Part shown: piece by piece, positions 1 to 64,000 of the stretch
How the letters are laid out: each line of letters starts with the position of its first letter
Numbering within the stretch: the first letter of the stretch is position 1
Source: Escherichia coli
GTDB taxonomy: Bacteria; Pseudomonadota; Gammaproteobacteria; Enterobacterales; Enterobacteriaceae
Reading direction: 5' to 3' (one strand)
Length of the DNA: 64,000 bases
NCBI RefSeq assembly: GCF_003018255.1
Contig: NZ_CP027440.1
The notes under the pieces: generated by a model
Told to the model about the DNA's origin: nothing
Seen by the model: only the letters and a program-made list of their open reading frames with translations
Databases searched by the model: none
Made by a program: the position numbers and the translations under genes

Positions 1-118
1 GGCCTCAACAGCATTGAATATGTTCACCAGCGCCAGTAACGCGGGTTACGGGAAAGAAGACGATAGCGCAGTTATCAAGATTTTCTCTGGCATCACCCTA
101 CCGGGAGCGAAATCATGA
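1..118 (+). CDS. 3' end of an upstream dehydrogenase gene (ygbJ-like), partial; start lies outside the window
   Basis: Open frame from the window edge ending at TGA 116-118, overlapping the ATG of the next gene (ATGA), which suggests operon coupling. Identity is inferred from conserved gene order only. Confidence 0.5.
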   Translation, partial: ASTALNMFTSASNAGYGKEDDSAVIKIFSGITLPGAKS

Positions 119-1377
119 TCAAGATTGGCGTTATCGCCGATGATTTTACCGGCGCGACGGATATCGCCAGTTTTCTGGTGGAAAACGGTCTACCAACGGT
201 ACAAATTAACGGTGTTCCAACAGGTAAAATGCCGGAAGCAATCGACGCACTGGTGATCAGCCTGAAAACGCGCTCCTGTCCGGTGGTTGAAGCCACACAG
301 CAATCGCTGGCGGCTCTGAGCTGGTTGCAACAGCAAGGTTGCAAACAGATCTATTTCAAATACTGCTCTACTTTCGACAGTTCGGCGAAAGGTAATATCG
401 GCCCGGTTACCGATGCATTAATGGATGCTCTCGACACGCCGTTTACGGTCTTCTCTCCGGCCCTGCCGGTCAACGGACGTACGGTTTATCAGGGGTATTT
501 GTTCGTAATGAATCAACTGCTGGCCGAATCCGGGATGCGCCATCACCCGGTAAATCCCATGACCGACAGCTATCTTCCCCGTCTGGTTGAAGCGCAATCC
601 ACAGGGCGCTGCGGCGTCGTTTCGGCACATGTTTTCGAACAAGGTGTGGATGCCGTTCGTCAGGAGCTGGCTCGCTTACAGCAAGAGGGCTACCGCTACG
701 CGGTGCTTGATGCGCTGACCGAACACCATCTGGAAATTCAGGGAGAAGCCTTGCGCGATACCCCACTGGTAACGGGCGGTTCTGGTCTGGCGATTGGCCT
801 TGCCCGGCAGTGGGCGCAAGAAAACGGTAACCAGGCTCGCGAAGCAGGGCGTCCGCTCGCTGGGCGCGGCGTAGTGCTCTCCGGTTCATGCTCTCAAATG
901 ACCAACCGCCAGGTGGCACATTACCGTCAAATTGCACCAGCCCGTGAGGTTGATGTGGCACGCTGCCTCTCAACCGAAACTCTGGCCGCTTATGCACACG
1001 AGCTGGCAGAGTGGGTTCTGGGCCAGGAAAGTGTACTTGCTCCACTGGTTTTTGCCACCGCCAGCACTGACGCATTGGCAGCAATTCAACAGCAATACGG
1101 TGCACAAAAAGCCAGTCAGGCAGTGGAAACACTGTTTTCTCAACTAGCGGCGCGGTTAGCAGCGGAAGGCGTGACACGCTTTATTGTCGCAGGCGGTGAG
1201 ACCTCCGGCGTAGTCACACAGAGCCTGGGCATAAAAGGTTTTCATATTGGCCCAACCATTTCCCCCGGCGTGCCGTGGGTAAACGCACTGGATAAGCCTG
1301 TCTCACTCGCCCTTAAATCTGGCAACTTCGGTGATGAAGCCTTTTTTTCACGAGCCCAAAGAGAGTTTTTATCATGA
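115..1377 (+). CDS. ygbK: YgbK-type four-carbon acid-sugar kinase (3-oxo-tetronate kinase, OtnK; DUF1537 family)
   Basis: 420-aa ORF with N-terminus MIKIGVIADDFTGATD typical of this family; stop overlaps the next start. Confidence 0.85.
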   Translation: MIKIGVIADDFTGATDIASFLVENGLPTVQINGVPTGKMPEAIDALVISLKTRSCPVVEATQQSLAALSWLQQQGCKQIYFKYCSTFDSSAKGNIGPVTDALMDALDTPFTVFSPALPVNGRTVYQGYLFVMNQLLAESGMRHHPVNPMTDSYLPRLVEAQSTGRCGVVSAHVFEQGVDAVRQELARLQQEGYRYAVLDALTEHHLEIQGEALRDTPLVTGGSGLAIGLARQWAQENGNQAREAGRPLAGRGVVLSGSCSQMTNRQVAHYRQIAPAREVDVARCLSTETLAAYAHELAEWVLGQESVLAPLVFATASTDALAAIQQQYGAQKASQAVETLFSQLAARLAAEGVTRFIVAGGETSGVVTQSLGIKGFHIGPTISPGVPWVNALDKPVSLALKSGNFGDEAFFSRAQREFLS

Positions 1378-2012
1378 GCGATTTCGCAAAAGTAGAGCAG
1401 TCTTTGCGAGAGGAGATGACGCGGATTGCCAGTTCATTCTTTCAGCGCGGATATGCAACTGGTTCGGCTGGCAATCTGTCGCTGCTTTTACCTGACGGGA
1501 ATTTACTGGCGACACCGACAGGTTCATGCCTGGGCAATCTCGATCCGCAGCGGCTTTCCAAAGTCACCGCGGATGGCGAATGGTTAAGTGGTGACAAACC
1601 CTCGAAAGAGGTGCTCTTTCATCTGGCGCTGTATCGCAACAATCCGCGCTGTAAAGCGGTAGTGCATTTGCACAGTACGTGGTCGACGGCGCTTTCCTGC
1701 CTGGAAGGGCTGGACAGCAATAACGTTATTCGGCCGTTCACACCATACGTGGTGATGCGGATGGGAAACGTCCCGCTGGTGCCCTATTACCGACCGGGCG
1801 ATAAACGCATCGCACAGGATCTGGCGGAACTGGCAGCAGACAATCAGGCTTTTTTACTGGCAAATCATGGCCCAGTGGTTTGCGGTGAAAGCCTGCAAGA
1901 AGCCGCCAACAATATGGAAGAGCTAGAGGAAACGGCAAAGCTGATTTTTATTCTCGGTGACCGCCCGATCCGTTATCTGACCGCAGGTGAAATTGCGGAA
2001 TTAAGGAGTTAA
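1374..2012 (+). CDS. ygbL: class II aldolase/adducin-family decarboxylase (3-oxo-tetronate 4-phosphate decarboxylase, OtnC)
   Basis: 212-aa ORF; ATGA overlap with ygbK; position in the ygb operon. Confidence 0.85.
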
Positions 2013-2016
2013 TGCA

Positions 2017-2793
2017 ATGCCTCGTTTTGCAGCTAATTTATCCATGATGTTCACCGAAGTGCCTTTTATTGAACGCTTCGCCGCAGCGCGAAAAGCCGGG
2101 TTCGATGCTGTGGAGTTTCTGTTTCCCTATGACTACTCCCCCCAGCAAATCCAGCAGCAACTGGCGCAAAACCACCTGACGCTGGCGCTGTTCAATACCG
2201 CTCCCGGAGATATTAATGCGGGAGAATGGGGATTATCCGCCCTTCCCGGACGTGAGCACGAAGCACGTGCAGACATCGACCTGGCACTGGAATATGCATT
2301 GGCGCTCAATTGTGAACAAGTCCATGTGATGGCAGGCGTCGTGCCCGCTGGCGAAGATGCTGAACGGTACCGGGCAGTATTTATTGATAATCTCCGCTAC
2401 GCTGCCGACCACTTTGCGCCACACGGCAAGCGAATATTGGTTGAAGCACTCAGCCCCGGCGTTAAGCCTCATTATCTCTTCTCCAGCCAGTATCAGGCAC
2501 TGGCTATTGTTGAAGAGGTTGCGCGAGATAACGTTTTTATTCAACTAGATACTTTCCATGCGCAAAAAGTAGATGGCAACCTGACGCATTTAATCCGCGA
2601 CTACGCCGGGAAATATGCGCACGTACAAATTGCCGGACTACCTGATCGACATGAACCGGACGATGGAGAAATCAACTATCCGTGGCTGTTCCGCCTGTTC
2701 GATGAAGTGGGATATCAGGGCTGGATCGGTTGTGAATACAAACCTCGTGGCCTCACCGAAGAAGGACTTGGCTGGTTTGACGCCTGGCGCTAA
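2017..2793 (+). CDS. ygbM: hydroxypyruvate isomerase-like TIM-barrel protein (2-oxo-tetronate isomerase, OtnI)
   Basis: 258-aa ORF starting 4 nt after the ygbL stop; xylose-isomerase-like fold signature. Confidence 0.85.
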
Positions 2794-2881
2794 TTCGTTA
2801 AATCCCCAATTACAACGTACCCATACATCCCCCCATCTACGGATGGGGTAGGTTAACTATAACTTTCAGACAGGGTTTCCC

Positions 2882-4246
2882 ATGTCCACAATTACATTGT
2901 TATGCATTGCGTTAACTGGCGTAATCATGCTGTTGCTGCTGGTCATCAAGGCAAAGGTACAACCATTCGTTGCTCTGCTCCTCGTCAGCCTGTTAGTCGC
3001 ACTTGCGGCGGGTATACCGGCGGGCGAAGTGGGTAAAGTGATGATCGCCGGGATGGGCGGTGTGCTTGGTTCCGTCACTATTATTATTGGTCTGGGCGCT
3101 ATGCTGGGGCGTATGATCGAACACTCTGGTGGTGCAGAGTCACTGGCTAATTATTTCAGTCGCAAGTTAGGCGACAAACGAACTATCGCTGCGCTGACTC
3201 TGGCAGCGTTCTTCCTCGGTATTCCCGTCTTCTTTGATGTCGGCTTTATTATTCTTGCGCCAATCATTTACGGTTTTGCCAAGGTTGCCAAAATATCACC
3301 ACTCAAATTTGGTCTGCCTGTCGCTGGGATCATGCTCACTGTTCACGTGGCGGTACCGCCTCATCCAGGCCCTGTCGCCGCAGCGGGGTTACTCCACGCA
3401 GACATCGGCTGGCTAACCATCATCGGTATTGCGATTTCTATTCCCGTAGGGATTGTTGGCTACTTTGCAGCGAAAATAATCAATAAGCGCCAATATGCGA
3501 TGTCGGTCGAGGTACTGGAACAGATGCAACTGGCTCCGGCCAGTGAGGAAGGCGCGACAAAATTAAGCGATAAAATAAATCCACCGGGCGTCGCGCTGGT
3601 CACCTCGCTAATTGTTATTCCTATCGCGATTATCATGGCGGGTACGGTTTCCGCAACACTGATGCCGCCTTCGCATCCCCTGCTTGGTACGCTACAGCTG
3701 ATCGGCTCACCAATGGTAGCTCTAATGATTGCGCTGGTGCTGGCATTCTGGTTATTGGCTTTACGTCGCGGCTGGAGCTTACAACACACCAGCGACATTA
3801 TGGGCTCAGCCCTTCCCACTGCGGCGGTAGTGATTTTGGTTACTGGTGCTGGAGGGGTATTTGGCAAAGTGCTGGTGGAATCGGGCGTCGGTAAAGCCCT
3901 TGCCAACATGTTACAAATGATTGACCTGCCTCTGTTACCAGCCGCATTTATTATTTCACTGGCGCTGCGTGCATCGCAGGGGTCAGCAACCGTAGCAATC
4001 CTGACAACCGGCGGGTTACTCTCAGAAGCGGTGATGGGATTGAATCCAATTCAGTGCGTATTGGTGACGCTGGCAGCCTGCTTTGGTGGGCTTGGCGCGT
4101 CACATATTAATGACTCAGGGTTCTGGATTGTGACCAAATATCTGGGGTTGTCGGTAGCAGACGGGCTGAAAACCTGGACAGTGTTAACGACCATTCTCGG
4201 TTTTACCGGATTCTTAATTACCTGGTGCATATGGGCGGTAATTTGA
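2882..4246 (+). CDS. ygbN: GntP-family acid-sugar:H+ permease
   Basis: 454-aa highly hydrophobic ORF of GntP transporter length and pattern. Confidence 0.85.
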   Translation: MSTITLLCIALTGVIMLLLLVIKAKVQPFVALLLVSLLVALAAGIPAGEVGKVMIAGMGGVLGSVTIIIGLGAMLGRMIEHSGGAESLANYFSRKLGDKRTIAALTLAAFFLGIPVFFDVGFIILAPIIYGFAKVAKISPLKFGLPVAGIMLTVHVAVPPHPGPVAAAGLLHADIGWLTIIGIAISIPVGIVGYFAAKIINKRQYAMSVEVLEQMQLAPASEEGATKLSDKINPPGVALVTSLIVIPIAIIMAGTVSATLMPPSHPLLGTLQLIGSPMVALMIALVLAFWLLALRRGWSLQHTSDIMGSALPTAAVVILVTGAGGVFGKVLVESGVGKALANMLQMIDLPLLPAAFIISLALRASQGSATVAILTTGGLLSEAVMGLNPIQCVLVTLAACFGGLGASHINDSGFWIVTKYLGLSVADGLKTWTVLTTILGFTGFLITWCIWAVI

Positions 4247-4253
4247 CCTTAAT

Positions 4254-4281
4254 AAAAGGTCCGATGGGCATCGGACCTTTT
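4254..4281. terminator. bidirectional intrinsic terminator between ygbN (+) and the decarboxylase operon (-)
   Basis: Perfect inverted repeat AAAAGGTCCGATG/CATCGGACCTTTT, A-run before and T-run after, directly flanked by two convergent stop codons. Confidence 0.7.
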
Positions 4282-4283
4282 AT

Positions 4284-4520
4284 TTAGCGCTTACCTTCCG
4301 CCAGCAGCGGCGGGATGCTCGGCACCATCGGCGCGTCATCAATATCTTTCTGCGTCATGCGGAACGCTTCGGGATAATGTTCGCGGCTGGTGCGGCGTAG
4401 CGGTTCGGTATCGCGCCAGGTATAGAGGCAATGCTGGCACTGGTAGACCATCCAGACATCTTTTACCGGCGATTTCGCCATCACTTCAATCTGTTCATCG
4501 GCACAACGTGGACAAATCAT
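4284..4520 (-). CDS. ecdD: small zinc-ribbon subunit of a UbiD-type hydroxyarylic acid decarboxylase (EcdD/KpdD/BsdD-like)
   Basis: 78-aa ORF with CPRC...CQHC; immediately downstream of and co-oriented with the UbiD-like gene. Confidence 0.75.
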   Translation of the reverse strand: MICPRCADEQIEVMAKSPVKDVWMVYQCQHCLYTWRDTEPLRRTSREHYPEAFRMTQKDIDDAPMVPSIPPLLAEGKR

Positions 4521-4530
4521 CTTGTTCTCC

Positions 4531-5958
4531 TTATTGACGTGCGGCCAGCATAGCGGTCAGTTTTTCAGCCCAGGCTTTGGTTTCCGGTAAGTCCACCACC
4601 GGCTGGCTGTAGTGACCACGGTTGTCCGGGGCGACAGGCGTGGTGGCGTCGATAATCAGCTTGTCGGTGATCCCCGCCGGACTTGAGCCAGGGTCGAGTT
4701 CCAGCACGGACATATTCGGCAACTGTACCAAATCCCCTGCCGGGTTCACTTTCGAGGAGAGCGCCCACATCACCTGCGGCAGGTTGAACGGATCAACGTC
4801 TTCATCGACCATAATCACCATCTTCACGTAGCCCAGACCGTGCGGCGTGGTCATCGCACGCAGGCCCACCGCGCGGGCAAAGCCGCCGTAGCGTTTTTTG
4901 GTGGAGATAATCGCCAGCAGGCCGTGGGTGTACATGGCGTTTACCGCCTGCACTTCCGGGAACTCGGCTTTCAGTTGTTGATACAGCGGCACGCAGGTGG
5001 CAGGCCCCATCAGGTAGTCGATTTCGGTCCACGGCATACCAAGATAGAGCGATTCGAAAATCGGTTTGGTACGGTAAGAGACTTTATCGATACGCACCAC
5101 GGTCATGTTACGCCCGCCGGAGTAGTGGCCGGTAAACTCACCGAACGGCCCTTCAATCTCACGTTTACGACTTTCGATAACCCCTTCGAGGATCACTTCC
5201 GAGCCCCACGGCACATCAAAACCGGTCAGCGGGGCGGTGGCGATCGGGTACGGGCTTTCGCGCAGCGCGCCTGCCATTTCGTACTCAGACTGATCGTATT
5301 TCAGCGGCGTGGCCCCCATTAGGGTGATGATCGGATCGTTACCGAGTGTGATGGCAATCGGCAGATCTTCACCGCGCTCTTCTGCTTTATGCAGATGCAG
5401 GGCGATATCGTGCATCGGCACCGGTTGCAGGCCGAGCTTACGCTTGCCCTTCACTTCCATGCGGTAGATGCCGACGTTCTGCTTGCCGAAGTTATCCGGG
5501 TCGAGCGGATCGCGGGAAACCACGCACGCTTTATCGAGATAGAAACCGCCATCACCGTCGTTTAAACGAAACAGCGGCAGAATATTGAACAGGTTGATCT
5601 CGTCGCCATCGACGGTGTTCTGCGCCCAGGCTGGATTGGCGCGGCGCTCCGGGGCAATGGGGAAGTTATCCCAGCGGCGGATAAACTCATCAATCTGTTT
5701 TTTAACCGGGGTGTTTGGCGGCAGGCCGAGGGAAATCGCGTGGTTCTGCCAGGAACCGATGGTGTTCATTGCCACGCGGGCATCGATAAAGCCGCGAATA
5801 TTATCAAACCAAAGCGCGGGCGCGCCGTCGCCGATACGCCCGGTGGCGTTGGCTGCGGCTGCCAGATCCGGTTCCGCGTTCACCTCTTCGCTGATTTTCA
5901 GTAACTGGCCGTGGTCATCAAGCGCCTGTAAAAAGCTGCGTAAATCATCAAATGCCAT
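4531..5958 (-). CDS. ecdC: UbiD-family non-oxidative aromatic acid decarboxylase (EcdC/KpdC-like)
   Basis: 475-aa ORF with UbiD-like N-terminus MAFDDLRSFLQALDDHGQLLKI; start overlaps the upstream stop. Confidence 0.85.
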   Translation of the reverse strand: MAFDDLRSFLQALDDHGQLLKISEEVNAEPDLAAAANATGRIGDGAPALWFDNIRGFIDARVAMNTIGSWQNHAISLGLPPNTPVKKQIDEFIRRWDNFPIAPERRANPAWAQNTVDGDEINLFNILPLFRLNDGDGGFYLDKACVVSRDPLDPDNFGKQNVGIYRMEVKGKRKLGLQPVPMHDIALHLHKAEERGEDLPIAITLGNDPIITLMGATPLKYDQSEYEMAGALRESPYPIATAPLTGFDVPWGSEVILEGVIESRKREIEGPFGEFTGHYSGGRNMTVVRIDKVSYRTKPIFESLYLGMPWTEIDYLMGPATCVPLYQQLKAEFPEVQAVNAMYTHGLLAIISTKKRYGGFARAVGLRAMTTPHGLGYVKMVIMVDEDVDPFNLPQVMWALSSKVNPAGDLVQLPNMSVLELDPGSSPAGITDKLIIDATTPVAPDNRGHYSQPVVDLPETKAWAEKLTAMLAARQ

Positions 5959-6551
5959 TATTCATTCTCCTGAGAAAAATTCCGGGCCTGCGGCAATCCT
6001 TGCCAGCGCCTGGCGTGAGGATGTTCGAGGCCAAATTGATCCAGCACGCGGGCTACCACGTGGTGGACAATGTCATCTACCGTTTCGGGATGGTTATAAA
6101 AGGCAGGCATCGGCGGCACCATCGCCACGCCCATGCGCGAAAGTGCGAGCATATTTTCGAGATGGATTGTGCTAAGCGGCATTTCACGCGGCACCAGCAC
6201 CAGTTTGCGGCCTTCTTTGAGCACGACGTCCGCCGCGCGCCCCACCAGGCCATCGGCGTAACCAGCGCGGATACCGGCGAGCGTTTTCATACTGCATGGA
6301 ATAACGATCATGCCGTCGGTACGAAAGGAGCCGGAAGAGATAGTCGCCGCCTGATCCGCCGGGTTATGGCTGAAGTCTGCGAGGGCGGCAACATCGCGAG
6401 CGCTGTAAGGCGTTTCCAGTTCAATCGTGATTTTCGCCCACTTCGACATCACTAGATGAGTCTCGACATTCGGCATCTCCCGCAGCGCTTGCAGTAATGC
6501 CACACCAAGAGGCGCACCGGTAGCCCCTGTCATCCCGACGATCAGTTTCAT
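5958..6551 (-). CDS. ecdB: UbiX/Pad1-family flavin prenyltransferase (EcdB/KpdB-like)
   Basis: 197-aa ORF with MKLIVGMTGATGA flavoprotein motif; first gene of the three-gene minus-strand operon. Confidence 0.85.
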   Translation of the reverse strand: MKLIVGMTGATGAPLGVALLQALREMPNVETHLVMSKWAKITIELETPYSARDVAALADFSHNPADQAATISSGSFRTDGMIVIPCSMKTLAGIRAGYADGLVGRAADVVLKEGRKLVLVPREMPLSTIHLENMLALSRMGVAMVPPMPAFYNHPETVDDIVHHVVARVLDQFGLEHPHARRWQGLPQARNFSQENE

Positions 6552-6568
6552 TGCTTACTCTCTTAATT

Positions 6569-6582
6569 GTTCGTATACGAAC
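6569..6582. promoter_or_regulatory. 14-bp perfect palindrome GTTCGTATACGAAC in the divergent promoter region (candidate MarR-type operator)
   Basis: Perfect dyad about 18 nt upstream of the ecdB start codon, between the divergent MarR gene and the decarboxylase operon. Confidence 0.35.
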
Positions 6583-6697
6583 GTTATTATTAACATACTC
6601 CTTCATTTCCACAGCGGCAAGGATTGAAAAGTAACAACATCTTCTTCGTCACTGAAAAACCGCTATGATAGCGACAGAGAATTAGCCCGGAGTTTAC

Positions 6698-7105
6698 ATG
6701 GCGTTACGAAATAAAGCGTTCCATCAGTTACGACAGCTTTTTCAGCAGCATACAGCTCGCTGGCAGCACGAGTTACCTGACCTGACCAAACCACAGTACG
6801 CGGTGATGCGCGCCATTGCTGATAAGCCTGGTATCGAACAGGTGGCACTGATAGAAGCAGCAGTCAGCACCAAAGCAACGCTGGCAGAAATGTTGGCAAG
6901 AATGGAAAATCGTGGCTTAGTCAGACGTGAACATGACGCCGCTGACAAGCGGCGACGCTTTGTCTGGCTGACTGCCGAAGGAGAAAAGGTACTTGCTGCG
7001 GCGATCCCCATTGGTGACAGTGTGGATGAGGAATTTTTGGGGCGTTTGAGTGCAGAAGAGCAGGAGCTGTTTATGCAGTTGGTGCGCAAGATGATGAGCA
7101 AATAG
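6698..7105 (+). CDS. MarR/SlyA-family transcriptional regulator
   Basis: 135-aa ORF with winged-helix MarR pattern, divergent from the decarboxylase operon. Confidence 0.8.
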   Translation: MALRNKAFHQLRQLFQQHTARWQHELPDLTKPQYAVMRAIADKPGIEQVALIEAAVSTKATLAEMLARMENRGLVRREHDAADKRRRFVWLTAEGEKVLAAAIPIGDSVDEEFLGRLSAEEQELFMQLVRKMMSK

Positions 7106-7182
7106 GATGCTGATTGCCGGGTAGGACGCTGACGAGTCTTATCCAGGCGACAAAACACACCGACTTCCCAAACAAAAGAAAA

Positions 7183-7208
7183 AGGCCAGCCTCGCTTGAG
7201 ACTGGCCT
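7183..7208 (-). terminator. rpoS intrinsic terminator
   Basis: 11-bp stem (AGGCCAGCCTC/GAGACTGGCCT, one mismatch) followed on the minus strand by a U-rich tract, about 20 nt downstream of the rpoS stop. Confidence 0.65.
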
Positions 7209-7225
7209 TTCTGACAGATGCTTAC

Positions 7226-8218
7226 TTATTCGCGGAACAGCGCTTCGATATTCAGCCCCTGCGTTTGCAGGATTTCGCGCAAACGGCGCAGGCCTTCAAC
7301 CTGAATCTGGCGAACACGTTCACGGGTGAGGCCAATTTCACGACCTACATCTTCCAGTGTTGCCGCTTCGTACCCCAGCAAACCGAATCGACGTGCCAGT
7401 ACTTCACGCTGTTTGGCGTTCAGCTCGAACAGCCATTTGACGATGCTCTGCTTCATATCGTCATCTTGCGTGGTATCTTCCGGACCGTTCTCTTTTTCAT
7501 CGGCCAGGATGTCCAGCAACGCTTTTTCGGAATCACCACCCAGCGGGGTGTCTACCGAGGTAATGCGCTCGTTAAGACGAAGCATACGGCTGACGTCATC
7601 AACTGGCTTATCCAGTTGCTCTGCGATCTCTTCCGCACTTGGTTCGTGGTCCAGTTTATGGGACAACTCGCGTGCGGTTCGCAGGTAAACGTTCAGCTCC
7701 TTTACGATGTGAATAGGCAAACGAATAGTACGGGTTTGGTTCATAATCGCCCGTTCGATCGTCTGGCGAATCCACCAGGTTGCGTATGTTGAGAAGCGGA
7801 AACCACGTTCCGGGTCAAACTTCTCTACCGCGCGGATCAGCCCCAGGTTGCCCTCTTCGATCAGGTCCAGCAACGCCAGACCACGATTGCCATAACGGCG
7901 GGCAATTTTTACCACCAGACGCAAGTTACTCTCGATCATCCGGCGGCGGGAGGCAACATCTCCACGCAGTGCGCGACGCGCAAAATAAACTTCTTCTTCG
8001 GCCGTTAACAGTGGTGAATAACCAATCTCACCAAGGTAAAGCTGAGTCGCGTCCAGCACACGCTGTGTGGCTCCCTGCGATAACAGTTCCTCTTCGGCCA
8101 AATCGTTATCACTGGGTTCCTCTTCTACTAAGGCCTTTTCGTCAAAAACCTCAACTCCGTTCTCATCAAATTCCGCATCTTCATTTAAATCATGAACTTT
8201 CAGCGTATTCTGACTCAT
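7226..8218 (-). CDS. rpoS: RNA polymerase sigma factor sigma-S (sigma-38)
   Basis: ORF extends to 8254 but the start is placed at [17 protein letters not shown], giving 330 aa; sigma-70 family regions present; codon 33 is Glu, so no amber or truncating allele. Confidence 0.95.
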
Positions 8219-8280
8219 AAGGTGGCTCCTACCCGTGATCCCTTGACGGAACATTCAAGCAAAAGCCTGGTTCCGCCGAT

Positions 8281-9420
8281 TTATCGCTGCGGCAAATAAC
8301 GCAGCGGGTTTACGGATTTCCCCTTGTAACGAATTTCAAAATGCAAGCGTGTTGAACTGGTTCCGGTGCTACCCATGGTTGCTATTTTTTGCCCCGCCTT
8401 CACTTCTTGTTGTTCCCGGACCAGCATTGTGTCGTTATGGGCGTAGGCACTCAGGTAATCATCATTATGTTTGATGATAATCAGATTACCGTAGCCGCGC
8501 AGCGCGTTACCGGCATAAACAACGCGGCCATCTGCGGTCGCGATAATTGCCTGTCCTTTGCTGCCTGCGATATCAATCCCCTTGTTGCCCCCCTCAGAAG
8601 CGCCAAAGGTTTCGATCACTTTGCCCTCAGTCGGCCAGCGCCAGGTGGAGATAGGCGTACTGGTTGATGTACTGCTGACAGTCGGCTCGGTTGTGCTTGC
8701 TGTTGGTACCGTTACAGGCGCTGTGACCGTGGTCGCAGTTGGCTTGTTGTTCGGCAACATTTTGTTAGCACTCTGTTCACCCGAAGACTCAGAATACGTA
8801 ATTGTCGGTTGCGACGCAACAGCAACGGTGGAATTTTGTGCAGGCTTGATCACAACTCCTTGCTCTGCTGCGTCGGCCTGGGTAATGGCATTTCCGCCAG
8901 TGATTGGCGTACCGGAAGCATTACCCACCTGTAAGGTCTGACCGACGTTCAGCGCGTATGGTGCCTGAATATTGTTGCGCTGAGCAAGGTCACGGAAATC
9001 GTTGCCAGTAATCCAGGCGATATAGAAAAGTGTGTCGCCTTTTTTCACGGTATAGGTACTGCCGCTATAACTGCCTTTCGGAATGTTCCCATACTGACGG
9101 TTGTAGACGATGCGTCCGTTTTCCATCTGTACCGGCTGCTGAGCTACTGGCTGTACTGGCTGGATTTGCGGTTGTTGAGTAGCCTGAATTTGTGGCTGCT
9201 GTACCGGCTGAATTTGCGGTTGCTGCGCTGTAGACGTCGTCCCCATTTTCGGCGGCGGCGTAATCAACATACCAGAATTGGTATTTGCAGGCGCATTGCC
9301 ATTAACGGAGCTGACCGGTGCCGGTGGATTTGAAGTGTCAGAACAGCCTGCCAGCCATAGCGAAACCAGTGACAAAGCCGCAATGCGGCGAACGGTGAAT
9401 TTTGGGCTTCCCGCGCTCAT
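8281..9420 (-). CDS. nlpD: murein hydrolase activator lipoprotein NlpD (LysM plus M23 peptidase-like domains)
   Basis: 379-aa ORF with lipoprotein signal (LAGC), Q/P-rich repeats and a C-terminal M23 domain. From established knowledge, the main rpoS promoter lies inside this gene. Confidence 0.95.
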
Positions 9421-9559
9421 TTATCCCCCAGGAAAAATTGGTTAATAACCAGTGACATAATTACCGTGCAAGGCACCATACTGAACACTGGAAAAGATGT
9501 TCACGATACGCTGACCTGCGGCAAAATAACCAGGAAAAATCCAGGTATTTCCTCACGTT

Positions 9560-10921
<1,362 letters not shown>

Positions 10922-10941
<20 letters not shown>

Positions 10942-11971
10942 AATCACCTGTTGTGTTGATAAGTTCCCTGACAACGCTGGTTGCAAAACTTCCCGCCGGA
11001 AGCCAGAAACGGATTTCTACGGTGACGTCATCCCACCAGTTCCAGCTTAATTGTTGCGGATACAGCAGCATCGCTCTGCGCGCGGCTTCAACTTTTTCGC
11101 GCACCAGTAAGGTTTGTAATTCAGTTTCTTCGGCGACAGCTGCTTGTTCGAATGCCAGCGCTTCACGCTGAGTTCCCCATTCGCCACTGCCCGGCAATGC
11201 GGCGGTTATCATCAGCTCTTTATCGTTGACGCGACGCTGTAATTCCGCCAGTTCTTCGGTGGTTGCAACAAACCAGCTACCACGTCCGGCTAATTGTAGC
11301 GCATCGCCGTCAACAACTTGATTAACGTCTGCTTTTTTGAGGCGCTCAGCAACAATCTGATTAAACAACGCACTGCGGGCTGCCGACAACCAAAAACTCC
11401 GTTTATTGCGATCGCGCACCGGAGTATTGGTTTGCGCCCAACGCAGCGCGCCCTGCAAGTTGCTACCGCCAATCCCAAAACGTTGGGCACCGAAGTAGTT
11501 CGGTACACCTTTTACGCAAATATCGATCAGACGTTGTTCAACGTCATCGCGATTGCTCACTTCGCGTAGTACCAGGGTAAAGGCGTTACCTTTCAGCGCC
11601 CCTAAACGCAGCTTGCGCTTGTGCCGCGCATACTCCAGCACCTGGCAGCCTTCCAGTTGAAAGGCGCTCAGATCGGGCATCTCTTTGCCCGGCACGCGAG
11701 CGCATAACCACTGTTCCGTAACAGCATGTTTATCTTTTTGCCCAGCGAAGCTGACTTCACGGGCATGAATTTTCAGGAATTTCGCCAGTGCATCCGCCAC
11801 AAAACGGGTATTGCAGCCGTTTTTGAGGATTCTAACCAGAATATGCTCACCTTCACCATCAGGCTCAAAGCCCAAATCTTCCACCACCACAAAGTCTTCC
11901 GGATTGGCTTTCAGCAGCCCGGTGCCTTGCGGTTTACCGTGGAGGTAAGTGAGATTATCAAACTCAATCAT
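10922..11971 (-). CDS. truD: tRNA pseudouridine(13) synthase TruD
   Basis: 349-aa ORF; overlaps ispF stop and surE start (operon). Confidence 0.9.
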
Positions 11972-12447
11972 TTTGTTGCCTTAATGAGTAGCGCCACCGC
12001 TTCACAGGCAATCCCTTCCCCACGTCCGGTAAATCCCAGTTTTTCCGTAGTAGTGGCTTTCACGTTAACATCATCCATATGGCAGCCGAGATCTTCGGCA
12101 ATAAACACGCGCATTTGTGGAATGTGCGGCAACATCTTCGGTGCCTGAGCGATGATAGTGACATCGACGTTGCCGAGGGCATAACCTTTCGCCTGAATAC
12201 GACGCCAGGCTTCGCGCAACAGCTCGCGGCTGTCGGCACCTTTAAATGCCGGATCGGTATCCGGGAACAGCTTGCCTATATCTCCCAGCGCCGCCGCGCC
12301 AAGCAATGCATCGGTCAACGCATGGAGCGCCACGTCGCCATCAGAATGCGCCAGCAGCCCTTTTTCGTAAGGAATGCGTACGCCACCAATGATAATTGGG
12401 CCTTCACCGCCAAAGGCGTGTACGTCAAAACCGTGTCCAATTCGCAT
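11968..12447 (-). CDS. ispF: 2-C-methyl-D-erythritol 2,4-cyclodiphosphate synthase
   Basis: 159-aa ORF with N-terminus [12 protein letters not shown]. Confidence 0.95.
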
Positions 12448-13157
12448 TATGTATTCTCCTGATGGATGGTTCGGGTGAGGTAAAATTCGGCCAGCGCCAA
12501 ATCCTCCGGGCGCGTTACCTTGATGTTATCCGCGCGGCCTTCAACAAGTTGCGGATGAAAACCGCAATATTCCAGCGCCGAGGCCTCATCGGTAATGGTA
12601 GCGCCTTCATTTAGAGCGCGCGTCAGGCAGTCATGTAACAGCTCACGAGGGAAAAATTGCGGCGTCAGCGCGTGCCATAAGCCGTTGCGATCAACGGTAT
12701 GAGCAATGGCATTTTTGCCCGGTTCGGCACGTTTCATCGTATCGCGCACCGGCGCAGCGAGGATCCCCCCCGTGCGGCTGGTTTCGCTCAACGCCAACAA
12801 TCGCGCGAGGTCATCCTGATGCAGACAAGGACGAGCGGCGTCATGCACCAATACCCACTGCGCGTCGCCAGCGGCTTTCAGACCTGCCAGCACGGAATCG
12901 GCACGCTCTTCACCACCATCAACAACCGTGATTCGTGGATGATTCGCCAGAGGAAGTTGTGCAAAGCGGCTATCGCCAGGACTTATGGCAATGACGACAC
13001 GTTTCACCCTGGGATGCGCCAGCAGCGCATACACCGAGTGTTCAAGAATGGTTTGATTACCGATTGAGAGATATTGCTTAGGACATTCCGTTTGCATTCG
13101 GCGGCCAAATCCGGCCGCCGGAACCACGGCGCAAACATCCAAATGAGTGGTTGCCAT
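12447..13157 (-). CDS. ispD: 2-C-methyl-D-erythritol 4-phosphate cytidylyltransferase
   Basis: 236-aa ORF with [11 protein letters not shown] motif; 1-nt overlap with ispF. Confidence 0.95.
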
Positions 13158-13175
13158 GTTAATTCCCGGGCTGAT

Positions 13176-13487
13176 TTATCGATTATTTTGCCCCGCAGAC
13201 TGTGCGCGCTTTGACGCGTCAGGCACCAGACGATAAAACGTTTCGCCCGGCCTGGTCATGCTGAGTTCATTACGCGCACGCTCTTCGAGCGCCTCCTGGC
13301 CGCCATTGAGATCGTCAATTTCGGCAAAAAGCTGATCGTTTCGCGCTTTAAGTTTCGCGTTTGTAGCTTGCTGTGCCGCCACATCATTATTGACGCGAGT
13401 ATAGTCATGTATACCGTTCTTACCGAACCACAGCGAATACTGTAGCCAGACCAGAATAGCCAGCAACAGCAGCGTTAGTTTACCCAT
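13176..13487 (-). CDS. ftsB: cell division protein FtsB
   Basis: 103-aa ORF with N-terminal transmembrane segment and coiled coil. Confidence 0.9.
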
Positions 13488-13679
13488 CCTGCCCCCTGAA
13501 AAACGGCATCTTCATCCCATGCATCCGAAGACGACTCTACATCCTCTGTTGGGGATACCGCGACAACGCGGGCAAATGTACCACATTTGTCCATTGTTAC
13601 GTATACCCAGGGCGTGCAGAACATAATCTCATTATTAGTTACGGATTGAATTATGAACAGAATAGAGAGGAAAGAACAA

Positions 13680-14003
13680 TTAACCCAGTAGCCACATAAA
13701 CAGCGCACCAAACATAATGCCAACCGTCGCCAGAGTGAAAACAATACTGTAGCGTAGCTTTCCGTCCATCAATGAATGCAGTGCAATCCCCACCACTACA
13801 GCGACGGGCATCAGCGCCAGAAAGAAAGGCCAGGTGTAGATAAAAAAGAGCAGCGTGTTAGAGCCATAAATCAACATCGGAATTGCCAACGCGCACAGCC
13901 ACGATAAAAAACCAACCACAGCGCCTGGCAGCGACCATGTGGTGTCTTCAACCTCAGTAAGGCTGTCGTTATTTGTTAATGTAATGTTGTGGCTGTTACG
14001 CAT
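13680..14003 (-). CDS. ygbE: small inner-membrane protein YgbE (DUF3561)
   Basis: 107-aa hydrophobic ORF between cysC and ftsB. Confidence 0.8.
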   Translation of the reverse strand: MRNSHNITLTNNDSLTEVEDTTWSLPGAVVGFLSWLCALAIPMLIYGSNTLLFFIYTWPFFLALMPVAVVVGIALHSLMDGKLRYSIVFTLATVGIMFGALFMWLLG

Positions 14004-14052
14004 ATCTGATCCTGTTACTTTGACGAACCGGGCATGGAAACCCGGCGGTGTC

Positions 14053-14658
14053 TCAGGATCTGATAATATCGTTCTGTCTCAACAGATCTAATAATTGCTG
14101 TACCAAATTTGTTACTAATTGTTCACCATTGAGATGAATTTCTGCCGATTCAGGCGCTTCGTAAACGGAATCTATTCCCGTAAAGTTGCGCAGTTCACCG
14201 GCACGCGCTTTCTTATATAAACCTTTTGGATCGCGGGCTTCGCAAATCGCCAGCGGCGTATCGACAAACACTTCGATAAAGCGCCCTTCTCCTACGCGTT
14301 CGCGAACCATCTGGCGTTCGGCGCGGTGTGGCGAGATAAATGCGGTCAGCACCACCAGTCCGGCTTCAACCATCAAATTCGCCACTTCACCAACCCGACG
14401 GATATTCTCTTTACGGTCGGCATCGCTAAAACCGAGATCGCTGCATAATCCGTGGCGAACGTTGTCGCCATCCAGCAGATACGTACTGACGCCAAGTTTA
14501 TGTAACGCCTCCTCCAGCGCCCCCGCGACGGTTGATTTACCGGAACCAGAGAGGCCGGTAAACCACAGCACAACACCACGATGACCGTGGTGCTGTTCGC
14601 GTTGTTGCGGAGTTACTGGGTGGCTATGCCAGACGACGTTTTCGTCATGCAGCGCCAT
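14053..14658 (-). CDS. cysC: adenylylsulfate (APS) kinase
   Basis: 201-aa ORF with P-loop GLSGSGKST. Confidence 0.95.
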
Positions 14659-16085
14659 TATTTATCTCCCAGTAAATCGCGCGCACCCCAATGCGGGAAA
14701 TGGCGGCGAACCAGGGCATTCAATTCCAGTTCGAATGCACTGAATTCAGATGGCGCAGCAGTTGCCTGGCTAACTGGTTCGTGCACCATACCGGCACCTA
14801 CGGTCACATTACTCAGGCGATCGATAAAAATCAGCCCACCGGTAACCGGGTTTTGCTGATAACGATCTAACACCAGTGGCTCGTCAAAGGTGAGATCTAC
14901 CAGGCCGATGCCGTTCAGCGGCAGGTTTTCAACTTCGCGTTGGGTAAGGTTATTGATATCAACCTGATAACGAATGCCATCAACACGAGCACGCGTCTTC
15001 TTACCGGCAATTTTGATGTCATAACTCTGGCCCGGGGAAAGCGGCTGTTCCGCCATCCATACCACATCCACCGACGCGCTCTGCACAGCCGGTAACGCTT
15101 CGTCTGCCGCCAGCAGCAGATCGCCACGGCTGATGTCGATCTCATCCGTCAGCACCAGGGTGATCGCTTCTCCGGCAAAGGCTTCTTCGCGATCGCCATC
15201 AAAAGTCACGATCCGCGCGACGTTTGATTCCACACCAGAGGGCAGCACTTTGACACGTTGCCCGACTTCCACGCGACCGGATGCCAGCGTTCCGGCGTAG
15301 CCACGAAAATCGAGATTCGGACGGTTAACGTACTGCACCGGGAAGCGCATTGGCTGAGCATCCACCACTCGCTGGATCTCCACGGTTTCCAGCACTTCGA
15401 GCAGTGTCGGACCGCTGTACCACGGCATACTTTCACTTTGCGAAGCCACATTGTCGCCTTCCAGTGCAGAGAGCGGCACAAAGCGGATATCCAGATTACC
15501 CGGCAGCTGCCCGGCAAACGTCAGATAATCTTCGCGAATACGGGTGAACGTCTCTTCACTGTAACCCACCAGATCCATTTTGTTGATCGCCACGACCAGA
15601 TGTTTGATCCCCAACAGTGTGGAGATAAAACTGTGACGACGGGTTTGATCGAGCACGCCTTTACGGGCATCGATCAGTAAGATCGCCAGTTCACATGTCG
15701 ATGCGCCAGTCGCCATATTGCGGGTGTACTGCTCGTGCCCTGGGGTATCGGCGATAATAAATTTACGCTTCTCGGTAGAGAAATAACGGTAAGCCACGTC
15801 AATGGTGATGCCCTGTTCGCGCTCAGCTTGCAGGCCGTCCACCAGCAGAGCCAGATCCAGCTTTTCGCCCTGGGTGCCGTGACGTTTACTGTCGTTATGC
15901 AGCGATGAGAGCTGATCTTCGTAGATTTGGCGGGTATCGTGCAGCAGGCGACCAATCAGGGTACTTTTGCCGTCATCGACGCTACCACAGGTCAGAAAAC
16001 GCAGCAGGCTTTTATGTTGTTGCGCAATCATCCATGCTTCGACGCCGCCTTCATTGGCGATTTGTTGTGCAAGTGCGGTGTTCAT
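14658..16085 (-). CDS. cysN: sulfate adenylyltransferase subunit 1 (GTPase)
   Basis: 475-aa ORF with translation-factor-type GTPase motifs; 1-nt overlap with cysC. Confidence 0.95.
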
Positions 16086-16086
16086 C

Positions 16087-16995
16087 TTAAAAATACCCCT
16101 GACGTTTTTTCAGCTCCATAGACCCCGCCTGGTCGCGGTCAATTACGCGGCCCTGACGTTCACTGGTGGTGGAAACCAGCATCTCTTCGATGATCTCCGG
16201 CAGTGTTTGCGCATTTGACTCCACCGCGCCGGTCAGCGGCCAACAGCCCAGTGTGCGGAAACGCACCATCCGTTTTTTAATCACTTCGCCCGGTTGCAGG
16301 TCGATACGGTTGTCATCAATCATCATCAACATACCGTCGCGTTCCAGAACCGGACGTTCCGCAGCAAGATACAGCGGAACAATGTCGATATTTTCCAGCC
16401 AGATGTATTGCCAGATATCCTGCTCGGTCCAGTTAGAGAGCGGGAAGACGCGGATGCTTTCGCCTTTGTTAATTTGCCCGTTGTAGTTGTGCCACAGCTC
16501 CGGGCGCTGATTTTTCGGATCCCAGCGATGGAAGCGGTCACGGAAAGAGTAGATTCGCTCTTTAGCGCGGGATTTCTCTTCGTCACGGCGCGCACCACCG
16601 AAGGCGGCATCAAAACCGTATTTGTTCAGCGCCTGTTTCAGGCCTTCAGTTTTCATAATATCGGTATGTTTCGCGCTGCCGTGTACGAATGGATTAATCC
16701 CCATCGCCACGCCTTCCGGGTTTTTATGCACCAGCAGCTCGCAGCCGTAGGCTTTCGCCGTACGATCGCGGAACTCATACATCTCGCGGAATTTCCAGCC
16801 GGTATCGACATGCAGCAACGGGAAAGGCAGCGTACCTGGATAAAACGCCTTGCGCGCCAGATGCAGCATGACGCTGGAATCTTTACCGATAGAGTAGAGC
16901 ATCACCGGATTTGAGAATTCTGCAGCCACCTCGCGAATAATGTGGATGCTTTCCGCCTCCAGTTGCCGCAGGTGGGTAAGTCGTTTTTGATCCAT
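16087..16995 (-). CDS. cysD: sulfate adenylyltransferase subunit 2
   Basis: 302-aa ORF of the PAPS-reductase-like fold, immediately upstream of cysN. Confidence 0.95.
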
Positions 16996-17130
16996 AACCG
17001 TTCCTTTGCAATACCGCTATTTTCTTGCCATCAGATGTTTCGACTATAGGGAGCGTAAGAGAACGAATGAAATTACCAATTAGAATGAGTAGTTCCTTAA
17101 CGGAATAACGATTTGGCAAAGCTAATATCA
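16996..17130 (-). promoter_or_regulatory. cysDNC promoter region (expected CysB-activated)
   Basis: AT-rich region upstream of cysD; assignment rests on established cys regulon knowledge, and no precise sites were called. Confidence 0.35.
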
Positions 17131-17246
17131 AAAAGTGCTTAAGGCACCGGATTTCGGGCGTTTAGGAAGATTTGAAATTGTTTTAGCGCAGCGGCAGTTT
17201 CATACTATGACGGTAAAAAAATTTGCATGGTATTTAAGGACTCACT

Positions 17247-18284
17247 ATGTTTTCCGCATTGCGCCACCGTACCGCTGCCCTGGCGCTCGGCGTATGCTTT
17301 ATCCTCCCCGTACACGCCTCGTCACCTAAACCTGGCGATTTTGCTAATACCCAGGCACGACATATTGCTACTTTCTTTCCGGGACGCATGACCGGAACTC
17401 CTGCAGAAATGTTATCTGCCGATTATATTCGCCAACAGTTTCAGCAAATGGGTTATCGCAGTGATATTCGGACATTTAATAGTCGGTATATTTATACCGC
17501 CCGCGATAATCGCAAGAGCTGGCATAACGTGACGGGAAGTACGGTGATTGCCGCTCATGAAGGCAAAGCTCCGCAGCAGATCATCATTATGGCGCATCTG
17601 GATACTTACGCTCCGCTGAGCGATGCTGACGCCGATGCCAATCTCGGCGGGCTGACGTTACAAGGAATAGATGATAACGCCGCAGGTTTAGGTGTCATGC
17701 TGGAACTGGCAGAACGCCTGAAAAATACGCCTACCGAGTATGGTATTCGATTTGTGGCGACCAGTGGTGAAGAGGAAGGGAAATTAGGTGCTGAGAATTT
17801 ACTCAAGCGGATGAGTGACACCGAAAAGAAAAATACGCTGCTGGTGATTAATCTCGATAACTTAATTGTTGGCGATAAATTGTATTTCAATAGTGGTGTA
17901 AAAACCCCTGAAGCAGTAAGGAAATTAACGCGCGACAGGGCGCTGGCAATTGCGCGTAGTCATGGAATTGCCGCAACGACCAATCCGGGTTTGAATAAAA
18001 ATTATCCGAAAGGCACTGGGTGTTGTAATGACGCAGAAATATTCGACAAAGCCGGTATTGCTGTACTTTCGGTGGAAGCGACTAACTGGAATCTTGGGAA
18101 TAAGGATGGTTATCAGCAACGCGCAAAAACAGCCGCATTCCCTGCGGGAAATAGCTGGCATGACGTAAGACTGGATAATCAACAACATATTGATAAGGCG
18201 CTTCCTGGAAGAATAGAACGTCGCTGCCGTGATGTTATGCGGATAATGCTACCTCTGGTGAAGGAGTTGGCGAAGGCGTCTTGA
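17247..18284 (+). CDS. iap: alkaline phosphatase isozyme conversion aminopeptidase (M28 family)
   Basis: 345-aa ORF with signal peptide and M28 peptidase pattern; conserved position beside the CRISPR array. Confidence 0.9.
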   Translation: MFSALRHRTAALALGVCFILPVHASSPKPGDFANTQARHIATFFPGRMTGTPAEMLSADYIRQQFQQMGYRSDIRTFNSRYIYTARDNRKSWHNVTGSTVIAAHEGKAPQQIIIMAHLDTYAPLSDADADANLGGLTLQGIDDNAAGLGVMLELAERLKNTPTEYGIRFVATSGEEEGKLGAENLLKRMSDTEKKNTLLVINLDNLIVGDKLYFNSGVKTPEAVRKLTRDRALAIARSHGIAATTNPGLNKNYPKGTGCCNDAEIFDKAGIAVLSVEATNWNLGNKDGYQQRAKTAAFPAGNSWHDVRLDNQQHIDKALPGRIERRCRDVMRIMLPLVKELAKAS

Positions 18285-18304
18285 TGGGTTTGAAAATGGG
18301 AGTT

Positions 18305-19188
18305 GGGAGTTCTACCGCAGGGGCGGGGAATTCTAAGTGATATCCATCATCGCATCCAGTGCGCCCGGTTTATCCCCGCTGACGCGGGGAACACACATGA
18401 ATGTCGGTTCAGACCGTGTTTTTACCCGGTTTATCCCCGCTGGCGCGGGGAACACGAGGCTGAACAGGGAGGGGGCTACCGGCACAGCGGTTTATCCCCG
18501 CTGGCGCGGGGAACACTTGCCAACCGCCAAAGACTGGAAAACCAATCTCGGTTTATCCCCGCTGGCGCGGGGAACACTTAAACTTGCCGCCGGTATGGGG
18601 GGAACGGGCCGGTTTATCCCCGCTGGCGCGGGGAACTCGTTTCGCGTCGATCGCCTTTTGCGCAATCGCGCCGGTTTATCCCCGCTGGCGCGGGGAACTC
18701 TTTCTTTTTCCATTTAAGTTATTCTAATACCCCGGTTTATCCCCGCTGGCGCGGGGAACTCGATCATGCCTTACTAAAAGGTCCGCTGACGGGCGGTTTA
18801 TCCCCGCTGGCGCGGGGAACTCATCATGACAAAAAGTTACGCTCATCTATTCAACGGTTTATCCCCGCTGGCGCGGGGAACTCTCCATATGTTGCCCCGC
18901 TCGGGACAACACCCCCGGTTTATCCCCGCTGGCGCGGGGAACTCTTAGCGCCGACAAAAGAAGTTGCGGATAACAGCGGTTTATCCCCGCTGGCGCGGGG
19001 AACTCGCCCGTTCCCAGGGAGTGCGGCTCCACCCCCGCGGTTTATCCCCGCTGACGCGGGGAACTCTTCAGTTTCACACTCGGTAATGCCGTTATTTACG
19101 GTTTATCCCCGCTGGCGCGGGGAACTCCTCGGGGCCAGCCTCCCCCATTAACCCGGCACCGGTTTATCCCCGCTGGCGCGGGGAACTC
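18305..19188 (-). CRISPR. type I-E CRISPR array: 14 intact or near-intact 29-nt repeats plus one degenerate terminal repeat (18305-18333), 14 spacers
   Basis: Plus-strand repeat CGGTTTATCCCCGCTGGCGCGGGGAACTC at a 61-nt period (reverse complement of the canonical E. coli repeat GAGTTCCCCGCGCCAGCGGGGATAAACCG). Spacers are 32 nt, one is 33 nt. The four leader-distal repeats end in CAC rather than CTC. Confidence 0.98.
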
Positions 19189-19293
19189 TCTAAAAGTATA
19201 CATTTGTTCTTAAAGCATTTTTTCCCATAAAAACAACCCACCAACCTTAATGTAACATTTCCTTATTATTAAAGATCAGCTAATTCTTTGTTT
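19189..19293 (-). promoter_or_regulatory. CRISPR leader and promoter region
   Basis: AT-rich about 105 bp between the cas2 stop and the first repeat; shares motifs with the leader of the second array. Confidence 0.7.
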
Positions 19294-20497
<1,204 letters not shown>

Positions 20498-20512
20498 TTT
20501 ATTACACCTCAA

Positions 20513-21112
20513 TCACAGTGGAGCCAAAGATAGCAAGCCACATCCCATCGATTTAGCTGGCCCAATACCTTGCTGTACAAGATCTATTAACGCTGGCGCG
20601 TCGTTGATGGTGATCACCCCTTCAAAGCAAACCGTTTGGATCTTTCCACTTTTACCATCACCAGAAAAATACTGTGGCCGTTCCGATATGGGATGCACAT
20701 CTTCAACGCGCGCCGCATTGCCCAATTTACGTTGCAACCACGCGATTTGTTCTGCTTCTTTTATTAACGGAACCCGACAGCGTTTAATATTCCCTTTACT
20801 GTCCAGGCGCTTTTGATTGTCGAGAATAGTTTTGATCGGATTTGCCCGAAGCCGAAAATAGAGTGGAACACCAACCTGAAGTTGAAATTCAACCTGTTTA
20901 GTTTTAATGACTGTCGCAACGGCAGTAGAAACAGGCATTTGCGCTGACTGCAATAAAACATGACAGCCTTCTGGTGTGTTTCGCTTCTCAACATGAAAAA
21001 GAAAATCACGAGCAGCATCCGGTCTGTTTGGAAATAAATGCCATAATCCCTGGTGAAGTTGGTAAAGATCCCTGCTCCAGGCCCTGGCAATGATGACTTT
21101 ACTGAGATACAT
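20513..21112 (-). CDS. casE: Cas6e (CasE/Cse3) pre-crRNA endoribonuclease
   Basis: 199-aa ORF with N-terminus MYLSKVIIARAWSRDLYQLHQGLW; position in the operon. Confidence 0.95.
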   Translation of the reverse strand: MYLSKVIIARAWSRDLYQLHQGLWHLFPNRPDAARDFLFHVEKRNTPEGCHVLLQSAQMPVSTAVATVIKTKQVEFQLQVGVPLYFRLRANPIKTILDNQKRLDSKGNIKRCRVPLIKEAEQIAWLQRKLGNAARVEDVHPISERPQYFSGDGKSGKIQTVCFEGVITINDAPALIDLVQQGIGPAKSMGCGLLSLAPL

Positions 21113-21773
21113 CCATACCTCCTTTAATCACATACCATTCTCGGGAAGCAAATTGTCGAGGTAAGGTGATCATCGGTTCGTCGCGCACCGTAAATTTTAA
21201 ATGATGCCCGTCAACTGATTCCTCACTATAAATATCGCCGCCAACGGGCTCATAATTTAATAGCGCCTTCTGAGGATCCGACGCCTGACATGTCCCGAGA
21301 AAAAGCGGTTGTGTTAGCGGACAACTCCTCCGCCCCAGATACGGTGTATACCGAGGCTTTAATACTGCTTTTTCAAGTTCTGACATAACCATCGTTGCCT
21401 GTGGTGTTAACCAGATAGCGACGGTAAAGGAGGCATCACATAAATATTCGCGCCATGTTTGAATCGTTTCATGACTTTTCAAACCACGGTAATCTTCTCG
21501 CGCTCCAAGGACTGTATGGTAATCACGCAACCCCGTTACAGACACACGACGATCGTCAAGAATGAGTTCATCGCAGCGCACTGCAAATTGCACACTCTCT
21601 GATAACGCCTGTAATGAAGAAGTATCATCACGTTGGATCCCAAGACAAGCCCCGAGTAGCCCTAATAACCCGCTTCGGGTCGGAAATCTTCCGGTAGGTC
21701 GCGTTCCTTCAAAGGTCGGCTGCCCCCAGGCTTGCATTGGCCCAGCAAGCCGCAAGATCAAATAAGATCTCAT
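21099..21773 (-). CDS. casD: Cas5e (CasD) Cascade subunit
   Basis: Start at MRSYLILRLAGPMQAWGQ, giving 224 aa; 14-nt overlap with casE. Confidence 0.95.
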   Translation of the reverse strand: MRSYLILRLAGPMQAWGQPTFEGTRPTGRFPTRSGLLGLLGACLGIQRDDTSSLQALSESVQFAVRCDELILDDRRVSVTGLRDYHTVLGAREDYRGLKSHETIQTWREYLCDASFTVAIWLTPQATMVMSELEKAVLKPRYTPYLGRRSCPLTQPLFLGTCQASDPQKALLNYEPVGGDIYSEESVDGHHLKFTVRDEPMITLPRQFASREWYVIKGGMDVSQ

Positions 21774-21775
21774 GT

Positions 21776-22867
21776 TCACGCCTCGCCATTATTACGAACC
21801 CAGGATTTTAACTGTTCTAAAGTAGGCATTTGTTTAACTTGAGCAGTAATTGGGTCTACATCAGATAAGCTGAATTGCGCAGCAGCTCCGTTCAGACCAT
21901 ATCCATTGGCAACGCGATCCCAATATTGATTAAACGCCTGTATAGACGGTTGCAAAAAGCCATCTTTCGCTTTAACCGCTTTTTCAAAAGCATTTGCCAT
22001 AGAAAGTGGCATATCGGAGAAATTAACCATTACCATATCCGCAGGGTTAAAAGCGGCATAAGTACGCTGTTTTGCTCCAGGGACCTCTGTTGCCAGCATA
22101 TGAACAACATGGGTTGCAATTTCCAGAGCCTGCTCCCTGGAGGCACCACCTAAATTTTCCTGAAGTTGAGCGAGGTTAATGTTGGCATAACGATAAAAAA
22201 CACCCGATGAAAATTCCTGAGTTCCCAGATGTGCAGAACCTTGTTCCTGTAAATCATCTACAGCGGTGAACCAGTCAATATCAGAATCAACCTGATGAGT
22301 AGTGATCGCATGCGCAATGGACATTGCACCATCAACTTTTCCCAACTCACTCATCATGCCGCTGGTTGCCATTCTTCCACTAAGCGCAATATCAACACCC
22401 TGCTGTAAATTCACACGTATGGCGGCAATATCTTCCTTAAGAACTTTGAGCAGCTTTTTATCATCCAGATTATCAGCCTCTGCTTTTGCAACCTGCTCAC
22501 AGAACCAGGCTATTTCTCCCACAACCCAGGGAGTAACCGCATCGGCAGAAATCTTTTCGGCTTCATCAACTAATTTACCGGAGAGCAGCGCTAATGTCTT
22601 ATCGATGATTTTTTGGTCAAAACGTTCACCAAGTTTTTGCCGAAGAACATCACGTAATTGTGCAAGATGAATTGTTCTGAGACTGGATTCACCAATATTT
22701 TGTGCGTAATAATCACTTTTACGCATCGCATGTTTAAGGCTTTGACTTGAAATTCTTACTCGTCTTTTCCCGCCGAAAATAGCGTCTTTCTGCATGTTCA
22801 TATCGTCGCGGTTCAGACATGAAGGGCTGTGAGAGATCAGAACATGAATATTGATAAAGTTAGACAT
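21776..22867 (-). CDS. casC: Cas7e (CasC/Cse4) Cascade backbone subunit
   Basis: 363-aa ORF with N-terminus [24 protein letters not shown]. Confidence 0.95.
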
Positions 22868-22879
22868 AGAAAGGTTTCC

Positions 22880-23362
22880 TTACGCATTTTTGTTTGTGGT
22901 CAATACAAAATCTTCCAGAAGTTGCTGGCGTTCGCGCTTTCCCCACCAGGTCAACATCCTGGCCATTAATGGCCAGTCAAGTACGGGTTCGGCGTGAGTA
23001 AGTAATCGACGTAACTGGACCATATCGGCTGTTCTGTCAGCCCGAATTAATTGAAAGATACGGCGCTCGTTAATTCTTCCACTATTGGCTAAAGCTCTTC
23101 CCAACGAGATACCTGTTGTTTGCTCCGTTTTTTTGTCCTGATGTCGGATGACATTCTTTCCTGCGCTCAGGCAAAACACCATGCGCAAAAGAGCCTGCTG
23201 GTGACGTGGGTTTTCCCAACCAAAAGATTGCACCAGCCTATAAAACGCAGGGATATCGCGTAATTCATCAGGTTCTGAAACACGTCTAATTTGCGCACAT
23301 GCTCCATTATCCAGTTGTTGCCAGGCTCGATATAAAGCCATTGCATCAATTTCATCAGCCAT
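22880..23362 (-). CDS. casB: Cse2 (CasB) Cascade small subunit
   Basis: 160-aa ORF; 8-nt overlap with the casA 3' end. Confidence 0.95.
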   Translation of the reverse strand: MADEIDAMALYRAWQQLDNGACAQIRRVSEPDELRDIPAFYRLVQSFGWENPRHQQALLRMVFCLSAGKNVIRHQDKKTEQTTGISLGRALANSGRINERRIFQLIRADRTADMVQLRRLLTHAEPVLDWPLMARMLTWWGKRERQQLLEDFVLTTNKNA

Positions 23363-24863
23363 TTGATGGCCCTCCTTGAGGTTTTAACTCCCGTAAATGT
23401 TTGTATAGCGTGGCGCGGGCAAGCGCTAATGTGCTTATTAATTTAGGATGATGTGCATAGGGAGCTACAGATTGATTAAATAGCATTTCACACAATTGAT
23501 GAAGTTTGTCTCGTAAATCAGCTATTACCTCATCAGCTTGGGAAAAATTAATATTCGCCAATACATCGGGAATTAATAATTCACTCTGTCGATAGAAATG
23601 CCTTTCTGCAGTCTCATGAACAGAAACTCCGGCCCCTTTGAAGTCTTTATTTTTAAACCCTTCTGCAAAGGTATATAACGCCTTGCGTAAGGCTGTTTTA
23701 TATCCCAAACCAACAGTCACTATTTCGTTTATCACATTGCCGTATTGTTGCCACCCCTGATTAAACATCAACACATCATGACGCCGTTCAAGAATAGATG
23801 CTTGATTATTACGATATCCCCCCATAATCAATTCAAGAGGACTTTGCGGCGCAATATTTCTGAATTGATTCACAACCGCCGCCACGCGATTTCCATTTTC
23901 ATTTTGAATAATCTTATCTACCACAACTCGGCTGATTTGTGTCCATGATGGTGCGGAGGTGGTGAAAGCAAGAAATTTTTCCTCAACCTCCCCTTTCTTG
24001 ACTGTTACCAGACAAGGGGAATGCGGATGGGGCCATAGCCCATTAACTGTAAAGGTAAATTTTTCCTTAAGAAAACCGGTATAACGCAAATTGCTTTCCT
24101 GACCACAGCAAGAACATTTACCAATCCCAATGGGATCGCATAGTTCAATATGCGCTGGTTGCCAGAATAAACCACGGACAAACCCAATTGAAGAAGCAGG
24201 CACCGATTCATTCGGCTTGACAGGCTTAACCCAGGTAGGTTGGTTTTCCGTATGTAATTCATTGGGAAATTGTTTTTGAAGACGAGGTATTGTGAGGACA
24301 TTGAGTAATACCGTCGAGCGAAGATCGATCCCACATACGAAGGTGGTTATAGGTGTTCCTCCACGTAAACCGCTTTTAAAGCCACCACCAAAACCAGGTG
24401 CCTGATTCGCCTGGTTGAATAACGCAATCGCAGTGCATCCACCACATAATGCTTCACCCTGCCCCGGTTGATTGACAAATGCACAATTCGTCGCGCCGCT
24501 TACCCCAGCCAACAGTTTTTCCATTGGAGTCACATCATTTGCTTTGACACCTTTGGTCTGCATAAAGGGATGTTCTGCGTGATTAAGGTAGAACATATCT
24601 ATCCACGGCGCGATGAGTTGTTGAAACTCATCTTCAGTGAGCGGATTCATTATGCGATGTCGAAATTCAACGTCATCTTTTGCCGGGGCGATAATTTGCC
24701 CAATGCAAACCAGCAGTGCTAAAGTGGCCAGTTCCATATCGTCACGGGGCAAACTTAATCGCCACTGATCTCTACTGCAGTATAGCGATTGCAGATTTAT
24801 GATTTGGACTTTCCCCCCGTTTCGCGGGCGTACAGGGATCCAGTTATCAATAAGCAAATTCAT
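23355..24863 (-). CDS. casA: Cse1 (CasA) Cascade large subunit
   Basis: 502-aa ORF with N-terminus MNLLIDNWIPVRPRNGGKVQIINLQSLY. Confidence 0.95.
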   Translation of the reverse strand: MNLLIDNWIPVRPRNGGKVQIINLQSLYCSRDQWRLSLPRDDMELATLALLVCIGQIIAPAKDDVEFRHRIMNPLTEDEFQQLIAPWIDMFYLNHAEHPFMQTKGVKANDVTPMEKLLAGVSGATNCAFVNQPGQGEALCGGCTAIALFNQANQAPGFGGGFKSGLRGGTPITTFVCGIDLRSTVLLNVLTIPRLQKQFPNELHTENQPTWVKPVKPNESVPASSIGFVRGLFWQPAHIELCDPIGIGKCSCCGQESNLRYTGFLKEKFTFTVNGLWPHPHSPCLVTVKKGEVEEKFLAFTTSAPSWTQISRVVVDKIIQNENGNRVAAVVNQFRNIAPQSPLELIMGGYRNNQASILERRHDVLMFNQGWQQYGNVINEIVTVGLGYKTALRKALYTFAEGFKNKDFKGAGVSVHETAERHFYRQSELLIPDVLANINFSQADEVIADLRDKLHQLCEMLFNQSVAPYAHHPKLISTLALARATLYKHLRELKPQGGPSNG

Positions 24864-25205
24864 TTGTTCTCCTTCATATGCTCCGACATTTCTCCTGCAT
24901 TTCTATGCGTCGGCACACTTCCGTTATCGGTAAAAACAAAGAAAAAATACGGCGTAATTAATTCAATAATCACATTCACTGCAAAAATATATTCATTGGT
25001 TTAATACAATTAACCTATACATATATTAAGATGTGTTGAATTGTTTAAAGACAATAATGCATGCATTTCAAATCTGCAAGTTATTCGTTTTATTATCAAA
25101 GAAATTTTTAGTTATAATAATTACCATAAATTTTATTACATAAAATATTCATACTGTGAATATAAAATCTCATACCGGGAAATTAAAAGAAGATGTACAT
25201 TGTGC
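24864..25205 (-). promoter_or_regulatory. cas3-casA intergenic region holding the cascade operon promoter (Pcas); expected H-NS-bound AT-rich DNA
   Basis: About 340 bp of very AT-rich sequence upstream of casA; promoter and H-NS/LeuO control are taken from established knowledge of the E. coli I-E locus, and no exact -10/-35 was called. Confidence 0.55.
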
Positions 25206-25234
25206 ACTTTCCCTACTTAAGTAGGGATAAACCG
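25206..25234 (+). repeat. solitary degenerate CRISPR-repeat-like hairpin, sense on the plus strand (antisense to cas genes and arrays)
   Basis: ACTTTCCCTACTTAAGTAGGGATAAACCG against the canonical sense repeat GAGTTCCCCGCGCCAGCGGGGATAAACCG: same length, 19/29 identical, terminal GGGATAAACCG identical, 6-bp stem and 4-nt loop kept by compensatory changes. Confidence 0.6.
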
Positions 25235-25277
25235 TTATTGGTCTTGTTATCGTCATTGATACCAATCATTCCCGAAG

Positions 25278-27944
25278 TTATTTGGGATTTGCAGGGATGA
25301 CTCTGGTCATCCCTTCATCCCGAGTGTAGGTAATAACAATATTATTACCCTGCCAGATCCATCCATCCTGATTCTGTTTCCCTTCCAGCCAAAGTAACCC
25401 ATCTTCATCTACTACTTCAGAAAAATTACGTTTCCAGGTGAAGGGTACATTGACGCGATTAAGTGCTAACGCCTCATACTGCTGTTCATGACTTAGGTCC
25501 TCGTAGACCTGGCCATCGAGCAGTTGTTTACCTGAAGACGTTTGTAAATAAGGCAATAATGGCAGGCTCATTTCCCCATCCCTCGTTACCGCAAGAATTG
25601 TTTCATCGTTATCCTGCAAGCTATATTCTTCAGCCCACTGCAGAACCTTGCGAGCCTTGAACCTCTTTTCACACTCAGCGCTTTCAAACTTATCCATGCC
25701 TTTGATGACCCATTCTGGCTCATCCATTTCAGCATCATCGTAAATGCTATCCAGCCATTGCCGGTAGGCATCGGGGAAAAATAAGGATGCTCCATTAAGT
25801 TCCTCAATATGTTGCTGCGTCCGCCACATGACTCTAACGTTGCTATAAATATGCTCATGTCGTCCGTAACCTTCGCCATCAGGCAGCAAAACGGTGGCAA
25901 GAGGAACCTCAAAACCAGCGGGACGATATTTGCGATGATGGCGATGTAAACGGCCCAATCGTTGGAAAAGTAAATCTGCGGGGCAATGCTGAGTAATTAA
26001 CCAATCAAAATCAACGTCGAGTGATTGTTCCACGACCTGGGTGGCGACAAGTATCCGTCCAACATTTCGCTTCCCATTTTTGCCGAAATTGCTAATAACT
26101 CGATTCTCTTTTTCACGACGATCGTTCAGCGTAAAGCGCGCATGAAACAAATCTATATCTACTTGCGTGTTATTTAGTTCCTTTAACCGTTGGTGGCATA
26201 GCTGTGCAACATCAACCAAATTGCAGATAAGACAGACTTGTGCACCCGCATTTGCCGCTACGATCATTCGCTCTAACATCCTAAGGTCAGGTAACATGTC
26301 AGCTAAATAAATAGGTTCTGGCCGAATCGAAAAGCGGGGCGGGAGTTGTTCTGAATGAGCTAACAGATCAAAACGTTGTGCACCATTCACACCTCGCCAG
26401 TTAATGAGTGGATATGCGGAGTTATTTTCCTCTGGATCTGTATGCAGACCATAAGTATCCAGAAGTTTCTGTTTTTGTTTCATTGGTAGAGTTGCGGAAA
26501 GAAGAATAACACTCCCCCCCACATCAGCCTGAGCCTTGAGCACAGCCTCCAGCAAGCCGTTCATATACGTGTCGTAAGCATGAACTTCATCAACAATTAA
26601 AACACTTCGACCAATTCCCAAACCACGGATAAAGCGGTGTTTAACTGGCAATACCGATATCAACACCTGATCAATCGTGCAAACGCCGATTTGCCCAAGA
26701 AACACTTTCTTATTGCTTTGTGACAACCACTGACAACACTGAACCCATGCTTCTTCTTGCCCCTGCTCAGTAAATGCGCGTGATTTTATTGATTGAAAAA
26801 GGTGGTTAAAACGTGAATTACCATGAGCAAGAATAAGATTTGGGGAGGTAAATAAACGGCTCGCGTTCGCTTCCATTCTGCTGAGCATTGCATTTGCAGT
26901 AGCTTGTGTAGGGAGGGCAAAAATAACACTATCCGCAAGTTGTTGGTCAATAAGTTTCCAGGCATAGGCCAGCGCAGTTTCAGTTTTACCTGAACCCGTA
27001 GGTGCCTCTATTACCGTCAGCCCGGGCGCTACTGGAAGAGCATCAACTAACACTTGTAATTGTCTGGGTTGATAGCCATTGTCCAGTAGAGCATGAACAC
27101 CTTCATAACATCGCTTATTTGATACAAGGCCGCTCAACTCCAATACCCGGCTCGCATCCTGCTGTCGGTCCTGGAAATACGTTCTTAGAGCATTTATGTT
27201 GGAAGGTGCATCCTCTTTAAACAGAAAGGTATTCGTTGTAGTCCAGGAGCCTAACCAGTCAGCAAGCGAGCAAAAACCTGCTAACAGTGATGAACAATCA
27301 GGTGGTATATCGTTTATAGATAACCCGGCTGGCGTTAAAAATAATGCTTCGAGTACAGATATCCACTCCTCACGAGCCTGTTTATCTTGCGCAGCATAAG
27401 ATGCCAGAGAAGCTGGCATTTCCCAACGCGACTTATCTTGATCCTGGGAATGTAATATAAAACCATGATGTCCTGTAACAGCCTCTACCCATGGAAACCA
27501 GGACTCATAAGGATGAGGAGCGGCATCAAAAAAACTGAAAAAATCCCCGGGAGATTGCTCTGAAAGTGAATCCTGGTTAAACCAATACAGACCGGCTGCA
27601 CCATGATTAAATTTACGGCACATTTGTGTTGATGGACCATTAAGTGATGGCGTTGCAGGATTTAATTTCAGCCAACTTTCTGCTGATTTATATTGGAATC
27701 GTATATCAAACTTTCCGATATCATGAAGGGCAATGAAAAATAACAGCCAGGCTTTCACCTTCTGTTTTGATAGCATTTCATTTCGGCAAAAAGCATTTTG
27801 TAGTACGACTGATTGATCCCACCAGCAATCTGCAACAGCTGCAACATCCAGGCAATGATAAATCAACAGATGAATATCATTTCCTTTCGTCAGGCTTTTT
27901 GAGGATTTCCCCCAGTAATGACATATATATTTAAAAGGTTCCAT
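25278..27944 (-). CDS. cas3: Cas3 HD nuclease / SF2 helicase (type I signature protein)
   Basis: 888-aa ORF with HD-domain N-terminus (HCLDVAAVADCWW...) and helicase motifs (GSGKTE, DEVH). Confidence 0.95.
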   Translation of the reverse strand: MEPFKYICHYWGKSSKSLTKGNDIHLLIYHCLDVAAVADCWWDQSVVLQNAFCRNEMLSKQKVKAWLLFFIALHDIGKFDIRFQYKSAESWLKLNPATPSLNGPSTQMCRKFNHGAAGLYWFNQDSLSEQSPGDFFSFFDAAPHPYESWFPWVEAVTGHHGFILHSQDQDKSRWEMPASLASYAAQDKQAREEWISVLEALFLTPAGLSINDIPPDCSSLLAGFCSLADWLGSWTTTNTFLFKEDAPSNINALRTYFQDRQQDASRVLELSGLVSNKRCYEGVHALLDNGYQPRQLQVLVDALPVAPGLTVIEAPTGSGKTETALAYAWKLIDQQLADSVIFALPTQATANAMLSRMEANASRLFTSPNLILAHGNSRFNHLFQSIKSRAFTEQGQEEAWVQCCQWLSQSNKKVFLGQIGVCTIDQVLISVLPVKHRFIRGLGIGRSVLIVDEVHAYDTYMNGLLEAVLKAQADVGGSVILLSATLPMKQKQKLLDTYGLHTDPEENNSAYPLINWRGVNGAQRFDLLAHSEQLPPRFSIRPEPIYLADMLPDLRMLERMIVAANAGAQVCLICNLVDVAQLCHQRLKELNNTQVDIDLFHARFTLNDRREKENRVISNFGKNGKRNVGRILVATQVVEQSLDVDFDWLITQHCPADLLFQRLGRLHRHHRKYRPAGFEVPLATVLLPDGEGYGRHEHIYSNVRVMWRTQQHIEELNGASLFFPDAYRQWLDSIYDDAEMDEPEWVIKGMDKFESAECEKRFKARKVLQWAEEYSLQDNDETILAVTRDGEMSLPLLPYLQTSSGKQLLDGQVYEDLSHEQQYEALALNRVNVPFTWKRNFSEVVDEDGLLWLEGKQNQDGWIWQGNNIVITYTRDEGMTRVIPANPK

Positions 27945-28246
27945 TAATAGCCTCCCTGTTTTTTTAGTATTATCGATGATATCAGTGGACTATTTTTCGA
28001 TGCTGCTCATAAATATCGAATTACAGTGATATACACATGTCTTGCCTCCCTGCAAAGAAGAGACTAACATTCGAATTGCTTAGGTTCGAACGCAGGCCTC
28101 AGGTTGATAGAAATATCGCCTGGGGCTTTTGTCCATCTGGAACCTCGCGAATGCTTAACGCCAGACAGCCTCAAGCACCCAACTCCATTCTATACCTGTT
28201 AATTCTCCCTGCGATGTTCACCTTTAAATGCCGGAATGCTGCTCGC

Positions 28247-28283
28247 AAAATAAAAACGCCCCCATCATTTCTGACAGAGGCGT
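28247..28283 (-). terminator. cysH (cysJIH operon) intrinsic terminator
   Basis: On the minus strand, stem ACGCCUC/GGGGCGU followed by UUUUUAUUUU, about 20 nt downstream of the cysH stop. Confidence 0.6.
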
Positions 28284-28302
28284 TTAATTTATCCGGCAAT
28301 AT

Positions 28303-29037
28303 TTACCCTTCGTGTAACCCACATTCCCTTTTTAAGCCAAAGAAACGCGTTTCTTCTTCCGCCATGCCGGGTTCCCATTTACGGGTTGTATGGGTATCAC
28401 CGACCGATAAATATCCTTCGTCCCATAATGGGTGATATTTCAGGCCATGTTTTTGCAGGTACTGATAAATAGTTCGGTTATCCCAGTCGATAATCGGCAG
28501 CACTTTAAATACGCCACGCTGAATTGCCAGCACCGGTAAATTGGCGCGGCTGCCGGATTGTTCACGGCGCAGGCCAGCAAACCAGGTTTGCGCATTCAGT
28601 TCTTTCAGCGCCCGGTTCATCGGTTCGACTTTGTTGATCTCGTTGTACTTCTCAATCCCCTCAACACCCTGCTCCCACAGTTTACCGTAGCGCGCTTCCT
28701 GCCAGGCGGCGCTTTCGGTAGCGCGGTACACTTTCAGGTTGAGCTTGAGTTTGTCCGTTAACTCGTCAATAAAGCGGTAGGTTTCTGGGAACAGATAGCC
28801 GGTATCGGTGAGGATCACCGGAATATCCGGGCGAATCTGATTCACCAGATGCAGGCTCACCGCCGCCTGAATGCCAAAGCTGGAAGAAAGTACATATTCA
28901 CCGGGCAGATTATCCAGCGCCCAGGCAACGCGGCCTTCAGCGTCCAGTTTTTCCAGTTCGGCGTTAGTTTCCGCCAGCGCCAGAATGCGATCTACCTTCG
29001 GCAGTTCGTTCAGGGCGTTTAGATCGAGTTTGGACAT
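28303..29037 (-). CDS. cysH: phosphoadenosine phosphosulfate (PAPS) reductase
   Basis: Start at [14 protein letters not shown], giving 244 aa; C-terminal ECGLH motif. Confidence 0.95.
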
Positions 29038-29058
29038 AGATTCCTCACTGTTTGCCTT

Positions 29059-29094
29059 GCCTGATGCGACGCTCACGCGTCTTATCAGGCCTAC
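29059..29094. repeat. REP (repetitive extragenic palindromic) element between cysH and cysI
   Basis: GCCTGATGCGACGCTCACGCGTCTTATCAGGCCTAC matches the enterobacterial REP consensus. Confidence 0.8.
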
Positions 29095-29110
29095 AAGACC
29101 GGGCTAATGG

Positions 29111-30823
29111 TTAATCCCACAAATCGCGCGCCGGATCGAGCACCGGGCGAATGATGCCCGCACGCACCGTAAAGTCGCCGAAGCCTTCACCCGCTTCGCG
29201 CTCTTTCGCCCAGCGCCCTATCAGTTCATCAAGCGACGCCAGGATTTCCGGCTCGGTGATGTTTTCTTTATACATCCGTGGGATACGTGTCCCAATGCGG
29301 TTGCCGCCAAGATGCAAGTTGTAGCGACCTGGCGCTTTACCCACCAGGCCCACTTCCGCCAGCATCGCGCGACCACAACCGTTCGGGCAGCCTGTTACAC
29401 GCATCACGATATGCTCATCGCTGACACCATGTTTCGCCATTAAATTATCGATGTTGTCGATAAAAGACGGCAGGAAACGCTCGGCTTCGGCCATCGCCAG
29501 CGGGCAAGTCGGGAATGACACGCAGGCCATTGAGTTTTCACGCTGCGGCGTGACGGCATTCATTAACCCGCTCTCTTTGGCGATCTTCTCGATCTTCGCT
29601 TTCTCGCTTTCCGGCACACCGGCGATGATCAGATTCTGGTTCGCCGTAATGCGGAAATCGCCTTTGTGGATCTTCGCGATCTCCAGCAGGCCGGTTTTCA
29701 GCGGACGCCCAGGATAATCAAGGATGCGACCATTTTCGATAAACAGCGTCAGATGCCAGTTATCATCAATGCCCTTAACCCAGCCAATACGATCGCCGCG
29801 TCCGGTAAACTCATACGGACGGATCGGTTCAAATTTGATCCCCGCGCGACGCTCCACTTCCGCTTTAAACGTCTCAACCCCCACGCGCTCCAGCGTGTAT
29901 TTGGTTTTGGCATTTTTACGATCGGTTCGGTTACCCCAGTCACGCTGAGTTGTCACGACGGCTTCCGCCACTGCCAACGTATGCTCCAGCGGCAGATAGC
30001 CAAACTCACTCGCGGTGCGGGCGTAGGTTTTCTTGTTGCCGTGTTCGGTGGAAAGCCCACCGCCCACCAACAGGTTAAAGCCCACCAGCTTGCCGTTTTC
30101 GGCGATTGCCACGAAGTTCATGTCGTTGGCGTGCAGATCGATATCGTTCTGCGGCGGGATCACTACCGTGGTTTTGAACTTACGCGGCAGGTAGGTCTGA
30201 CCAAGGATCGGCTCTTCATCAGTAGTGGCGACTTTTTCCTGATCGAGCCAGATCTCCGCATACGCGCGGGTACGAGGCAGCAGATGTTCAGAGATTTTCT
30301 TCGCCCATTCATATGCTTCCGCGTGCAGTTGCGACTCGTAAGGGTTCGAGGTGCAGAGTACGTTACGGTTCATGTCGTTAGCAGTCGCCAGCGCATCAAG
30401 GCCGACCGAGTGCAGCATCTGGTGCACCGGTTTGACGTTCTTTTTCAGAATGCCGTGGAACTGAAACGTCTGGCGGTTGGTCAGGCGAATGCTGCCATAG
30501 ATGGTGTTTTCACCGGCAAATTTGTCTATCGCCTGCCACTGTTTGGTGGTGATCACGCCACCCGGCAGACGGCAGCGCAACAGCATCGCGTGGCGCGGCT
30601 CCAGCTTCTGTTCAGCACGTTCGGCGCGGATGTCGCGGTCATCCTGCTGATACATGCCGTGGAAGCGGATCAGCAGGAAGTTGTCGCCCTTAAAGCCGCC
30701 GGTCAGACCGTCGTTTAAATCTTCCGCAATGGTGCCGCGCAGGTAGTTGCTTTCAAGCTTCATGCGCTCGGCGTCTGTCAGTTTTCCTTCGACCACTAAA
30801 GGCCCTGGATGTTTTTCGCTCAT
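29111..30823 (-). CDS. cysI: sulfite reductase hemoprotein beta subunit
   Basis: 570-aa ORF with N-terminus [22 protein letters not shown]. Confidence 0.95.
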
Positions 30824-32622
30824 TAGTAGACATCTCGCTGATAACGGCGCTCTACGCGCAGCTCACTTAAAAATTCATCCGCCGCTTCGGTGTCCATGCC
30901 ACCAAATTCGGCAATCACTTCCAGAAGTGCCTGCTCAACGTCTTTCGCCATGCGATTAGCGTCGCCGCAGACATAAATGTGGGCACCGTCATTGATCCAG
31001 CGCCACAGCTCCGCGCCCTGTTCGCGCAGTTTGTCTTGTACGTAAATTTTTTCTTTTTGATCGCGCGACCAGGCAAGATCGATACGCGTCAGCACGCCCT
31101 CTTTGACGTAGCGCTGCCATTCCACCTGGTAGAGGAAATCTTCCGTAAAGTGCGGGTTGCCAAAGAACAGCCAGTTTTTCCCCGGCGCCTCGTCGGCGGC
31201 GCGTTGCTGCATAAAGGCGCGGAACGGCGCGATGCCGGTGCCTGGGCCAATCATAATCACCGACGTTTCCGGATTGGCTGGCAGGCGGAAGTTGTCGTTA
31301 TGTTCGATAAAGACGCGGACTTCACCATCTTCTTCCACACGATCTGCGAGGAAGCTGGAGGCACCACCGGCACGGGCGCGGCCTTCCACGTCGTAACGCA
31401 CCACACCAACGGTAACGTGCACTTCGTTCTCGACTTCCGCCTGCGAGGAGGCGATGGAATACAGGCGCGGGGTCAGCGGGCGCAGCAGGTTAATCAGCGC
31501 TTCGGCATCCAGTTGCGCCGGAGAGAAACGCACCATGTCAACAATCGGCGTGGTCGCGGCGTAATGCTGTAACTTCGCTTTATCGCCCACCAGCGGCAGC
31601 AGCGTTTCGCTGCGGGTAAGCGTGGCGTAGTTCTCAACAATATTCGCGGTGTTGACGGTCAGTTCAAAGTGCCACTGTAGCGCTTCGCTCAGGGTCAGCG
31701 TTTTGCCGTCAACGGTGACAGGTTCATCGCCTTTCAGCCACAGCAGTTCGACAAGTTCTTTCACCAGTGCCGGATCGTTCTGATACCAGACGCCCAGCGC
31801 GTCACCCGGCTGGTAACGCAGGCCAGAGTCACCTAAGTCAATTTCGATATGGCGAACGTCTTTTTCAGAGTTACGCCCGGTAATTTTCTGGTTAACAGAG
31901 AGGCTCGCCACCAGCGGCGCGTCTTTGCTGTACGGGCTGGTGTGGATTTCATTTACCGCGCCAGTAGCGACGGATTGCGAAGGTGCCGCGACAGGCGCAC
32001 GCGATTTAAGCGCATCAACCACGCGGGCGCGCCACTCGATGGCAGCAGCCTGGTATTCAACGTCGGCATCGACACGGTCGAGCAGGCGTTCACCGCCCAG
32101 TTCCGCCAGCTTACTGTCAAAATCTTTCCCGGACTGGCAGAAAAATTCATAAGAACTATCGCCGAGGCTAAACACGGCAAAAGCGGTATTTTCCAGCTTC
32201 GGCGCTTTTTTGGAGAACAGGAACTTATGCAGCGCGACGGCTTCTTCCGGCGGCTCCCCTTCCCCTTGCGTTGACGTCACTACGATGAGCAGTTTTTCGC
32301 TGGCGATTTGTTTGAATTTATAGTCGCCCGCGTTCACCAGCTTAACGTTCAGTTTTGCTGCTAATAAATCATCGCGTAATGCTTCAGCAACCCGGCGCGC
32401 ATTGCCGGTTTGCGAGGCGGAGATAATAGTTATACCCGGCATTTCTGCGGCTGGCGCTGGCGTCGCTGCAAGCGCAGCAGGCTGCTGATTGAGTACGCCC
32501 CAGAAATAGCCAGAAACCCAGGCAAGCTGGGTAGGAGTTAAATCGGTCGTGGCCGCCTGAAGGCGTGCCAGTTGCTCCGGGTTCAACGGAAGCAACGCGG
32601 AAGGTGGGACCTGTGTCGTCAT
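30823..32622 (-). CDS. cysJ: sulfite reductase flavoprotein alpha subunit
   Basis: 599-aa ORF with flavodoxin and FNR-like domains; 1-nt overlap with cysI. Confidence 0.95.
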
Positions 32623-32800
32623 GCGTCGTTATGTTCCAGTAAGCAAAGCTGTTTCTGCGCCCTGTCAGCGCCCATAAAACAGAAGAGGAGGTAAGGTTAA
32701 CGGGGTGAACGGTGTGGATTAAAGACGGGATAGCGATAACTAATAACCAAATCGACTAACCTGTTTTAGCAATAGTCTTTAACAACAAAACAGATTAACC
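32623..32800 (-). promoter_or_regulatory. cysJIH promoter region (expected CysB-activated)
   Basis: Upstream AT-rich region divergent from queD; assignment from established regulon knowledge. Confidence 0.35.
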
Positions 32801-32937
32801 AACCCAATGAAAAACAAATGAATTTAGCCAATCATTAAGATAAATCAGCGATTTTGCGCAACAAAGTCGTTTTAGATAATGCGAAAAAACAGCCTTTCCG
32901 GTACTCTACGGCGGTTTTATCGTCCTGTAGAGAAATT

Positions 32938-33303
32938 ATGATGTCCACCACGTTATTTAAAGATTTCACCTTCGAAGCCGCTCACCGCTTACCACACGTC
33001 CCGGAAGGGCATAAATGTGGTCGCCTGCACGGGCATTCCTTTATGGTGCGACTGGAAATTACCGGGGAAGTCGATCCGCATACGGGCTGGATTATCGATT
33101 TCGCTGAACTGAAAGCGGCGTTTAAGCCAACCTACGAGCGCCTCGATCACTATTATCTCAATGATATTCCAGGTCTGGAAAACCCGACCAGCGAGGTTTT
33201 AGCAAAATGGATTTGGGATCAAGTTAAACCCGTTGTGCCGCTGTTAAGTGCGGTGATGGTAAAAGAAACCTGCACCGCAGGTTGCATCTATCGCGGCGAA
33301 TGA
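32938..33303 (+). CDS. queD: 6-carboxy-5,6,7,8-tetrahydropterin synthase (queuosine biosynthesis)
   Basis: Start at [33 protein letters not shown], giving 121 aa; the longer ORF upstream was rejected. Confidence 0.9.
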
Positions 33304-33380
33304 TAAGAGTGTGTCGGCGGTCAATTTCCCTTAAGTAACGCTATGTTAGGGTGTTGTGTTCTGGATATCTGGGGCATGAC

Positions 33381-34652
33381 ATGGAAGACGACTGCGACAT
33401 TATTATTATTGGTGCCGGTATTGCAGGCACCGCTTGCGCGTTACGCTGCGCGCGAGCGGGTTTATCCGTTTTGTTACTGGAACGCGCTGAAATCCCCGGC
33501 AGCAAAAATCTTTCCGGCGGGCGGTTATATACCCATGCACTCGCGGAACTCCTCCCTCAGTTTCACCTGACCGCGCCTCTTGAACGACGCATCACTCACG
33601 AAAGCCTTTCCCTGTTAACGCCGGATGGCGCAACGACGTTTTCCAGCTTACAGCCCGGCGGTGAATCCTGGAGTGTATTACGTGCACGGTTCGATCCGTG
33701 GCTGGTTGCCGAAGCCGAAAAAGAAGGTGTCGAATGCATCCCCGGTGCGACGGTGGATGCGCTGTATGAAGAAAACGGCAGGGTGTGTGGTGTCATTTGT
33801 GGTGACGATATTCTCCGCGCCCGTTATGTGGTGCTGGCAGAAGGTGCCAACAGCGTCCTGGCTGAACGTCACGGGTTAGTGACTCGTCCTGCTGGCGAAG
33901 CGATGGCGTTGGGGATCAAAGAAGTGCTGTCGCTGGAAACATCCGCTATTGAAGAACGTTTTCATCTGGAGAATAACGAAGGCGCAGCGTTGCTGTTCAG
34001 CGGCGGGATCTGTGATGACTTACCCGGCGGCGCATTTCTTTATACTAATCAACAAACGCTCTCGTTAGGGATTGTTTGCCCGCTCTCTTCCCTTACGCAA
34101 AGTCGTGTTCCGGCAAGCGAGCTGCTGGCTCGCTTTAAAACGCATCCGGCAGTGCGCCCGCTTATCAAAAACACGGAATCACTGGAGTATGGTGCGCATC
34201 TGGTGCCAGAAGGTGGCTTGCACAGTATGCCGGTGCAATACGCCGGTAACGGCTGGCTGCTGCTGGGCGATGCGTTGCGCAGTTGCGTCAATACCGGAAT
34301 TTCCGTGCGCGGCATGGATATGGCGCTGACTGGCACGCAGGCGGCGGCACAAACGCTGATAAGCGCCTGCCAGCACCGCGAGCCGCAAAATCTGTTTGCG
34401 CTTTATCATCACAACGTAGAGCGCAGCCTGCTATGGGATGTTCTACAACGTTATCAGCATGTTCCGGCGCTTTTGCAACGCCCTGGATGGTACCGTGCGT
34501 GGCCTGCGTTAATGCAGGATATTTCCCGCGATTTATGGGATCAGGGTGATAAACCTGTTCCACCGCTGCGCCAGTTATTCTGGCGTCATTTACGTCGTCA
34601 CGGCCTGTGGCATCTGGCGGGCGATGTTATCAGGAGTCTGCGATGTCTGTAA
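33381..34652 (+). CDS. ygcN: FixC-like FAD-dependent oxidoreductase (electron-transfer-flavoprotein:quinone oxidoreductase family)
   Basis: Start at MEDDCDIIIIGAGIAGTA (FAD-binding GxGxxG), giving 423 aa. Confidence 0.85.
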   Translation: MEDDCDIIIIGAGIAGTACALRCARAGLSVLLLERAEIPGSKNLSGGRLYTHALAELLPQFHLTAPLERRITHESLSLLTPDGATTFSSLQPGGESWSVLRARFDPWLVAEAEKEGVECIPGATVDALYEENGRVCGVICGDDILRARYVVLAEGANSVLAERHGLVTRPAGEAMALGIKEVLSLETSAIEERFHLENNEGAALLFSGGICDDLPGGAFLYTNQQTLSLGIVCPLSSLTQSRVPASELLARFKTHPAVRPLIKNTESLEYGAHLVPEGGLHSMPVQYAGNGWLLLGDALRSCVNTGISVRGMDMALTGTQAAAQTLISACQHREPQNLFALYHHNVERSLLWDVLQRYQHVPALLQRPGWYRAWPALMQDISRDLWDQGDKPVPPLRQLFWRHLRRHGLWHLAGDVIRSLRCL

Positions 34653-34903
34653 CCCGTAATCTCTGGCGCGTTGCCGATGCGCCGCACATTGTACCGGCTG
34701 ACTCCGTTGAGCGTCAGACGGTACAACGGTTGATTAACGCTTGTCCGGCTGGTCTTTTTTCGCTCACACCGGAAGGTGACTTACGCGTTGATTATCGCGG
34801 CTGCCTGGAGTGTGGCACCTGCCGTTTGCTGTGCGATGAAAAAACACTACAACAGTGGCGCTATCCGCCTTCCGGATTCGGCATCACCTACCGTTTTGGA
34901 TAA
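34643..34903 (+). CDS. ygcO: FixX-like ferredoxin
   Basis: Start at MSVTRNLWRV, giving 86 aa; Cys cluster CLECGTCRLLC; overlaps the ygcN 3' end. Confidence 0.8.
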   Translation: MSVTRNLWRVADAPHIVPADSVERQTVQRLINACPAGLFSLTPEGDLRVDYRGCLECGTCRLLCDEKTLQQWRYPPSGFGITYRFG

Positions 34904-34919
34904 ATAATAAGGATAATTT

Positions 34920-35495
34920 ATGCCCCTCTTACACCTGCTCCGCCAGAATCCGGTGATTGCTGCCGTTAAAGATAATGCCAGCCTGCAACTGGCAATCGAC
35001 TCTGAATGCCAGTTTATTTCCGTGTTGTACGGCAATATCTGCACCATTAGTCAAATCGTTAAAAAGATTAAAAATGCCGGAAAATATGCTTTTATTCATG
35101 TTGATTTGCTGGAAGGCGCGTCAAATAAAGAAGTGGTGATTCAGTTTTTGAAACTGGTGACTGAGGCGGACGGCATTATCAGTACCAAAGCCTCAATGTT
35201 GAAAGCGGCAAGAGCGGAAGGTTTTTTCTGTATTCATCGCCTGTTTATTGTTGATTCGATTTCGTTTCACAACATTGATAAGCAAGTTGCGCAATCGAAT
35301 CCGGATTGTATTGAGATCCTGCCAGGCTGTATGCCTAAAGTGCTGGGCTGGGTGACGGAGAAAATCCGCCAACCGCTGATTGCCGGCGGGCTGGTGTGCG
35401 ATGAAGAAGATGCGCGTAATGCGATTAACGCGGGTGTTGTGGCGCTTTCCACCACGAATACCGGGGTCTGGACGTTAGCGAAAAAATTGCTTTGA
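34920..35495 (+). CDS. ygcP: GlpP-like glycerol-3-phosphate-responsive antiterminator family protein
   Basis: 191-aa ORF following ygcO with a short spacer. Confidence 0.8.
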   Translation: MPLLHLLRQNPVIAAVKDNASLQLAIDSECQFISVLYGNICTISQIVKKIKNAGKYAFIHVDLLEGASNKEVVIQFLKLVTEADGIISTKASMLKAARAEGFFCIHRLFIVDSISFHNIDKQVAQSNPDCIEILPGCMPKVLGWVTEKIRQPLIAGGLVCDEEDARNAINAGVVALSTTNTGVWTLAKKLL

Positions 35496-35519
35496 CGGGA
35501 TACTCGTAACGAGTTGAAT

Positions 35520-35640
35520 TTGTGTGATTTGTAGGCTGCACGCCACATCCGACATTCAGCGCCTGATACGACGCTTGACGCGTCTTATCAGGCTTACAAG
35601 TCCCCAGCCCAGAACCGTAGGCAGGATCATCCGGCAGCAC
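35520..35640. repeat. cluster of REP-type palindromic units (BIME-like)
   Basis: Contains CGCCTGATACGACGCTTGACGCGTCTTATCAGGCTTAC plus flanking imperfect REP-like palindromes between convergent ygcP and ygcQ. Confidence 0.7.
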
Positions 35641-35641
35641 G

Positions 35642-36502
35642 TTATTGGCAATCTGCGTGAATGGTTGTCACCAGTGCCTCCAGCACCGCTTTCCAGTCAT
35701 CAACCACGCCAACATCTGCCTGTGAAAATACCGCCGCGCTGGCGTCATGATTAATCGCCACCACAAACTTGCTATTGCGTACGCCCGCCATTAACGCTGC
35801 TGCGCCGGAAGCGCCAACAACAATGCACACCTCAGGCGCCAGCAGATGTCCGGAAATACCAATCACTTTTTCAGCATCAACGCCACCGTTCATCACTCGC
35901 GCCCGACTGTAGCCCACTTCGGCTCCCAGCTTTTCTACCAGCATAGCGATTTCCTGGTTATCTGCCTCTCCGCCCTGCCCCACCACCAGCACCCGTCTGG
36001 CTTCAGCTAATGGATCGCGGGTAACATTTTTCAGGTTTTCTATGCTAATCAGCCAGTCGGGAAGCGCACCGGGGACAATGTTCAGTTGCAGCATACCAGA
36101 GGGCAACATGGTGTTTATCTCTGCTCCCGCCTGACGCGCCAGGGAAAGACATAGCGGGCGTTTTTCTGTTTGCAGCGTCGCCGTTAGCGCATTTCCCCAG
36201 TGGGATTTGCGCACGCTTACGGTTGGAATATCTAACGAAGTCACCTGGCAGATGCTTGCACCATGTAAACGCCAGGCCAGCCGGATCGACAGTTCATCGC
36301 CAAACGCGCCCGGAGGAAAAAGGACAACCTCCGCAGGCGTTCGTTGCCACTGTTCCACCAGCGCATCCAGCACCTGTTCCGCAACCATCGGCTGTGGTTC
36401 TATTTGCCAATGCGTTAGTGTGCTGCCGCTGAAATCCTGCGCCGCCAGCCAGCCCGCCATTGCGGCATGTTCCTGATTTATTGTCACAATTGCGATATTC
36501 AT
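35642..36502 (-). CDS. ygcQ: electron transfer flavoprotein alpha-subunit homolog (FixB-like)
   Basis: Start at MNIAIVTINQEH, giving 286 aa; overlaps the ygcR 3' end. Confidence 0.85.
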   Translation of the reverse strand: MNIAIVTINQEHAAMAGWLAAQDFSGSTLTHWQIEPQPMVAEQVLDALVEQWQRTPAEVVLFPPGAFGDELSIRLAWRLHGASICQVTSLDIPTVSVRKSHWGNALTATLQTEKRPLCLSLARQAGAEINTMLPSGMLQLNIVPGALPDWLISIENLKNVTRDPLAEARRVLVVGQGGEADNQEIAMLVEKLGAEVGYSRARVMNGGVDAEKVIGISGHLLAPEVCIVVGASGAAALMAGVRNSKFVVAINHDASAAVFSQADVGVVDDWKAVLEALVTTIHADCQ

Positions 36503-37278
36503 GGCTGCATCCTTTGGCGTAAATAGTCCTGCCATAGCTTTTGCGCTTTTTCTGCTACCGTTTGCCCATCAATCAGCGCCGCTCTGCGTCGTTGCTCTGG
36601 CCTTGCCAGTTGCAGGCACTGTATCGCTGGCGCTTCCGCGGCAACAGTTTCGCGGGTAATCTCCGCTTTCCCCGCTGCCATTCGCTGGCGCATTCCCGGT
36701 ACTGGCAAGGCCACTTCACCACACTGACGCACGGCAATCACCGCAGGCAAGCGAACCCGGCAACAGCGCAACCCATGTTCAGTACGCTGTTCGAGGGTGA
36801 TAAACGGCGCGTCGAGAGTAAAACGCTCCACCTGGGTGAAACAGGGCCAGCCCAGCATTTCCGCCAGCAAAAATGGCGTTTGTCCATTCTGCCCTTCGCT
36901 GCTTTGGCAGCCGGTAATGATCAGATCCAGCGGATTCTGACGCTGCCATTCGGCAATATGGCGAGCGACAAATTCCGGCGCAAAGCGCAGATCTGCCGCC
37001 GTCTCCAGCAATACAGCGTCCTCAAACCCAAGAGCCATGAGATAGCGCAGCCAGTGCAACGCCCGTTCATCCCCCATGCTCAACGCGGTTAAAGACATCG
37101 GCGTACCGTTTTTTCTCTGCGCCAACAGCAGCGCGGCGGCAGCCTGTTCATCGGCACCGAGTAAACTTCGCAGAAGCGAAACATCCGGTCCGATATTACC
37201 CTGAGCCGCCGCCTGCCACTCTTTTTCCGCCAGCATTCCGGCATCCGGTTCGGCTTTAAACGCTAACAGAATGTTCAT
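36499..37278 (-). CDS. ygcR: electron transfer flavoprotein beta-subunit homolog (FixA-like)
   Basis: Start at MNILLAFKAEPDAG, giving 259 aa. Confidence 0.85.
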   Translation of the reverse strand: MNILLAFKAEPDAGMLAEKEWQAAAQGNIGPDVSLLRSLLGADEQAAAALLLAQRKNGTPMSLTALSMGDERALHWLRYLMALGFEDAVLLETAADLRFAPEFVARHIAEWQRQNPLDLIITGCQSSEGQNGQTPFLLAEMLGWPCFTQVERFTLDAPFITLEQRTEHGLRCCRVRLPAVIAVRQCGEVALPVPGMRQRMAAGKAEITRETVAAEAPAIQCLQLARPEQRRRAALIDGQTVAEKAQKLWQDYLRQRMQP

Positions 37279-38593
37279 TCGCACCTCCTACATTTCCCGC
37301 CGCCACCAGCGGGAGTGCTTTGGTTTCTGGTGCCCATAGCCAGGTCACAACAAAACCAACCAACAACACTACCGCCAGGAGCAATAAGGTGGCTTGCATT
37401 CCCCACTGCGCCAGCACCCACGGCAGCAGGCCAGTACTTACCGCCGCCCCCAACCGACTCATGGCGGTGGCAAAACCGACGCCCAGCGAGCGAATGTCAG
37501 TAGGAAAACTTTCCGCAGGCAAAATGCCCACCAGATTACTGACTGCCGAAATGGTGGTGCTGAAGAGAACAAAAAGCAGCAGCGTTAATGAACTGCCGGA
37601 AGGCAAACAGGCCATCACGACCAGCGTTGCCGCCAGCAGCAAAAAACTTCCCAGTAAAAATCTGCGATGCGCTAACAAGTGGGTCAACACTAACCCTAAT
37701 AACGCGCCAACAATTAACAACGCATTAAGCATCAGGCTGGCAGTCAGCGCATCTTCCAGACCAATAGTTTGGGCGATGGTCGGCAGCCAGGTATAAATCA
37801 CAAACCATGGGATTACGAGGCAGACAAAGAAGACGCTGTTAAACGCTGTGCGCCGCCAGTAGCGCGAAGAGAACAAGGTTTTGATGTGTTTATGGGTCGC
37901 CGTTGCCACTTCATCGCCCAGTAAAACATGGGGACCAAAATAGCGATGCACGATAGCGTGAGCTTCTGCAAAACGCCCCTGGCGCAGTAGCCAGCGTGGC
38001 GATTCTGGCGTTCCCCAGCGTAATAACGTAATCAACAATGCGGGCAGAGCTGCCGATGCCAGTAGCCAGCGCCAGGCCTCCGGGCTTTCGCTAATAAAGT
38101 GATGTCCGGCAATACTTGCCAGCACATAGCCTACGGTCCACACCACGCTGAATGCGCCCAGCAAAACACCGCGATGGCGGCGCGGAGAAAATTCAGCCAG
38201 CAAAGTGTGACCGACTGAGTAATCGCCTCCCAGACCAATGCCGATCAAAATGCGCAGTCCAATAAGATGCTCTGGCGTGGTGGCAAAAAATTGTAAGAAC
38301 GAAGCGAGCGTAATCAGCAAAAAGCTGAAGGTGAAGATTTTTTGCCGACCAATATGGTCGGAGATCCACCCCAAAACCAGGCTACCGATAAACAGGCCAA
38401 GTAGCGCCGAGCCGCCGATCATTCCCGCCATAAACGGCGTCAGTTGCATGGCGGGTGTAAGCTGAATAATGGCGTAACCAATGACGCCGAGGACATAACC
38501 GTCGGTCAGGTGTGCGCCGAAAGTGAGCGCAGCAATGCGGCAGTGAAAACGGTTAAGTGGTAAATCATCCATTCGCACCGGTGAAGTGTTCAT
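37256..38593 (-). CDS. ygcS: MFS transporter (sugar/metabolite:H+ symporter family)
   Basis: Start at MNTSPVRMDDLPLNRFHCRIAAL, giving 445 aa; 12-TM hydrophobic pattern. Confidence 0.85.
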   Translation of the reverse strand: MNTSPVRMDDLPLNRFHCRIAALTFGAHLTDGYVLGVIGYAIIQLTPAMQLTPFMAGMIGGSALLGLFIGSLVLGWISDHIGRQKIFTFSFLLITLASFLQFFATTPEHLIGLRILIGIGLGGDYSVGHTLLAEFSPRRHRGVLLGAFSVVWTVGYVLASIAGHHFISESPEAWRWLLASAALPALLITLLRWGTPESPRWLLRQGRFAEAHAIVHRYFGPHVLLGDEVATATHKHIKTLFSSRYWRRTAFNSVFFVCLVIPWFVIYTWLPTIAQTIGLEDALTASLMLNALLIVGALLGLVLTHLLAHRRFLLGSFLLLAATLVVMACLPSGSSLTLLLFVLFSTTISAVSNLVGILPAESFPTDIRSLGVGFATAMSRLGAAVSTGLLPWVLAQWGMQATLLLLAVVLLVGFVVTWLWAPETKALPLVAAGNVGGANEHSVSV

Positions 38594-38686
38594 CTTTACC
38601 CCTTCATTGTCCGGTAATAAGAACGGCTTCTCGCCTGAGAAGCCGAAAAGGCAACGCCCCGTCATCGCGGAACGCTGCCTGACACA

Positions 38687-40141
38687 TTATTTTTCAATCG
38701 GATAGATAGTACCCGTATTCATAATGCCGTTAGGATCGAACTGCTTTTTCAGCCCTTCCAGCAACGCCCACGCGCTGCCGTGTTCCAGTTTGCTCCAGTG
38801 AACGCGATGTTTACCGATACCGTGGTGGTGCACCATCGAACCACCGAGGCGAATGGTTTCTTCGCAGATGATTTTGTTGAGCGGATTGTGGTACTTGTCG
38901 ATTTCCTCTTCCGGCTTACAGTCAACGACGTTGTAGTCGTAGACGAAGTACATGTTGGTGCCGTTCTGATAGCTATGAGAGGAGTGACCGCCCAGCATGG
39001 TGATGTCGTCGGCATGCGGGAACTCGGTACGAATACGGTTAATAACGCTTTCGTAGATTTCGTGGATGCAGCTCCAGCAGCCGGACACTTCGGTGGTAAA
39101 GCCCATGTTGCCGGTTTTGAGGATCTGCACACGTTCAGCGGCCACTTTATCCGGCCCCCAGTTCAGGTGATTAAACCAGGTTTCGATCAGCTTGCTGTCC
39201 ACTCGCTGGCATTGCGGGTAACGTGCCACGATTTCAGCAATCCCTTCGCCTGTCGCCTTCGCAATGCGAGGGTTACCTTCAGCCATAAAGATCAGCACAC
39301 ATTTACCATCGGCAAAATGGGTGAAGTGTTGGGTGCCATCTTCAGCGTCATACAAACGAGCGATCGACGGACGATACCCTTCCACCATGATTTCACGCAG
39401 GATGTTGAAGCCGGTTTTCATGTCTTCCAGCACATAGCCATAGAAGAGATTGTTTTCCGGCGTAAATTTGAAGATTTTCACTGTGACTTCAGTGATATAG
39501 CACAATGCACCTTCGTTGCCGATGATAATGTGACGAATGTCCGGGCCTGCCGCGCGGCGTGGTACGTTTTTAATACGTGTGACGGTGCCATCAGCCAATA
39601 CTGCTTCCAGACCAACGACCATATCTTCGATTGCGCCGTAGAGTGTGGAGAACTGCCCGATACTGCGGGTTGCTACCAGGCCGCCCATCTGCGCCAGCGG
39701 TTTTGATTGCGGTGAATGCCCCGTGGTGTAACCTTTTTCACGCAACGTGTTTTCCAGCACCTCCAGCGGAACACCACATTGCGCCGTGACCTGCATATTC
39801 TCAATATCAATATTAATGATTTGATTCATGGCAGAGCCGTCGAGCACCACCGAGTTTTCCACAACGGTTTCCAGTCCACCCTCGGTAGCGGAAGCACCGG
39901 TACGCGGCACACCGTTAATTTTGTGTGCATTCATAAAATTCAGTACACGAGAGACTTGTTCTGTGGAACCGAGTTTTACGACCGCTGCCGGAATCGGCAA
40001 AGTATAAATGCCATGAATATCCGGAAATTTGCGAAAACGGTCAATACTGTTTTTCTTTAATACTGTTTCATCGGTAATTACGCGATCTGCACCAACAATT
40101 TCCTTTAGCTGGTCGACAATCGCTGCGCGAGATAAAGACAT
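38687..40141 (-). CDS. ygcU: FAD-linked oxidase (alkyl-DHAP-synthase/glycolate-oxidase-like)
   Basis: 484-aa ORF with N-terminus MSLSRAAIVDQLKEIVGADRVITDE (FAD-binding PCMH type). Confidence 0.85.
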   Translation of the reverse strand: MSLSRAAIVDQLKEIVGADRVITDETVLKKNSIDRFRKFPDIHGIYTLPIPAAVVKLGSTEQVSRVLNFMNAHKINGVPRTGASATEGGLETVVENSVVLDGSAMNQIINIDIENMQVTAQCGVPLEVLENTLREKGYTTGHSPQSKPLAQMGGLVATRSIGQFSTLYGAIEDMVVGLEAVLADGTVTRIKNVPRRAAGPDIRHIIIGNEGALCYITEVTVKIFKFTPENNLFYGYVLEDMKTGFNILREIMVEGYRPSIARLYDAEDGTQHFTHFADGKCVLIFMAEGNPRIAKATGEGIAEIVARYPQCQRVDSKLIETWFNHLNWGPDKVAAERVQILKTGNMGFTTEVSGCWSCIHEIYESVINRIRTEFPHADDITMLGGHSSHSYQNGTNMYFVYDYNVVDCKPEEEIDKYHNPLNKIICEETIRLGGSMVHHHGIGKHRVHWSKLEHGSAWALLEGLKKQFDPNGIMNTGTIYPIEK

Positions 40142-40210
40142 AGTAATTCCTTCCTGATAATAAAAATGGAATAATCATTAATAAGAGAAAACAGAAACCA
40201 CCGTTATGGA

Positions 40211-40996
40211 TTAGCGCACTAAATAACCGCCATCGACCACTAATAAATGCCCGTTGACATAATTCGATGCCTGACTTGCGAGAAACACGGCTGCGCCCAT
40301 TAAATCCTGAGTATCGCCCCAACGGTTTGCCGGAATATGATCAAGAACGCGCTGATTGGTTTCTGGATTACTGCGTGTCGCCAGCGTAATATCTGTTGCA
40401 TAATAGCCAGGGGCAATACCATTTACCTGAATATTATATTGACCTAGTTCATCACAATAAGCTTTGGTGAACCCGGCAAGAGCATGTTTAGTGGCAGAAT
40501 ATGCAGGTGACCATTGTCCACCTAAGTAAGAGAACAATGAACAGATATTAATAATTTTACCGCTTTTCTGCGGGATCATAATTTTTGCCGCTTCATAGCT
40601 TAACTCGAATGCGGCGGTCAGGTTCACATCAATCATCGGGTCCCAGTCGGCACGACCGAAATCCAGCACCTTATTCAGCTTACAAATACCGGCATTGTTA
40701 ACCAGAATATCAACTGTTCCGAAACGCTCACAGCAAGCAGCGATAATCTTCTGCGGCGCGCCTTCTGCGGTGATATCCACCTGCATGAAGTCCATCTCAA
40801 CACCCTGTTTTTCAATCATTTCCTTTGTTTTGCCGTTATCTTTAACGAAGCTTGGAATAAAGATATTTGCACCAGCTTTGGCCAGCGCCATGGCAAATGC
40901 CTGGCCTAAACCGCTATTCCCGCCGGTAACAATTGCGGTTTTACCTTTCAGGGAGAAAAAATCCATTGAGAACGCATTGAGAGATTCGATTGACAT
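40211..40996 (-). CDS. ygcW: short-chain dehydrogenase/reductase (SDR)
   Basis: Start at MSIESLNAF with GGAG ribosome-binding site, giving 261 aa; TGxxxGxG motif (IVTGGNSGLG). The longer ORF to 41071 is just the translated terminator hairpin. Confidence 0.9.
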   Translation of the reverse strand: MSIESLNAFSMDFFSLKGKTAIVTGGNSGLGQAFAMALAKAGANIFIPSFVKDNGKTKEMIEKQGVEMDFMQVDITAEGAPQKIIAACCERFGTVDILVNNAGICKLNKVLDFGRADWDPMIDVNLTAAFELSYEAAKIMIPQKSGKIINICSLFSYLGGQWSPAYSATKHALAGFTKAYCDELGQYNIQVNGIAPGYYATDITLATRSNPETNQRVLDHIPANRWGDTQDLMGAAVFLASQASNYVNGHLLVVDGGYLVR

Positions 40997-41020
40997 AGTT
41001 AGCTCCAATTTCCGTAAGGC

Positions 41021-41067
41021 AAAAAAAAAGAAAGGTAACTTCCCCCGCGAGAGGGAAGTTACCTTTC
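41021..41067 (-). terminator. strong intrinsic terminator-like hairpin about 30 nt upstream of the ygcW start codon
   Basis: Perfect 15-bp stem GAAAGGTAACTTCCC/GGGAAGTTACCTTTC with an 8-nt loop, followed on the minus strand by T9. Confidence 0.6.
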
Positions 41068-41314
41068 TCATTATCTCTGGTAACTGGAGATAATTTTTAT
41101 CATAAGGGCATAATCGCTAATGTGATCGTAATCACAGTGTTATATTCGAATTGTCAAATAATTTTAAAAAGCAGAAGCGTGATTACTCTCACACAACACC
41201 ACTGCTTTCCATGTTATTTCTTATTGCAATTACTAGAGACCTGAGAAAAGTAATCCACCTGAAAGGGCGGCTTACTTTTCTCTTTTTTTTGTCTATTACA
41301 AATGGGAATACGAT

Positions 41315-42592
41315 ATGCAACACAACTCATATCGCCGTTGGATAACCCTCGCGATAATTAGTTTTAGCGGCGGCGTTAGTTTCGATCTGGCTTATTTACG
41401 TTATATTTATCAAATTCCCATGGCGAAATTTATGGGATTCAGCAATACCGAGATAGGTTTAATAATGAGTACCTTTGGTATTGCGGCTATTATTCTTTAT
41501 GCCCCCAGCGGCGTTATTGCCGATAAATTTTCACACCGCAAAATGATTACTTCCGCGATGATCATTACCGGATTACTGGGTCTGTTAATGGCAACATATC
41601 CACCGCTGTGGGTAATGCTCTGTATTCAGGTCGCCTTTGCGATAACGACGATTTTAATGCTGTGGTCGGTGTCGATTAAAGCCGCCTCATTGCTGGGCGA
41701 TCATAGTGAGCAAGGGAAAATTATGGGCTGGATGGAAGGGCTGCGCGGCGTCGGTGTAATGTCGCTGGCGGTGTTTACCATGTGGGTCTTTTCTCGCTTT
41801 GCGCCGGATGACAGCGCCAGCCTGAAAACAGTCATTATTATCTACAGTGTGGTTTACATCTTGTTGGGGATTCTGTGCTGGTTTTTTGTTAGCGATAACA
41901 ACAACCTGCGCAGTACCAATAACGAAGAAAAACAGTCATTCCAGCTTAGCGATATCCTGGCCGTTTTGCGTATCAGTACCACCTGGTATTGCAGCATGGT
42001 GATTTTTGGTGTCTTCACCATCTACGCCATTCTGAGTTACTCCACCAACTATCTGACCGAAATGTACGGCATGTCGCTGGTGGCGGCGAGCTACATGGGG
42101 ATTGTGATCAACAAAATCTTCCGCGCGCTGTGCGGCCCACTTGGCGGCATTATCACCACCTACAGTAAAGTGAAATCCCCTACCCGCGTGATCCAAATCC
42201 TTTCCGTACTCGGCCTGCTGGCGTTAACTGCCCTGCTCGTCACGAACTCTAACCCGCAATCGGTCGCGATGGGGATTGGCCTGATTTTACTGCTGGGATT
42301 CACCTGTTACGCCTCACGCGGGCTGTACTGGGCCTGCCCAGGCGAAGCGAGAACACCGTCTTACATTATGGGCACCACGGTAGGTATTTGTTCGGTGATT
42401 GGATTCCTGCCGGATGTCTTCGTTTACCCAATTATCGGCCACTGGCAAGACACCCTGCCCGCAGCAGAAGCCTACCGCAATATGTGGCTGATGGGCATGG
42501 CGGCGCTTGGCATGGTGATTGTCTTTACCTTTTTGCTGTTCCAAAAAATTCGTACTGCTGATAGCGCCCCCGCAATGGCTAGCAGCAAGTAA
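41315..42592 (+). CDS. yqcE: MFS transporter
   Basis: 425-aa hydrophobic ORF divergent from ygcW. Confidence 0.85.
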   Translation: MQHNSYRRWITLAIISFSGGVSFDLAYLRYIYQIPMAKFMGFSNTEIGLIMSTFGIAAIILYAPSGVIADKFSHRKMITSAMIITGLLGLLMATYPPLWVMLCIQVAFAITTILMLWSVSIKAASLLGDHSEQGKIMGWMEGLRGVGVMSLAVFTMWVFSRFAPDDSASLKTVIIIYSVVYILLGILCWFFVSDNNNLRSTNNEEKQSFQLSDILAVLRISTTWYCSMVIFGVFTIYAILSYSTNYLTEMYGMSLVAASYMGIVINKIFRALCGPLGGIITTYSKVKSPTRVIQILSVLGLLALTALLVTNSNPQSVAMGIGLILLLGFTCYASRGLYWACPGEARTPSYIMGTTVGICSVIGFLPDVFVYPIIGHWQDTLPAAEAYRNMWLMGMAALGMVIVFTFLLFQKIRTADSAPAMASSK

Positions 42593-42618
42593 GCCAGGAA
42601 AATTACAGGAGAAAAATC

Positions 42619-44097
42619 ATGTCGAAAAAATACATCATAGGGATTGATGGCGGAAGTCAGAGCACAAAAGTGGTGATGTACGATCTGGAAGGTAATGTGG
42701 TTTGCGAAGGTAAAGGCTTATTGCAGCCGATGCATACGCCAGATGCCGATACTGCCGAACATCCTGACGACGATTTATGGACATCGTTATGCTTTGCCGG
42801 TCACGATTTGATGAGCCAGTTTGCCGGAAATAAAGAAGATATTGTCGGTATTGGTCTGGGCTCCATCCGTTGCTGTCGTGCGTTATTGAAAGCCGATGGC
42901 ACGCCCGCTGCGCCATTGATTAGCTGGCAGGATGCACGTGTAACACGTCCCTACGATCATACCAATCCAGATGTGGCCTATGTCACCTCTTTTTCGGGTT
43001 ATCTGACGCATCGCTTAACCGGCGAGTTTAAAGATAATATCGCCAACTATTTTGGTCAGTGGCCGGTGGATTATAAGAGCTGGACATGGAGTGAAGATGC
43101 TGCGGTAATGGATAAGTTTAATATCCCCCGTCATATGCTGTTTGATGTGCAAATGCCTGGCACCATTCTTGGGCATATCACACCACAAGCTGCGCTGGCG
43201 ACACATTTCCCGGCTGGGCTGTCGGTTGTTTGTACCACCAGTGATAAACCGGTAGAAGCTCTGGGAGCCGGGTTACTGGATGATGAAACTGCGGTAATTT
43301 CTCTTGGCACTTACATCGCATTGATGATGAACGGCAAAGCCTTGCCGAAAGATCCGGTGGCGTACTGGCCGATTATGTCTTCTATTCCGCAAACATTGCT
43401 GTATGAAGGTTACGGTATTCGCAAAGGCATGTGGACGGTGAGCTGGCTGCGCGACATGTTAGGCGAGTCGTTAATTCAGGATGCCAGGGCGCAGGATCTT
43501 TCACCGGAAGATTTACTCAACAAGAAAGCCTCTAGTGTGCCACCTGGCTGTAATGGGCTGATGACGGTGCTGGACTGGCTGACCAATCCGTGGGAACCGT
43601 ACAAACGCGGGATTATGATCGGCTTTGATTCCAGTATGGATTACGCATGGATATATCGTTCGATACTGGAAAGCGTGGCGCTGACGCTGAAGAACAATTA
43701 CGACAATATGTGTAATGAAATGAATCACTTTGCGAAGCATGTAATCATTACTGGCGGCGGTTCGAACAGCGATCTGTTTATGCAGATTTTTGCCGACGTG
43801 TTCAACCTTCCGGCACGACGTAACGCCATTAACGGTTGTGCAAGTCTGGGGGCAGCGATTAATACCGCGGTAGGTCTGGGGCTATACCCGGATTACGCAA
43901 CGGCTGTCGACAAAATGATTCGCGTGAAAGATATCTTTATACCGATTGAGAGCAATGCCAAACGCTACGACGCGATGAATAAAGGCATTTTCAAAGACCT
44001 AACCAAACATACTGATGTGATCCTGAAAAAATCGTATGAAGTGATGCATGGGGAATTGGGGAATGCGGATTCGATCCAGAGCTGGTCGAATGCGTAA
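42619..44097 (+). CDS. ygcE: FGGY-family carbohydrate kinase
   Basis: 492-aa ORF with N-terminus MSKKYIIGIDGGSQSTKVVMYD (sugar kinase ATPase fold). Confidence 0.85.
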   Translation: MSKKYIIGIDGGSQSTKVVMYDLEGNVVCEGKGLLQPMHTPDADTAEHPDDDLWTSLCFAGHDLMSQFAGNKEDIVGIGLGSIRCCRALLKADGTPAAPLISWQDARVTRPYDHTNPDVAYVTSFSGYLTHRLTGEFKDNIANYFGQWPVDYKSWTWSEDAAVMDKFNIPRHMLFDVQMPGTILGHITPQAALATHFPAGLSVVCTTSDKPVEALGAGLLDDETAVISLGTYIALMMNGKALPKDPVAYWPIMSSIPQTLLYEGYGIRKGMWTVSWLRDMLGESLIQDARAQDLSPEDLLNKKASSVPPGCNGLMTVLDWLTNPWEPYKRGIMIGFDSSMDYAWIYRSILESVALTLKNNYDNMCNEMNHFAKHVIITGGGSNSDLFMQIFADVFNLPARRNAINGCASLGAAINTAVGLGLYPDYATAVDKMIRVKDIFIPIESNAKRYDAMNKGIFKDLTKHTDVILKKSYEVMHGELGNADSIQSWSNA

Positions 44098-44132
44098 GTG
44101 AGGAAGGCCGGGCGGGAAACTGCCCGGCCTGA

Positions 44133-44271
44133 ACATACCTGAATGGTTATCCCCGCTGACGCGGGGAACATAAGTTCGACAACTTAAAAAATGATAACAA
44201 GTCCGGTTTATCCCCGCTGATGCAGGGAACATAATAAAAACTTTAACTAGTTCGGTTTATCCCTGTTTTTA
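44133..44271 (-). CRISPR. degenerate CRISPR remnant: three decayed repeats with AT-rich spacer-length intervals
   Basis: GGTTATCCCCGCTGACGCGGGGAACA, CGGTTTATCCCCGCTGATGCAGGGAACAT and CGGTTTATCCCTGTTTTTACAAGGAATAT at about 60-nt spacing, just downstream of ygcE. Confidence 0.8.
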
Positions 44272-44735
44272 CAAGGAATATTAACTACACTCGATGTCTT
44301 TAGAATAAAAGACAATACGAATCGTACTTTATCAATTTTCATTTAAAGTATGAACTGGATATCTTTATTCATAAGAACAATTCATCAACAGCGTATAGAG
44401 GCGGTTATGTAAAACCGCTCATTAGCCTCAAAACAAAGACAAATTTCCAGATTTATTACTTAATCAATGAATAACAAGCTTAAAAAATACACTGTAATTC
44501 TAAAGAAAAAATTAACAGGCATTAATTCAATATTAAAAAAATAATAGATTAAAATTTCTTAACGATTTAAGTATCATACAAATAACACTTTGATTAAATT
44601 TAATTTTTTGTATCGATAATTGTGAACTTCTCTGGCATGGAGAACTATTTTGAACATGAGGTGTTACGTGGATATGTTGCTTATTACAAGTACAGCTAAT
44701 ATAAAAACTTGAGAAAGAGATAACGGGTTATATGG

Positions 44736-45069
44736 TGGTTTATCCCCGCAGGCGCGGGGAACTCATAGAGAAAAGAAACGGCAGCTTTGCCACTTCCGGT
44801 TTATCCCCGCTGGCGCGGGGAACTCCGCGTTTCTAATCTCACCGCCACGGCGATCAACGGTTTATCCCCGCTGGCGCGGGGAACTCACCCCTTTAACGTC
44901 ACCAGACCGCTAACGACGCGGTTTATCCCCGCTGGCGCGGGGAACTCGCGTAACCATTTTGATGGCGCTACCGAAATGGCGGTTTATCCCCGCTGGCGCG
45001 GGGAACTCGATCAACGGCCTGGCGGCTGCCTCTGAAATCTCGGTTTATCCCCGCTGGCGCGGGGAACTC
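44736..45069 (-). CRISPR. orphan type I-E CRISPR array: 6 repeats, 5 spacers of 32 nt
   Basis: Same repeat as the cas-adjacent array at a 61-nt period; the leader-distal repeat is a variant (TGGTTTATCCCCGCAGGCGCGGGGAACTC). Confidence 0.97.
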
Positions 45070-45250
45070 TCTAAACATAACCTATTATTAATTAATGATT
45101 TTTTAAGCCAGTCACAATCTACCAACTTTACAGTATCACACAAACAACACATCCATTATGTTAAAGAGCACTTAATCCATTGATTAAAAAGCTAAATATT
45201 TAAAATAACTCTATACAAACTAAAATCTACCAAACTTCGCCGCAATAATT
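45070..45250 (-). promoter_or_regulatory. leader of the orphan CRISPR array
   Basis: AT-rich sequence abutting the last repeat, beginning TCTAAACATAACC, which parallels the TCTAAAAGTATAC start of the cas-adjacent leader. Confidence 0.6.
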
Positions 45251-45408
45251 TTCACTCCAGCGAAAAATTAACGCCACAGAATTTGTAGAGAATGATAATG
45301 ATTAGTCCGGGATGGGCAAGATGGATGAGTTTTCAGAGGCGACAAACAATATAAATGAGTAGAAGTCTTTACAGGTTCCACCCATTTATAACGCTTATAA
45401 ATGTTTAA

Positions 45409-46080
45409 TCAGGCAATATTTAGATATTTATGTGTTTGCATCGACAAACGCCAATTACGCGCAATGCAGGTTTCAATGCACAAACGTGTGGCATCATCCT
45501 TTTGGCTAATCGGCTGCAGTGCAATGACTCGCGGTTTATCATCGGTCAGCGTTGCCAGTAGTTCATCCAGTGCTTCAATATCACGTACGCGCCCCACTGG
45601 ATGCTTGATTTCGTTGGCTCGCTCCAGTGCCTGTGACAACACTTCATAGCCGCCGCGCATGTTCAGCTTTGGTGATACGGTAACCCAGGTATTCGGTGTG
45701 CAGCGTACCTCATGAGTACCACTGGTTTCAATCTGGCAGCTAAAACCATTCTTTTCGAGCAGATCAGTCAGTGGTAGCAAATCATGAATGCAAGGCTCAC
45801 CACCCGTAATCACCACATGCCGCGCGGTGTATCCCTGGCGACCAATGACAGCCAGCAAGTCTTCACTGCTCGCCGCCCCCCACTTATCACTCTCTTTGGT
45901 CTTCGCCAGAATGCTGAAAAGGGAGACTTCCCGATCCTCAAGCTTTTCCCAGGTGTGTTTGGTGTCGCACCAGGCACAGCCAACCGGGCATCCCTGTAAA
46001 CGAATAAAAATGGCGGGGACGCCGGTAAAGTAACCCTCACCTTGCAGGGTCTGGAACATCTCGTTAATCGGGTACTGCAT
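45409..46080 (-). CDS. queE: 7-carboxy-7-deazaguanine synthase (radical SAM)
   Basis: 223-aa ORF with radical-SAM Cys motif CPVGCAWC. Confidence 0.9.
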   Translation of the reverse strand: MQYPINEMFQTLQGEGYFTGVPAIFIRLQGCPVGCAWCDTKHTWEKLEDREVSLFSILAKTKESDKWGAASSEDLLAVIGRQGYTARHVVITGGEPCIHDLLPLTDLLEKNGFSCQIETSGTHEVRCTPNTWVTVSPKLNMRGGYEVLSQALERANEIKHPVGRVRDIEALDELLATLTDDKPRVIALQPISQKDDATRLCIETCIARNWRLSMQTHKYLNIA

Positions 46081-46374
46081 AGCATTCTCTGTGAAGTGGA
46101 TAATTGTTAATTATTGCAGATCCTGCCACAACAATCATGTCTTATTAACATTCTGTTACAGGCAGGTTTAAAGAAAAATGAGAAACAGATCGTTAATAAT
46201 AAAAGGGAGTAACGTATTATGTCAGAAATAAATAAAGTAAAGGGATTTAATCATGTCAAAAACATTCACCAAAATTATACTTATTTTTTTCTGTGTTCGT
46301 TTTTAATTATAACGAATCTCAAATTACCGATGCCGCCGTCAATTTATTTATCCAGCTTTAATGGGACATTTATA

Positions 46375-47244
46375 ATGCGCTATTTCATACTAATATTCAC
46401 ATTCGTGTGTTCCTTTGTTGCAGCCCAACCAACTATTGTCCCACAATTACAGCAACAAGTTACGGATCTTACGAGTAGCTTAAACTCACAAGAAAAGAAA
46501 GAACTGACGCGGAAGTTAGAATCTATTTTCAATAATACCCAAGTACAAATTGCTGTATTAATTATTCCCACAACCAAAGACGAGACAATTGAACAATATG
46601 CTACAAGGGTTTTTAACAATTGGCGTTTAGGAGATGCCAAACGCAATGATGGGATACTGATCATTGTTGCCTGGTCGGATCGCACTGTCCGCATCCAGGT
46701 AGGTTATGGGCTGGAAGAAAAGGTAACCGATGCTCTGGCTGGAGATATCATCCGTAGCAACATGATACCCGCATTTAAACAACAAAAATTAGCTAAGGGA
46801 TTAGAGTTAGCTATAATCGCTTTGAATAACCAACTCACTTCACAACACCAATATTCGGCTAATCCTTCAGAAAGTGAATCAGCGTCTTCCAGCGATCATT
46901 ACTACTTTGCTATTTTTTGGGTATTTGCAGTGATGTTCTTCCCTTTCTGGTTTTTTCATCAAGGCAGTAATTTTTGTCGCGCATGTAAAAGCAGTGTCTG
47001 TATTTCAGCAATCTATCTTTTAGATTTATTCCTGTTCTCCGATAAAACTTTTTCCATTGCTGTATTTTCCTTCTTTTTTACTTTCACCATATTTATGGTC
47101 TTTACCTGTTTATGTGTACTTCAGAAAAGAGCATCAGGTAGAAGTTATCATTCAGACAACAGCGGTTCCGCTGGAGGCTCAGGCGGCGGGTTTAGCGGCG
47201 GTGGCGGTTCTTCTGGCGGTGGCGGCGCATCCGGCCGCTGGTAA
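46375..47244 (+). CDS. ygcG: TPM-domain membrane protein with glycine-rich C-terminal tail
   Basis: Start at [17 protein letters not shown] (signal peptide) with a GGGA ribosome-binding site; C-terminal [18 protein letters not shown] tail. The longer upstream ORF was rejected. Confidence 0.75.
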
Positions 47245-47253
47245 CTCAACCAT

Positions 47254-47286
47254 AAAAAACGCCAGCCCGAAGGCTGGCATTTTTAA
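47254..47286. terminator. bidirectional intrinsic terminator between ygcG (+) and eno (-)
   Basis: Stem GCCAGCC/GGCTGGC with loop CGAA, flanked by an A-run upstream and a T-run downstream. Confidence 0.7.
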
Positions 47287-47303
47287 ATCAGATAAAGTCA
47301 GGC

Positions 47304-48617
<1,314 letters not shown>

Positions 48618-48647
48618 TCACTAGTTAAACTGAAACTCCAGACAAAC

Positions 48648-48670
48648 AACGCGTACCCAGGGTACGCGTT
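48648..48670 (-). other. 10-bp stem-loop in the pyrG-eno intergenic region (possible partial terminator or processing site)
   Basis: AACGCGTACC-CAG-GGTACGCGTT perfect inverted repeat. Confidence 0.4.
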
Positions 48671-48689
48671 GCCGTTCTAACTTTTTTAC

Positions 48690-50342
<1,653 letters not shown>

Positions 50343-50554
50343 TTAGGTTGAAAAGACGATGGAATAACCAGGACGGGAAAGCAGTATACCCGAACATGAC
50401 CTGTGCCACAAACTTTCATTATCCCTCCTCTTCGCCAGCGCACTATTGAAATCAGGAGTGAGAAAATAGCCCCTTTGGGGTAAATGTTTTTGACGCAAAT
50501 CAAGCGCTTGTCATTTAAAAAATGACACAAATCGCGCTTGACCACGTAATTCCC

Positions 50555-51346
50555 TTAGAGATCAATTTCCTGCCGTTTTACCTGTTGCCAGACTTCTTCC
50601 ATTGTTTCGAGGTCAACACCTGTCATTTCCAGTCCACGCGCGGCAACAATACGCTCCACTTCGCGAAAACGACGCTCGAATTTTTCGTTCGCTTTTTGCA
50701 ATGCGATTTCCGCTTTTGTCCCTAAATGACGAGCCAGATTGACTGTGGCAAACAGCAGGTCACCCATTTCCTCCTCCAGTTTAGCCTGGTCGACAACAAC
50801 CTGCCGCGCTTCGTACATCACCTCATCGATCTCTTCGTAGACTTTATCGACTACCGGGCCAAGCGTCGTCCAGTCGAAGCCAACGTTGGCGCAACGTTTC
50901 TGGATTTTTTGTGCGCGCATTAAGGCGGGTAAACTACTAGGGATATCGTCCAGCGCCGAATGCTGCGCTTTTTGCGCGCGCTCTTCAGTTTTGATTTGCT
51001 CCCAACGAGCAAGAACTTCGCGGCTGTTTCCGGCAGAACCGTCAGCAAAAACATGTGGATGACGGCGTTCTAATTTATCGCTAATCGCAGCGCAAATATC
51101 ATTAAAATCAAAGCGCCCTTCTTCCTGGGCCATTTGTGCGTAAAACACCACCTGGAACAGCAGATCGCCCAGTTCACCGCGCAGATCGTCAAAATCTTCA
51201 CGGGCGATGGCGTCCAGCACCTCGTAGGTTTCTTCAAGGGTGTAAGGCGCAATGGTGGCAAATGTCTGCTCTTTATCCCACGGGCAGCCGTTTTCCGGGT
51301 CACGCAGGCGCTGCATGATGGTGAGCAAACGGTCGATTTGATTCAT
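50555..51346 (-). CDS. mazG: nucleoside triphosphate pyrophosphohydrolase MazG
   Basis: 263-aa ORF with N-terminus MNQIDRLLTIMQRLRDPENGCPWD. Confidence 0.95.
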   Translation of the reverse strand: MNQIDRLLTIMQRLRDPENGCPWDKEQTFATIAPYTLEETYEVLDAIAREDFDDLRGELGDLLFQVVFYAQMAQEEGRFDFNDICAAISDKLERRHPHVFADGSAGNSREVLARWEQIKTEERAQKAQHSALDDIPSSLPALMRAQKIQKRCANVGFDWTTLGPVVDKVYEEIDEVMYEARQVVVDQAKLEEEMGDLLFATVNLARHLGTKAEIALQKANEKFERRFREVERIVAARGLEMTGVDLETMEEVWQQVKRQEIDL

Positions 51347-51404
51347 TAGAATGTCCTGAAAATTGCGGGTCCGTCAGGTGTAATACCTTCGAGTAAAAGA
51401 TATC

Positions 51405-51432
51405 GCTGGATACGGCTGACGCCATATCCAGC
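51405..51432 (-). terminator. relA intrinsic terminator (candidate)
   Basis: Stem GCTGGATA/TATCCAGC with a 12-nt loop, followed on the minus strand by a U-rich stretch, about 10 nt after the relA stop. Confidence 0.45.
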
Positions 51433-51441
51433 TATGTAAGA

Positions 51442-53676
51442 CTAACTCCCGTGCAACCGACGCGCGTCGATAACATCCGGCACCTGGTTGAGTTTACCCA
51501 GCACGCGCCCCAGCACTTGCAGGTTGTAAATCTCAATGGTCATGTCGATGGTCGCCAGTTGCTGTTTGGTGTCGCTACGGCTGGCAACGCCAAGTACGTT
51601 CACCTTCTCGTTGGCGAGAATGGTCGTGATATCACGTAACAACCCACTACGATCATTAGCCACCACGCGGACCACCAGCGAATATCCGGCGGAGTAGCTC
51701 TCGCCCCATACCGCGTCAACAATGCGTTCTGGCGCATGGGAGCGCAGTTCCGCCAATTGTTCGCAATCGGCGCGGTGTACTGAAATACCGCGCCCCTGGG
51801 TAATGAAGCCGACAATCTCATCTCCAGGAATCGGCTGGCAGCAGCGCGCGATGTGGTGCATCAGGTTACCGACCCCTTCTACCACCACACGACCGTTATC
51901 TTTACTGCGGTTTTGCGGCGTGTAGCTTTTTTGCTGAAGCTGTTTCAGCGCGGCGGCGTCCTGCTCTTCGGCACTCGGCTTATTAAATTGCGATTGCAGG
52001 AAGTTCACCATCTGATTGAGACGGATATCCCCGCCACCAATCGCCGCCAGCAACTCGTCGACATCATTGAAGTTGTAACGCGGCAGCAGATGTTTTTCTG
52101 CTTCTTTCAGGCTGATCCCCAGATGTTCCAGCTCGTCGTCAAGAATTTGCCGCCCAGCCAGAATGTTTTTGTCACGGTCCTGTTTACGGAACCAGGCGTG
52201 AATTTTCGAACGCCCACGGCTGGTTGTGACGTAACCGAGGTTTGGGTTTAACCAGTCACGGCTGGGGTTCGGCTGTTTCTGGGTGATAATTTCAATCTGG
52301 TCGCCCATCTGCAGCTGGTAGGTGAACGGCACAATGCGCCCGCCAATTTTTGCCCCGATGCAGCGGTGTCCGACATCACTGTGGATGTGGTAAGCGAAGT
52401 CCAGCGGCGTTGATCCCGCAGGCAAATCAACGACATCACCTTTCGGCGTAAAGACGTACACTCGGTCGTCAAAGACCTGACTACGTACTTCGTCGAGCAT
52501 TTCGCCGGAATCAGCCATCTCTTCCTGCCACGCAATCAGTTTACGCAGCCAGGCAATCCGGTCTTCATGTCCCGAACGTGCGCCGCCAGCAGCCGCGCCC
52601 TCTTTATATTTCCAGTGCGCAGCAACACCCAACTCTGCATCTTCATGCATCTGTTTGGTGCGGATTTGGATCTCAACGGTTTTGCCACCCGGCCCCAGAA
52701 CCACGGTATGAATGGACTGATAACCGTTTGGTTTCGGGTTAGCGACGTAATCGTCAAACTCATCCGGCAGGTGGCGATAGTGAGTGTGCACTATCCCCAG
52801 TGCGGCATAACAATCCTGTAAACGCTCGGCGACAATACGTACCGCACGCACATCAAACAGCTCATCGAAGGCGAGGTTCTTTTTCTGCATTTTGCGCCAG
52901 ATACTGTAGATGTGTTTCGGACGGCCATACACTTCAGCTTTAACGCCTTCAGCTTTCATCTCAGCGCGCAGATGGCCGACAAACTCTTCGATATAGTGTT
53001 CGCGGTCGAGACGGCGTTCATGCAGCAGTTTTGCGATGCGTTTGTATTCGGTCGGGTGGAGATAACGGAAGCAGTAATCTTCCAGCTCCCATTTCAGTTG
53101 CCCAATCCCAAGACGGTTCGCCAACGGCGCGTAGATATTGGTGCACTCTTTTGCCGCCAGTACGCGTTCATCTTCCGGCGCATCTTTTACTTCGCGCAGG
53201 TGAGCAATACGCTCCGCCAGTTTGATGACCACGCAGCGAAAATCATCGACCATCGCCAATAACATCCGGCGAACGTTATCGACCTGTTCGGAGGAAACAG
53301 AATCAGTGTGCGTCGCTTTCAGCTGGCGGATCGCCGCCATATCACGCACGCCGTGAATAAGGTTAACGACCGACTTACCGACGCTCTCACGCAGCACATC
53401 TTCGCTGACTACGTTGGCATCAGCCAGAGGGAACAGCAGCGCCGCCCGCAGCGTGTCAATGTCCATACTTAATGTCGAGAGGATCTCCACCATCTCAACA
53501 CCACGCCACAATAACAGACTGGCATCCGGATGCCCCTGCGTCTGTTGCAGACAATACGCCCAGGTTTCGGCTAAGCACTCACACGACTTCTGGCTGGTAA
53601 TACCCAGACTTGCGATCCATTTTTCCGGATCAAATTCACCAGCCTTATTGATATGTGCACTTCTTACCGCAACCAT
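51442..53676 (-). CDS. relA: GTP pyrophosphokinase, (p)ppGpp synthetase I
   Basis: 744-aa ORF with N-terminus MVAVRSAHINKAGEFDPEKWIASLGI. Confidence 0.98.
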   Translation of the reverse strand: MVAVRSAHINKAGEFDPEKWIASLGITSQKSCECLAETWAYCLQQTQGHPDASLLLWRGVEMVEILSTLSMDIDTLRAALLFPLADANVVSEDVLRESVGKSVVNLIHGVRDMAAIRQLKATHTDSVSSEQVDNVRRMLLAMVDDFRCVVIKLAERIAHLREVKDAPEDERVLAAKECTNIYAPLANRLGIGQLKWELEDYCFRYLHPTEYKRIAKLLHERRLDREHYIEEFVGHLRAEMKAEGVKAEVYGRPKHIYSIWRKMQKKNLAFDELFDVRAVRIVAERLQDCYAALGIVHTHYRHLPDEFDDYVANPKPNGYQSIHTVVLGPGGKTVEIQIRTKQMHEDAELGVAAHWKYKEGAAAGGARSGHEDRIAWLRKLIAWQEEMADSGEMLDEVRSQVFDDRVYVFTPKGDVVDLPAGSTPLDFAYHIHSDVGHRCIGAKIGGRIVPFTYQLQMGDQIEIITQKQPNPSRDWLNPNLGYVTTSRGRSKIHAWFRKQDRDKNILAGRQILDDELEHLGISLKEAEKHLLPRYNFNDVDELLAAIGGGDIRLNQMVNFLQSQFNKPSAEEQDAAALKQLQQKSYTPQNRSKDNGRVVVEGVGNLMHHIARCCQPIPGDEIVGFITQGRGISVHRADCEQLAELRSHAPERIVDAVWGESYSAGYSLVVRVVANDRSGLLRDITTILANEKVNVLGVASRSDTKQQLATIDMTIEIYNLQVLGRVLGKLNQVPDVIDARRLHGS

Positions 53677-53723
53677 CGTCCTCTCCTTTAGGGACCAGAC
53701 CTGCCGAAATCGGCAAATCGTAA

Positions 53724-55025
53724 CTATTTAACGCGCGAGAAAAGTACCATCGATTCCAGATGTCCCGTGTGTGGGAACATATCCAGCATCGCCAGTCGCG
53801 CAATGGTATATCCTGCTTTTAATAACGCTTCGCTATCCCGAGCCAGCGTTGCAGGGTTACAGGATACATAAACTATACGAATAGGTTCCAGTTTTATAAT
53901 TTGCTGCATAACACCTGCGGCACCTGCTCGCGCCGGGTCCAGCAACACTTTATCGAAGCCGTTTTTCGCCCACGGCTGCTTTGTGACATCTTCTTCAAGA
54001 TTTTCGTGATAAAACGTCACATTCTGTAAGCCATTAAGACGCGCATTCTGCTGGCCTTTTTCCACCAGCGCCGGAACACCTTCTACACCCACCACACTGG
54101 CAGCTTGTGTCGCCAATGGCAGTGTAAAGTTGCCCATACCGCAGAACAGATCCAGTACGCAATCTTCAGGTTCCACATCCAGCCATTCCAACGCACGCGC
54201 TACCATTTTCTGGTTCACACCCGCATTGACCTGAATAAAATCGCGCGGGCTAAAAGTTAAGCGCAACCCATTTGAGTCATACCAGGGCATCTCACCAGAG
54301 ACGGTTTCGAGTATCTCACTATCGGGGGCGAGATACAGATCCAGGCCTTCAGAATGCGAAAAGCATTCCAGTTTTTCGCGATCTGCCGAACTTAGCGGTG
54401 CGGTATGGCGCAAAATCATTAGCGTGCCGCTGGTTGCCTGTACCAGTTCAACATGACCAAGATGGCGCATAGCTTGTAAGCTGCCCAGGCATGCCCTGAC
54501 TTTGGGCAGCAATGCTTCAAGTTGGGGCACTAAAATGGGGCATTGTTTAACGTCGACAATGTCACTGGAGCCCGCTTTGCGAAACCCCATCTGAAGTTGC
54601 TGTGTTTTCGGTAAGTAGTTCAGACTTAAACGCGCGCGACGGCGATAGCCCCAGGGAACATCGGCGATCACTTCAGAGACTTCGTGTTTCATTAATCGGG
54701 CGAGTGCCGCACTTTTGCTTCGCTGCTGTAAATCCACACTGGCGTGTTGTTGCTGACAGCCGCCGCATACGCCAAAATGAGGACAGCGTGGCGTTTCGCG
54801 TTCCGGGCTATCGCTTAATCGGCGTACGACTTTAGCGCGGGCATACTGTTTTTTATCTTCAGTAACAGTAACTTCCGCGTTTTCCTGCGGCAATAATCCG
54901 GGGATAAATAATGTTTTGCCGTTATGTCGCGCCACACCCTGACCAAAAGAGTCGAGGTCGTTGACTGAAACGGTTATGATCTGACGCGTCGTCGTGCGTC
55001 GTTTTGCAGAGTAGAATTGCGCCAT
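53724..55025 (-). CDS. rlmD: 23S rRNA (uracil1939-C5)-methyltransferase
   Basis: 433-aa ORF with TRAM domain and Fe-S Cys motif [11 protein letters not shown]. Confidence 0.95.
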
Positions 55026-55081
55026 TGGCGAGACTTTCTCAATTTAACAGTGTGACCTTAATTGTCCCATAACGGAACTCC

Positions 55082-57838
55082 ATGACCAACTACAGCCTGC
55101 GCGCACGCATGATGATTCTGATCCTGGCACCGACCGTCCTTATTGGTTTATTGCTGAGTATCTTTTTCGTCGTGCATCGCTATAACGACTTGCAGCGTCA
55201 ACTGGAAGATGCCGGTGCCAGCATTATTGAGCCGCTTGCAGTTTCTACTGAATATGGCATGAGTCTGCAAAATCGCGAATCTATCGGTCAGTTAATAAGC
55301 GTACTGCATCGTCGCCATTCTGATATTGTTCGCGCGATTTCGGTTTATGATGAAAATAACCGACTCTTTGTCACCTCCAATTTTCATCTTGATCCCTCAT
55401 CAATGCAGCTCGGCAGCAACGTGCCGTTTCCTCGCCAGCTCACTGTCACTCGTGACGGCGATATAATGATCCTCCGCACGCCGATTATTTCTGAAAGTTA
55501 CTCCCCCGACGAATCGCCCAGTAGCGATGCCAAAAATAGTCAAAATATGCTGGGATATATTGCGCTGGAGCTGGATCTTAAATCGGTTCGCTTGCAGCAA
55601 TATAAAGAGATCTTTATTTCCAGCGTGATGATGCTGTTTTGTATCGGTATTGCGCTTATTTTTGGCTGGCGCTTAATGCGCGATGTAACCGGTCCGATTC
55701 GCAACATGGTGAATACCGTCGACCGCATCCGTCGCGGGCAACTCGACAGCCGGGTGGAAGGTTTTATGCTCGGCGAACTGGATATGCTGAAAAACGGTAT
55801 CAACTCGATGGCAATGTCGCTGGCGGCTTATCACGAAGAGATGCAACACAATATCGACCAGGCGACGTCCGATCTGCGTGAGACGCTGGAGCAAATGGAG
55901 ATTCAGAACGTTGAGTTGGATCTGGCGAAAAAGCGCGCCCAGGAAGCGGCGCGTATTAAATCCGAGTTTCTGGCAAATATGTCACACGAGCTGCGTACAC
56001 CACTGAATGGTGTTATTGGCTTTACCCGCCTGACGCTGAAAACAGAATTAACACCAACGCAGCGCGATCACCTGAATACGATTGAACGTTCGGCAAATAA
56101 TTTGCTGGCAATTATTAATGATGTTCTCGACTTCTCGAAACTGGAAGCCGGTAAGCTGATTCTGGAAAGTATTCCATTCCCACTACGCAGCACGCTGGAT
56201 GAAGTCGTTACCCTGCTGGCACATTCTTCTCACGATAAAGGGCTGGAACTGACGCTCAATATTAAAAGCGACGTGCCTGATAACGTGATCGGCGACCCAC
56301 TACGATTACAGCAAATCATCACTAACCTGGTAGGGAATGCAATTAAATTCACCGAGAATGGCAACATTGATATTCTGGTAGAAAAACGTGCGCTGAGTAA
56401 TACCAAAGTGCAAATTGAAGTGCAGATTCGGGATACCGGCATTGGTATTCCTGAACGCGATCAATCGCGCTTATTCCAGGCCTTCAGACAGGCTGATGCC
56501 AGTATTTCCCGCCGTCATGGTGGCACCGGGCTGGGGCTGGTGATTACACAAAAACTGGTTAATGAAATGGGCGGCGATATTTCGTTCCATAGCCTGCCGA
56601 ATCGTGGTTCAACTTTCTGGTTCCACATTAATCTCGATCTGAACCCGAACATTATTATCGAAGGGCCATCCACCCAGTGCCTCGCTGGTAAGCGCCTGGC
56701 CTATGTCGAACCAAACTCCGCAGCAGCACAATGCACGCTGGATATTTTAAGTGAAACGCCGCTGGAAGTGGTTTATAGCCCAACGTTCTCCGCGCTGCCT
56801 CCCGCGCATTACGACATGATGTTATTAGGCATAGCGGTGACCTTCCGCGAGCCGCTAACAATGCAACATGAGCGATTAGCGAAAGCAGTATCGATGACCG
56901 ATTTCCTGATGCTGGCACTTCCTTGCCATGCACAAGTCAATGCTGAAAAACTTAAGCAAGATGGTATCGGCGCGTGTCTGCTGAAACCATTAACACCTAC
57001 GCGCCTGTTGCCTGCCCTGACGGAATTTTGTCATCACAAACAAAACACGCTTTTGCCTGTAACCGATGAAAGTAAGCTGGCAATGACAGTCATGGCGGTT
57101 GATGACAACCCCGCTAACCTGAAACTTATCGGCGCATTGCTGGAAGATATGGTGCAACATGTGGAACTTTGCGATAGCGGGCATCAGGCGGTTGAACGGG
57201 CGAAACAGATGCCGTTCGATTTAATCTTAATGGATATTCAAATGCCGGACATGGACGGCATTCGGGCATGTGAGCTCATCCACCAGCTCCCGCATCAGCA
57301 GCAAACGCCGGTTATCGCGGTAACGGCGCATGCGATGGCCGGGCAAAAAGAGAAACTGCTTGGCGCGGGGATGAGTGATTATCTGGCCAAACCGATCGAA
57401 GAAGAGCGATTGCATAATTTGCTGTTGCGCTACAAGCCTGGCAGCGGTATTTCCTCTCGCGTCGTGACGCCCGAAGTCAACGAAATTGTGGTCAACCCGA
57501 ATGCGACCCTCGACTGGCAACTGGCACTACGCCAGGCAGCAGGAAAAACCGATTTAGCGCGCGATATGCTGCAAATGTTACTCGATTTCCTGCCTGAAGT
57601 TCGCAACAAAGTTGAGGAACAGCTGGTTGGAGAAAACCCGGAAGGCCTGGTTGATTTGATTCATAAACTGCATGGCAGTTGCGGCTATAGCGGTGTACCG
57701 CGTATGAAGAATCTCTGCCAACTGATCGAACAACAGCTACGTAGCGGTACTAAAGAAGAAGATTTAGAGCCGGAGCTGCTGGAACTGTTGGACGAGATGG
57801 ATAATGTAGCGCGCGAAGCCAGCAAAATTCTCGGGTAA
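55082..57838 (+). CDS. barA: hybrid sensor histidine kinase BarA (HAMP, HisKA, HATPase, receiver, HPt)
   Basis: 918-aa ORF with H-box [10 protein letters not shown] and receiver and HPt domains. Confidence 0.98.
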
Positions 57839-57911
57839 TGGACGTCTTGTCGAGTAGCAACCGGATTTTTATGACGCTGGTTTCAGATTGGTGACAAGTG
57901 CCTGTGTTTAT

Positions 57912-57944
57912 GCCGGATGCGGCGTTAACGCCTTATCCGGCCTG
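57912..57944. repeat. REP element downstream of barA
   Basis: GCCGGATGCGGCGTTAACGCCTTATCCGGCCTG matches the REP consensus. Confidence 0.75.
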
Positions 57945-58030
57945 CAAAACCAATTAAATTCAATGAATTAAAAAATGATGTAGCCCTGATACGTAGCGCA
58001 ACAGGCAATTTTGCGTTTGGCATCAGTCTC

Positions 58031-58066
58031 AAACCGGCTCCAGATAGAGCCGGTTTTGGTTTTCTG
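58031..58066 (+). terminator. intrinsic terminator between barA and the gudD 3' end
   Basis: Stem AAACCGGCTC/GAGCCGGTTT with loop CAGATA, followed by TTTTGGTTTTCTGTCTT. Confidence 0.6.
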
Positions 58067-58068
58067 TC

Positions 58069-59409
58069 TTAACGCACCATGCACGGACGCTTGTTATCGA
58101 ACGTCCAGCCGGGGATCAGGTACTGCATTCCCATCGCATCGTCACGCGCGCCAAGCCCGTGTTTCTGATACAGCTCGTGCGCTTTCATCACTTGATCCAT
58201 ATCGATTTCTACACCCAGCCCCGGTTTTTCTGGCACCTGAACCAGACCGCCTTTGATCTCTAACGGTTCTTTGGTCAGGCGCTGATTACCTTCCTGCCAG
58301 ATCCAGTGCGTATCAATCGCGGTGATTTTACCCGGTGCGGCAGCGGCAACATGGGTAAACATCGCCAGGGAAATATCGAAGTGGTTGTTGGAGTGTGAAC
58401 CCCAGGTCAGGCCAAATTCATGACACATTTGCGCCACACGTACCGAACCTTGCATCGTCCAGAAATGCGGATCCGCAAGCGGGATATCAACGGATTGCAA
58501 CGAGAGCGTATGGCCCATCTGCCGCCAGTCGGTGGCGATCATATTGGTTGCGGTCGGCAGGCCAGTTGCGCGACGGAACTCTGCCATCACTTCACGCCCG
58601 GAGAAACCTTGCTCCGCACCACACGGATCTTCTGCATAAGCCAGCGAACCTTTCAGGTATGTACCGATTTTAATCGCTTCTTTCAGCGACCAGGCACCGT
58701 TAGGATCGAGCGTAATACGCGCCTGCGGGAAACGTTGCGCCAGTGCCACAATAGATTCGGCTTCTTCTTCCCCGGCCAGTACACCGCCTTTCAGTTTGAA
58801 ATCGTTGAAGCCATATTTTTCATACGCCGCTTCCGCCAGGCGCACCACCGCATCCGGCGTCATCGCTTCTTCATGACGCAGGCGATACCAGTCGCATGAG
58901 TCATCCGGCTGGCTTTGATACGGCAGCGGTGTAGCTTTGCGATTGCCGACGAAGAACAGATAACCGAGCATTTCGACTTCGCTACGCTGTTGACCATCGC
59001 CCAGCAGCGATGCCACGTTTACCCCCAGATGCTGCCCCAGCAGATCCAGCATTGCCGCTTCTATCCCGGTAACTACATGAATAGTGGTACGCAAATCAAA
59101 TGTCTGCAAACCGCGCCCACCGGCATCACGATCGGCAAAAGTATTACGCACCAGCGTCAGAACGTTTTTGTATTCACCCAGCGTTTTACCCACCACCAGC
59201 GGAATCGCATCTTCCAGCGTTTTACGGATTTTCTCGCCGCCGGGAATTTCCCCTACGCCAGTGTGACCGGAATTATCTTTGATAATCACAATATTACGCG
59301 TGAAGAACGGTGCATGTGCACCACTCAGATTCATCAGCATACTGTCATGACCCGCCACCGGGATGACCTGCATTTCAGTAACAACAGGCGTCGTAAATTG
59401 AGAACTCAT
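58069..59409 (-). CDS. gudD: glucarate dehydratase
   Basis: Start at [23 protein letters not shown], giving 446 aa; enolase superfamily; paralogous to the upstream gene. Confidence 0.95.
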
Positions 59410-59429
59410 ATTTATGTCCTTTTTCAGAA

Positions 59430-60770
59430 TCAATGACGGCCGAAAACGGGACGTTTACGGTCAAAGGTCCAGCCGGGGATCAGGTACTGCATCGGGCCTG
59501 CGTCGTTACGCGCACCGCCAGGCAGACGTTTATAGGCCTCATGTGCCTTTTGTACCTGTTCCCAGTCCAGTTCCACGCCCAGACCGGGCGCATCAGGAAC
59601 GGCAATTTTTCCGTTTTTAATCTCCAGCGGATTTTTGGTCAGACGACAATCGCCCTCCTGCCAAATCCAGTGGGTATCGATAGCGGTAGGATTACCCGGT
59701 GCCGCCGCGCCCACATGGGTAAACATCGCCAGAGAGATATCAAAGTGGTTATTAGAATGGCAGCCCCAGGTCAGCCCCCAGTCGTCGCAAAGTTGTGCCA
59801 CGCGGACTGCACCGGAAAGCGTCCAGAAGTGCGGATCGGCAAGTGGAATATCTACCGCATTGAGCATCACCGCATGACCCATTTCGCGCCAGTTGGTGGC
59901 GATCATGTTGGTCGCGACGGGCAAGCCGGTCGCCCGTCGAAACTCCGCCATCACTTCACGACCGGAGAAACCCTGCTCAGCGCCGCACGGGTCTTCCGCA
60001 TAGGTAAGAACATCATTCAGCCCTTTGCACAGAGAAATGGCTTCATCAAGCAGCCAGGCACCATTGGGATCAACGGTAATCCGCGCATCAGGGAAGCGTT
60101 TCTTCAATGCACGAACAGTGTCGATTTCTTGCTCGCCAGGTAACACGCCACCCTTAAGTTTGAAATCTTTAAAGCCATAGCGATCCTGTGAGGCTTCCGC
60201 CAGACGCACAACGGCTTCGCTGTTCATCGCTTTCTGATGCCGCAACTGATACCACTCATGGTTGCCCGGCGTATTTTCCAGATAAGGAAGATCGGTTTTG
60301 GTCCGATCACCGATATAAAACAGATAACCGAGAACGGTAATAGCATCACGTTGCTTGCCTGGCCCTAACAGTTCGCAGACCGGAACATTCAGCGCCTGAC
60401 CTAACAGGTCAAGCAAAGCGGCTTCCAGCGCCGCCACGGCATTAACGCGCAATTCAAAAGTCCAGGCACCTTTGCCGAAGGTATCAAAATCGGCTGCCTG
60501 ATTACCTTTATGCACCTGCTGAACCACTTTATTCAGGCGCGCAACTTCCTGGCCCAGCACCATCGGAATAGCCTCGACCAGTGTTTGATAAATCACCTCT
60601 CCGCCCGGCGCTTCACCAATGCCGGTATGCCCGGCGTTATCGGTGAGTACCACAATATTGCGGGTGAAATATGCGTTATGTGCACCACCAATATTAAGCA
60701 ACATGCTGTCATGTCCGGCGACCGGAATGACTTTCATATCAGTAATAACAGGACTGGATTGTGTCGTCAT
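59430..60770 (-). CDS. gudX: glucarate dehydratase-related protein
   Basis: 446-aa paralog with N-terminus [22 protein letters not shown]. Confidence 0.95.
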
Positions 60771-60771
60771 C

Positions 60772-62124
60772 TTATTGCCCCGCGACAGGTTTCAGCTCAA
60801 TACGCTTGATATCGCCCACCAGCACCAGGTAGCTGAGTACCGCGATTAAGGCATGAACACCAACATAAATCAGCGCCCCATTAAAGGAGCCAGTCGTGCC
60901 AACGATATAACCAATTGCGATTGGCGTGACGATGCCAGAAATGTTACCAAACATGTTGAACAGGCCACCGGAAAGACCGCTGATCTCTTTTGGCGCAGTA
61001 TCAGCCATTACAGCCCAACCCAGCGCCCCGATCCCCTTACCGAAGAAGGCCAGCGCCATAAAGCCGATGATCATCCACTCAACGTTGACGTAGTTGCAGA
61101 ACACCATCACCATCGACAACAACATGCCCATCACGATCGGTGTTTTACGCGCAATGTTCAGTGAACCCGTGCGACGCATCAGCCAGTCGGAAATAATCCC
61201 ACCCAGCACACCGCCGATAAAACCGCAAACCGCCGGAACGGAAGCCACAAAGCCCGCTTTCAGAATCGACATCCCGCGCGCCTGCACCAGATAAACCGGG
61301 AACCAGGTAATGAAAAAGTAAGTCAGGGCGTTGATACAGTACTGACCGATATAAACGCCGATCATCATCCGTGACCCGAGCAGCTGTTTGATCTGCCCCC
61401 ACTTCACGCTGAACGGCACTTTAACTTTGGTGTTTTGCTGATCCATATTGATCAGCGCGCCACCCGCGGCGATGTACTCCAGCTCTTTCTGATTTACGCC
61501 CGGATGTTGATTTGGCTCGTGGATGACTTTCAACCAGATAAAGCTGATGACAATGCCCAGACCGCCCATAAAGAAGAAGACGTGTGACCAGCCCACTTCA
61601 TGAGTTAGCCAGCCCATAATCGGCGCGAAGATAACCGTTGCGAAGTATTGGGCGGAGTTAAAAATCGACACCGCCGTTCCCCTTTCCTGCGCCGGAAACC
61701 AGGCCGCAACAATGCGGCTGTTGCCAGGGAAAGATGGCGCTTCAGCAAGCCCGACCAGGAAGCGCAGTGTAAACAGGGCAACGATAATGCCGAATCCACT
61801 AAAGATATCGACGAAGCCTTGCAGCAAGGTAAACATCGACCAGATAAAGATCGACCAGAAGTAGACGCGTTTTGAACCAAAACGATCCAGCAACCAGCCA
61901 CCAGGGATCTGCCCGATAACATACGCCCATGAGAAGGCAGAGAACACATAGCCCATTCCCACGGGATCAAGGCCGATATCTTTGGCCATTTCCGAACCGG
62001 CAATAGAAAGCGTAGCGCGGTCGCCGTAGTTGAAGGATGTGACGATAAACAACATCACCACTATCCAGTAACGAGCATTCGTGCGTTTTTCCACACTGCT
62101 CGCAGCCTGACTTAAAGAACTCAT
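60772..62124 (-). CDS. gudP: glucarate/galactarate MFS transporter
   Basis: 450-aa hydrophobic ORF, first gene of the gudPXD operon. Confidence 0.95.
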
Positions 62125-62449
62125 TGTTGCACTCCTGAAAATTCGCGTTAGCCACGCTCACTCTGGACTGCGACATCGCCAGGAAATCAGAGGTGACGTA
62201 GGGTGTTTTTTGCCGTTTTTATAGGTCGTTCGCCGAATACGGCGCGTGTTTATATCTGGCAATAGCAGTATAAAAAGCGCGCCATAGCGGCTCACCGTGC
62301 AACAACACAACATTAATGCGTTCAATGAGGCCCGATTTTGGCATTAGCCCTGGACGGTGGAATCCACTTCACGGAAATGAAAACAAGAACAAGAAAGGAA
62401 GGGTTAAAACGAAGAAATAAAGAAGAGTATGAAATGGATCGCTTGACTC

Positions 62450-62506
62450 CAGGCAAACGCCAGTAAAAATCCGCGCTATGAAGCAGTTTTTACTGGCATT
62501 TGCCTG
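62450..62506. other. 20-nt imperfect inverted repeat in the gudP-yqcA intergenic region
   Basis: CAGGCAAACGCCAGTAAAAA ... TTTTTACTGGCATTTGCCTG separated by 17 nt; no U-tract on either side. Confidence 0.4.
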
Positions 62507-62558
62507 AAAAGATTCGATTCAGCACCGCTAAAACGGCATTTACCGCTCGCTGAACATA

Positions 62559-63008
62559 TCAGGACAACATCGTGCCCCAATGTTCGACCCACGGATTTGA
62601 TTCCGTTTCCGGTTCCGGGTTCTCACTGGCGTCAATCAACAGCATTTCGCCAACCCGCTGAGCGCTCTGTTCCTGCAACAAGGCATCGAACTGTTTGCCA
62701 CTATTGCAGAAATTCACATAACTACTGTCGCCGAGCGCAATCACGCCATAACGCAGATTCGGCTGGAAGCCCAGGGTATCTTTAATTCCCTGAAAGAGCG
62801 GCACAATGCTATCAGGAAGGTCGCCCTGCCCGGTCGTGGACGTAACCACCAGAACATACTTATCCTGATAGGGCAGCCAGTCGCTTAATTCAGGATCTTC
62901 AAATACCGTTGCTTTGTGGCCCTGCGCGGTCAGAATTGCTTCCGCTTCTTCCGCCACTAACAGCGAATTTCCGTACATAGTGCCGACAAAAATACCAATT
63001 TCCGCCAT
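62559..63008 (-). CDS. yqcA: flavodoxin
   Basis: 149-aa ORF with N-terminus [15 protein letters not shown]. Confidence 0.9.
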
Positions 63009-63025
63009 ACCGTTTTCTCCCTGGA

Positions 63026-63808
63026 TTAGGAACTTATCTCTCCATCCTGACCCGATGGCGCACTGAACTCAACCCTTTCATTTTCAGGAAGCAGACCCCG
63101 CCAGCCAAATTGTGATAACGCCTGCATCCAGGTGTCGTCCAGGCCCGCGTGAATAGTCAGTGGCTCGCCAGTAAAAGGATGCGTCAATGACAACTGACTG
63201 GCATGCAGCATTAACCGCTGAAGGCCAAAATGTTCAGCACCGCTGCGATTCTGGCGTAAATCACCATGTTTGCTGTCGCCAATAATCGGGTGGCGCAAAT
63301 GGGCAAGATGGCGACGGAGCTGGTGCTTACGTCCGGTTTTCGGCTCCAGTTCCACCAGGCCGTAGCGCGTGGTCGGGTAACGTCCGGTCGCTACCAGCAT
63401 TTCTACGGTCGCCAGACCGCGATAATGCGTCACTGCTGGCTGCGGGCCTTTATCTTCGCGGGCAAATTTATCAGCGATTTTGTCCAGTTCTTCCACCAGT
63501 GGATAATCCAGCACCGCTTCTTCCATCAACCAGCCGCGCACAATCGCATGGTAACGTTTCTGGATTTGGTGCTGTTCAAACTGTTGTGCCAGCAGCCGTC
63601 CGGCCTCGCTGGATAATCCCATCAACAACACACCAGAAGTGGGTCGGTCCAGACGATGAGCAGTAAACACATGCTGGCCTATCAGGTCACGCACGGTTTG
63701 CATGACCACTACTTTCTCGTCGCGATCCAGCCAGCTGCGGTGAACCAGCCAGCCGGAGGGTTTATTTACCGCAACCAGCCATTCATCCTGATAGAGTATT
63801 TCCAGCAT
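63026..63808 (-). CDS. truC: tRNA pseudouridine(65) synthase TruC (RluA family)
   Basis: 260-aa ORF with RluA-family catalytic region HRLDRPTSG. Confidence 0.95.
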
Positions 63809-64000
63809 TAGCTCGCATCATCCGCAAAAAGAGCATCCAGTTTTTCCAGCTCAGCCAGAATAAGCGCGCGTTGCGGATGATCAGTCGCCAGCGCCATTTC
63901 ATAATAGGGTGCAACGGCAAAAGCGCCCGGTAACGGCTGGTTGTTATCTAACAAATCGTGCATTCGCGGGATCAGCACCCACTGCAACCACTCCAGTGGT
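63808..64000 (-). CDS. 3' part of the gene upstream of truC (yqcC-like, DUF446), partial; start beyond the window end
   Basis: Minus-strand frame open to the window end, ending ...LEKLDALFADDAS, with the stop overlapping the truC start (TAATG). Identity is inferred from gene order. Confidence 0.5.
   Translation of the reverse strand, partial: PLEWLQWVLIPRMHDLLDNNQPLPGAFAVAPYYEMALATDHPQRALILAELEKLDALFADDAS

Follow-up and report, generated by a model that had tools for sequence, protein, structure and literature searches.

The distal ygbJKLMN operon of Escherichia coli, a probable four-step L-threonate pathway, and a possible otnK frameshift pseudogene in K-12

Results

Genes and junctions of the locus

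The window analyzed here is a 64,000-nt stretch of Escherichia coli DNA, and its positions 1-4246 hold, by the raw sequence and the list of open reading frames, the distal part of the ygbJKLMN cluster (ltnD-otnK-otnC-otnI-ygbN; Table 1). The start of ygbJ, the promoter and the ygbI repressor gene lie upstream, outside the window. Positions 1-4300 are 100% identical to E. coli JNE23-011, and the gene coordinates match the RefSeq annotation of the genome that is 100% identical over this region. The first two junctions are both stop/start overlaps of -4 nt, as the TGA of ygbJ (116-118) overlaps the ATG of ygbK (115-117) and the TGA of ygbK (1375-1377) overlaps the ATG of ygbL (1374-1376). The third junction runs from the TAA of ygbL (2010-2012) across +4 nt to ygbM, and at all three a Shine-Dalgarno-like motif lies 7-8 nt before the start codon, within the upstream gene; where the motif of ygbL is weak in the window, other species carry GGAG. 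This geometry does not extend to the M/N junction, where ygbM and ygbN are separated by 88 nt. The two ATGA overlaps and the 4-nt gap named in the original prediction thus agree with the raw sequence and the reading-frame list, and its heading, which ascribed tight translational coupling to the operon, fits the geometry of the J/K, L/M and K/L junctions but overstates the case for ygbN.

Table 1. Features of the distal ygbJKLMN locus, in window coordinates.
Feature	Position	Strand	Basis
ygbJ/ltnD 3' end, L-threonate 2-dehydrogenase, last 38 codons and TGA	2..118	+	NCBIfam match
GGGAG, Shine-Dalgarno-like motif for ygbK, 7 nt before ATG, within ygbJ	103..107	+	sequence
ATGA stop/start overlap ygbJ/ygbK	115..118	+	ORF list, sequence
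ygbK/otnK, 3-oxo-tetronate kinase (supported), 420 aa, DUF1537 family (SBD_N and NBD_C)	115..1377	+	Pfam, NCBIfam, PDB
CCCCC run, CCCC in K-12	1262..1266	+	comparison with K-12
LKSGNFG, invariant OtnK C-terminal motif, codons 400-406	1312..1332	+	26/26 aligned OtnK sequences
GAGAG, weak Shine-Dalgarno-like motif for ygbL, 8 nt before ATG, within ygbK	1361..1365	+	sequence
ATGA stop/start overlap ygbK (otnK)/ygbL (otnC)	1374..1377	+	ORF list, sequence
ygbL/otnC, Aldolase_II decarboxylase	1374..2012	+	Pfam, NCBIfam, PDB
AAGGAG, Shine-Dalgarno for ygbM, 8 nt before ATG, within ygbL end	2003..2008	+	sequence
Gap between ygbL stop and ygbM start, 4 nt (TGCA)	2013..2016	+	ORF list, sequence
ygbM/otnI, 2-oxo-tetronate isomerase, 258 aa, xylose-isomerase-like TIM barrel	2017..2793	+	Pfam, NCBIfam, PDB
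7-bp GC hairpin CCCCAUC-UACG-GAUGGGG, possible intercistronic stem-loop, in ygbM-ygbN spacer	2831..2848	+	folding
ygbN, GntP-family permease, 454 aa	2882..4246	+	Pfam, NCBIfam, context
15-bp perfect hairpin, A and T runs on either side, after ygbN	4251..4284	.	folding

Assignment of the products

Searches with Pfam and NCBIfam equivalog profiles assign every product to the family first proposed for it. In YgbK, the two Pfam domains into which DUF1537 was divided both match over their full profile length (SBD_N, PF07005, residues 4-228, 2.1e-75; NBD_C, PF17042, residues 253-411, 1.4e-42), and as these are the only kinase-domain hits, DUF1537 stands and DUF1357, originally named beside it, falls away. 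YgbK scores 597 bits against the 3-oxo-tetronate kinase equivalog (NF043035 OxoTetrKin, cut-off 350), matches PDB entry 3dqq over residues 1-418 (E=7e-221) as well as 1yzy and 5dmh, and carries GGETS at residues 360-364, which like LKSGNFG is invariant in 26/26 aligned OtnK sequences. Two other DUF1537 kinases, D-threonate kinase DtnK (131 bits, cut-off 450) and 3-oxo-isoapionate kinase OiaK (112 bits, cut-off 700), were rejected as identities. Such kinases (PDB 4xfm, 4xfr) share the two-domain fold and retain the C-terminal K-x-G-x-F-G, but YgbK matches their chains with E-values of only 1e-16 to 1e-22. The profile and structure matches support identification of YgbK as the 3-oxo-tetronate kinase OtnK.

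YgbL, whose gene adjoins the DUF1537 kinase gene on its downstream side, matches Aldolase_II (2.5e-50), the NCBIfam model NF043034 OxoTetrPhDc (335 bits, cut-off 250) and PDB entry 6vop (E=3e-138), and has His98, His100 and His165 present, a His-x-His ... His site placed as metal ligands. FucA-type models score below their own cut-offs. YgbM matches AP_endonuc_2 (PF01261, 7e-51), the 2-oxo-tetronate isomerase model NF043033 OxoTetrIsom (399 bits, cut-off 325) and PDB entry 1k77, 'ygbM', which is the same protein (E=1e-173); hydroxypyruvate isomerase was rejected (TIGR03234 Hyi, 303 against a cut-off of 353). The entries 3dqq, 1yzy, 5dmh, 6vop and 1k77 are thereby structures of identical or nearly identical proteins. 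The 38 C-terminal residues of YgbJ match positions 260-296 of NCBIfam ThreonDh with 52 bits, and full-length YgbJ, taken from the genome identical over 1-4300, reaches 473.6 bits on the L-threonate dehydrogenase equivalog (cut-off 350); by this profile assignment the dehydrogenase is probably of the LtnD (L-threonate) type. YgbN matches GntP_permease (PF02447, 1.6e-154, residues 5-453) and PRK09821 (NF007332, 827 bits, cut-off 524). The cluster had been proposed to encode enzymes for both L-threonate and D-erythronate; the shared OtnI, OtnK and OtnC are borne out and the dehydrogenase is probably of the LtnD type, but no product scanned, YgbJ included, matches a D-erythronate dehydrogenase model, so that only the shared steps would serve D-erythronate.

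Conservation of the junctions

The cluster is found in 4602 of 5426 complete E. coli genomes. For comparison with other species this window was added to 29 loci (27 fetched, L001 and K-12). The order ygbI<-JKLMN is kept in Escherichia albertii, Serratia, Pluralibacter, Entomohabitans, Pantoea, Enterovibrio, Succinivibrionaceae and Anaerobiospirillum, and JKLMN is also retained in a Desulfovibrio locus, whose contig is cut and shows no match to ygbI. Adjacency of otnK to a following otnC occurs in this window and in 21/29 comparison loci, a set of 22 junctions from different species with 42-92% protein identity, and 19 of the 22 have the ATGA overlap, the remaining three standing at -1, -8 and +72 nt. 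Judged from these sequences, the K/L overlap is beyond chance, and its conservation is suggestive of coupling. Between ygbJ and ygbK the spacing is -4 or -1 nt for E. albertii, Serratia, Pluralibacter, Pantoea, Entomohabitans and Aureimonas, with small gaps elsewhere, and between ygbL and ygbM it varies from -1 to +18 nt among other species. ygbN follows otnI in 10 loci of other species, and the ygbM-ygbN spacer holds a hairpin in 10/10 other species examined; the spacer sequences do not align.

The kinase gene in K-12

K-12 MG1655 (b2736-b2740) has the same genes in the same order, with 97.3-99.2% nucleotide identity per gene; its J/K overlap, its L/M gap and its M/N spacer of 88 nt are the same as here. 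However, a 1-nt deletion leaves CCCC in place of the CCCCC run of the window, shifting the frame at codon 385 and cutting YgbK to 388 aa with the C-terminus ...SPACRG, without LKSGNFG. The five-C allele is carried by 3801 genomes and the four-C allele by 370, mostly K-12 laboratory derivatives. Only because of this frameshift does K-12 depart from the K/L overlap, having a gap of 91-92 nt between ygbK and ygbL instead; the original prediction had missed that the overlap at 1374-1377 is absent from the K-12 reference. The K-12 otnK copy may be a lineage-specific frameshift pseudogene that lacks the invariant LKSGNFG segment, in which case kinase function would presumably have been lost.

Promoter-like sites and hairpins

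By a promoter scan, neither the J/K nor the L/M junction contains a promoter-like site, and the M-N spacer has none either. Three such sites occur in the region against 4.0 expected from shuffles, which is not above chance, and one of the matches (TTCACG-17-TATCAT, 9/12, at 1347-1375) lies just before ygbL. The hairpin after ygbN folds at -21.0 and -22.2 kcal/mol (z -5.3 and -6.5), with 0/200 shuffles folding as well, which supports termination there; it is likely a bidirectional intrinsic terminator common to ygbN and the convergent decarboxylase subunit D gene. The ygbM-ygbN spacer folds no better than shuffles in E. coli (z -0.6), and its hairpin may be an intercistronic stem-loop. The start region of ygbL is unstructured (-3.5 kcal/mol, z +0.8), so that independent initiation is also possible.

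Discussion

The locus very probably represents the distal part of one ygbJKLMN operon, presumably coupled in translation from ygbJ to ygbM, for the four-step conversion of L-threonate to dihydroxyacetone phosphate (DHAP). This is known biology, as originally judged: the LtnD-OtnI-OtnK-OtnC route has been on record since 2016 (Zhang et al., 2016, PNAS 113:E4161, per PMC12540250 and PMC12994016), its chemistry is taken here from the literature on orthologues, and the operon itself adds nothing new. This model proposes that LtnD would oxidize L-threonate to 2-oxo-tetronate, OtnI (YgbM) would isomerize this to 3-oxo-tetronate, OtnK (YgbK) would phosphorylate the latter at C4 with ATP as donor, and OtnC (YgbL) would decarboxylate the OtnK product to DHAP. 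YgbN is presumed, from context alone, to import the acid sugar, L-threonate. As the pathway is summarized in these papers, the four-step variant is defined by its class II aldolase-type decarboxylase and its isomerase, and its enzymes are accompanied by a GntP permease and a DeoR repressor; the same four enzyme families are found here, with scores above the NCBIfam equivalog cut-offs (for the dehydrogenase, with the full-length protein of the identical genome), together with these companions. At the level of families no difference from the four-step pathway is apparent, and the MG1655 record still labels the E. coli enzymes 'putative'. A three-step route reported in 2024 likewise begins at LtnD, relies on a DUF1537 kinase and yields DHAP, but by the accounts in PMC12540250 and PMC12994016 it lacks OtnI and has a decarboxylase with an F_bP_aldolase domain; the presence of OtnI and of an Aldolase_II decarboxylase rules out this type here.

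The five genes most likely form a single transcription unit, running from a YgbI-repressed promoter upstream of ygbJ to the hairpin at 4251-4284. The J/K and K/L overlaps, the short L/M gap and the internal Shine-Dalgarno motifs would most likely let terminating ribosomes reinitiate, and reinitiation would tie kinase output to decarboxylase output. We infer such translational coupling from the overlaps and their conservation. Behind its hairpin-bearing spacer, ygbN would be translated independently.

It has to be weighed whether the true substrate in E. coli is instead L- or meso-tartrate, which YgbN would import and YgbJ oxidize, after which YgbL and YgbM would act on the keto-acid on the way to hydroxypyruvate, tartronate semialdehyde and glycerate. 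Deletion of ygbI enables K-12 to grow on L-tartrate, a substrate on which the wild type fails to grow, and YgbI was proposed in that study as the repressor of a tartrate pathway (PMC8464067). Evolution on m-tartrate, furthermore, gave ygbI mutations and ygbJKLMN overexpression in both independent lines (PMC6452873), and YgbJ and YgbM resemble tartronate semialdehyde reductases and hydroxypyruvate isomerase, respectively, with both scores below cut-offs. However, all four enzymes exceed the curated tetronate equivalog cut-offs, whereas glyoxylate/tartronate models stay below theirs, and the proposed tartrate route has no role for the DUF1537 kinase. In addition, the tartrate activities are termed 'likely promiscuous' by the authors of PMC6452873, and both studies used K-12, in which the kinase is truncated, and hence cannot report on the intact pathway. 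We regard tartrate as an unlikely primary substrate.

A further question is how the genes are transcribed. It could be argued that ygbJK, ygbLM and ygbN are three separate units, that the overlaps are incidental and that YgbI acts on the distal units only indirectly. Such units stand in the RegulonDB operon list as quoted in PMC4168707, 'indirect' inhibition of ygbLM and ygbN was modeled in PMC8464067, and the promoter-like match before ygbL and the 88-nt spacer ahead of ygbN could be read in the same way. However, the ygbJK/ygbLM split spans the K-12 gap that the 1-nt deletion created, where the wild-type allele overlaps by 4 nt, and an RNA-seq transcript runs from ygbK into ygbL even in K-12 (PMC4168707). 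In a ygbI deletion strain, moreover, all five genes are released from repression together, and YgbI has one binding site only, at the ygbJ promoter (PMC8464067); promoter-like sites, for their part, are no more frequent than expected by chance. Three units therefore seem quite improbable, and a single five-gene unit is favored. Least probable of all is that D-erythronate or another acid sugar is the main substrate and L-threonate secondary, for although OtnI, OtnK and OtnC are common to the L-threonate and D-erythronate routes (PMC12994016) and LtnD homologues are reportedly active on several C4 acids (PMC12540250), full-length YgbJ of the identical genome passes the L-threonate dehydrogenase equivalog, no cluster product matches a D-erythronate dehydrogenase model, the flanking genes in the annotated identical genome are unrelated to such a dehydrogenase, and the D-threonate and 3-oxo-isoapionate kinase models reach only 131 against 450 and 112 against 700.

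With regard to K-12, we lean slightly towards a joint reading in which its otnK is a frameshift pseudogene, with the consequences that follow, and in which wild E. coli retains the ATGA lock between kinase and decarboxylase. If so, K-12 could not run the tetronate pathway, the tartrate phenotypes of its ygbI mutants would be kinase-independent, and a 1-nt deletion would have produced two artefacts, the ygbJK/ygbLM split of the database and the 'indirect repression' model. The kinase-decarboxylase lock, which wild E. coli shares with members of several phyla, possibly prevents build-up of the labile 3-oxo-tetronate 4-phosphate. Caution is warranted in taking K-12 as the model of this locus, as the deletion in its kinase gene removes a motif invariant in every orthologue examined; work on L-threonate or tartrate use, on YgbI regulation and with K-12-based metabolic models should allow for the deletion or turn to a strain whose allele is intact, for example the strain of this window.

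Counting against the L-threonate reading, the E. coli growth phenotypes found for the cluster concern tartrate only, not threonate (PMC8464067; PMC6452873). This locus and its K-12 copy also differ in their surroundings, in that rpoS directly follows ygbN in K-12 ('pattern II'), whereas in the window the two are separated by a hydroxyarylic acid decarboxylase BCD operon and a MarR/SlyA-like gene ('pattern IV'; PMC4209514).

Gene layout and product identities

The ORF list and the raw sequence give five consecutive plus-strand reading frames, with the ATGA stop/start overlaps at 115-118 and 1374-1377 and the 4-nt gap upstream of ygbM (2013-2016) that the original prediction had described. The tight coupling it had proposed for the cluster does not extend to the permease gene ygbN, however, as the ygbM-ygbN junction is an 88-nt spacer. 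The window starts within ygbJ and so excludes the promoter and ygbI, the divergent repressor gene. The GC content of the cluster (50-56%) is unremarkable. By megablast, positions 1-4300 are 100% identical to the annotated E. coli genome JNE23-011, in which ltnD, otnK, otnC, ygbM and ygbN have the same boundaries, and 4602 of the 5426 complete E. coli genomes carry this region.

Coordinates of features in the cluster and its surroundings
Feature	Position	Strand	Source
ygbJ, last 38 codons	2-118	+	ORF list, raw sequence
GGGAG, Shine-Dalgarno-like, inside preceding gene	103-107	+	raw sequence
ygbK, 420 aa	115-1377	+	ORF list, raw sequence
GAGAG, Shine-Dalgarno-like, inside preceding gene	1361-1365	+	raw sequence
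ygbL, 212 aa	1374-2012	+	ORF list, raw sequence
AAGGAG, Shine-Dalgarno-like, inside preceding gene	2003-2008	+	raw sequence
ygbM, 258 aa	2017-2793	+	ORF list, raw sequence
ygbM-ygbN spacer (hairpin 2831-2848)	2794-2881		
ygbN, 454 aa	2882-4246	+	ORF list, raw sequence
Hydroxyarylic acid decarboxylase (non-oxidative) subunit D	4284-4520	-	
Hydroxyarylic acid decarboxylase (non-oxidative) subunit C	4531-5958	-	
Hydroxyarylic acid decarboxylase (non-oxidative) subunit B	5958-6551	-	
MarR/SlyA-like regulator, between ygbN and rpoS	6698-7105	+	
Type I-E CRISPR array, 14 repeats of GGTTTATCCCCGCTGGCGCGGGGAAC	18367-19186		
Degenerate 2-repeat CRISPR remnant	44144-44230		
Type I-E CRISPR array, 6 repeats of GGTTTATCCCCGCTGGCGCGGGGAAC	44737-45067		

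Pfam and NCBIfam profile searches agreed with the product families named in that prediction, the Pfam assignments being SBD_N and NBD_C for YgbK, Aldolase_II for YgbL, a xylose-isomerase-like TIM barrel for YgbM and GntP_permease for YgbN. At the level of NCBIfam equivalogs, YgbK scored 597 bits as 3-oxo-tetronate kinase (cut-off 350), YgbM 399 bits as 2-oxo-tetronate isomerase (cut-off 325), and the full-length YgbJ of the identical genome 474 bits as L-threonate dehydrogenase (cut-off 350), while the cluster products stayed below the cut-offs of the D-threonate kinase, 3-oxo-isoapionate kinase, fuculose-phosphate aldolase, hydroxypyruvate isomerase and tartronate semialdehyde reductase models. 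Solved structures are available for these proteins or near-identical ones (3dqq, E=7e-221, residues 1-418; 1yzy; 5dmh; 6vop; and 1k77, which is YgbM), and His98, His100 and His165 of YgbL occupy the positions expected of a class II aldolase metal site. YgbM is called an "HPr family phosphocarrier protein" by RefSeq/PGAP and NCBIfam NF007441, apparently a misannotation now propagated through thousands of genomes.

Pathway and physiological role

In the pathway described by PMC12540250 and PMC12994016, both citing Zhang et al. 2016, L-threonate is converted to 2-oxo-tetronate by LtnD, then to 3-oxo-tetronate by OtnI, to 3-oxo-tetronate 4-phosphate by OtnK and to DHAP by OtnC. The presence of OtnI together with an Aldolase_II-type decarboxylase assigns the locus to this four-step type and sets it apart from the later three-step type; from genomic context, YgbN is the putative importer. 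The biology of the locus is already known, as the original prediction had recorded, and its reading as an L-threonate operon is supported. An alternate scenario would make tartrate catabolism the real physiological role of the cluster in E. coli. The evidence for it comes from K-12 ygbI mutants only (PMC8464067; PMC6452873), and it appears unlikely, as it leaves the DUF1537 kinase unexplained and the authors of PMC6452873 themselves term the activities promiscuous.

Conservation of the otnK/otnC overlap

Comparison of the OtnK protein with one genome per species yielded 27 loci. The most similar is that of Escherichia albertii (92% identity); at the far end, with 42-48%, stand loci of Alphaproteobacteria, Betaproteobacteria, Planctomycetaceae, Oscillospiraceae and Acidobacteria. 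The order of JKLMN with divergent ygbI is kept in E. albertii, Serratia, Pluralibacter, Entomohabitans, Pantoea, Enterovibrio, Succinivibrionaceae and Anaerobiospirillum; a Desulfovibrio locus also keeps JKLMN, with no ygbI match on its cut contig. The otnK-otnC junction is an ATGA overlap in 19 of 22 adjacencies (-1, -8 and +72 nt in the other three), and the remaining junctions span -4 to +34 nt (J/K), -1 to +18 nt (L/M) and 64 to 120 nt (M/N), figures that could be slightly biased because start codons were picked to match the N-termini of the E. coli homologues. The ATGA at the kinase stop can be read directly from the sequences, whatever start codon is chosen. From this overlap we infer translational coupling of otnK and otnC, and as the region around the ygbL start lacks structure (-3.5 kcal/mol, z +0.8), termination-reinitiation fits better than the unmasking of a structured site.

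A frameshift in ygbK of K-12

In the MG1655 annotation, ygbK encodes 388 aa and ends 91 nt upstream of ygbL. Alignment of K-12 with the window revealed a single indel within the operon, namely CCCC (3880-3883 of the MG1655 locus, L002) against CCCCC at window positions 1262-1266. From codon 385 on, this 1-nt deletion puts K-12 YgbK into another frame, in which the protein ends in ...SPACRG. The deletion also accounts for the 91-nt gap of the reference annotation. With 33-nt probes in which every 28-mer spans the C-run, the five-C allele was found in 3801 genomes and the four-C allele in 370. Among 40 of these 370 sampled evenly, nearly all were named K-12 derivatives or shared K-12 coordinates (examples are MG1655, W3110, BW25113, DH10B, JM109, J53, HB101 and MC4100); the sample also held EC06, labelled a human gut isolate.

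The segment lost in K-12 comprises LKSGNFG (residues 400-406), F410, F411 and A414, all invariant in 26 of 26 OtnK sequences, and its K-x-G-x-F-G core persists in 4xfm and 4xfr, which are distant DUF1537 chains. Of the 418 positions of the equivalog model, K-12 YgbK covers only 1-384, and together these losses make it likely, judging from sequence, that kinase function has been lost. RefSeq carries the short ygbK as an ordinary CDS with no pseudogene flag, and a search of the available literature found no mention of the frameshift. That the window has the intact ancestral arrangement, which the K-12 reference does not, is the one useful addition to what was known of the locus.

One operon or several

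In RegulonDB, ygbJK forms one operon and ygbLM another, ygbK and ygbL being 92 nt apart, although one RNA-seq study found a transcript across both genes (PMC4168707). YgbI of K-12 binds at one site only, the ygbJ promoter, and when ygbI is deleted the five genes ygbJ to ygbN rise in expression together (PMC8464067); that paper's "indirect inhibition" of ygbLM and ygbN follows from the RegulonDB split. With the wild-type allele, a single operon is the simplest reading. Separate transcription units for ygbJK, ygbLM and ygbN, as the database split would have it, are improbable: a 9-of-12 promoter-like match does lie at 1347-1375, but such matches are no more numerous in the region than in shuffled sequence.

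RNA elements

A perfect 15-bp hairpin with A and T runs on its flanks (4251-4284; z-scores -5.3 and -6.5 on the two strands) closes the cluster and plausibly serves as a bidirectional terminator common to the cluster and the convergent decarboxylase gene. Consensus scans for promoters and terminators gave counts at or under shuffled expectation and missed this hairpin, probably because its stem runs into the T run.

Across the otnI-ygbN spacers, a GC-rich hairpin shortly follows the otnI stop in 11 of 11 species (E. coli and comparison loci L003-L008, L013, L016, L020 and L021), in some cases with a T run behind it. It was rejected as a structured RNA element, since the sequences do not align and the spacer as a whole folds better than shuffles (p<=0.023) in just 6 of these species, E. 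coli (z -0.6) not among them. The hairpin may set the ratio of enzymes to permease, either through partial termination or as a stem-loop that stabilises the mRNA. An Rfam scan of positions 1-8000 (E<=1) gave no match within the operon; its sole match, ctRNA_p42d at 7172-7212 (-) between the MarR-like gene and rpoS, is sub-threshold (28.7 bits, gathering score 50, E=0.0043) and probably reflects the chance resemblance of a terminator-like hairpin.

The surrounding region

Downstream of ygbN follow the decarboxylase genes D, C and B, the MarR/SlyA-like gene, rpoS and nlpD, a layout equal to "pattern IV" of the polymorphic o454-nlpD/mutS-rpoS region (PMC4209514); K-12 lacks the segment from the decarboxylase genes to the MarR/SlyA-like gene (4284-7105). 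That the cluster mainly serves D-erythronate or another acid sugar, with L-threonate a side substrate, is very improbable: D-erythronate would need another dehydrogenase, for which no product scanned matched a model, and the genes that flank the cluster in the annotated genome are unrelated to one. In some genomes (NZ_CM128590.1, NZ_CM143912.1) the match to 1-4300 falls into two pieces about 710 nt apart, and the interruption bears an IS200C-family transposase; an IS200 insertion has been described between o454 and rpoS (PMC4209514).

Identity to JNE23-011 is 100% over the first 4.3 kb only and about 98.9% elsewhere, and the CRISPR spacers of the two differ. The mazE-mazF toxin-antitoxin pair, about 690 nt between relA and mazG in K-12, is absent at 51388-51442, where the segments homologous to K-12 lie only about 53 nt apart; mazG adjoins relA in the closest annotated genome too. 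Between iap and cysH, that genome has a complete cas3-casABCDE-cas1-cas2 operon, to which the window is about 98.9% identical; the alignment breaks only at the CRISPR arrays, whose spacer content differs.

Follow-up and report, generated by a model that had tools for sequence, protein, structure and literature searches.

The region between mutS and rpoS has been a textbook case of Escherichia coli genome mosaicism since 1999-2000, and the hosA-vdcBCD block beside rpoS is a well-studied part of it whose components have all been characterised already. Crystal structures are available for the enzyme family, the regulator HosA is in use as a 4-hydroxybenzoate biosensor, and activity of the cloned O157:H7 genes was reportedly described by Lupa et al. 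in 2005. The 2.9-kb mutS-rpoS segment of O157:H7 and EPEC E2348/69 (LeClerc 1999; Herbelin 2000) corresponds to "pattern I" and "pattern IV" of this region (PMC4209514). The encoded enzyme has relatives in the VdcBCD/BsdBCD/ShdBCD systems of Streptomyces sp. D7, Bacillus subtilis, and Sedimentibacter hydroxybenzoicus, in which the VdcD-type subunit binds and activates VdcC (PMC8379154). Orthologues with 96-97% identity decarboxylate 4-hydroxybenzoate and have been linked to the production of phenol, and among Enterobacteriaceae the formation of phenol from 4-hydroxybenzoate follows the presence of HadBCD (PMC6424909).

The stretch of DNA analysed here (64 kb of E. coli sequence; hereafter the window) matches the O157:H7 and E2348/69 segments in its four genes, their order, and the junction at the rpoS terminator. 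Its other side is formed by ygbN exactly as in E2348/69, unlike O157, which lacks the ygb genes and has its block abutting pphB; this is the classic mutS-rpoS polymorphic region in its "pattern IV" arrangement (Ewers 2014, PMC4209514). We read the block, with a probability of roughly 90%, as a HosA-regulated vdcBCD operon (also named hadBCD, kpdBCD, ecdBCD, or pad1-yclC) that encodes a reversible non-oxidative 4-hydroxybenzoate/vanillate decarboxylase and is an old resident of its rpoS-adjacent site. The features of the locus are as follows:

2882-4246, plus strand: ygbN, left flank gene
4254-4281, both strands: ygbN terminator hairpin with symmetrical A-run, stem, and T-run (folding)
~4285 to ~7176, no strand: block-specific DNA of ~2.9 kb that K-12 lacks (alignment with K-12 MG1655)
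4284-4520, minus strand: vdcD (= hadD / kpdD / ecdD), zinc-ribbon subunit, 78 aa, 237 nt (NCBIfam, PDB 7AE4)
4531-5958, minus strand: vdcC (= hadC / kpdC / yclC), UbiD-family prFMN-dependent catalytic subunit, 475 aa, 1428 nt (NCBIfam, PDB 7AE4)
5958-6551, minus strand: vdcB (= hadB / kpdB / pad1), UbiX-family flavin prenyltransferase, 197 aa, 594 nt (NCBIfam, PDB 1SBZ)
6552-6697, no strand: divergent vdcB-hosA promoter/operator region (intergenic)
6569-6582, no strand: HosA operator, perfect 14-bp palindrome GTTCGTATACGAAC (matches published oligo)
6661-6673, no strand: further palindrome upstream of hosA, CGCTAT-G-ATAGCG, which shares bases with a -10-like hexamer (TATGAT)
6698-7105, plus strand: hosA, MarR-family repressor of vdcBCD and of itself, 135 aa (Pfam MarR, PDB 8AGA, literature)
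7179-7212, minus strand: rpoS intrinsic terminator, flank feature shared with K-12 (-24.5 kcal/mol, z -5.0)
7226-8218, minus strand: rpoS, right flank gene

All three minus-strand open reading frames and the divergent plus-strand one are intact and match the lengths of the RefSeq genes in carrier strains. Their positions in the ORF list and the domain search agree exactly with the layout proposed by a first-pass annotation of the window, a three-gene minus-strand operon with a divergent MarR regulator, and its gene identities (UbiX-like, UbiD-like, small zinc-ribbon, MarR) are borne out by Pfam and NCBIfam matches. The genes follow the order B-C-D on one strand with the sizes expected for a VdcBCD/HadBCD cluster (~0.6, ~1.4, and ~0.2 kb), the stop codon of vdcB and the start codon of vdcC share one base (TAATG), and a gap of 10 nt separates vdcC from vdcD, whose ATG is preceded at ~6 nt by the Shine-Dalgarno sequence AAGGAG. 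Pfam finds the UbiD_N, UbiD, and UbiD_C domains in VdcC and the Flavoprotein (UbiX) domain in VdcB. The curated NCBIfam models for all three subunits were passed, with 311.1 bits for VdcB (NF041206; cut-off 290), 788.4 bits for VdcC (NF041204; cut-off 650), and 119.8 bits for VdcD (NF041205; cut-off 30), and RefSeq labels the genes [quoted passage not shown]. The BagM_FevK model also matches VdcB (341.7 bits) but stays under its own cut-off of 420. Other candidate families (AroY, UbiD, phenylphosphate carboxylase, menaquinone decarboxylase, and BagM/BagN) were discarded for scores below curated cut-offs or for matches much weaker than that of VdcC.

Comparison with solved structures places each subunit at residue level. 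VdcB is identical to PDB 1SBZ at 195 of 197 residues, and VdcC aligns over its full length with chain A of PDB 7AE4 (E 6e-160). The catalytic E-R-E triad of VdcC is E269/R166/E274, with L421, N161, and H183 also present, so that the first-pass annotation's proviso of a UbiD-like frame that had lost its catalytic residues does not apply (read against PMC8379154); E269, R166, E274, and L421 align with R168/L425 of ShVdcC and with E277/R173/E282/L439 of Fdc1. VdcD matches ShdD of PDB 7AE4 (E 4.8e-11), and its two CxxC knuckles are formed by four cysteines (C3, C6, C28, and C31), each with its counterpart in the ShVdcD alignment. The Gram-positive VdcBCD systems share with the window the B-C-D order, the E-R-E triad, the four-cysteine VdcD, and the salt-bridge residues between VdcC (E29, R131) and VdcD (R36 and E39, both conserved), although the R12-D173 salt bridge is not kept (E12 and G171 in the window). 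Compared to these clearly more distant homologues (E 6e-160), the Klebsiella and Enterobacter orthologues are much closer, their C subunit being 96-97% identical to the window VdcC in amino acids. The pocket residues V180 and L419 as well as V66 of VdcD are those of the B. subtilis enzyme, unlike the Sedimentibacter enzyme, which suggests that the substrate range may be similarly wide and include syringate.

HosA belongs to the MarR/SlyA family (Ferrandiz 2005; Roy & Ranjan 2016) and is represented by PDB 8AGA and six further entries. The window protein (Pfam MarR, 45.8 bits) has at most one mismatch to 8AGA, "Transcriptional regulator HosA", across residues 1-134, so that none of the residues published as contacting ligand or DNA can be altered; the sole visible difference is residue 134, where the alignment ends (S in the window, N in 8AGA). 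According to the literature (Roy & Ranjan 2016 via bioRxiv 10.1101/2024.04.24.590444, PMC6261655, PMC13355054), HosA represses the operon, 4-hydroxybenzoate induces it, and this ligand is bound with a Kd of 4.74 uM; the in vivo response given in the HosA literature is 38-fold and specific. The operator GTTCGTATACGAAC is identical to the one described for HosA, 27 bases comprising it and its surroundings match the published binding-site oligo without exception (supplement of PMC6261655), and 17 bases separate it from the vdcB ATG. It was found by direct reading, the repeat search of the intergenic region not having reported it, and no further HosA site occurs in the 64-kb window even with 3 mismatches allowed. 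Upstream of the operon it is kept as GTTCGYRYRCGAAC in nearly all (~75) of the best 80 related loci; the enterobacterial orthologues have the same divergent hosA-like regulator along with it, most of them adjoin rpoS, and in many genera, though not in E. coli, an operator-like sequence occurs a second time. A scan of positions 4150-7300 returned no sigma-70 consensus promoter. Read by eye, TAATAA/AATAAT immediately upstream of the operator would be candidate promoter elements for vdcB, and TATGAT a candidate for hosA.

The first-pass annotation had considered the substrate unknown from sequence, with 4-hydroxybenzoate, vanillate, and protocatechuate as candidates. This needs revision since substrate and inducer are known through HosA and the orthologues, while protocatechuate belongs to the distinct AroY branch. 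What was observed directly comprises the identities and families of the genes, the residues for catalysis and zinc binding, the precise operator sequence, and the occurrence of the block across genomes described below; ligand, repression, and enzyme activity would carry over from the literature on near-identical or orthologous proteins (96-99% identical). By this analogy, VdcB would act as a UbiX-type flavin prenyltransferase to make prenylated FMN (prFMN), with which the UbiD-type VdcC would use its E-R-E triad to strip CO2 from para-hydroxy aromatic acids, turning 4-hydroxybenzoate into phenol and vanillate into guaiacol. The zinc ribbon of VdcD with its four cysteines would bind VdcC and keep the catalytic loops in place. 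When substrate is lacking, a HosA dimer is expected to sit on the operator between promoter and vdcB start and to block transcription of both the operon and hosA; 4-hydroxybenzoate would release HosA from the DNA and thereby induce the operon. The physiological role could be detoxification, phenol production, or the reverse carboxylation.

Other readings of the enzyme have to be weighed against this one. A protocatechuate or gallate decarboxylase of the AroY/LpdC type would belong to the same UbiD superfamily as VdcC, has protocatechuate among the initially listed candidates in its favor, and, for AroY, can receive prFMN from KpdB/EcdB. We nevertheless consider it very improbable: the AroY structures 5O3M and 5NY5 match VdcC at E 1e-27 to 1e-25 only compared to 6e-160 for the VdcC structure, the VdcC model was passed with 788 bits, and the cognate regulator HosA is specific for 4-hydroxybenzoate. 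The operon moreover has a VdcD subunit, which AroY does not need for its activity and to which LpdD bears no relation. UbiD/UbiX and AroY do share superfamily and prFMN chemistry with the window proteins, yet they lack a VdcD partner and HosA control, and the similarity of AroY to VdcC is weak. Least probable of all is an additional UbiX/UbiD pair serving ubiquinone biosynthesis (decarboxylation of 3-polyprenyl-4-hydroxybenzoate). UbiD and UbiX are paralogues of the window proteins, and VdcB can probably supply UbiD with prFMN, but the score of 174.1 bits for the UbiD equivalog model NF008175 lies below its cut-off (788), the operon includes the VdcD subunit and a 4-hydroxybenzoate-responsive repressor, and 56% of E. 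coli do without the block. Finally, the enzyme might work physiologically as a carboxylase that converts phenol to 4-hydroxybenzoate in the anaerobic, CO2-rich gut, in keeping with literature that calls the family reversible decarboxylases or phenol carboxylases. This direction also seems highly improbable given that the inducer is the acid and not phenol, that Enterobacteriaceae bearing the cluster accumulate phenol from 4-hydroxybenzoate, and that the ORF list of the window has no phenol-activating kinase or phosphatase gene nearby.

The borders of the block were defined by alignment with K-12 MG1655, in which the ygbN-rpoS spacer measures 93 bp with the filler "gtgcaca" in place of the block, and each boundary is uncertain by 2-4 bases. 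This verified the claimed size of ~2.9 kb and position between ygbN and rpoS as well as the absence from K-12. The first-pass annotation had proposed comparing the junction with both K-12 and O157:H7, and the latter has the same four genes in its pphB-adjacent block. Of the two flanking hairpins, the one at 4254-4281 folds with -21.0 kcal/mol (z = -5.9) on one strand and -21.5 kcal/mol (z = -6.6) on the other; the terminator scan missed it since its A/T arms lengthen the stem and use up the T-tail, and folding confirmed it. The bidirectional terminator previously annotated there is thus real on both strands, but it is the ygbN terminator, occurs identically in K-12, and lies in the flank outside the block, from where it can terminate the convergent vdcBCD transcript too. 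The hairpin at 7179-7212 is the only one downstream of hosA. An Rfam scan of window positions 1-12000 at gathering thresholds gave no RNA family match.

Among 5426 complete E. coli genomes, 2380 carry the block (44%), and it adjoins ygbN as in "pattern IV" in 1601 (30%), which agrees with the earlier suggestion that only some E. coli possess it and shows that it is not universal in the species. Beyond E. coli, the rpoS-hosA-vdcBCD arrangement is found in 46 of the best 80 species-representative loci, almost all from Enterobacteriaceae, with 5 more inverted; this sample lacks E. albertii, E. fergusonii, and the majority of the Escherichia clades. In 34 species representatives from more than 10 genera the order is nlpD-rpoS-hosA-vdcBCD with a tail-to-tail gap of 67-235 bp, and the other 12 of the 46 syntenic loci have a spacer between rpoS and hosA, which amounts to ~2.6 kb of extra DNA in the representatives listed from Enterobacter, the K. 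oxytoca group, Leclercia, and Lelliottia. The same arrangement across Enterobacteriaceae argues for loss in K-12-like lineages, and the block is probably ancestral at its rpoS-adjacent site, judging from synteny, rather than a gained island. We infer that ~56% of the sequenced E. coli, K-12 among them, have lost or replaced the cluster, and that recombination has also brought about allelic replacement.

The term "island" used previously overstates the acquisition of the block given the synteny across Enterobacteriaceae. A horizontally acquired genomic island in some pathogenic and commensal E. coli, with K-12 as the ancestral empty site, would fit this presence/absence polymorphism, the GC content of the block (55.4% compared to 50.6% for the whole window), and the unusual nearness of vdcCD to Pseudocitrobacter sequence, and both older literature and the HosA preprint speak of insertion or horizontal transfer. 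The third-codon-position divergence of the block between E. coli strains, 3-8 times that of rpoS and nlpD, also points in this direction, although recombinational allele replacement accounts for this excess without a de novo insertion. Acquisition seems unlikely to us since the block holds four operon genes only, with no integrase, transposase, or tRNA, its junctions lack flanking direct repeats, and synteny with rpoS extends to 46 of the best 80 loci. A mobile genomic island was accordingly rejected, with raised GC as the only fitting trait among those tested in the face of missing mobility genes and repeats and of cross-genus synteny.

Family-wide synteny argues that the empty site of K-12 is a deletion, which corrects the usual "insertion" wording. 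Presence or absence of the block is a useful typing marker, and the block would mark strains able to convert dietary or paraben-derived 4-hydroxybenzoate to phenol, which can give rise to the uraemic toxin phenyl sulfate. The detail added here to a known system consists of the E. coli carrier counts, the cross-species synteny, and the rare allele of the window.

This allele belongs to a rare class and differs from that of O157 at ~4% of nucleotides. Alleles that match it with 99% identity or more occur in no more than 28 of the 2380 carriers. At third codon positions the window differs from the O157 allele by 7-11% in the block and by 1-3% in the flanks. Compared to three Pseudocitrobacter species, the third-position difference is 11-20% in vdcC-vdcD, 42-47% in vdcB, 57-59% in hosA, and 28-30% in rpoS, with the shift at the vdcB/vdcC boundary around window position 5960. 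We lean slightly towards viewing the locus as a chimera whose reshuffling between genera is ongoing; a recent exchange between Escherichia and Pseudocitrobacter of the catalytic CD module alone would have come atop the ancestral syntenic locus. If so, the novelty would be limited to the donor or partner and the breakpoint because LeClerc and colleagues reportedly called the segment chimeric as early as 1999. In the vdcB-hosA intergenic region the divergence from the O157 allele is ~12% (87.7% identity), and the operator inside this region is invariant; the palindrome at 6661-6673 is likewise the same in the O157 and window alleles and is only partly conserved in other genera.

The block of about 2.9 kb between ygbN and rpoS encodes a hydroxyarylic acid decarboxylase and its MarR-family regulator HosA. 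An ORF list for window positions 1-12000 returned all four reading frames of the first-pass annotation at the same coordinates:

2882-4246, plus strand: ygbN, GntP-family transporter, left flank
4254-4281: hairpin, strong fold on both strands (-21.0 / -21.5 kcal/mol, z about -6)
4284-4520, minus strand: vdcD, 78 aa
4531-5958, minus strand: vdcC, 475 aa, Pfam UbiD_N/UbiD/UbiD_C
5958-6551, minus strand: vdcB, 197 aa, Pfam Flavoprotein (UbiX fold)
6698-7105, plus strand: hosA, 135 aa, Pfam MarR
7179-7212: rpoS terminator
7226-8218, minus strand: rpoS, right flank, followed by nlpD, pcm, surE and truD

Spacing among the three minus-strand genes is operon-like: the vdcB stop and vdcC start share one base (TAATG), and an AAGGAG ribosome-binding site precedes vdcD, which begins 10 nt past the vdcC stop. 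That earlier observation is correct and its interpretation essentially so, and all elements have been described before and are recognised by standard annotation pipelines.

The enzyme subunits score above the cut-offs of the NCBI curated models for non-oxidative hydroxyarylic acid decarboxylases subunit B (VdcB, 311.1 bits versus 290), subunit C (VdcC, 788.4 versus 650) and subunit D (VdcD, 119.8 versus 30), and RefSeq labels them likewise in carrier genomes. Other family assignments were ruled out: with the UbiD equivalog model VdcC reaches 174 bits where 788 are required, every model for phenylphosphate carboxylase, menaquinone decarboxylase and BagM/BagN stays under its cut-off, and similarity to AroY structures is limited to E-values of about 1e-27 to 1e-25. 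VdcB is identical at 195 of 197 positions to PDB 1SBZ, the "Pad1" structure of E. coli O157:H7. VdcC aligns along its whole length with Sedimentibacter VdcC of PDB 7AE4 (E 6e-160), and VdcD matches ShdD in the same entry. Using the PDB alignments, we located on the window proteins the residues that the VdcCD structure paper (PMC8379154) discusses. The UbiD-like catalytic residues are conserved (triad E269, R166 and E274, plus L421), and the predicted zinc ribbon of the small subunit is borne out by all four zinc-binding cysteines of VdcD (C3, C6, C28, C31). Two of three inter-subunit salt bridges are kept (VdcD R36-VdcC E29 and VdcD E39-VdcC R131). Three pocket positions that separate the B. 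subtilis from the Sedimentibacter enzyme carry the B. subtilis states in the window (V180, L419 and VdcD V66); because the B. subtilis enzyme also accepts syringate (PMC8379154), it is reasonable to expect a similarly wide substrate range for the window VdcCD.

In the VdcCD structure paper (PMC8379154), VdcC is inactive without VdcD, and the complex decarboxylates 4-hydroxybenzoate and vanillate by means of prFMN. UbiX-type B proteins make prFMN. In a screen of gut bacteria, the strong phenol producers among Enterobacteriaceae carried HadBCD (KpdBCD) homologues (PMC6424909). Window VdcC shares 96-97% amino-acid identity with its Klebsiella and Enterobacter orthologues. Lupa et al. 2005 (Genomics 86:342) reportedly detected hydroxyarylic acid decarboxylase activity after cloning these genes from O157:H7.

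Over residues 1-134, HosA shows no more than one mismatch to PDB 8AGA, "Transcriptional regulator HosA", and six further entries. The 146-bp divergent region between vdcB and hosA holds a perfect 14-bp palindrome, GTTCGTATACGAAC, at 6569-6582, 17 bases from the vdcB start codon, and a published HosA binding-site oligonucleotide (PMC6261655 supplement) contains TTAATTGTTCGTATACGAACGTTATTA, identical to window 6564-6590. With 3 mismatches allowed, the 64-kb window holds no further match to this palindrome. The palindrome is unchanged between the window and O157 alleles within a spacer of only 87.7% identity, and nearly all of 80 related loci, extending to Pantoea, Rahnella and a Vibrio, keep it as GTTCGYRYRCGAAC about 30 bp ahead of the operon. 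According to Roy & Ranjan 2016, as relayed in bioRxiv 10.1101/2024.04.24.590444, the E. coli UMN026 HosA binds a palindrome located downstream of the transcription start and represses both its own gene and the hydroxyarylic acid decarboxylase operon; 4-hydroxybenzoate frees it from DNA and induces the operon several-fold. Its Kd for 4-hydroxybenzoate is 4.74 uM (PMC6261655), and O157:H7 HosA responds specifically in vivo, up to 38-fold (PMC13355054); flagellar motility in EPEC has also been tied to HosA (bioRxiv 10.1101/2024.04.24.590444).

The first-pass annotation had considered the substrate unknown from sequence; the HosA and VdcCD literature supplies 4-hydroxybenzoate, also the inducer, with vanillate as a second substrate of the family. 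Taken with the phenol-producer screen and the VdcC identity, these studies make it most likely that the block serves 4-hydroxybenzoate-inducible conversion: 4-hydroxybenzoate would induce the operon in the window and be converted to phenol, and vanillate to guaiacol. The physiological benefit may lie in detoxifying phenolic acids or parabens, or elsewhere.

Two further features of the control region deserve mention. A second perfect 6-1-6 palindrome (CGCTAT-G-ATAGCG, 6661-6673) and an overlapping -10-like hexamer, TATGAT, lie 25 bp ahead of hosA; the palindrome is unlike the HosA operator, is the same in O157 and window alleles, and could be bound in autoregulation or by another factor, or form a hairpin in the 5' UTR. 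In many genera, a further operator-like copy, GATCGTATACGAAC, is found about 57 bp away from the main operator on the hosA side (loci L004, L007, L008, L010, L016, L025, L028 and others). This copy is absent from E. coli alleles, so the control region may have been simplified there.

As stated in the first-pass annotation, K-12 lacks the block: the ygbN-rpoS spacer of MG1655 is only 93 bp. Both sequences are colinear through the ygbN terminator to about 4284 and again from about 7177, just ahead of the rpoS terminator, and a 7-nt filler (gtgcaca) in K-12 corresponds to about 2.9 kb in the window. This colinearity assigns the hairpin at 4254-4281, described earlier as a bidirectional border of the block, to the flank: its strong fold on both strands holds and it also faces the vdcD 3' end in this arrangement, but it is the ygbN terminator. 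In O157:H7 strain FRIK944, the four block genes abut rpoS, the ygb genes are missing, and pphB and a different hairpin precede the block.

The first-pass annotation called the block an island. Reading the junctions against K-12 revealed no direct repeats, and no mobility genes lie within the block. Among the 80 best loci with close VdcC relatives from a scan that covered a single genome for each species, 34 show nlpD-rpoS-hosA-vdcB-vdcC-vdcD in the order and orientation of the window with a rpoS-hosA gap of 67-235 bp; they include Citrobacter, Pseudocitrobacter, Kluyvera, Kosakonia, Atlantibacter, Franconibacter and Mangrovibacter, some Klebsiella and Enterobacter, and an Escherichia cryptic lineage. 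Another 12 loci keep this order with 0.4-2.7 kb inserted, the block is inverted relative to rpoS in 5 (Salmonella arizonae and diarizonae, Phytobacter), and rpoS is absent from 29, of which 8 have a truncated upstream flank and the other 21 are mostly outside Enterobacteriaceae. This synteny across genera and the lack of mobility features favour a block ancestral beside rpoS and lost in K-12-like lineages, so that the block is probably an ancestral one that K-12 has lost and not an "island". Loss from an ancestral position also fits the title of Herbelin et al., "Gene conservation and loss…".

Several loci of the scan vary this arrangement. Where the block is inverted (L020, L021, L023, L047, L049; the Salmonella enterica subspecies and Phytobacter), the vdcD and rpoS 3' ends face each other across 53-77 bp. 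Enterobacter, Klebsiella oxytoca-group, Leclercia and Lelliottia loci (L010, L017, L018, L026-L028, L040, L043, L060) have about 2.6 kb extra between rpoS and hosA. About 12 species (L041, L051, L053, L061, L064, L067, L072, L073, L075, L076, L081, L083) carry hosA-vdcC-vdcD without an intervening vdcB, so their prFMN must come from the product of a gene located elsewhere. Two records, one under the name of a Rhizobiales species, Martelella alba (L071), the other under Vibrio salinus (L079), show 88-91% VdcC identity and a conserved operator, reflecting either long-range transfer or misassigned assemblies. Contig 72 (L005, 5967 bp) of the MAG "Citrobacter sp." HRGM_Genome_0066 matches the window at 100% in the vdcB-hosA intergenic region and 98% in hosA DNA, and the bin also holds a second, Citrobacter-like copy (L009); the contig is probably E. 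coli contamination.

Within E. coli, the entire block (at least 80% coverage) is present in 2380 of 5426 complete genomes (44%), always chromosomal and single-copy, confirming that only some strains carry it; a separate query with the hosA end found 2381. The ygbN-vdcD junction of the window occurs in 1601 genomes (30%), and the other ~780 carriers are O157-like or rearranged in other ways. These counts reproduce the published typing of the o454(ygbN)-nlpD region (PMC4209514), in which ygbN is absent from pattern I (as in EDL933), pattern II is K-12-like, pattern III has a different insert (phylogroup B2), and pattern IV, the window arrangement, has kpdD-kpdC-kpdB-slyA between ygbN and rpoS (as in E2348/69). 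For the original descriptions of the region, that paper cites LeClerc 1999, Herbelin 2000, Culham & Wood 2000 and Kotewicz 2003. Strains 200164 and E04 carry an IS200C transposase gene between the ygbN 3' end and the 3' part of vdcC, echoing an IS200-family insertion reported for the same intergenic site (PMC4209514). Record NZ_CM135829.1, labelled "Escherichia coli strain DH5alpha", contains the complete block at 95.7% identity and is probably mislabelled or contaminated, since K-12 derivatives should lack it.

Most carriers share only 93.6-96.4% identity with the window at the hosA end, and at most 28 genomes have an allele at least 99% identical. Divergence from three Pseudocitrobacter species (L004, L007, L008) changes abruptly along the block.

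Percentage of third codon positions differing from the window in O157 and in three Pseudocitrobacter species
vdcD: O157 8.9; Pseudocitrobacter 11-14
vdcC: O157 10.9; Pseudocitrobacter 14-20
vdcB: O157 9.1; Pseudocitrobacter 42-47
hosA: O157 7.4; Pseudocitrobacter 57-59
rpoS: O157 3.0; Pseudocitrobacter 28-30
nlpD: O157 1.3; Pseudocitrobacter 35-36

The vdcC and vdcD DNA (4284-5958) is 92-98% identical to these species, and a sliding-window comparison agrees in placing a discontinuity at the vdcB/vdcC boundary, which suggests that the CD module was exchanged between Escherichia and Pseudocitrobacter with a breakpoint there. By these comparisons, the block is recombinationally active.

Elsewhere in the window, a CRISPR array (61-bp periodicity, type I-E repeat CGGTTTATCCCCGCTGGCGCGGGGAAC) lies at 44797-45077, downstream of the cys/iap region as expected for E. 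coli.

Follow-up and report, generated by a model that had tools for sequence, protein, structure and literature searches.

The two palindromes of the hosA-ecdB intergenic region of Escherichia coli: the known HosA operator and a probable hosA -10 element

Introduction

The palindrome closest to ecdB in the divergent hosA-ecdB intergenic region of Escherichia coli (hereafter dyad 1) is the already known and published operator of the regulator HosA for the 4-hydroxybenzoate decarboxylase operon. A second palindrome (dyad 2) lies on the hosA side of the same region, and the best explanation of the pair, in which we place high confidence, is that dyad 1 is the HosA operator and that the core of dyad 2 is the -10 element of a proximal hosA promoter, not an operator.

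According to this explanation, the site GTTCG-N4-CGAAC, a short way past the transcription start of ecdBCD, would be occupied by a HosA dimer, which, while bound to this operator, would block RNA polymerase. The binding of 4-hydroxybenzoate, which is the substrate of the decarboxylase, would then cause HosA to leave the DNA, and ecdBCD would be switched on. The core of dyad 2 (G-C-TATGAT) would form the -10 region of the proximal hosA promoter, and a few flanking bases would simply happen, in Escherichia, to stretch the symmetry of this element to 13 bp.

The locus and its genes

The window, i.e., the whole 64-kb stretch of E. coli DNA that was analysed, carries the hosA-ecdBCD module, and the locus is the rpoS-mutS variable region of Escherichia, recognized as such because rpoS and nlpD come after hosA. 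The intergenic region itself (6552-6697) is the exact gap of 146 bp between the start codon of ecdB (6551-6549, minus strand) and that of the divergent MarR-family gene (6698, plus strand), and it was found in 2389 of 5426 complete E. coli genomes (~44%), in every case on the chromosome. The features of the region and the neighbouring genes are presented in Table 1.

The genes had been named in the earlier note from the letters alone, and these names hold up, given that VdcB, VdcC, and VdcD each exceed their NCBIfam cut-offs and that the MarR protein corresponds to HosA. The operon product belongs to the class of the non-oxidative hydroxyarylic acid decarboxylases, of which VdcB is subunit B in NCBIfam. 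In the other genera, the block aligned with the Shine-Dalgarno region of ecdB reads cacctca (TGAGGTG on the minus strand), and the block cgGaGt at the Shine-Dalgarno of hosA is conserved across genera.

Table 1. Coordinates of the genes, palindromes, and predicted promoter elements, given as positions in the window.
Feature	Position	Strand	Details
ecdD/vdcD, small subunit D	4284-4520	-	NCBIfam VdcD 120 bits, cut-off 30
ecdC/vdcC, UbiD-family decarboxylase subunit C	4531-5958	-	NCBIfam VdcC 788 bits, cut-off 650
ecdB/vdcB, UbiX-type flavin prenyltransferase, first gene of the repressed operon	5958-6551	-	197 aa; NCBIfam VdcB 311 bits, cut-off 290; RefSeq annotation in E. coli genomes
Shine-Dalgarno region of ecdB, AAGAGAG	6558-6564	-	6 nt before the ATG; read from the sequence
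Dyad 1, HosA operator (box 1), GTTCGTATACGAAC, GTTCG-TATA-CGAAC	6569-6582	.	Perfect 7+7 palindrome (script)
Predicted ecdBCD -10 hexamer, TATGTT	6592-6597	-	Script scan; block tAa..TAC kept across genera
Predicted ecdBCD -35 hexamer, TTGCCG, 17-bp spacer	6615-6620	-	Script scan; CAAg block (cTTG on the minus strand) conserved across genera
Dyad 2, CGCTATGATAGCG, core holding the predicted hosA -10 hexamer	6661-6673	+	Perfect 6+1+6 palindrome (script)
Predicted hosA proximal -10 hexamer, TATGAT, with G(-14) at 6662 and C(-13) at 6663	6664-6669	+	Conservation
Shine-Dalgarno of hosA, GGAG	6689-6692	+	5 nt before the ATG; read from the sequence
hosA, MarR-family repressor responding to 4-hydroxybenzoate	6698-7105	+	135 aa; PDB 8aga match

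When the MarR-family protein was compared with the PDB, the match was to entry 8aga, "Transcriptional regulator HosA" (E=7e-84), with 8pq4 and other entries under the same name. It also shares 96% identity with the protein cluster common in E. coli, and a Klebsiella protein that is 81% identical to the regulator of the window is named HosA by one source. Judged by these sequence comparisons, the adjoining regulator is an orthologue of HosA.

The best NCBIfam matches of HosA and EcdB are to BagL/FevM and BagM/FevK, respectively, of the Streptomyces bagremycin and ferroverdin clusters, both below the cut-off. Given these matches, the pairing of a MarR regulator with a UbiX-type enzyme would be one that recurs in a distant phylum.

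Presence of the palindromes and their chance expectation

Both of the perfect palindromes described in the earlier note, GTTCGTATACGAAC and CGCTATGATAGCG, were confirmed by direct reading and by script. The distances that had been given as about 18 nt (ecdB) and about 25 nt (MarR) come to 17 nt between dyad 1 and the ATG of ecdB, and 24 nt between dyad 2 and the ATG of the MarR gene.

Palindromes of both sizes are not enriched overall in the 64-kb window, where five perfect palindromes with arms of at least 7 nt were observed vs. 3.9 expected (64000/4^7), and 20 palindromes of the 6+1+6 form vs. 15.6 expected. For one region of 146 bp, the expectation is ~0.009 for dyad 1 and ~0.036 for dyad 2. 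A chance origin of dyad 1 in the 146 bp is thus unlikely, and the case of dyad 2 against chance is only marginal, and weaker still once other forms of palindrome are allowed. As palindromes are not enriched in the window and dyad 2 is marginal, the significance of these sequences depends on their conservation, which, in the alignments described below, is overwhelming for dyad 1 and limited to the core for dyad 2.

A number of other palindromes were recorded in the window. The longest perfect palindrome is found at 48647-48671 (12+1+12, CAACGCGTACCCAGGGTACGCGTTG), in the 87-bp gap between two minus-strand ORFs of 545 aa and 432 aa, and, as both of these ORFs lie on the same strand, it looks like an inter-cistronic hairpin or a terminator. 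Further perfect palindromes, with arms of 8-9 nt, are found at 22959-22976, inside a minus-strand ORF of 160 aa, at 25210-25227, between minus-strand ORFs of 502 aa and 888 aa, and at 28340-28355 and 49139-49155.

Dyad 1 and the published HosA operator

The proposal that dyad 1 might be a substrate-responsive operator of the MarR protein is borne out by the literature, in which both the binding of HosA and its release by 4-hydroxybenzoate have been demonstrated for the identical sequence. For example, Cao et al. (Sci Adv 2018; PMC6261655) used a 43-bp DNA "containing 14-bp TFBS of HosA", a palindromic site from E. coli UMN026, and purified HosA bound DNA with the 14-bp site in EMSA and biolayer interferometry (BLI), from which it was dissociated by 4-HBA. 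The oligonucleotides of these authors, which read ...TAATAATAAC-G(T)TTCGTATACGAAC-AATTAAGAGA..., present the site in its native context (PMC6261655), and the flanks TAATAATAAC and AATTAAGAGA match the minus strand of the window at 6559-6592. Similarly, Liang et al. (Nat Commun 2019; PMC6694116) placed CGTTCGTATACGAACA, which is the reverse complement of 6568-6583 of the window, within unrelated flanking DNA, where it was bound by CBD-HosA and released by p-HBA.

Both of these papers (PMC6261655 and PMC6694116) cite Roy & Ranjan 2016 for the HosA site. As relayed by two preprints, Roy & Ranjan 2016 reported that HosA represses the HAD operon and itself, that 4-HBA relieves the repression, and that the palindromic HosA site lies downstream of the transcription start site (TSS) of the operon. 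A single palindromic HosA site is described in the published work, including PMC6261655.

Positions 6569-6582 of the window are identical to the HosA site in the genome of E. coli 7/2 and in the published EMSA/BLI oligonucleotides. The correspondence with the UMN026-type site extends to the same 14 bp, the same flanks, and the same place between hosA and the first decarboxylase gene, with an orthologous regulator, and the two intergenic regions differ only at neutral positions, such as those of the promoter spacer.

In the oligonucleotide tables of both papers (PMC6261655 table S1; PMC6694116 supplementary oligo table), the HosA site is printed with an extra T, as GTTTCGTATACGAAC, which has 15 nt, is not self-complementary, and yields non-complementary strands. 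The exact 59-nt published oligonucleotide has no 100% match among the E. coli genomes, and the HosA site is GTTCGTATACGAAC in a genome that has the UMN026-type context. The extra T is therefore a typographical error and not a real variant, and this one-base error could mislead anyone copying the HosA site from these tables.

Conservation of dyad 1 across the orthologous loci

An ortholog set of 80 hosA loci was obtained through a scan of one genome per species combined with a HosA alignment, and includes Escherichia, Klebsiella, Citrobacter, Salmonella, Enterobacter, Kluyvera, Kosakonia, Leclercia, Lelliottia, Phytobacter, Atlantibacter, Rahnella, and others. In nearly all of the 80 loci, ecdB and hosA are transcribed divergently and stand 145-175 bp apart. 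The conservation counts are based on 74 distinct aligned hosA-ecdB intergenic regions, which represent some 20 genera, from Escherichia to Rahnella.

The arms of dyad 1 (GTTCG...CGAAC) are invariant at nine of their ten positions in all 74 sequences; at the tenth (6582), 71 sequences have C and three, all from Rahnella, have T. The remaining positions of the region have a mean majority identity of 62% across the same sequences. When scored as a HosA box, the site matches at all ten arm positions in 72 of the 76 loci, and at nine of them in the others. The central tetranucleotide was found only as TATA, TGTA, CATA, TACA, TATG, or CACA, i.e., it varies through transitions that preserve the alternation of pyrimidine and purine. 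Because the arms are near-invariant and the centre alternates between pyrimidine and purine, the consensus of the HosA operator can be written as GTTCG-YRYR-CGAAC. In the 64-kb window, a search for other HosA targets within one mismatch found none, dyad 1 being the sole match.

A number of the orthologous loci have a different organization. There is no ecdB beside hosA (tblastn) in five of them (L053, L062, L068, L072, and L079), in which the HosA box is kept upstream of the divergent gene, on the upstream side of hosA at ~2850; in L062, the divergent gene is an ORF of 475 aa, which is the size of ecdC. In Enterobacteriaceae bacterium LSJC7 (locus L070, 2419-3001), an insertion of ~430 bp splits box 1 and ecdB from the TATGAT block and hosA, so that box 1 remains with ecdB and the TATGAT block with hosA. 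Finally, Citrobacter sp. HRGM_Genome_0066 has one contig with a hosA that is 99% identical to that of the window (Escherichia type), and a second contig with a Citrobacter-type copy (77%; L002 vs. L019), and this bin is probably mixed.

The predicted ecdBCD promoter and the position of the operator

The pair TTGCCG-17-TATGTT is the only minus-strand promoter candidate with a sensible geometry that was returned by the script scan. The TSS predicted from it lies at ~6585, which would place dyad 1 at ~+4 to +17, in agreement with the placement of the HosA site downstream of the operon TSS in the literature. A comparison of ten sequences from Escherichia shows both hexamers retained (with the -10 as TATGTT or TATTTT) and the spacer as the most variable stretch. 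This combination of kept hexamers and variable spacer is the pattern that would be expected of a real promoter.

The core of dyad 2 and the predicted hosA promoter

The core of dyad 2 is most likely an ordinary -10 element of hosA, as suggested by the way in which its positions are conserved. Among the 74 sequences, T6664, A6665, T6666, A6668, and T6669 are each kept in 69-73 (A6665 in 73 and T6669 in 69), and 73 sequences have G or C, in roughly equal numbers, at the centre, where the consensus A never occurs. The flanks are asymmetric, with G6662 in 70 sequences vs. eight for its dyad partner C6672, and C6663 in 62 vs. 54 for its mirror G6671; A6670 is found in 62, and the outer positions C6661 and G6673 in 25 and 46, respectively. 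Given that a site for a dimer is expected to be symmetric in its conservation and that the conservation of dyad 2 is one-sided, dyad 2 does not appear to be a symmetric dimer site. The full symmetry of 13 bp was seen only in Escherichia, where it stems from a flanking A-to-C difference at 6672, and CGCTATGATAGCA in E. coli 7/2 and CGCTATGATATCG in Escherichia sp. E1V33 are variants that break the dyad with no compensation.

The candidate hosA -10 hexamer, TAT(G/C)AT, is found in 68 of 75 loci (TATCAT in 37 and TATGAT in 31), and is preceded by G at -14 in 73 and by C at -13 in 65. The hexamer stands just upstream of the conserved GGAG, and 27-31 nt separate its end from the ATG of hosA in nearly all of the Enterobacteriaceae loci. 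In most of the other genera, TTAAAA is placed exactly 17 bp upstream, and the best -35 match is TTAAAA or TTATAA in 41/75 loci, 17 bp away in nearly all of them, whereas in the window and the other Escherichia the best -35 match for TATGAT is 2/6. The Escherichia intergenic regions have 145-147 bp vs. 157-174 bp elsewhere, with ~25 bp missing at ~6646-6650, and the poor -35 of hosA in Escherichia would be due to this loss, as the lost segment contains the TTAAAA hexamer of the other genera. A weak -35 and a C at -13 are tendencies of sigma-S-dependent promoters, and would suit a hosA promoter of this type. A standard promoter scan reported no promoter in 6552-6697, and a literature search by locus tag for TSS or RpoS-regulon data on hosA yielded only a mention in a strain construction.

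A symmetric -10 would itself account for part of the palindrome. Bacterial promoters have been described in which the -10 element is symmetric (TANNNTA), its -11A and -7T being reciprocal (PMC10268837), and a -10 with -11A and -7T that can be read on both strands is inherently near-palindromic, a form that is fitted by TATGATA. The 13-bp extension of dyad 2 differs from the symmetric sigma-70 -10 elements (Warman et al. 2021; PMC10268837) in that it falls outside this motif. Both of the predicted -10 elements of the region fit the bidirectional TANNNTA form, namely TATGTTA (6591-6597, minus strand) and TATGATA (6664-6670, plus strand).

Alternative readings of the palindromes

In the earlier note, dyad 2 was proposed as a second, autoregulatory operator of the MarR protein, which would require that HosA be bound in a different sequence mode, from where it would repress the hosA promoter. 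This proposal does not stand up well, and we regard it as very improbable. The autorepression of HosA is indeed reported in the preprints, dyad 2 overlaps the predicted hosA -10, which is a classic position for a repressor, and the 13-bp palindrome is perfect in most of the Escherichia sequences. On the other hand, dyad 2 is unlike the HosA box, given that no 14-mer overlapping 6661-6673 is among the three best matches to the box in the window, the third of which has only 6/10 arm positions. Its outer arms vary across genera, as the counts for C at 6672 and 6661 attest, its dyad is broken and uncompensated in E. coli 7/2 and Escherichia sp. E1V33, its core is directional and resembles a -10, and the published work reports one palindromic site. 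There is also a small chance that another dimeric regulator binds CTAT-S-ATAG, the symmetric core of dyad 2, or else that this core serves as a bidirectional -10 for transcription of hosA on one side and ecdB on the other. Conservation is fair for the pairs C6663/G6671 and T6664/A6670, the G or C at the centre of 73 of the 74 sequences would be tolerable to a strand-symmetric recognition, and TATGATA fits the bidirectional TANNNTA form (PMC10268837); the C6663/G6671 pair and the G/C centre would likewise be compatible with a small symmetric site for a protein. However, the right side of the core decays faster (A6670 in 62/74 and G6671 in 54/74) than the left side (G6662 in 70/74), and the position of a -35 on the minus strand coincides with the Shine-Dalgarno region of hosA (CTCCGG), which contains no -35-like sequence. 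We know of no E. coli regulator with a CTATNATAG site.

One other reading would have the dyads act as RNA hairpins, with dyad 1 forming a stabilising or attenuating stem-loop in the 5' UTR of ecdB, or with either dyad acting as an intrinsic terminator, and this can be given hardly any credence. Both dyads were flagged by the terminator scan, and dyad 1, which is probably in the ecdB leader, could form a stem of 5 bp with a 4-nt loop, but the hairpins are weak (-4.9 and -4.8 kcal/mol, with z=-1.7 for dyad 1, and -4.9 and -5.2 kcal/mol on the strands that carry the T-runs) and have no Rfam match. In addition, the arms of dyad 1, with nine of ten positions invariant, present no compensatory change, and this invariance therefore fits a sequence-specific recognition by a protein, and not a structure that depends only on pairing. 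As for termination, neither dyad is preceded by the end of a gene or ORF on the strand of the T-run, and the T-run that follows dyad 2 is not conserved outside Escherichia; intrinsic termination was thus rejected for both dyads on account of the weak hairpins, the lack of a same-strand gene end, and the unconserved T-run. The preferred reading of the two palindromes remains that of a HosA operator and a hosA -10 element.

Autorepression of hosA and the second HosA boxes

The preferred reading leaves the reported autorepression to be accounted for. Because dyad 1 lies ~90 bp upstream of TATGAT, the occlusion of the proximal promoter cannot explain the autorepression of hosA, and this distance therefore leaves room for either another contact of HosA or another hosA promoter. 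The latter has a candidate, given that the scan listed TTGTTC (6567-6572)-18-TAACAT (6591-6596) on the plus strand, with a predicted TSS at ~6603. The ecdB -10 on the minus strand, TATGTTA, is TAACATA on the plus strand, and the -35 of this distal hosA candidate overlaps the left arm of dyad 1. The predicted TSSs of distal hosA (~6603) and ecdB (~6585) are 18 bp apart, which is a typical bidirectional spacing (PMC10268837).

It is conceivable, if rather unlikely, that a single HosA operator controls both genes through this shared symmetric -10, with TATGAT as a separate basal promoter and with the second box lost in Escherichia. A single HosA dimer would then shut off both of the divergent transcripts, and the TATGAT of dyad 2 would be a HosA-independent basal promoter, possibly of the sigma-S type. 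If true, the shared -10 would account for the reported autorepression without the need for a second site.

The second box referred to here is a HosA-type sequence, GTTCG-yryr-CGATC (or CGGCC), with at least 8/10 arm positions, which is found in 35 of 76 loci. Its carriers are Klebsiella, Enterobacter, Kluyvera, Leclercia, Lelliottia, and Pseudocitrobacter (e.g., loci L007, L015, L020, and L042), in which it immediately precedes the ecdB -35, at a fixed centre-to-centre distance of 56-57 bp from box 1; its place in the window would be ~6622-6640. No such second box was seen in the loci of Escherichia, Salmonella, or the Citrobacter freundii group among the 76 scanned.

A third, degenerate HosA box, cTTCGtcacTGAAa (6644-6657), with 7/10 arm positions, was also considered in the spacer of the proximal hosA promoter, and was rejected as a chance match. 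The number of 7/10 matches to the box expected by chance in 146 bp is ~0.46 (binomial estimate), and the Escherichia variants TAAA and TGGA alter matching positions of this sequence.

Comparison with other MarR-family systems

The next closest solved homologue of HosA is PcaV of Streptomyces coelicolor (PDB 4fht/4g9y; E=2e-16), a MarR repressor of protocatechuate catabolism, whose sequence similarity to HosA is distant, and which differs from it in its operator sequence, target genes, and phylum. The MarR/marO locus and the divergent loci of the SlyA type share the architecture of hosA, i.e., a MarR gene that is divergent from its target, and also a dimer that sits on a short inverted repeat overlapping the promoter or the early transcribed region, from which it is released by a phenolic ligand. 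PcaV, like HosA, is a MarR dimer that is freed from a palindromic operator by a hydroxybenzoate-type ligand. MarR, for its part, has two operator sites in marO, through which it directly represses its own operon. In contrast with these two sites, there is a single HosA box in the Escherichia region of the window.

Conclusions

The switch formed by HosA and 4-hydroxybenzoate is already characterised, and is in use as a part of in vitro biosensors, so that the present finding matters little beyond the correct annotation of the region. The second palindrome would be best annotated as the core promoter of hosA, and not as an operator. The operator consensus, GTTCG-YRYR-CGAAC, is essentially invariant across some 20 enterobacterial genera.

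What the first reader, a model, noticed from the sequence alone, without database searches (positions are those of the whole stretch)
18305..19188. cas-adjacent array: 14 spacers, repeat polymorphism tracking array age, and unknown targets
The four leader-distal intact repeats end ...GGGGAACAC while the leader-proximal ones end ...GGGGAACTC (sense GTGTT against GAGTT), and two repeats carry CTGACG instead of CTGGCG. This points to stepwise divergence or recombination between repeat variants. One spacer is 33 nt (18639-18671). The terminal repeat next to iap is degenerate (19/29). Spacer targets, including any self-targeting, cannot be judged by eye.
Basis: seen in the sequence. Interest (0 to 1): 0.4.

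Follow-up and report, generated by a model that had tools for sequence, protein, structure and literature searches.

The report
Ordinary E. coli K-12-type CRISPR array
This is the well-known CRISPR array beside the iap gene of Escherichia coli; its repeat variants are a published polymorphism inherited from the repeat next to the leader, and several spacers match coliphages and prophages, so it is ordinary.

Summary
There are 15 repeats: 14 intact 29-nt repeats plus a 19/29 degenerate one beside iap. There are 14 spacers, one of them 33 nt. The four leader-distal repeats are GTGTT and the ten leader-proximal ones GAGTT, and two repeats carry a loop variant.

The locus is the canonical E. coli CRISPR2.1 (CRISPR-I) array of a K-12-type (cas-E2, leader-T) type I-E system with all eight cas genes intact. 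The GTGTT/GAGTT difference is the published CRISPR-A/CRISPR-T dichotomy. It runs in blocks because each new repeat copies the leader-adjacent repeat.

In 13 related arrays, A-type repeats sit at the trailer end, with 17 switches observed against about 58 expected by permutation. The old trailer (degenerate repeat, sp14, sp13) also occurs in arrays next to the other cas variant.

The two loop variants are unrelated. One is ancestral and widely shared. The other is private to this strain.

Sister arrays (JNE112863, JNE23-011) differ from the window only in which internal spacers are present.

Targets were found for 5 to 6 of the 14 spacers: P1/P7, a siphophage/lambdoid tape measure gene, a prophage tail-tip gene, a terminase, a Rac-site prophage, and possibly plasmid virB9. 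No self-target was found.

The finding is already known and of low interest.

The parts
18305..19188 (-). CRISPR2.1 (CRISPR-I) array: 15 repeats and 14 spacers. The sense strand is the minus strand, and the leader lies at the high-coordinate end.
   Evidence: RefSeq annotates the homologous region of related genomes as CRISPR.
18305..18333 (-). Degenerate terminal repeat (19/29), which with sp14 forms the conserved iap-proximal anchor unit.
   Evidence: The same unit is present in cas-E2 and cas-E1 arrays. It is described in PMC3903273.
18334..18365 (-). Spacer 14, the oldest spacer, shared across E. coli. No target was found in the two collections searched for it (phages, plasmids).
   Evidence: It gave no phage hit; its only plasmid-collection hits were chromosome-sized E. 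coli records carrying the array itself.
18366..18577 (-). CRISPR-A block: repeats R14-R11 (sense GTGTT) with spacers 13, 12 and 11. R14 also carries the loop variant GTCA.
   Evidence: At least 57 genomes carry the sp13-12-11 block.
18395..18426 (-). Spacer 13. It matches phage P7 and P1-like phage-plasmids 32/32 (upf94.2/lxr gene). The PAM is CTG in P7-type targets. Reference P1 matches 28/32 with PAM ATG.
18517..18548 (-). Spacer 11. It tentatively matches virB9 of P-type conjugative plasmids at 26-27/32.
   Evidence: E-values were 0.2-0.7, and the PAMs in these distant homologues are AAC and TTA.
18610..19188 (-). CRISPR-T block: repeats R10-R1 (sense GAGTT) with spacers 9 to 1.
18639..18671 (-). 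Spacer 9, 33 nt. It was not found in any of 5,426 complete E. coli genomes, and no target was found.
18823..18854 (-). Spacer 6. It matches a lambdoid prophage at the ttcA (Rac) site of strains STEC384 and STEC379 at 31/32, with PAM GAG.
18945..18976 (-). Spacer 4. It matches a prophage terminase large-subunit gene at 28/32. Three of the four mismatches fall at multiples of 3. The PAM in this diverged homologue is AAA.
19038..19066 (-). Repeat R3, with a private loop change (sense GCCA to GTCA).
   Evidence: The homologous repeat is TGGC in JNE112863. The predicted hairpin energy is unchanged.
19067..19098 (-). Spacer 2. It matches a prophage tail-tip J-related gene in strain JNE151685 at 30/32, with the canonical PAM AAG.
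19128..19159 (-). Spacer 1, the newest spacer. It matches the tape measure gene of Dhillonvirus phages at 28/32 and of HK022-like lambdoid phages at 26/30. Most mismatches are spaced three apart (positions 2, 5, 8, 11 in phage Envy). The PAM is AGG.
19189..19293 (-). Leader of K-12 type (leader-T / L2).
   Evidence: In the 130-nt leader alignment it differs from the K-12 leader at only 2 positions. It is clearly different from leader-A of TUM14771 and S21.
19294..27944 (-). Complete type I-E cas operon of the cas-E2 variant: cas2, cas1, cas6e, cas5, cas7, cse2, cse1, cas3.
   Evidence: All eight proteins score above the NCBIfam curated cut-offs. The window stretch 19201-21725 (leader to the start of cas5) is 97.5% identical to K-12, the extent of the K-12 locus fetched. 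There is no blastn similarity to a cas-E1 locus.
17247..18284 (+). iap, the aminopeptidase gene that flanks the trailer end of the array.

Best explanation
The feature is the CRISPR2.1 (CRISPR-I) array of an Escherichia coli strain carrying the K-12-type type I-E system (cas-E2 genes, leader-T).

How it works, by inference from K-12 biology: transcription starts in the leader and runs on the minus strand. Cas6e cuts each repeat after its 7-bp stem-loop, giving crRNAs that arm Cascade and Cas3 against DNA carrying a matching protospacer next to an AAG-type PAM.

Cas1-Cas2 insert new spacers at the leader end. Each insertion duplicates the leader-adjacent repeat, so any change in that repeat is inherited by every later unit.

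The four GTGTT (CRISPR-A) repeats are therefore an old trailer, built when the leader-adjacent repeat was A-type. The ten GAGTT (CRISPR-T) repeats were added after that repeat became T-type. The switch may have come with the K-12-type cas and leader module, or from a point change in that one repeat.

The loop variant at 18366 is part of the ancestral trailer. The one at 19038 is a private late substitution in the hairpin loop, with no predicted effect on folding.

The differences from sister arrays are best read as repeat-repeat deletions of internal units.

Shown: the anatomy, the variant typing, the block order in relatives and the targets. Inferred: expression, crRNA processing, interference and how the boundary arose.
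For: - **Anatomy.** The array's structure is established.
- **cas genes.** All eight are intact and named type I-E by NCBIfam.
- **System variant.** The leader matches K-12 at all but 2 of 130 aligned positions, and the leader-to-cas5 stretch is 97.5% identical to K-12. There is no similarity to a cas-E1 locus.
- **Published A/T dichotomy.** The A/T repeat variants, their linkage to leader and cas variants, and the replica-of-the-leader-adjacent-repeat rule are in PMC3737337.
- **Block order in relatives.** In 13 arrays there were 17 A/T switches, against a mean of 57.8 and a minimum of 41 in 20,000 permutations (data).
- **CRISPR2.3 arrays.** These are also homogeneous per array, all-A or all-T behind a single T-type terminal repeat, even with identical leaders.
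- **Shared trailer.** Strain S21, which has leader-A and the other Cas protein set, carries the same degenerate repeat, sp14 and sp13. This matches PMC3903273.
- **Sister arrays.** JNE112863 and JNE23-011 share 12 and 9 of the 14 spacers respectively, in the same order. They differ only in which internal units are present, and have TGGC at the repeats flanking sp2, where the window's R3 has TGAC.
- **Targets and PAMs.** These are documented.
Against: - No expression, processing or interference data exist for this strain. K-12-type systems are H-NS-silenced in the laboratory.
- Two related arrays (LD93-1, NH-21) have a T-type repeat inside the A-type block. Order is therefore not strictly age-determined, and some rearrangement occurs.
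- sp12 and sp11 sit between A-type repeats, but among the listed genomes they were found only in K-12-type loci. It is therefore unclear whether the whole A-type block predates the cas module exchange.
- The surveyed arrays share ancestry, so the permutation figures overstate independence.
- Eight spacers have no identified target.
Confidence: 0.9

Rival explanations
1. The A-to-T boundary is a recombination junction. A K-12-type module (cas-E2, leader-T and at least one T-type repeat) replaced the resident O157-type module, with a crossover inside the array. The old A-type trailer was left in place, and all later spacers were added behind the imported T-type repeat.
For: - Module replacement with its own leader is published (PMC3903273).
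- T-type repeats are linked to leader-T.
- The trailer (degenerate repeat, sp14, sp13) is shared with a cas-E1 array.
- A sister lineage changes two repeat sites at once after sp11 (TGGC/A to TGAC/T) with no intermediate.
- Boundaries lie at different spacers in different strains.
- The sp13 protospacer in P1 has PAM ATG, which is typical of leader-A arrays and rare in leader-T arrays.
Against: - In this lineage only one site changes, so a point mutation explains the boundary equally well.
- sp12, sp11, n1 and sp10 were not found in any leader-A array among the listed hits.
- CRISPR2.3 arrays show the reverse switch (T then A) with an unchanged leader, so switches can occur without a module exchange.
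- Deletions can move or erase the original junction.
Confidence: 0.4
2. The boundary is an in-situ point mutation (sense T to A at repeat position 2) in the leader-adjacent repeat of an ancestor. It was then propagated by normal repeat duplication, with no recombination involved.
For: - There is a single-site difference between the two blocks in this lineage.
- The copying rule is established.
- CRISPR2.3 arrays show that switches occur in either direction beside an identical leader.
Against: - It requires the same substitution independently in several lineages of K-12-type arrays.
- It does not explain the strict published association of T-type repeats with leader-T.
- It does not explain the two-site switch in the sister lineage.
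Confidence: 0.4
3. The variant repeats are independent random mutations, or sequencing errors, in individual repeats, and carry no historical signal.
For: The single loop change at 19038 is private to this sequence and could in principle be an assembly error. Isolated loop variants also occur in the O145 and K-12 arrays.
Against: - The four A-type repeats are contiguous (1/1001 by chance).
- The same repeats flank the same spacers in at least 10 other genomes.
- The 18366 loop variant is conserved in those genomes.
Confidence: 0.03
4. The array is self-targeting and acts in gene regulation or autoimmunity rather than defence.
For: None was found. Three spacers (sp2, sp4, sp6) match prophages, but these are in other E. 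coli strains.
Against: - No spacer matches elsewhere in the 64-kb window with 9 or fewer mismatches.
- Spacers 1-10 have near-exact matches only inside CRISPR arrays in 5,426 complete E. coli genomes.
- The distant-mode hits are in prophage genes of unrelated strains.
Confidence: 0.05

Closest known systems
E. coli K-12 CRISPR-I / CRISPR2.1 array (iap-cas2; Ishino 1987; the type I-E model system)
   Same: - It has the same locus (iap, array, leader, cas2), the same 29-nt repeat and a leader that differs at 2 of 130 aligned positions.
- It has the same cas-E2 gene set at K-12 protein lengths.
- The same kind of degenerate iap-proximal terminal repeat is reported for most strains (PMC3903273; not re-extracted from K-12 here).
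- The oldest intact repeat is A-type and is followed by T-type repeats.
- It also has occasional 33-nt spacers.
   Different: - The spacer content was entirely different in my parse of the K-12 array, which did not recover K-12's degenerate terminal unit; from memory K-12 has a near-copy of sp14 there, not re-checked here.
- This array keeps four A-type repeats at the trailer, against one in K-12.
- No complete genome in the collection has this exact spacer order.
CRISPR-A / CRISPR-T repeat variants linked to leader-A/cas-EO and leader-T/cas-EK (Diez-Villasenor et al. 2013, PMC3737337; Almendros et al. 2014, PMC3903273)
   Same: [quoted passage not shown] The leader-proximal repeats are T-type, matching the leader-T and K-12-type cas genes found here.
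   Different: The papers describe arrays as mainly A or T-enriched. Here the mixture is resolved as one clean boundary after spacer 10. Related strains place the boundary at other spacers.
Arrays of E. coli JNE112863, JNE23-011 and DETEC-S792 (RefSeq complete genomes)
   Same: - All three share the trailer, though the two JNE arrays lack sp12.
- JNE112863 shares 12 of the 14 spacers and JNE23-011 shares 9, in the same order.
- All three encode identical Iap, Cas1 and Cas2 proteins to one another.
- DETEC-S792 is 98.9% identical to the window over 24 kb.
   Different: - The window lacks spacer n1 and five spacers lying between sp4 and sp3.
- It keeps sp12 and sp9, which the JNE arrays lack.
- It alone has the loop change at 19038.

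Membership tests
CRISPR array, E. coli type-2 repeat (type I-E) | Regularly spaced direct repeats of about 29 nt separated by unique spacers of about 32 nt | tested here: met
   There are 14 intact repeats and one degenerate repeat at 61-62 nt spacing, and all spacers are unique within the window.
CRISPR array, E. coli type-2 repeat (type I-E) | Repeat matches the published consensus CGGTTTATCCCCGCTG(A/G)CGCGGGGAACWC | tested here: met
   All 14 intact repeats fit this consensus. The consensus is quoted in PMC3737337.
CRISPR array, E. coli type-2 repeat (type I-E) | Palindromic core able to form the Cas6e stem-loop | tested here: met
   A 7-bp stem with a 4-nt loop is predicted at about -15 kcal/mol for all three repeat variants.
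CRISPR array, E. coli type-2 repeat (type I-E) | AT-rich leader at one end and a degenerate repeat at the other | tested here: met
   The leader at 19189-19293 matches the K-12 leader at all but 2 of 130 aligned positions. The degenerate repeat is at 18305-18333.
CRISPR array, E. coli type-2 repeat (type I-E) | Adjacent complete type I-E cas gene set | tested here: met
   Cas2, Cas1, Cas6e, Cas5, Cas7, Cse2, Cse1 and Cas3 all score above the NCBIfam cut-offs and have K-12 lengths.
CRISPR array, E. coli type-2 repeat (type I-E) | Spacers derive from mobile elements with an AAG/AWG-type PAM | tested here: inconclusive
   Five spacers match phage or prophage genes. The PAMs are AAG (sp2), AGG (sp1), GAG (sp6), ATG in P1 but CTG in P7-type targets (sp13), and AAA in a diverged homologue (sp4). 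Eight spacers have no match.
CRISPR array, E. coli type-2 repeat (type I-E) | Transcribed and processed into crRNAs that confer interference | not testable with these tools
   This needs RNA and plasmid or phage challenge assays. The simple promoter scan found nothing in the leader and Rfam has no matching family. Neither result is informative.
K-12-type variant (cas-E2 / cas-EK with leader-T / L2) | Leader of type T | tested here: met
   The leader differs from K-12's at 2 of 130 aligned positions and is clearly different from the leaders of TUM14771 and S21.
K-12-type variant (cas-E2 / cas-EK with leader-T / L2) | cas genes of the K-12 variant, strongly diverged from the O157-type variant | tested here: met
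   The leader-to-cas5 stretch available for K-12 is 97.5% identical at the nucleotide level. There is no blastn hit at E<1e-5 to the TUM14771 cas locus.
K-12-type variant (cas-E2 / cas-EK with leader-T / L2) | Leader-proximal repeats of CRISPR-T type | tested here: met
   R1 to R10 end in ACTC.
Self-targeting CRISPR array | A spacer matches the host's own genome outside the array | tested here: inconclusive
   No match was found in the 64-kb window. The near-exact E. coli genome search covered only spacers 1-10 and hit only CRISPR arrays. The strain's full genome is not available.

The most novel reading that the evidence does not exclude
The position of the A-to-T repeat boundary may be a fossil of the cas-E1 to cas-E2 module exchange. 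Each distinct boundary would then mark an independent crossover inside the array. Examples are the boundary after sp10 here, one spacer later in 18KM2445, after sp11 with a different T haplotype in the sister lineage, and after one spacer in K-12 and O145. On this reading, repeat haplotypes could be used to count and order module-replacement events across E. coli.
Probability: 0.3. Interest if true: 0.3.

Novelty: already known. Interest (0 to 1): 0.1.

Why it matters
It matters little beyond housekeeping. The locus is the founding example of CRISPR, and the repeat polymorphism, the terminal anchor unit, the 33-nt spacer class and spacers against P1 are all in the literature.

The useful outcomes are practical. 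The array can be annotated with confidence as a K-12-type I-E CRISPR2.1 array. Its spacer order places the strain next to JNE112863, JNE23-011 and DETEC-S792, which is useful for typing. Its newest spacers record encounters with siphophage/lambdoid tail genes and prophages.

The repeat haplotype boundary could serve as a cheap marker for the history of cas module exchange, if someone wished to survey it species-wide.

Tried and rejected
- **Tandem Repeats Finder** found nothing, as expected for CRISPR units.
- **Rfam** has no family matching the repeats.
- **The promoter scan** found nothing in the leader, which is uninformative.
- **IMG/VR scans** for sp9, sp3, sp8, sp5, sp7 and sp12 gave no hit. 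These were exact scans with every sixth position free. A positive control with sp13 found 33 contigs. sp10 and sp14 were not scanned in IMG/VR.
- **A Fels-1 tape measure match for sp10** (23/24, E=3) was dismissed as chance.
- **The idea that the cas variant imposes the A or T nucleotide on new repeats** was considered because this window's distant CRISPR2.3 array is also all T-type. It was rejected because K-12 and LD93-1, which carry the same cas variant and the same leader2.3, have A-type CRISPR2.3 arrays.
- **The idea that the two CTGACG repeats share descent or arose by conversion** was rejected for 19038, because JNE112863 has TGGC at that repeat.
- **A second repeat-like unit** to pair with the solitary one in the cas3-cse1 spacer region was looked for, and none was convincing.
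- **The metagenome and genome-collection scans** were not used, because the cost was not justified for an ordinary locus.

Full report
**Observation**

The region 18305-19188 holds 14 intact 29-nt repeats (+ strand CGGTTTATCCCCGCTGGCGCGGGGAACTC). They are spaced 61 nt apart, except for one 62-nt step. A copy at 18305-18333 matches the consensus at 19 of 29 positions and lies 21 nt after the iap stop codon.

This gives 14 spacers: 13 of 32 nt and one of 33 nt at 18639-18671. Counting from the leader, which lies at the high-coordinate end, repeats R1-R10 read GAGTT... on the sense (minus) strand and R11-R14 read GTGTT.... R3 (19038) and R14 (18366) carry GTCA instead of GCCA in the hairpin loop.

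**Context**

- iap (17247-18284, + strand) precedes the array.
- A roughly 105-nt AT-rich leader follows it.
- On the minus strand come cas2, cas1, cas6e, cas5, cas7, cse2, cse1 and cas3. All are intact, have K-12 lengths and score above the NCBIfam cut-offs for type I-E.
- A 24-kb stretch is 98.9% identical to E. coli DETEC-S792 and about 97% identical to many other E. coli genomes.
- No complete genome among 5,426 has this exact array.
- A second array (44736-45069, five spacers) and a two-repeat remnant (44143-44232) correspond to CRISPR2.3 and CRISPR2.2.

**Which variant of the system**

The leader differs from the K-12 leader at 2 of 130 aligned positions. The window stretch 19201-21725 (leader to the start of cas5) is 97.5% identical to K-12; the fetched K-12 locus ends there. 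The window's cas region (19201-28000) has no blastn similarity to the cas locus of TUM14771, which has a different leader and all A-type repeats.

In the published nomenclature this is cas-EK/E2 with leader-T/L2 (PMC3737337; PMC3903273).

**The GTGTT/GAGTT polymorphism**

Diez-Villasenor et al. 2013 describe two main repeat variants in E. coli, CRISPR-A and CRISPR-T. [quoted passage not shown] CRISPR-T goes with leader-T and the K-12 cas variant. CRISPR-A goes with leader-A and the O157 variant. The same paper summarises the evidence that the new repeat made at each acquisition is a replica of the repeat adjoining the leader. The window therefore has ten T-type units at the leader end and four A-type units at the trailer.

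- In 13 K-12-type CRISPR2.1 arrays, the A-type repeats are at the trailer end.
- The total number of A/T switches is 17. In 20,000 permutations the mean was 57.8 and the minimum 41.
- For the window alone, the arrangement has probability 1/1001.
- The arrays share ancestry, so these figures are not independent tests, but the pattern is plainly not random.
- LD93-1 and NH-21 have one T-type repeat inside the A-type block, so rearrangements do occur.
- CRISPR2.3 arrays behave the same way. Behind a single T-type terminal repeat, each is homogeneous: all-T in the window and 18KM2445, all-A in K-12, LD93-1 and TUM14771.
- The CRISPR2.3 leaders are virtually identical in the two strains aligned, the window and TUM14771 (137 of 140 positions), and begin identically in all five. 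This rules out the idea that the cas variant dictates the nucleotide. It supports simple inheritance from the leader-adjacent repeat.

**How the boundary arose**

The trailer unit (degenerate repeat plus sp14) is known to be shared regardless of cas variant. I found in addition that strain S21, with leader-A and the other Cas protein set, carries sp13 next to it. At least that part of the array therefore predates or survived the exchange of cas modules.

After sp11 a sister lineage (LD93-1, CUPS04, 504239, 63-2, NH-21, WS0115A) switches at two sites at once, from TGGC/A to TGAC/T. The window lineage adds two more A-flanked spacers and then switches at one site. Strain 18KM2445 switches one spacer later.

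These data fit import of a T-type repeat together with the K-12-type module. They do not exclude a point change in the leader-adjacent repeat, and later deletions can shift the apparent junction. I rate the two origins about equally likely.

**The two loop variants**

R14's variant is present in nearly all arrays sharing this trailer, so it is ancestral. R3 lies between sp3 and sp2. JNE112863 has sp3, sp2 and sp1 in the same order but TGGC at that repeat, and JNE23-011 has TGGC on both sides of sp2. R2 and R1 in the window are also TGGC.

The change at 19038 therefore arose after sp1 was acquired and after the split from those strains. It is a single C-to-T transition on the sense strand, in the hairpin loop. 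The predicted hairpin is unchanged.

Isolated loop changes also occur in O145 RM12761 and K-12, so the loop seems tolerant of change. An assembly error cannot be excluded.

**Array history**

The union of the related arrays gives this order: 14, 13, 12, 11, n1, 10, 9, 8, 7, 6, 5, 4, five further spacers, 3, 2, 1.

- The window lacks n1 and the five further spacers.
- JNE112863 lacks 12 and 9.
- JNE23-011 lacks 12, 9, 8, 7, the five further spacers and 3.

All of these differences are explained by loss of internal units. This agrees with the report that spacer deletion is far more frequent than repeat mutation (PMC12839519).

**Spacer targets**

- **sp13** matches phage P7 and about a hundred P1-like phage-plasmids 32/32, in the upf94.2/lxr gene. 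All 33 exact protospacers in IMG/VR have PAM CTG. Reference P1, at 28/32, has ATG. This looks like a PAM escape.
- **sp1** matches the tape measure gene of Dhillonvirus phages at 28/32 and of HK022-like lambdoid phages at 26/30. Most mismatches are spaced three apart (positions 2, 5, 8, 11 in phage Envy), a sign of true coding homology. The PAM is AGG.
- **sp2** matches a prophage tail-tip J-like gene at 30/32 with PAM AAG.
- **sp6** matches a Rac-site lambdoid prophage at 31/32 with PAM GAG.
- **sp4** matches a prophage terminase gene at 28/32, with PAM AAA in that homologue.
- **sp11** matches virB9 of two unrelated conjugative-type plasmids at 26-27/32. This is tentative.
- **The remaining eight spacers** have no identified target. 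sp3, 5, 7, 8, 9 and 12 had no match in phage, plasmid or IMG/VR searches. sp10 had only a chance-level hit and was not scanned in IMG/VR. sp14 was searched only against the phage and plasmid collections.
- **Self-targeting.** No spacer matches elsewhere in the window. sp1-10 match only CRISPR arrays at near-exact level in E. coli genomes.
- **sp8** recurs, with one mismatch, in the CRISPR2.3 arrays of eight other strains.

**Verdict**

This is an ordinary, already described locus.

Noticed in passing
window 25206-25234 (+ strand), with a partial target at 25078-25097: The cas3-cse1 intergenic region holds a solitary CRISPR-repeat-like hairpin, ACTTTCCCTACTTAAGTAGGGATAAACCG. Its last 11 nt are identical to the repeat, and it is oriented opposite to the cas genes. 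The 32 nt after it match a site 150 nt away that is preceded by AAG: positions 1-5, 7-8, 10-11 and 13-17 pair. The cas-E1 locus of TUM14771 (L050, about 12580-12665) has two such units and a similar AAG-flanked partial target. This fits the published cas-regulating mini-array/CreR idea (PMC10120712; preprint 10.1101/2023.03.10.532045). A second unit in the window was not convincing.
   Followed up: partly
window 44736-45069 and 44143-44232: These are the CRISPR2.3 array (six repeats, five spacers, all T-type, with its own leader after 45069) and the two-repeat CRISPR2.2 remnant. K-12 and LD93-1 have the same cas variant, and their leader2.3 begins identically, yet their CRISPR2.3 arrays are A-type. 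The A/T state at this array therefore does not follow the cas variant.
   Followed up: partly
window 18701-18732 (spacer 8); L006 2501-2532: Spacer 8 occurs with one mismatch in the CRISPR2.3 arrays of eight other E. coli strains that have A-type repeats. This means either independent acquisition of the same protospacer from related invaders or movement of a unit between arrays. No target was found for it.
   Followed up: partly
L002 (LD93-1) and L054 (NH-21) CRISPR2.1 arrays: A single TGAC/T-type repeat lies inside the A-type trailer block, next to spacers that the window lacks between sp13 and sp12. This departs from strict age order and suggests recombination or an internal insertion.
   Followed up: no
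L003 (CUPS04) and L049 (O145:H28 RM12761) arrays: Each has one spacer-repeat unit duplicated in tandem: the same spacer appears twice in a row.
   Followed up: no
L014-L046 (IMG/VR P1-like contigs), L007 (P7), L008 (P1): All 33 exact sp13 protospacers in IMG/VR, and the one in P7, are preceded by CTG. Reference P1, with four mismatches, has ATG. A very widely conserved spacer thus faces targets that differ from an acquisition-type PAM by one base, as expected for escape variants.
   Followed up: partly
L050 15586-15738 (TUM14771): In the cas-E1 strain a Hok/Gef family toxin gene lies between cas3 and cysH, and cas3 is annotated as frameshifted. I did not check whether the window has a counterpart between cas3 (ending at 27944) and cysH.
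   Followed up: no

Follow-up and report, generated by a model that had tools for sequence, protein, structure and literature searches.

A PAM-flanked pseudo-spacer target and a degenerate mini-array in the AT-rich cas3-casA control region of a K-12-type Escherichia coli type I-E cas cluster

Regulatory mini-arrays belong to a class of crRNA-like regulators, recognised only recently, by which CRISPR effectors adjust the level at which they are expressed and detect crRNA load or an attack by anti-CRISPRs. In tracr-L, which is of type II-A and so belongs to the Cas9 systems, a partially complementary crRNA-like guide makes the effector a repressor. The same conversion, again by a partially complementary crRNA-like guide, is reportedly at work in CreTA, a CRISPR-regulated toxin-antitoxin that Li et al. 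are said to have described in 2021.

Two descriptions come closest to the locus considered here. CreR of the Salmonella enterica type I-E system represses PcasA about 8.6-fold using the E. coli Cascade (Liu et al. 2023, bioRxiv 10.1101/2023.03.10.532045). For E. coli itself, Shmakov et al. 2023 (PMC10120712) describe a type I-E mini-array between cas3 and cas8e that consists of two repeat-like units transcribed opposite to cas3; its seed adjoins the better-conserved repeat, its PAM is AAG, its target overlaps an H-NS site near Pcas, and its start region overlaps LeuO and CRP sites. The same preprint reports that no IHF site was found for the mini-array, and that the mini-array validated was that of the P. 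aeruginosa type I-F1 system, not that of E. coli; anti-Pcas is not mentioned there. In the literature searched, validation of the class was found only for the Salmonella type I-E CreR expressed in E. coli and for the P. aeruginosa type I-F1 mini-array, and no searchable paper was found to state that the mini-array transcript is the anti-Pcas RNA of Pul et al.

The promoters of this region have been studied extensively in E. coli K-12. According to reviews that cite Pul et al. 2010, Pcas (or Pcas8e), upstream of casA/cas8e, is the H-NS-silenced start of cas transcription, and a divergent promoter on the opposite strand, anti-Pcas, is likewise repressed by H-NS and has no known role; the RNA made from it is 150-200 nt long, has an overlap with the cas3 transcript and was predicted to fold elaborately. 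LeuO has two AT-rich sites (I and II), which lie on either side of the Pcas start, and LrhA is bound to both of them (LrhA paper 2026). CRP acts as a repressor at coordinates reported as -281 to -259, where its site and a LeuO site overlap. For SlyA, an EMSA has been published on the exact 414-bp K-12 fragment, with a candidate site centred 100 bp upstream of the casA ATG, and the cas3-casA region is listed among the H-NS-associated "promoter islands" of E. coli.

The locus examined here lies in a 64-kb stretch of E. coli DNA, which as a whole is called the window. On the - strand its neighbourhood has the order iap, CRISPR, cas2e, cas1e, cas6e, cas5e, cas7e, casB, casA, cas3, cysH, as in the identical RefSeq record. 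The identities of casA and cas3 are confirmed: casA (23355-24863, - strand, 502 aa) matches the NCBIfam equivalog Cse1/CasA with 903.7 bits and its 5' side ends at 24863, and cas3 (25278-27944, - strand, 888 aa) matches the Cas3 profile with 1606.3 bits and has its stop codon at 25278-25280. The interval between the two genes and its most AT-rich part are as follows.

24864-25277, no strand assigned: cas3-casA intergenic region, 414 bp, GC 29.7%, orthologue of K-12 2884139-2884552
24930-25210, no strand assigned: AT-rich core, GC 23%, roughly coinciding with the published promoter island 2882192_323

The original prediction had described a 414-bp, very AT-rich spacer between cas3 and casA in an otherwise compact operon. 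Its coordinates are exact, and the composition is borne out: GC is 29.7% in the gap against 50.6% in the window and drops to 23.1% in the core (24930-25210, and also 24950-25200), and within the 64-kb window 0.46% of all 414-bp segments are equally AT-rich. After conversion of coordinates between genome versions, the promoter island would lie at about 24894-25216 here (+/-2 nt). The compactness also holds, the remaining junctions of the cas cluster running from a 14-nt overlap to a 15-nt gap (-14 to +15 nt) in the identical RefSeq record; the single operon does not, because cas3 has its own promoter in E. coli, and the gap therefore divides two transcription units instead of interrupting one.

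The interval is 100% identical to that of a complete E. coli chromosome and 98.3% identical to that of K-12. The MG1655 counterpart (2884139-2884552), the casA-cas3 intergenic region known as IGLB with Pcas/Pcas8e and anti-Pcas, occupies the same locus between the same flanking genes, has the same length of 414 bp and differs by 7 SNPs. Since only 7 positions differ, the K-12 literature applies here, including the works of Pul et al. 2010, Westra et al. 2010, Yang et al. 2014, Curran et al. 2017, Fragel et al. 2019 and the LrhA paper of 2026. Three of the published regulator sites can be placed on this sequence by letters or coordinates, and each has a candidate here: the SlyA box (at -100), the site of CRP (by its coordinates) and an H-NS-like motif. 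They are listed together with the best promoter candidate on the + strand.

24958-24969, - strand: published candidate SlyA site TTATTGAATTAA, the box being present at the published distance of 100 bp upstream of the casA ATG
25085-25094, + strand: H-NS-like motif TCGTTTTATT, which agrees at 9/10 positions with the high-affinity motif TCGWTWAATT and lies within the pseudo-spacer target described below
25090-25118, + strand: best candidate for the anti-Pcas or mini-array promoter, with -35 TTATTA at 25090-25095, a 17-nt spacer and a perfect -10 TATAAT at 25113-25118
25122-25144, no strand assigned: presumed place of the published CRP site (-281 to -259), taking the casA ATG as the point of reference

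At the published CRP position, 25128 is A here and G in K-12, so that the better half of a weak CRP-like half-site is lost here. The sequence does not by itself establish promoter activity. The H-NS motif is matched 23 times in the window where 19 matches would be expected, which is chance level and no enrichment, and a sigma-70 and terminator consensus scan gave no enrichment either, with 2 sigma-70-like sites against 3.4 expected in shuffles. A hexamer scan gave many weak promoter-like candidates on both strands, and Pcas is therefore not placeable from the sequence. As scans and motif counts are at chance level, the case for promoters and H-NS in this interval, which the original prediction had also made, draws its support from orthology with K-12 (414 bp, 7 SNPs) and from the published K-12 experiments. 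The interval is best explained as the regulatory region of a K-12-type type I-E cas cluster, with Pcas and anti-Pcas carried over by orthology. By the same transfer, Pcas would be a sigma-70 promoter driving casABCDE-cas1-cas2 on the - strand; anti-Pcas would produce a + strand RNA of 150-200 nt that enters cas3 from its 3' end; H-NS, or StpA when H-NS is absent, would bind and silence the AT-rich DNA; and LeuO, LrhA and SlyA would act as activators or counter-silencers and CRP as a repressor. Because an AT-rich gap with Pcas, an antisense promoter and H-NS is already known and indeed textbook knowledge for E. coli K-12, the observation of the gap adds nothing new. The residual interest lies in a predicted native loop of the CreR type, more than in the AT-rich gap itself.

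A repeat-like hairpin had been reported in the gap as well. The hairpin is real (25206-25234, with 19 of 29 positions identical to the CRISPR repeat and the same fold), but its extent was understated, since it is half of a complete mini-array of two pseudo-repeats, psiR1 and psiR2, separated by a pseudo-spacer, psiS.

25206-25234, + strand: psiR1, degenerate repeat ACTTTCCCTACTTAAGTAGGGATAAACCG, stem 25210-25216 / 25221-25227
25227-25234, + strand: intact 8-nt 5' handle AUAAACCG, part of psiR1
25235-25265, + strand: psiS, 31-nt pseudo-spacer TTATTGGTCTTGTTATCGTCATTGATACCAA, between psiR1 and psiR2
25266-25294, + strand: psiR2, strongly degenerate repeat TCATTCCCGAAGTTATTTGGGATTTGCAG, with a 7-bp stem and 4-nt loop in register

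The mini-array psiR1-psiS-psiR2 lies on the + strand, antisense to the cas genes, and the hairpin loop of psiR2 contains the cas3 stop codon at 25278-25280. The true repeat, GAGTTCCCCGCGCCAGCGGGGATAAACCG, is found in - strand arrays at 18366-19188 and 44736-45069. A match to the repeat as good as that of psiR1 is reached by 0.15% of dinucleotide shuffles of the 600-bp surroundings (P about 0.0015), and the exact GGGATAAACCG contained in psiR1 is the sole + strand copy within the window. The resemblance of psiR2 to the repeat (14/29) is not significant by identity alone; psiR1, psiR2 and the true repeat nevertheless have the dot-bracket structure ....(((((((....)))))))....... in common. In an alignment of the stems of 12 sequences, comprising the true repeat and the pseudo-repeats of five genera (that of the window and four others), 94% of stem cells pair against 78.8% in shuffles, a level reached by none of 500 shuffles, and 13 double-sided changes are seen, a number that likewise none of the 500 shuffles attains. 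Once the 3' partners are shifted by 1-3 columns, this signal breaks down. Units of the psiR1 type retain the exact 5' handle ATAAACCG, units of the psiR2 type retain the hairpin and not the tail, and this pattern recurs in the four other genera. The psiR2-type units further carry the GGGAT of repeat positions 19-23, within which Cas6e is presumed to cleave, namely between G21 and A22.

An adaptation-competent CRISPR array was rejected as an explanation, there being two degenerate units only and the true arrays lying elsewhere on the - strand. A second repeat-like stretch, in the first codons of casA (24805-24845), matches the repeat at 15/29, which is chance level.

The pseudo-spacer has a partial match of its own on the same strand, within the gap.

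25078-25080, + strand: PAM AAG (canonical for type I-E), directly 5' of the target, invariant in 8 E. coli haplotypes
25081-25111, + strand: protospacer-like target of psiS, matching at positions 1-17 (25081-25097) except at 6, 9 and 12, with no match beyond 17

The start of psiS, TTATTGGTCTTGTTATC, is to be compared with TTATTCGTTTTATTATC on the + strand at 25081-25097; in the seed, all of positions 1-5 and 7-8 agree. Cascade leaves positions 6 and 12 flipped out and unpaired, as Shmakov et al. 2023 also note. By this count, 14 of the 15 pairing positions within 1-17 are matched, the mismatch falling at the paired position 9, and K-12 has a further mismatch at 17. No other site on either strand of the 64 kb has both an interference-type PAM and an intact seed (1-5, 7-8). 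A PAM and seed together with 14/15 or more paired positions turned up once in 20,000 shuffles of the region (5e-5) and with none of 20,000 shuffled spacers. The target lies 125 nt upstream of psiR1 and 218 bp upstream of casA, and overlaps the -35 and the spacer of the best + strand promoter candidate.

All of this, derived independently, fits what Shmakov et al. 2023 say of their E. coli element, with which the present mini-array appears to be identical at the sequence level; the E. coli mini-array and its target are already predicted in the literature (PMC10120712). The locus also resembles Salmonella CreR (10.1101/2023.03.10.532045): both are a degenerate mini-CRISPR upstream of casA in which psiR1 keeps the handle and psiR2 keeps the 3' hairpin, and in both the pseudo-spacer partially matches a site that has an AAG next to it and lies upstream of casA. 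CreR differs in belonging to another cas variant and in its sequences. Its pseudo-spacer has an unbroken 15-nt match about 140 bp upstream of casA, whereas the E. coli match is one of 14/17 nt, broken at 6, 9 and 12, at 218 bp upstream of casA; the surroundings of the E. coli element, moreover, are extremely AT-rich and bound by H-NS, and the element overlaps the cas3 stop codon. A CreTA module was rejected, as the ORFs of the gap are only 20-71 aa long, AT-rich and unsupported, and the target lies in the cas promoter region, not in a toxin promoter. Nor can these small ORFs be conserved across relatives, because the pseudo-spacers differ there. Searches for phage or plasmid mimics of the mini-array or the target, of the kind of viral "Cracr"-type arrays, returned AT-rich noise only (E >= 0.02).

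To compare the arrangement with that of related bacteria, one genome per species with CasA was scanned, which yielded 27 related loci. A repeat-like antisense unit beside the cas3 stop is present in long-gap loci, namely those of Citrobacter amalonaticus (317 bp), two Pantoea (341 and 348 bp), Edaphovirga cremea (356 bp) and a Methylobacter MAG (604 bp), and the short-gap loci among the 27 (61-115 bp) have no repeat-like unit. The pseudo-spacers of these relatives are 20-31 nt long and mutually unrelated in sequence, yet in Citrobacter amalonaticus, Pantoea sp. GD03673, Edaphovirga cremea and the Methylobacter MAG each has its own AAG-flanked match 54-87 nt upstream on the same strand. In these four, 13-14 of 15 positions are paired, a level reached by 0-1 of 3000 shuffles each, and the mismatches are concentrated at 6 and 12; Pantoea sp. 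1.19 has a weak target (10/15 paired, 98/3000 shuffles). Since spacer and target have changed together across genera, there is strong evidence for selection on the pairing. In the relatives the AT-richness of the gap is slight, with a GC of 0.39-0.46 where the locus has 0.44-0.54, from which it follows that the mini-array is the conserved part and extreme AT-richness an E. coli overlay.

Variation within E. coli adds to this, so that mini-array and target show purifying as well as co-evolutionary constraint. The 8 haplotypes compared vary at 21 sites of the gap, and the PAM, target positions 1-16, psiR1 positions 4-29, psiS positions 1-11 and 13-27 and the whole of psiR2 are free of such sites. 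The variable sites that do touch the element are at target positions 17, 20 and 25, at psiS positions 12 (flipped out) and 28, and at psiR1 position 3; of these, target 17 and 25, psiS 12 and 28 and psiR1 3 also account for other SNPs that separate the sequence from K-12.

Three rival accounts of these features may be weighed against this evidence. One is that AT-richness, hairpin and spacer-target match are chance features of an AT-rich spacer. AT-rich DNA does yield many repeats (21 inverted pairs are found) and many promoter-like hexamers, but the shuffle frequencies of psiR1 (0.0015) and of the extended PAM-seed match (about 5e-5), together with recurrence in other genera at 0-1/3000 each, effectively refute this account, and we consider it extremely improbable.

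According to a second account, the region is an H-NS-silenced promoter region only, and the hairpins are what is left of a decaying old CRISPR unit or self-targeting spacer with no present function. The degeneracy of both units (19/29 and 14/29) would be in keeping with decay, as would the result of an Rfam 15 scan of 24600-25600, which up to E = 10 returned snoRNA-type noise only (E >= 1.5) and thus no family match; the cas system is silent in laboratory E. coli, according to PMC12248084, and several strains keep the region despite a casA pseudogene. A decaying remnant would not, however, be expected to show an exact 5' handle, a 7-bp stem with compensatory changes, an AAG PAM and an intact seed, nor would it be expected to have counterparts in four other genera whose pseudo-spacers differ and still match their own loci, nor to be free of SNPs at its critical positions among 8 haplotypes. 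We therefore hold this account to be unlikely, though the least so of the three.

The third account concerns the RNA that would be read through the mini-array. From the + strand promoter candidate, transcription is predicted to start at about 25125, and from there about 195 nt lead to the end, near 25319, of a further hairpin, against a published length of 150-200 nt for the anti-Pcas RNA.

25290-25317, + strand: hairpin with a 9-bp stem, -15.5 kcal/mol, within the last cas3 codons; a possible 3' boundary of the antisense RNA

The predicted + strand RNA of 201 nt is unusually structured (MFE -59.7 kcal/mol, z = -5.2), and a strong hairpin occurs in the terminal cas3 codons at the equivalent place in five related loci. 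The anti-Pcas RNA could accordingly be a classical antisense RNA that acts on the 3' end of the cas3 mRNA, through termination, stability or translation, and not a crRNA-like guide. This was the original suggestion of Pul et al., as reviews relate it, and it agrees with the overlap of the predicted RNA with the last cas3 codons and stop (25278-25325), with the strong structure and with the hairpin of the relatives. It leaves unexplained the repeat-derived handle, the PAM-flanked seed match upstream and the covariation of pseudo-spacer and target across genera, and as the whole explanation we regard it as quite improbable. An antisense role and a guide role of the anti-Pcas RNA are not mutually exclusive.

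Taken as a whole, a control region that contains a CreR-type mini-array is the best explanation of the interval, and we consider it likely. The mini-array probably lets Cascade switch off its own promoter. Somewhat better than even, in our judgement, are the chances of the more specific proposal that a native CreR-type guide is made from the anti-Pcas RNA, and that with this guide Cascade represses both Pcas and the guide's own promoter at the site of the H-NS motif. Under this proposal, the anti-Pcas transcript would be processed as the precursor of a CreR-type crRNA-like RNA: each hairpin would be cleaved at its base by Cas6e, after G21 of the unit, which would release a 60-nt RNA (25227-25286) with a canonical 5' handle. 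Cascade loaded with that RNA would bind the PAM-flanked site at 25078-25097 in the divergent promoter region, and would there act as a repressor of Pcas, and probably also of the mini-array promoter, giving negative feedback after H-NS silencing is lifted.

The length of the match bears on what such binding would do. In vivo, AAG and 5-10 seed nucleotides are enough for the E. coli Cascade to bind, and interference or priming need at least 18-25 bp, so that binding without cleavage is predicted for this match; as only about 14 bases would be paired, the R-loop should be incomplete and Cas3 should not be licensed. Against the proposal counts the observation that off-target Cascade binding in E. 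coli generally leaves local expression unchanged. Because the cas genes, and hence Cas6e and Cascade, are silenced under laboratory conditions, the feedback loop would be operative only after de-repression. The standard "constitutive cas" strains used for Cascade ChIP-seq could not have detected the loop, because in them a synthetic promoter replaces cas3 and the native promoter region.

If the proposal is true, a second, self-tuning layer of silencing would lie beneath that of H-NS, which could explain why the cas genes are de-repressed more weakly by hns deletion than by LeuO overexpression, and which bears on why and how the E. coli type I-E system stays silent. It would also matter for strain design, most engineered strains having the mini-array deleted.

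The K-12-type region is found in 1133 of 5426 complete E. coli genomes, nearly always at more than 95% identity, and blastn in its "distant" mode found no diverged copies of the region among the other 4293. The O157-type I-E variant of E. coli occupies the same chromosomal site (iap to cysH) with the same gene order, but its cas3-casA gap is just 97 bp long, has a GC content of 45% and contains no repeat-like sequence. The long AT-rich region with its mini-array is thus specific to the K-12-type variant.

Elsewhere in the window, a CRISPR2.2-like mini-array lies at 44140-44263, and its PAM-flanked target hits within the window are seed-only and at chance level. Only one further tract, at about 44124-44800, equals the cas3-casA gap in AT-richness.

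Within the AT-rich region between casA and cas3, position 25128 carries G only in K-12, one of the eight haplotypes, and A in the window and six other strains. The K-12 base creates CATGA-N6-TTACA, which weakly resembles a CRP site and falls at the coordinates published for CRP binding. Because only K-12 among the eight haplotypes has this form of the site, repression of Pcas by CRP may be weaker in other strains.

The intergenic region and its mini-array are intact in four E. coli strains even though each of them has a casA annotated as a pseudogene, either truncated or interrupted by an internal stop:

L030, O145 RM9873-C1
L031, 67-1
L032, Z226-6
L033, FUJ80154

The other E. coli I-E variant, represented by O157 AR-0430 (L036), differs in that its cas3-casA gap is just 97 bp long (L036 9597-9693; 45% GC), and no repeat-like sequence was found in that gap; in this strain a Hok/Gef gene lies between cas3 and cysH. 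The widely used CB386-derived "constitutive cas" strains of E. coli have the genotype (delta-cas3 Pcse1)::PJ23119 (spelled PJ23199 in the paper). As a result, they no longer contain the native intergenic region, and with it the mini-array and the target are missing too.

At the cas3 end, a strong hairpin (25290-25317; 9-bp stem, -15.5 kcal/mol) is formed by the final cas3 codons, in a segment encoding the residues G-M-T-R-V-I-P. A strong hairpin immediately follows psiR2 of the mini-array in all five related loci compared (L003, L005, L006, L021 and L028), the stems differing in sequence. The hairpin may be where the antisense RNA ends, or it may stabilize the cas3 mRNA. At the start of casA, on the + strand and antisense to its first codons, the stretch 24805-24845 contains TGGACTTTCCC; this sequence and the one flanking psiR1 on its 5' side (25203-25213) agree in 10 of 11 positions. 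The sequence following TGGACTTTCCC was considered as a CRISPR repeat and rejected, as its 15/29 match is at the level of chance.

Another degenerate mini-array lies at 44140-44263 (- strand), within the AT-rich tract 44124-44800 and about 470 bp past the last repeat of the array at 44736-45069; it is probably the minor E. coli locus known as "CRISPR2.2". Its layout on the - strand is as follows:

partial repeat ..CAGGGATAAACCG
22 nt
GTTCCCTGCATCAGCGGGGATAAACCG
33-nt spacer
TGTTCCCCGCGTCAGCGGGGATAACCA

For neither of its spacers was a PAM-flanked extended target found within the window. The main array (18366-19188) comprises 14 repeats in total, the four leader-distal ones (18366-18577) being of a GTG variant (GTGTTCCCCGCG...), and one of these four carries an additional C-to-T change.
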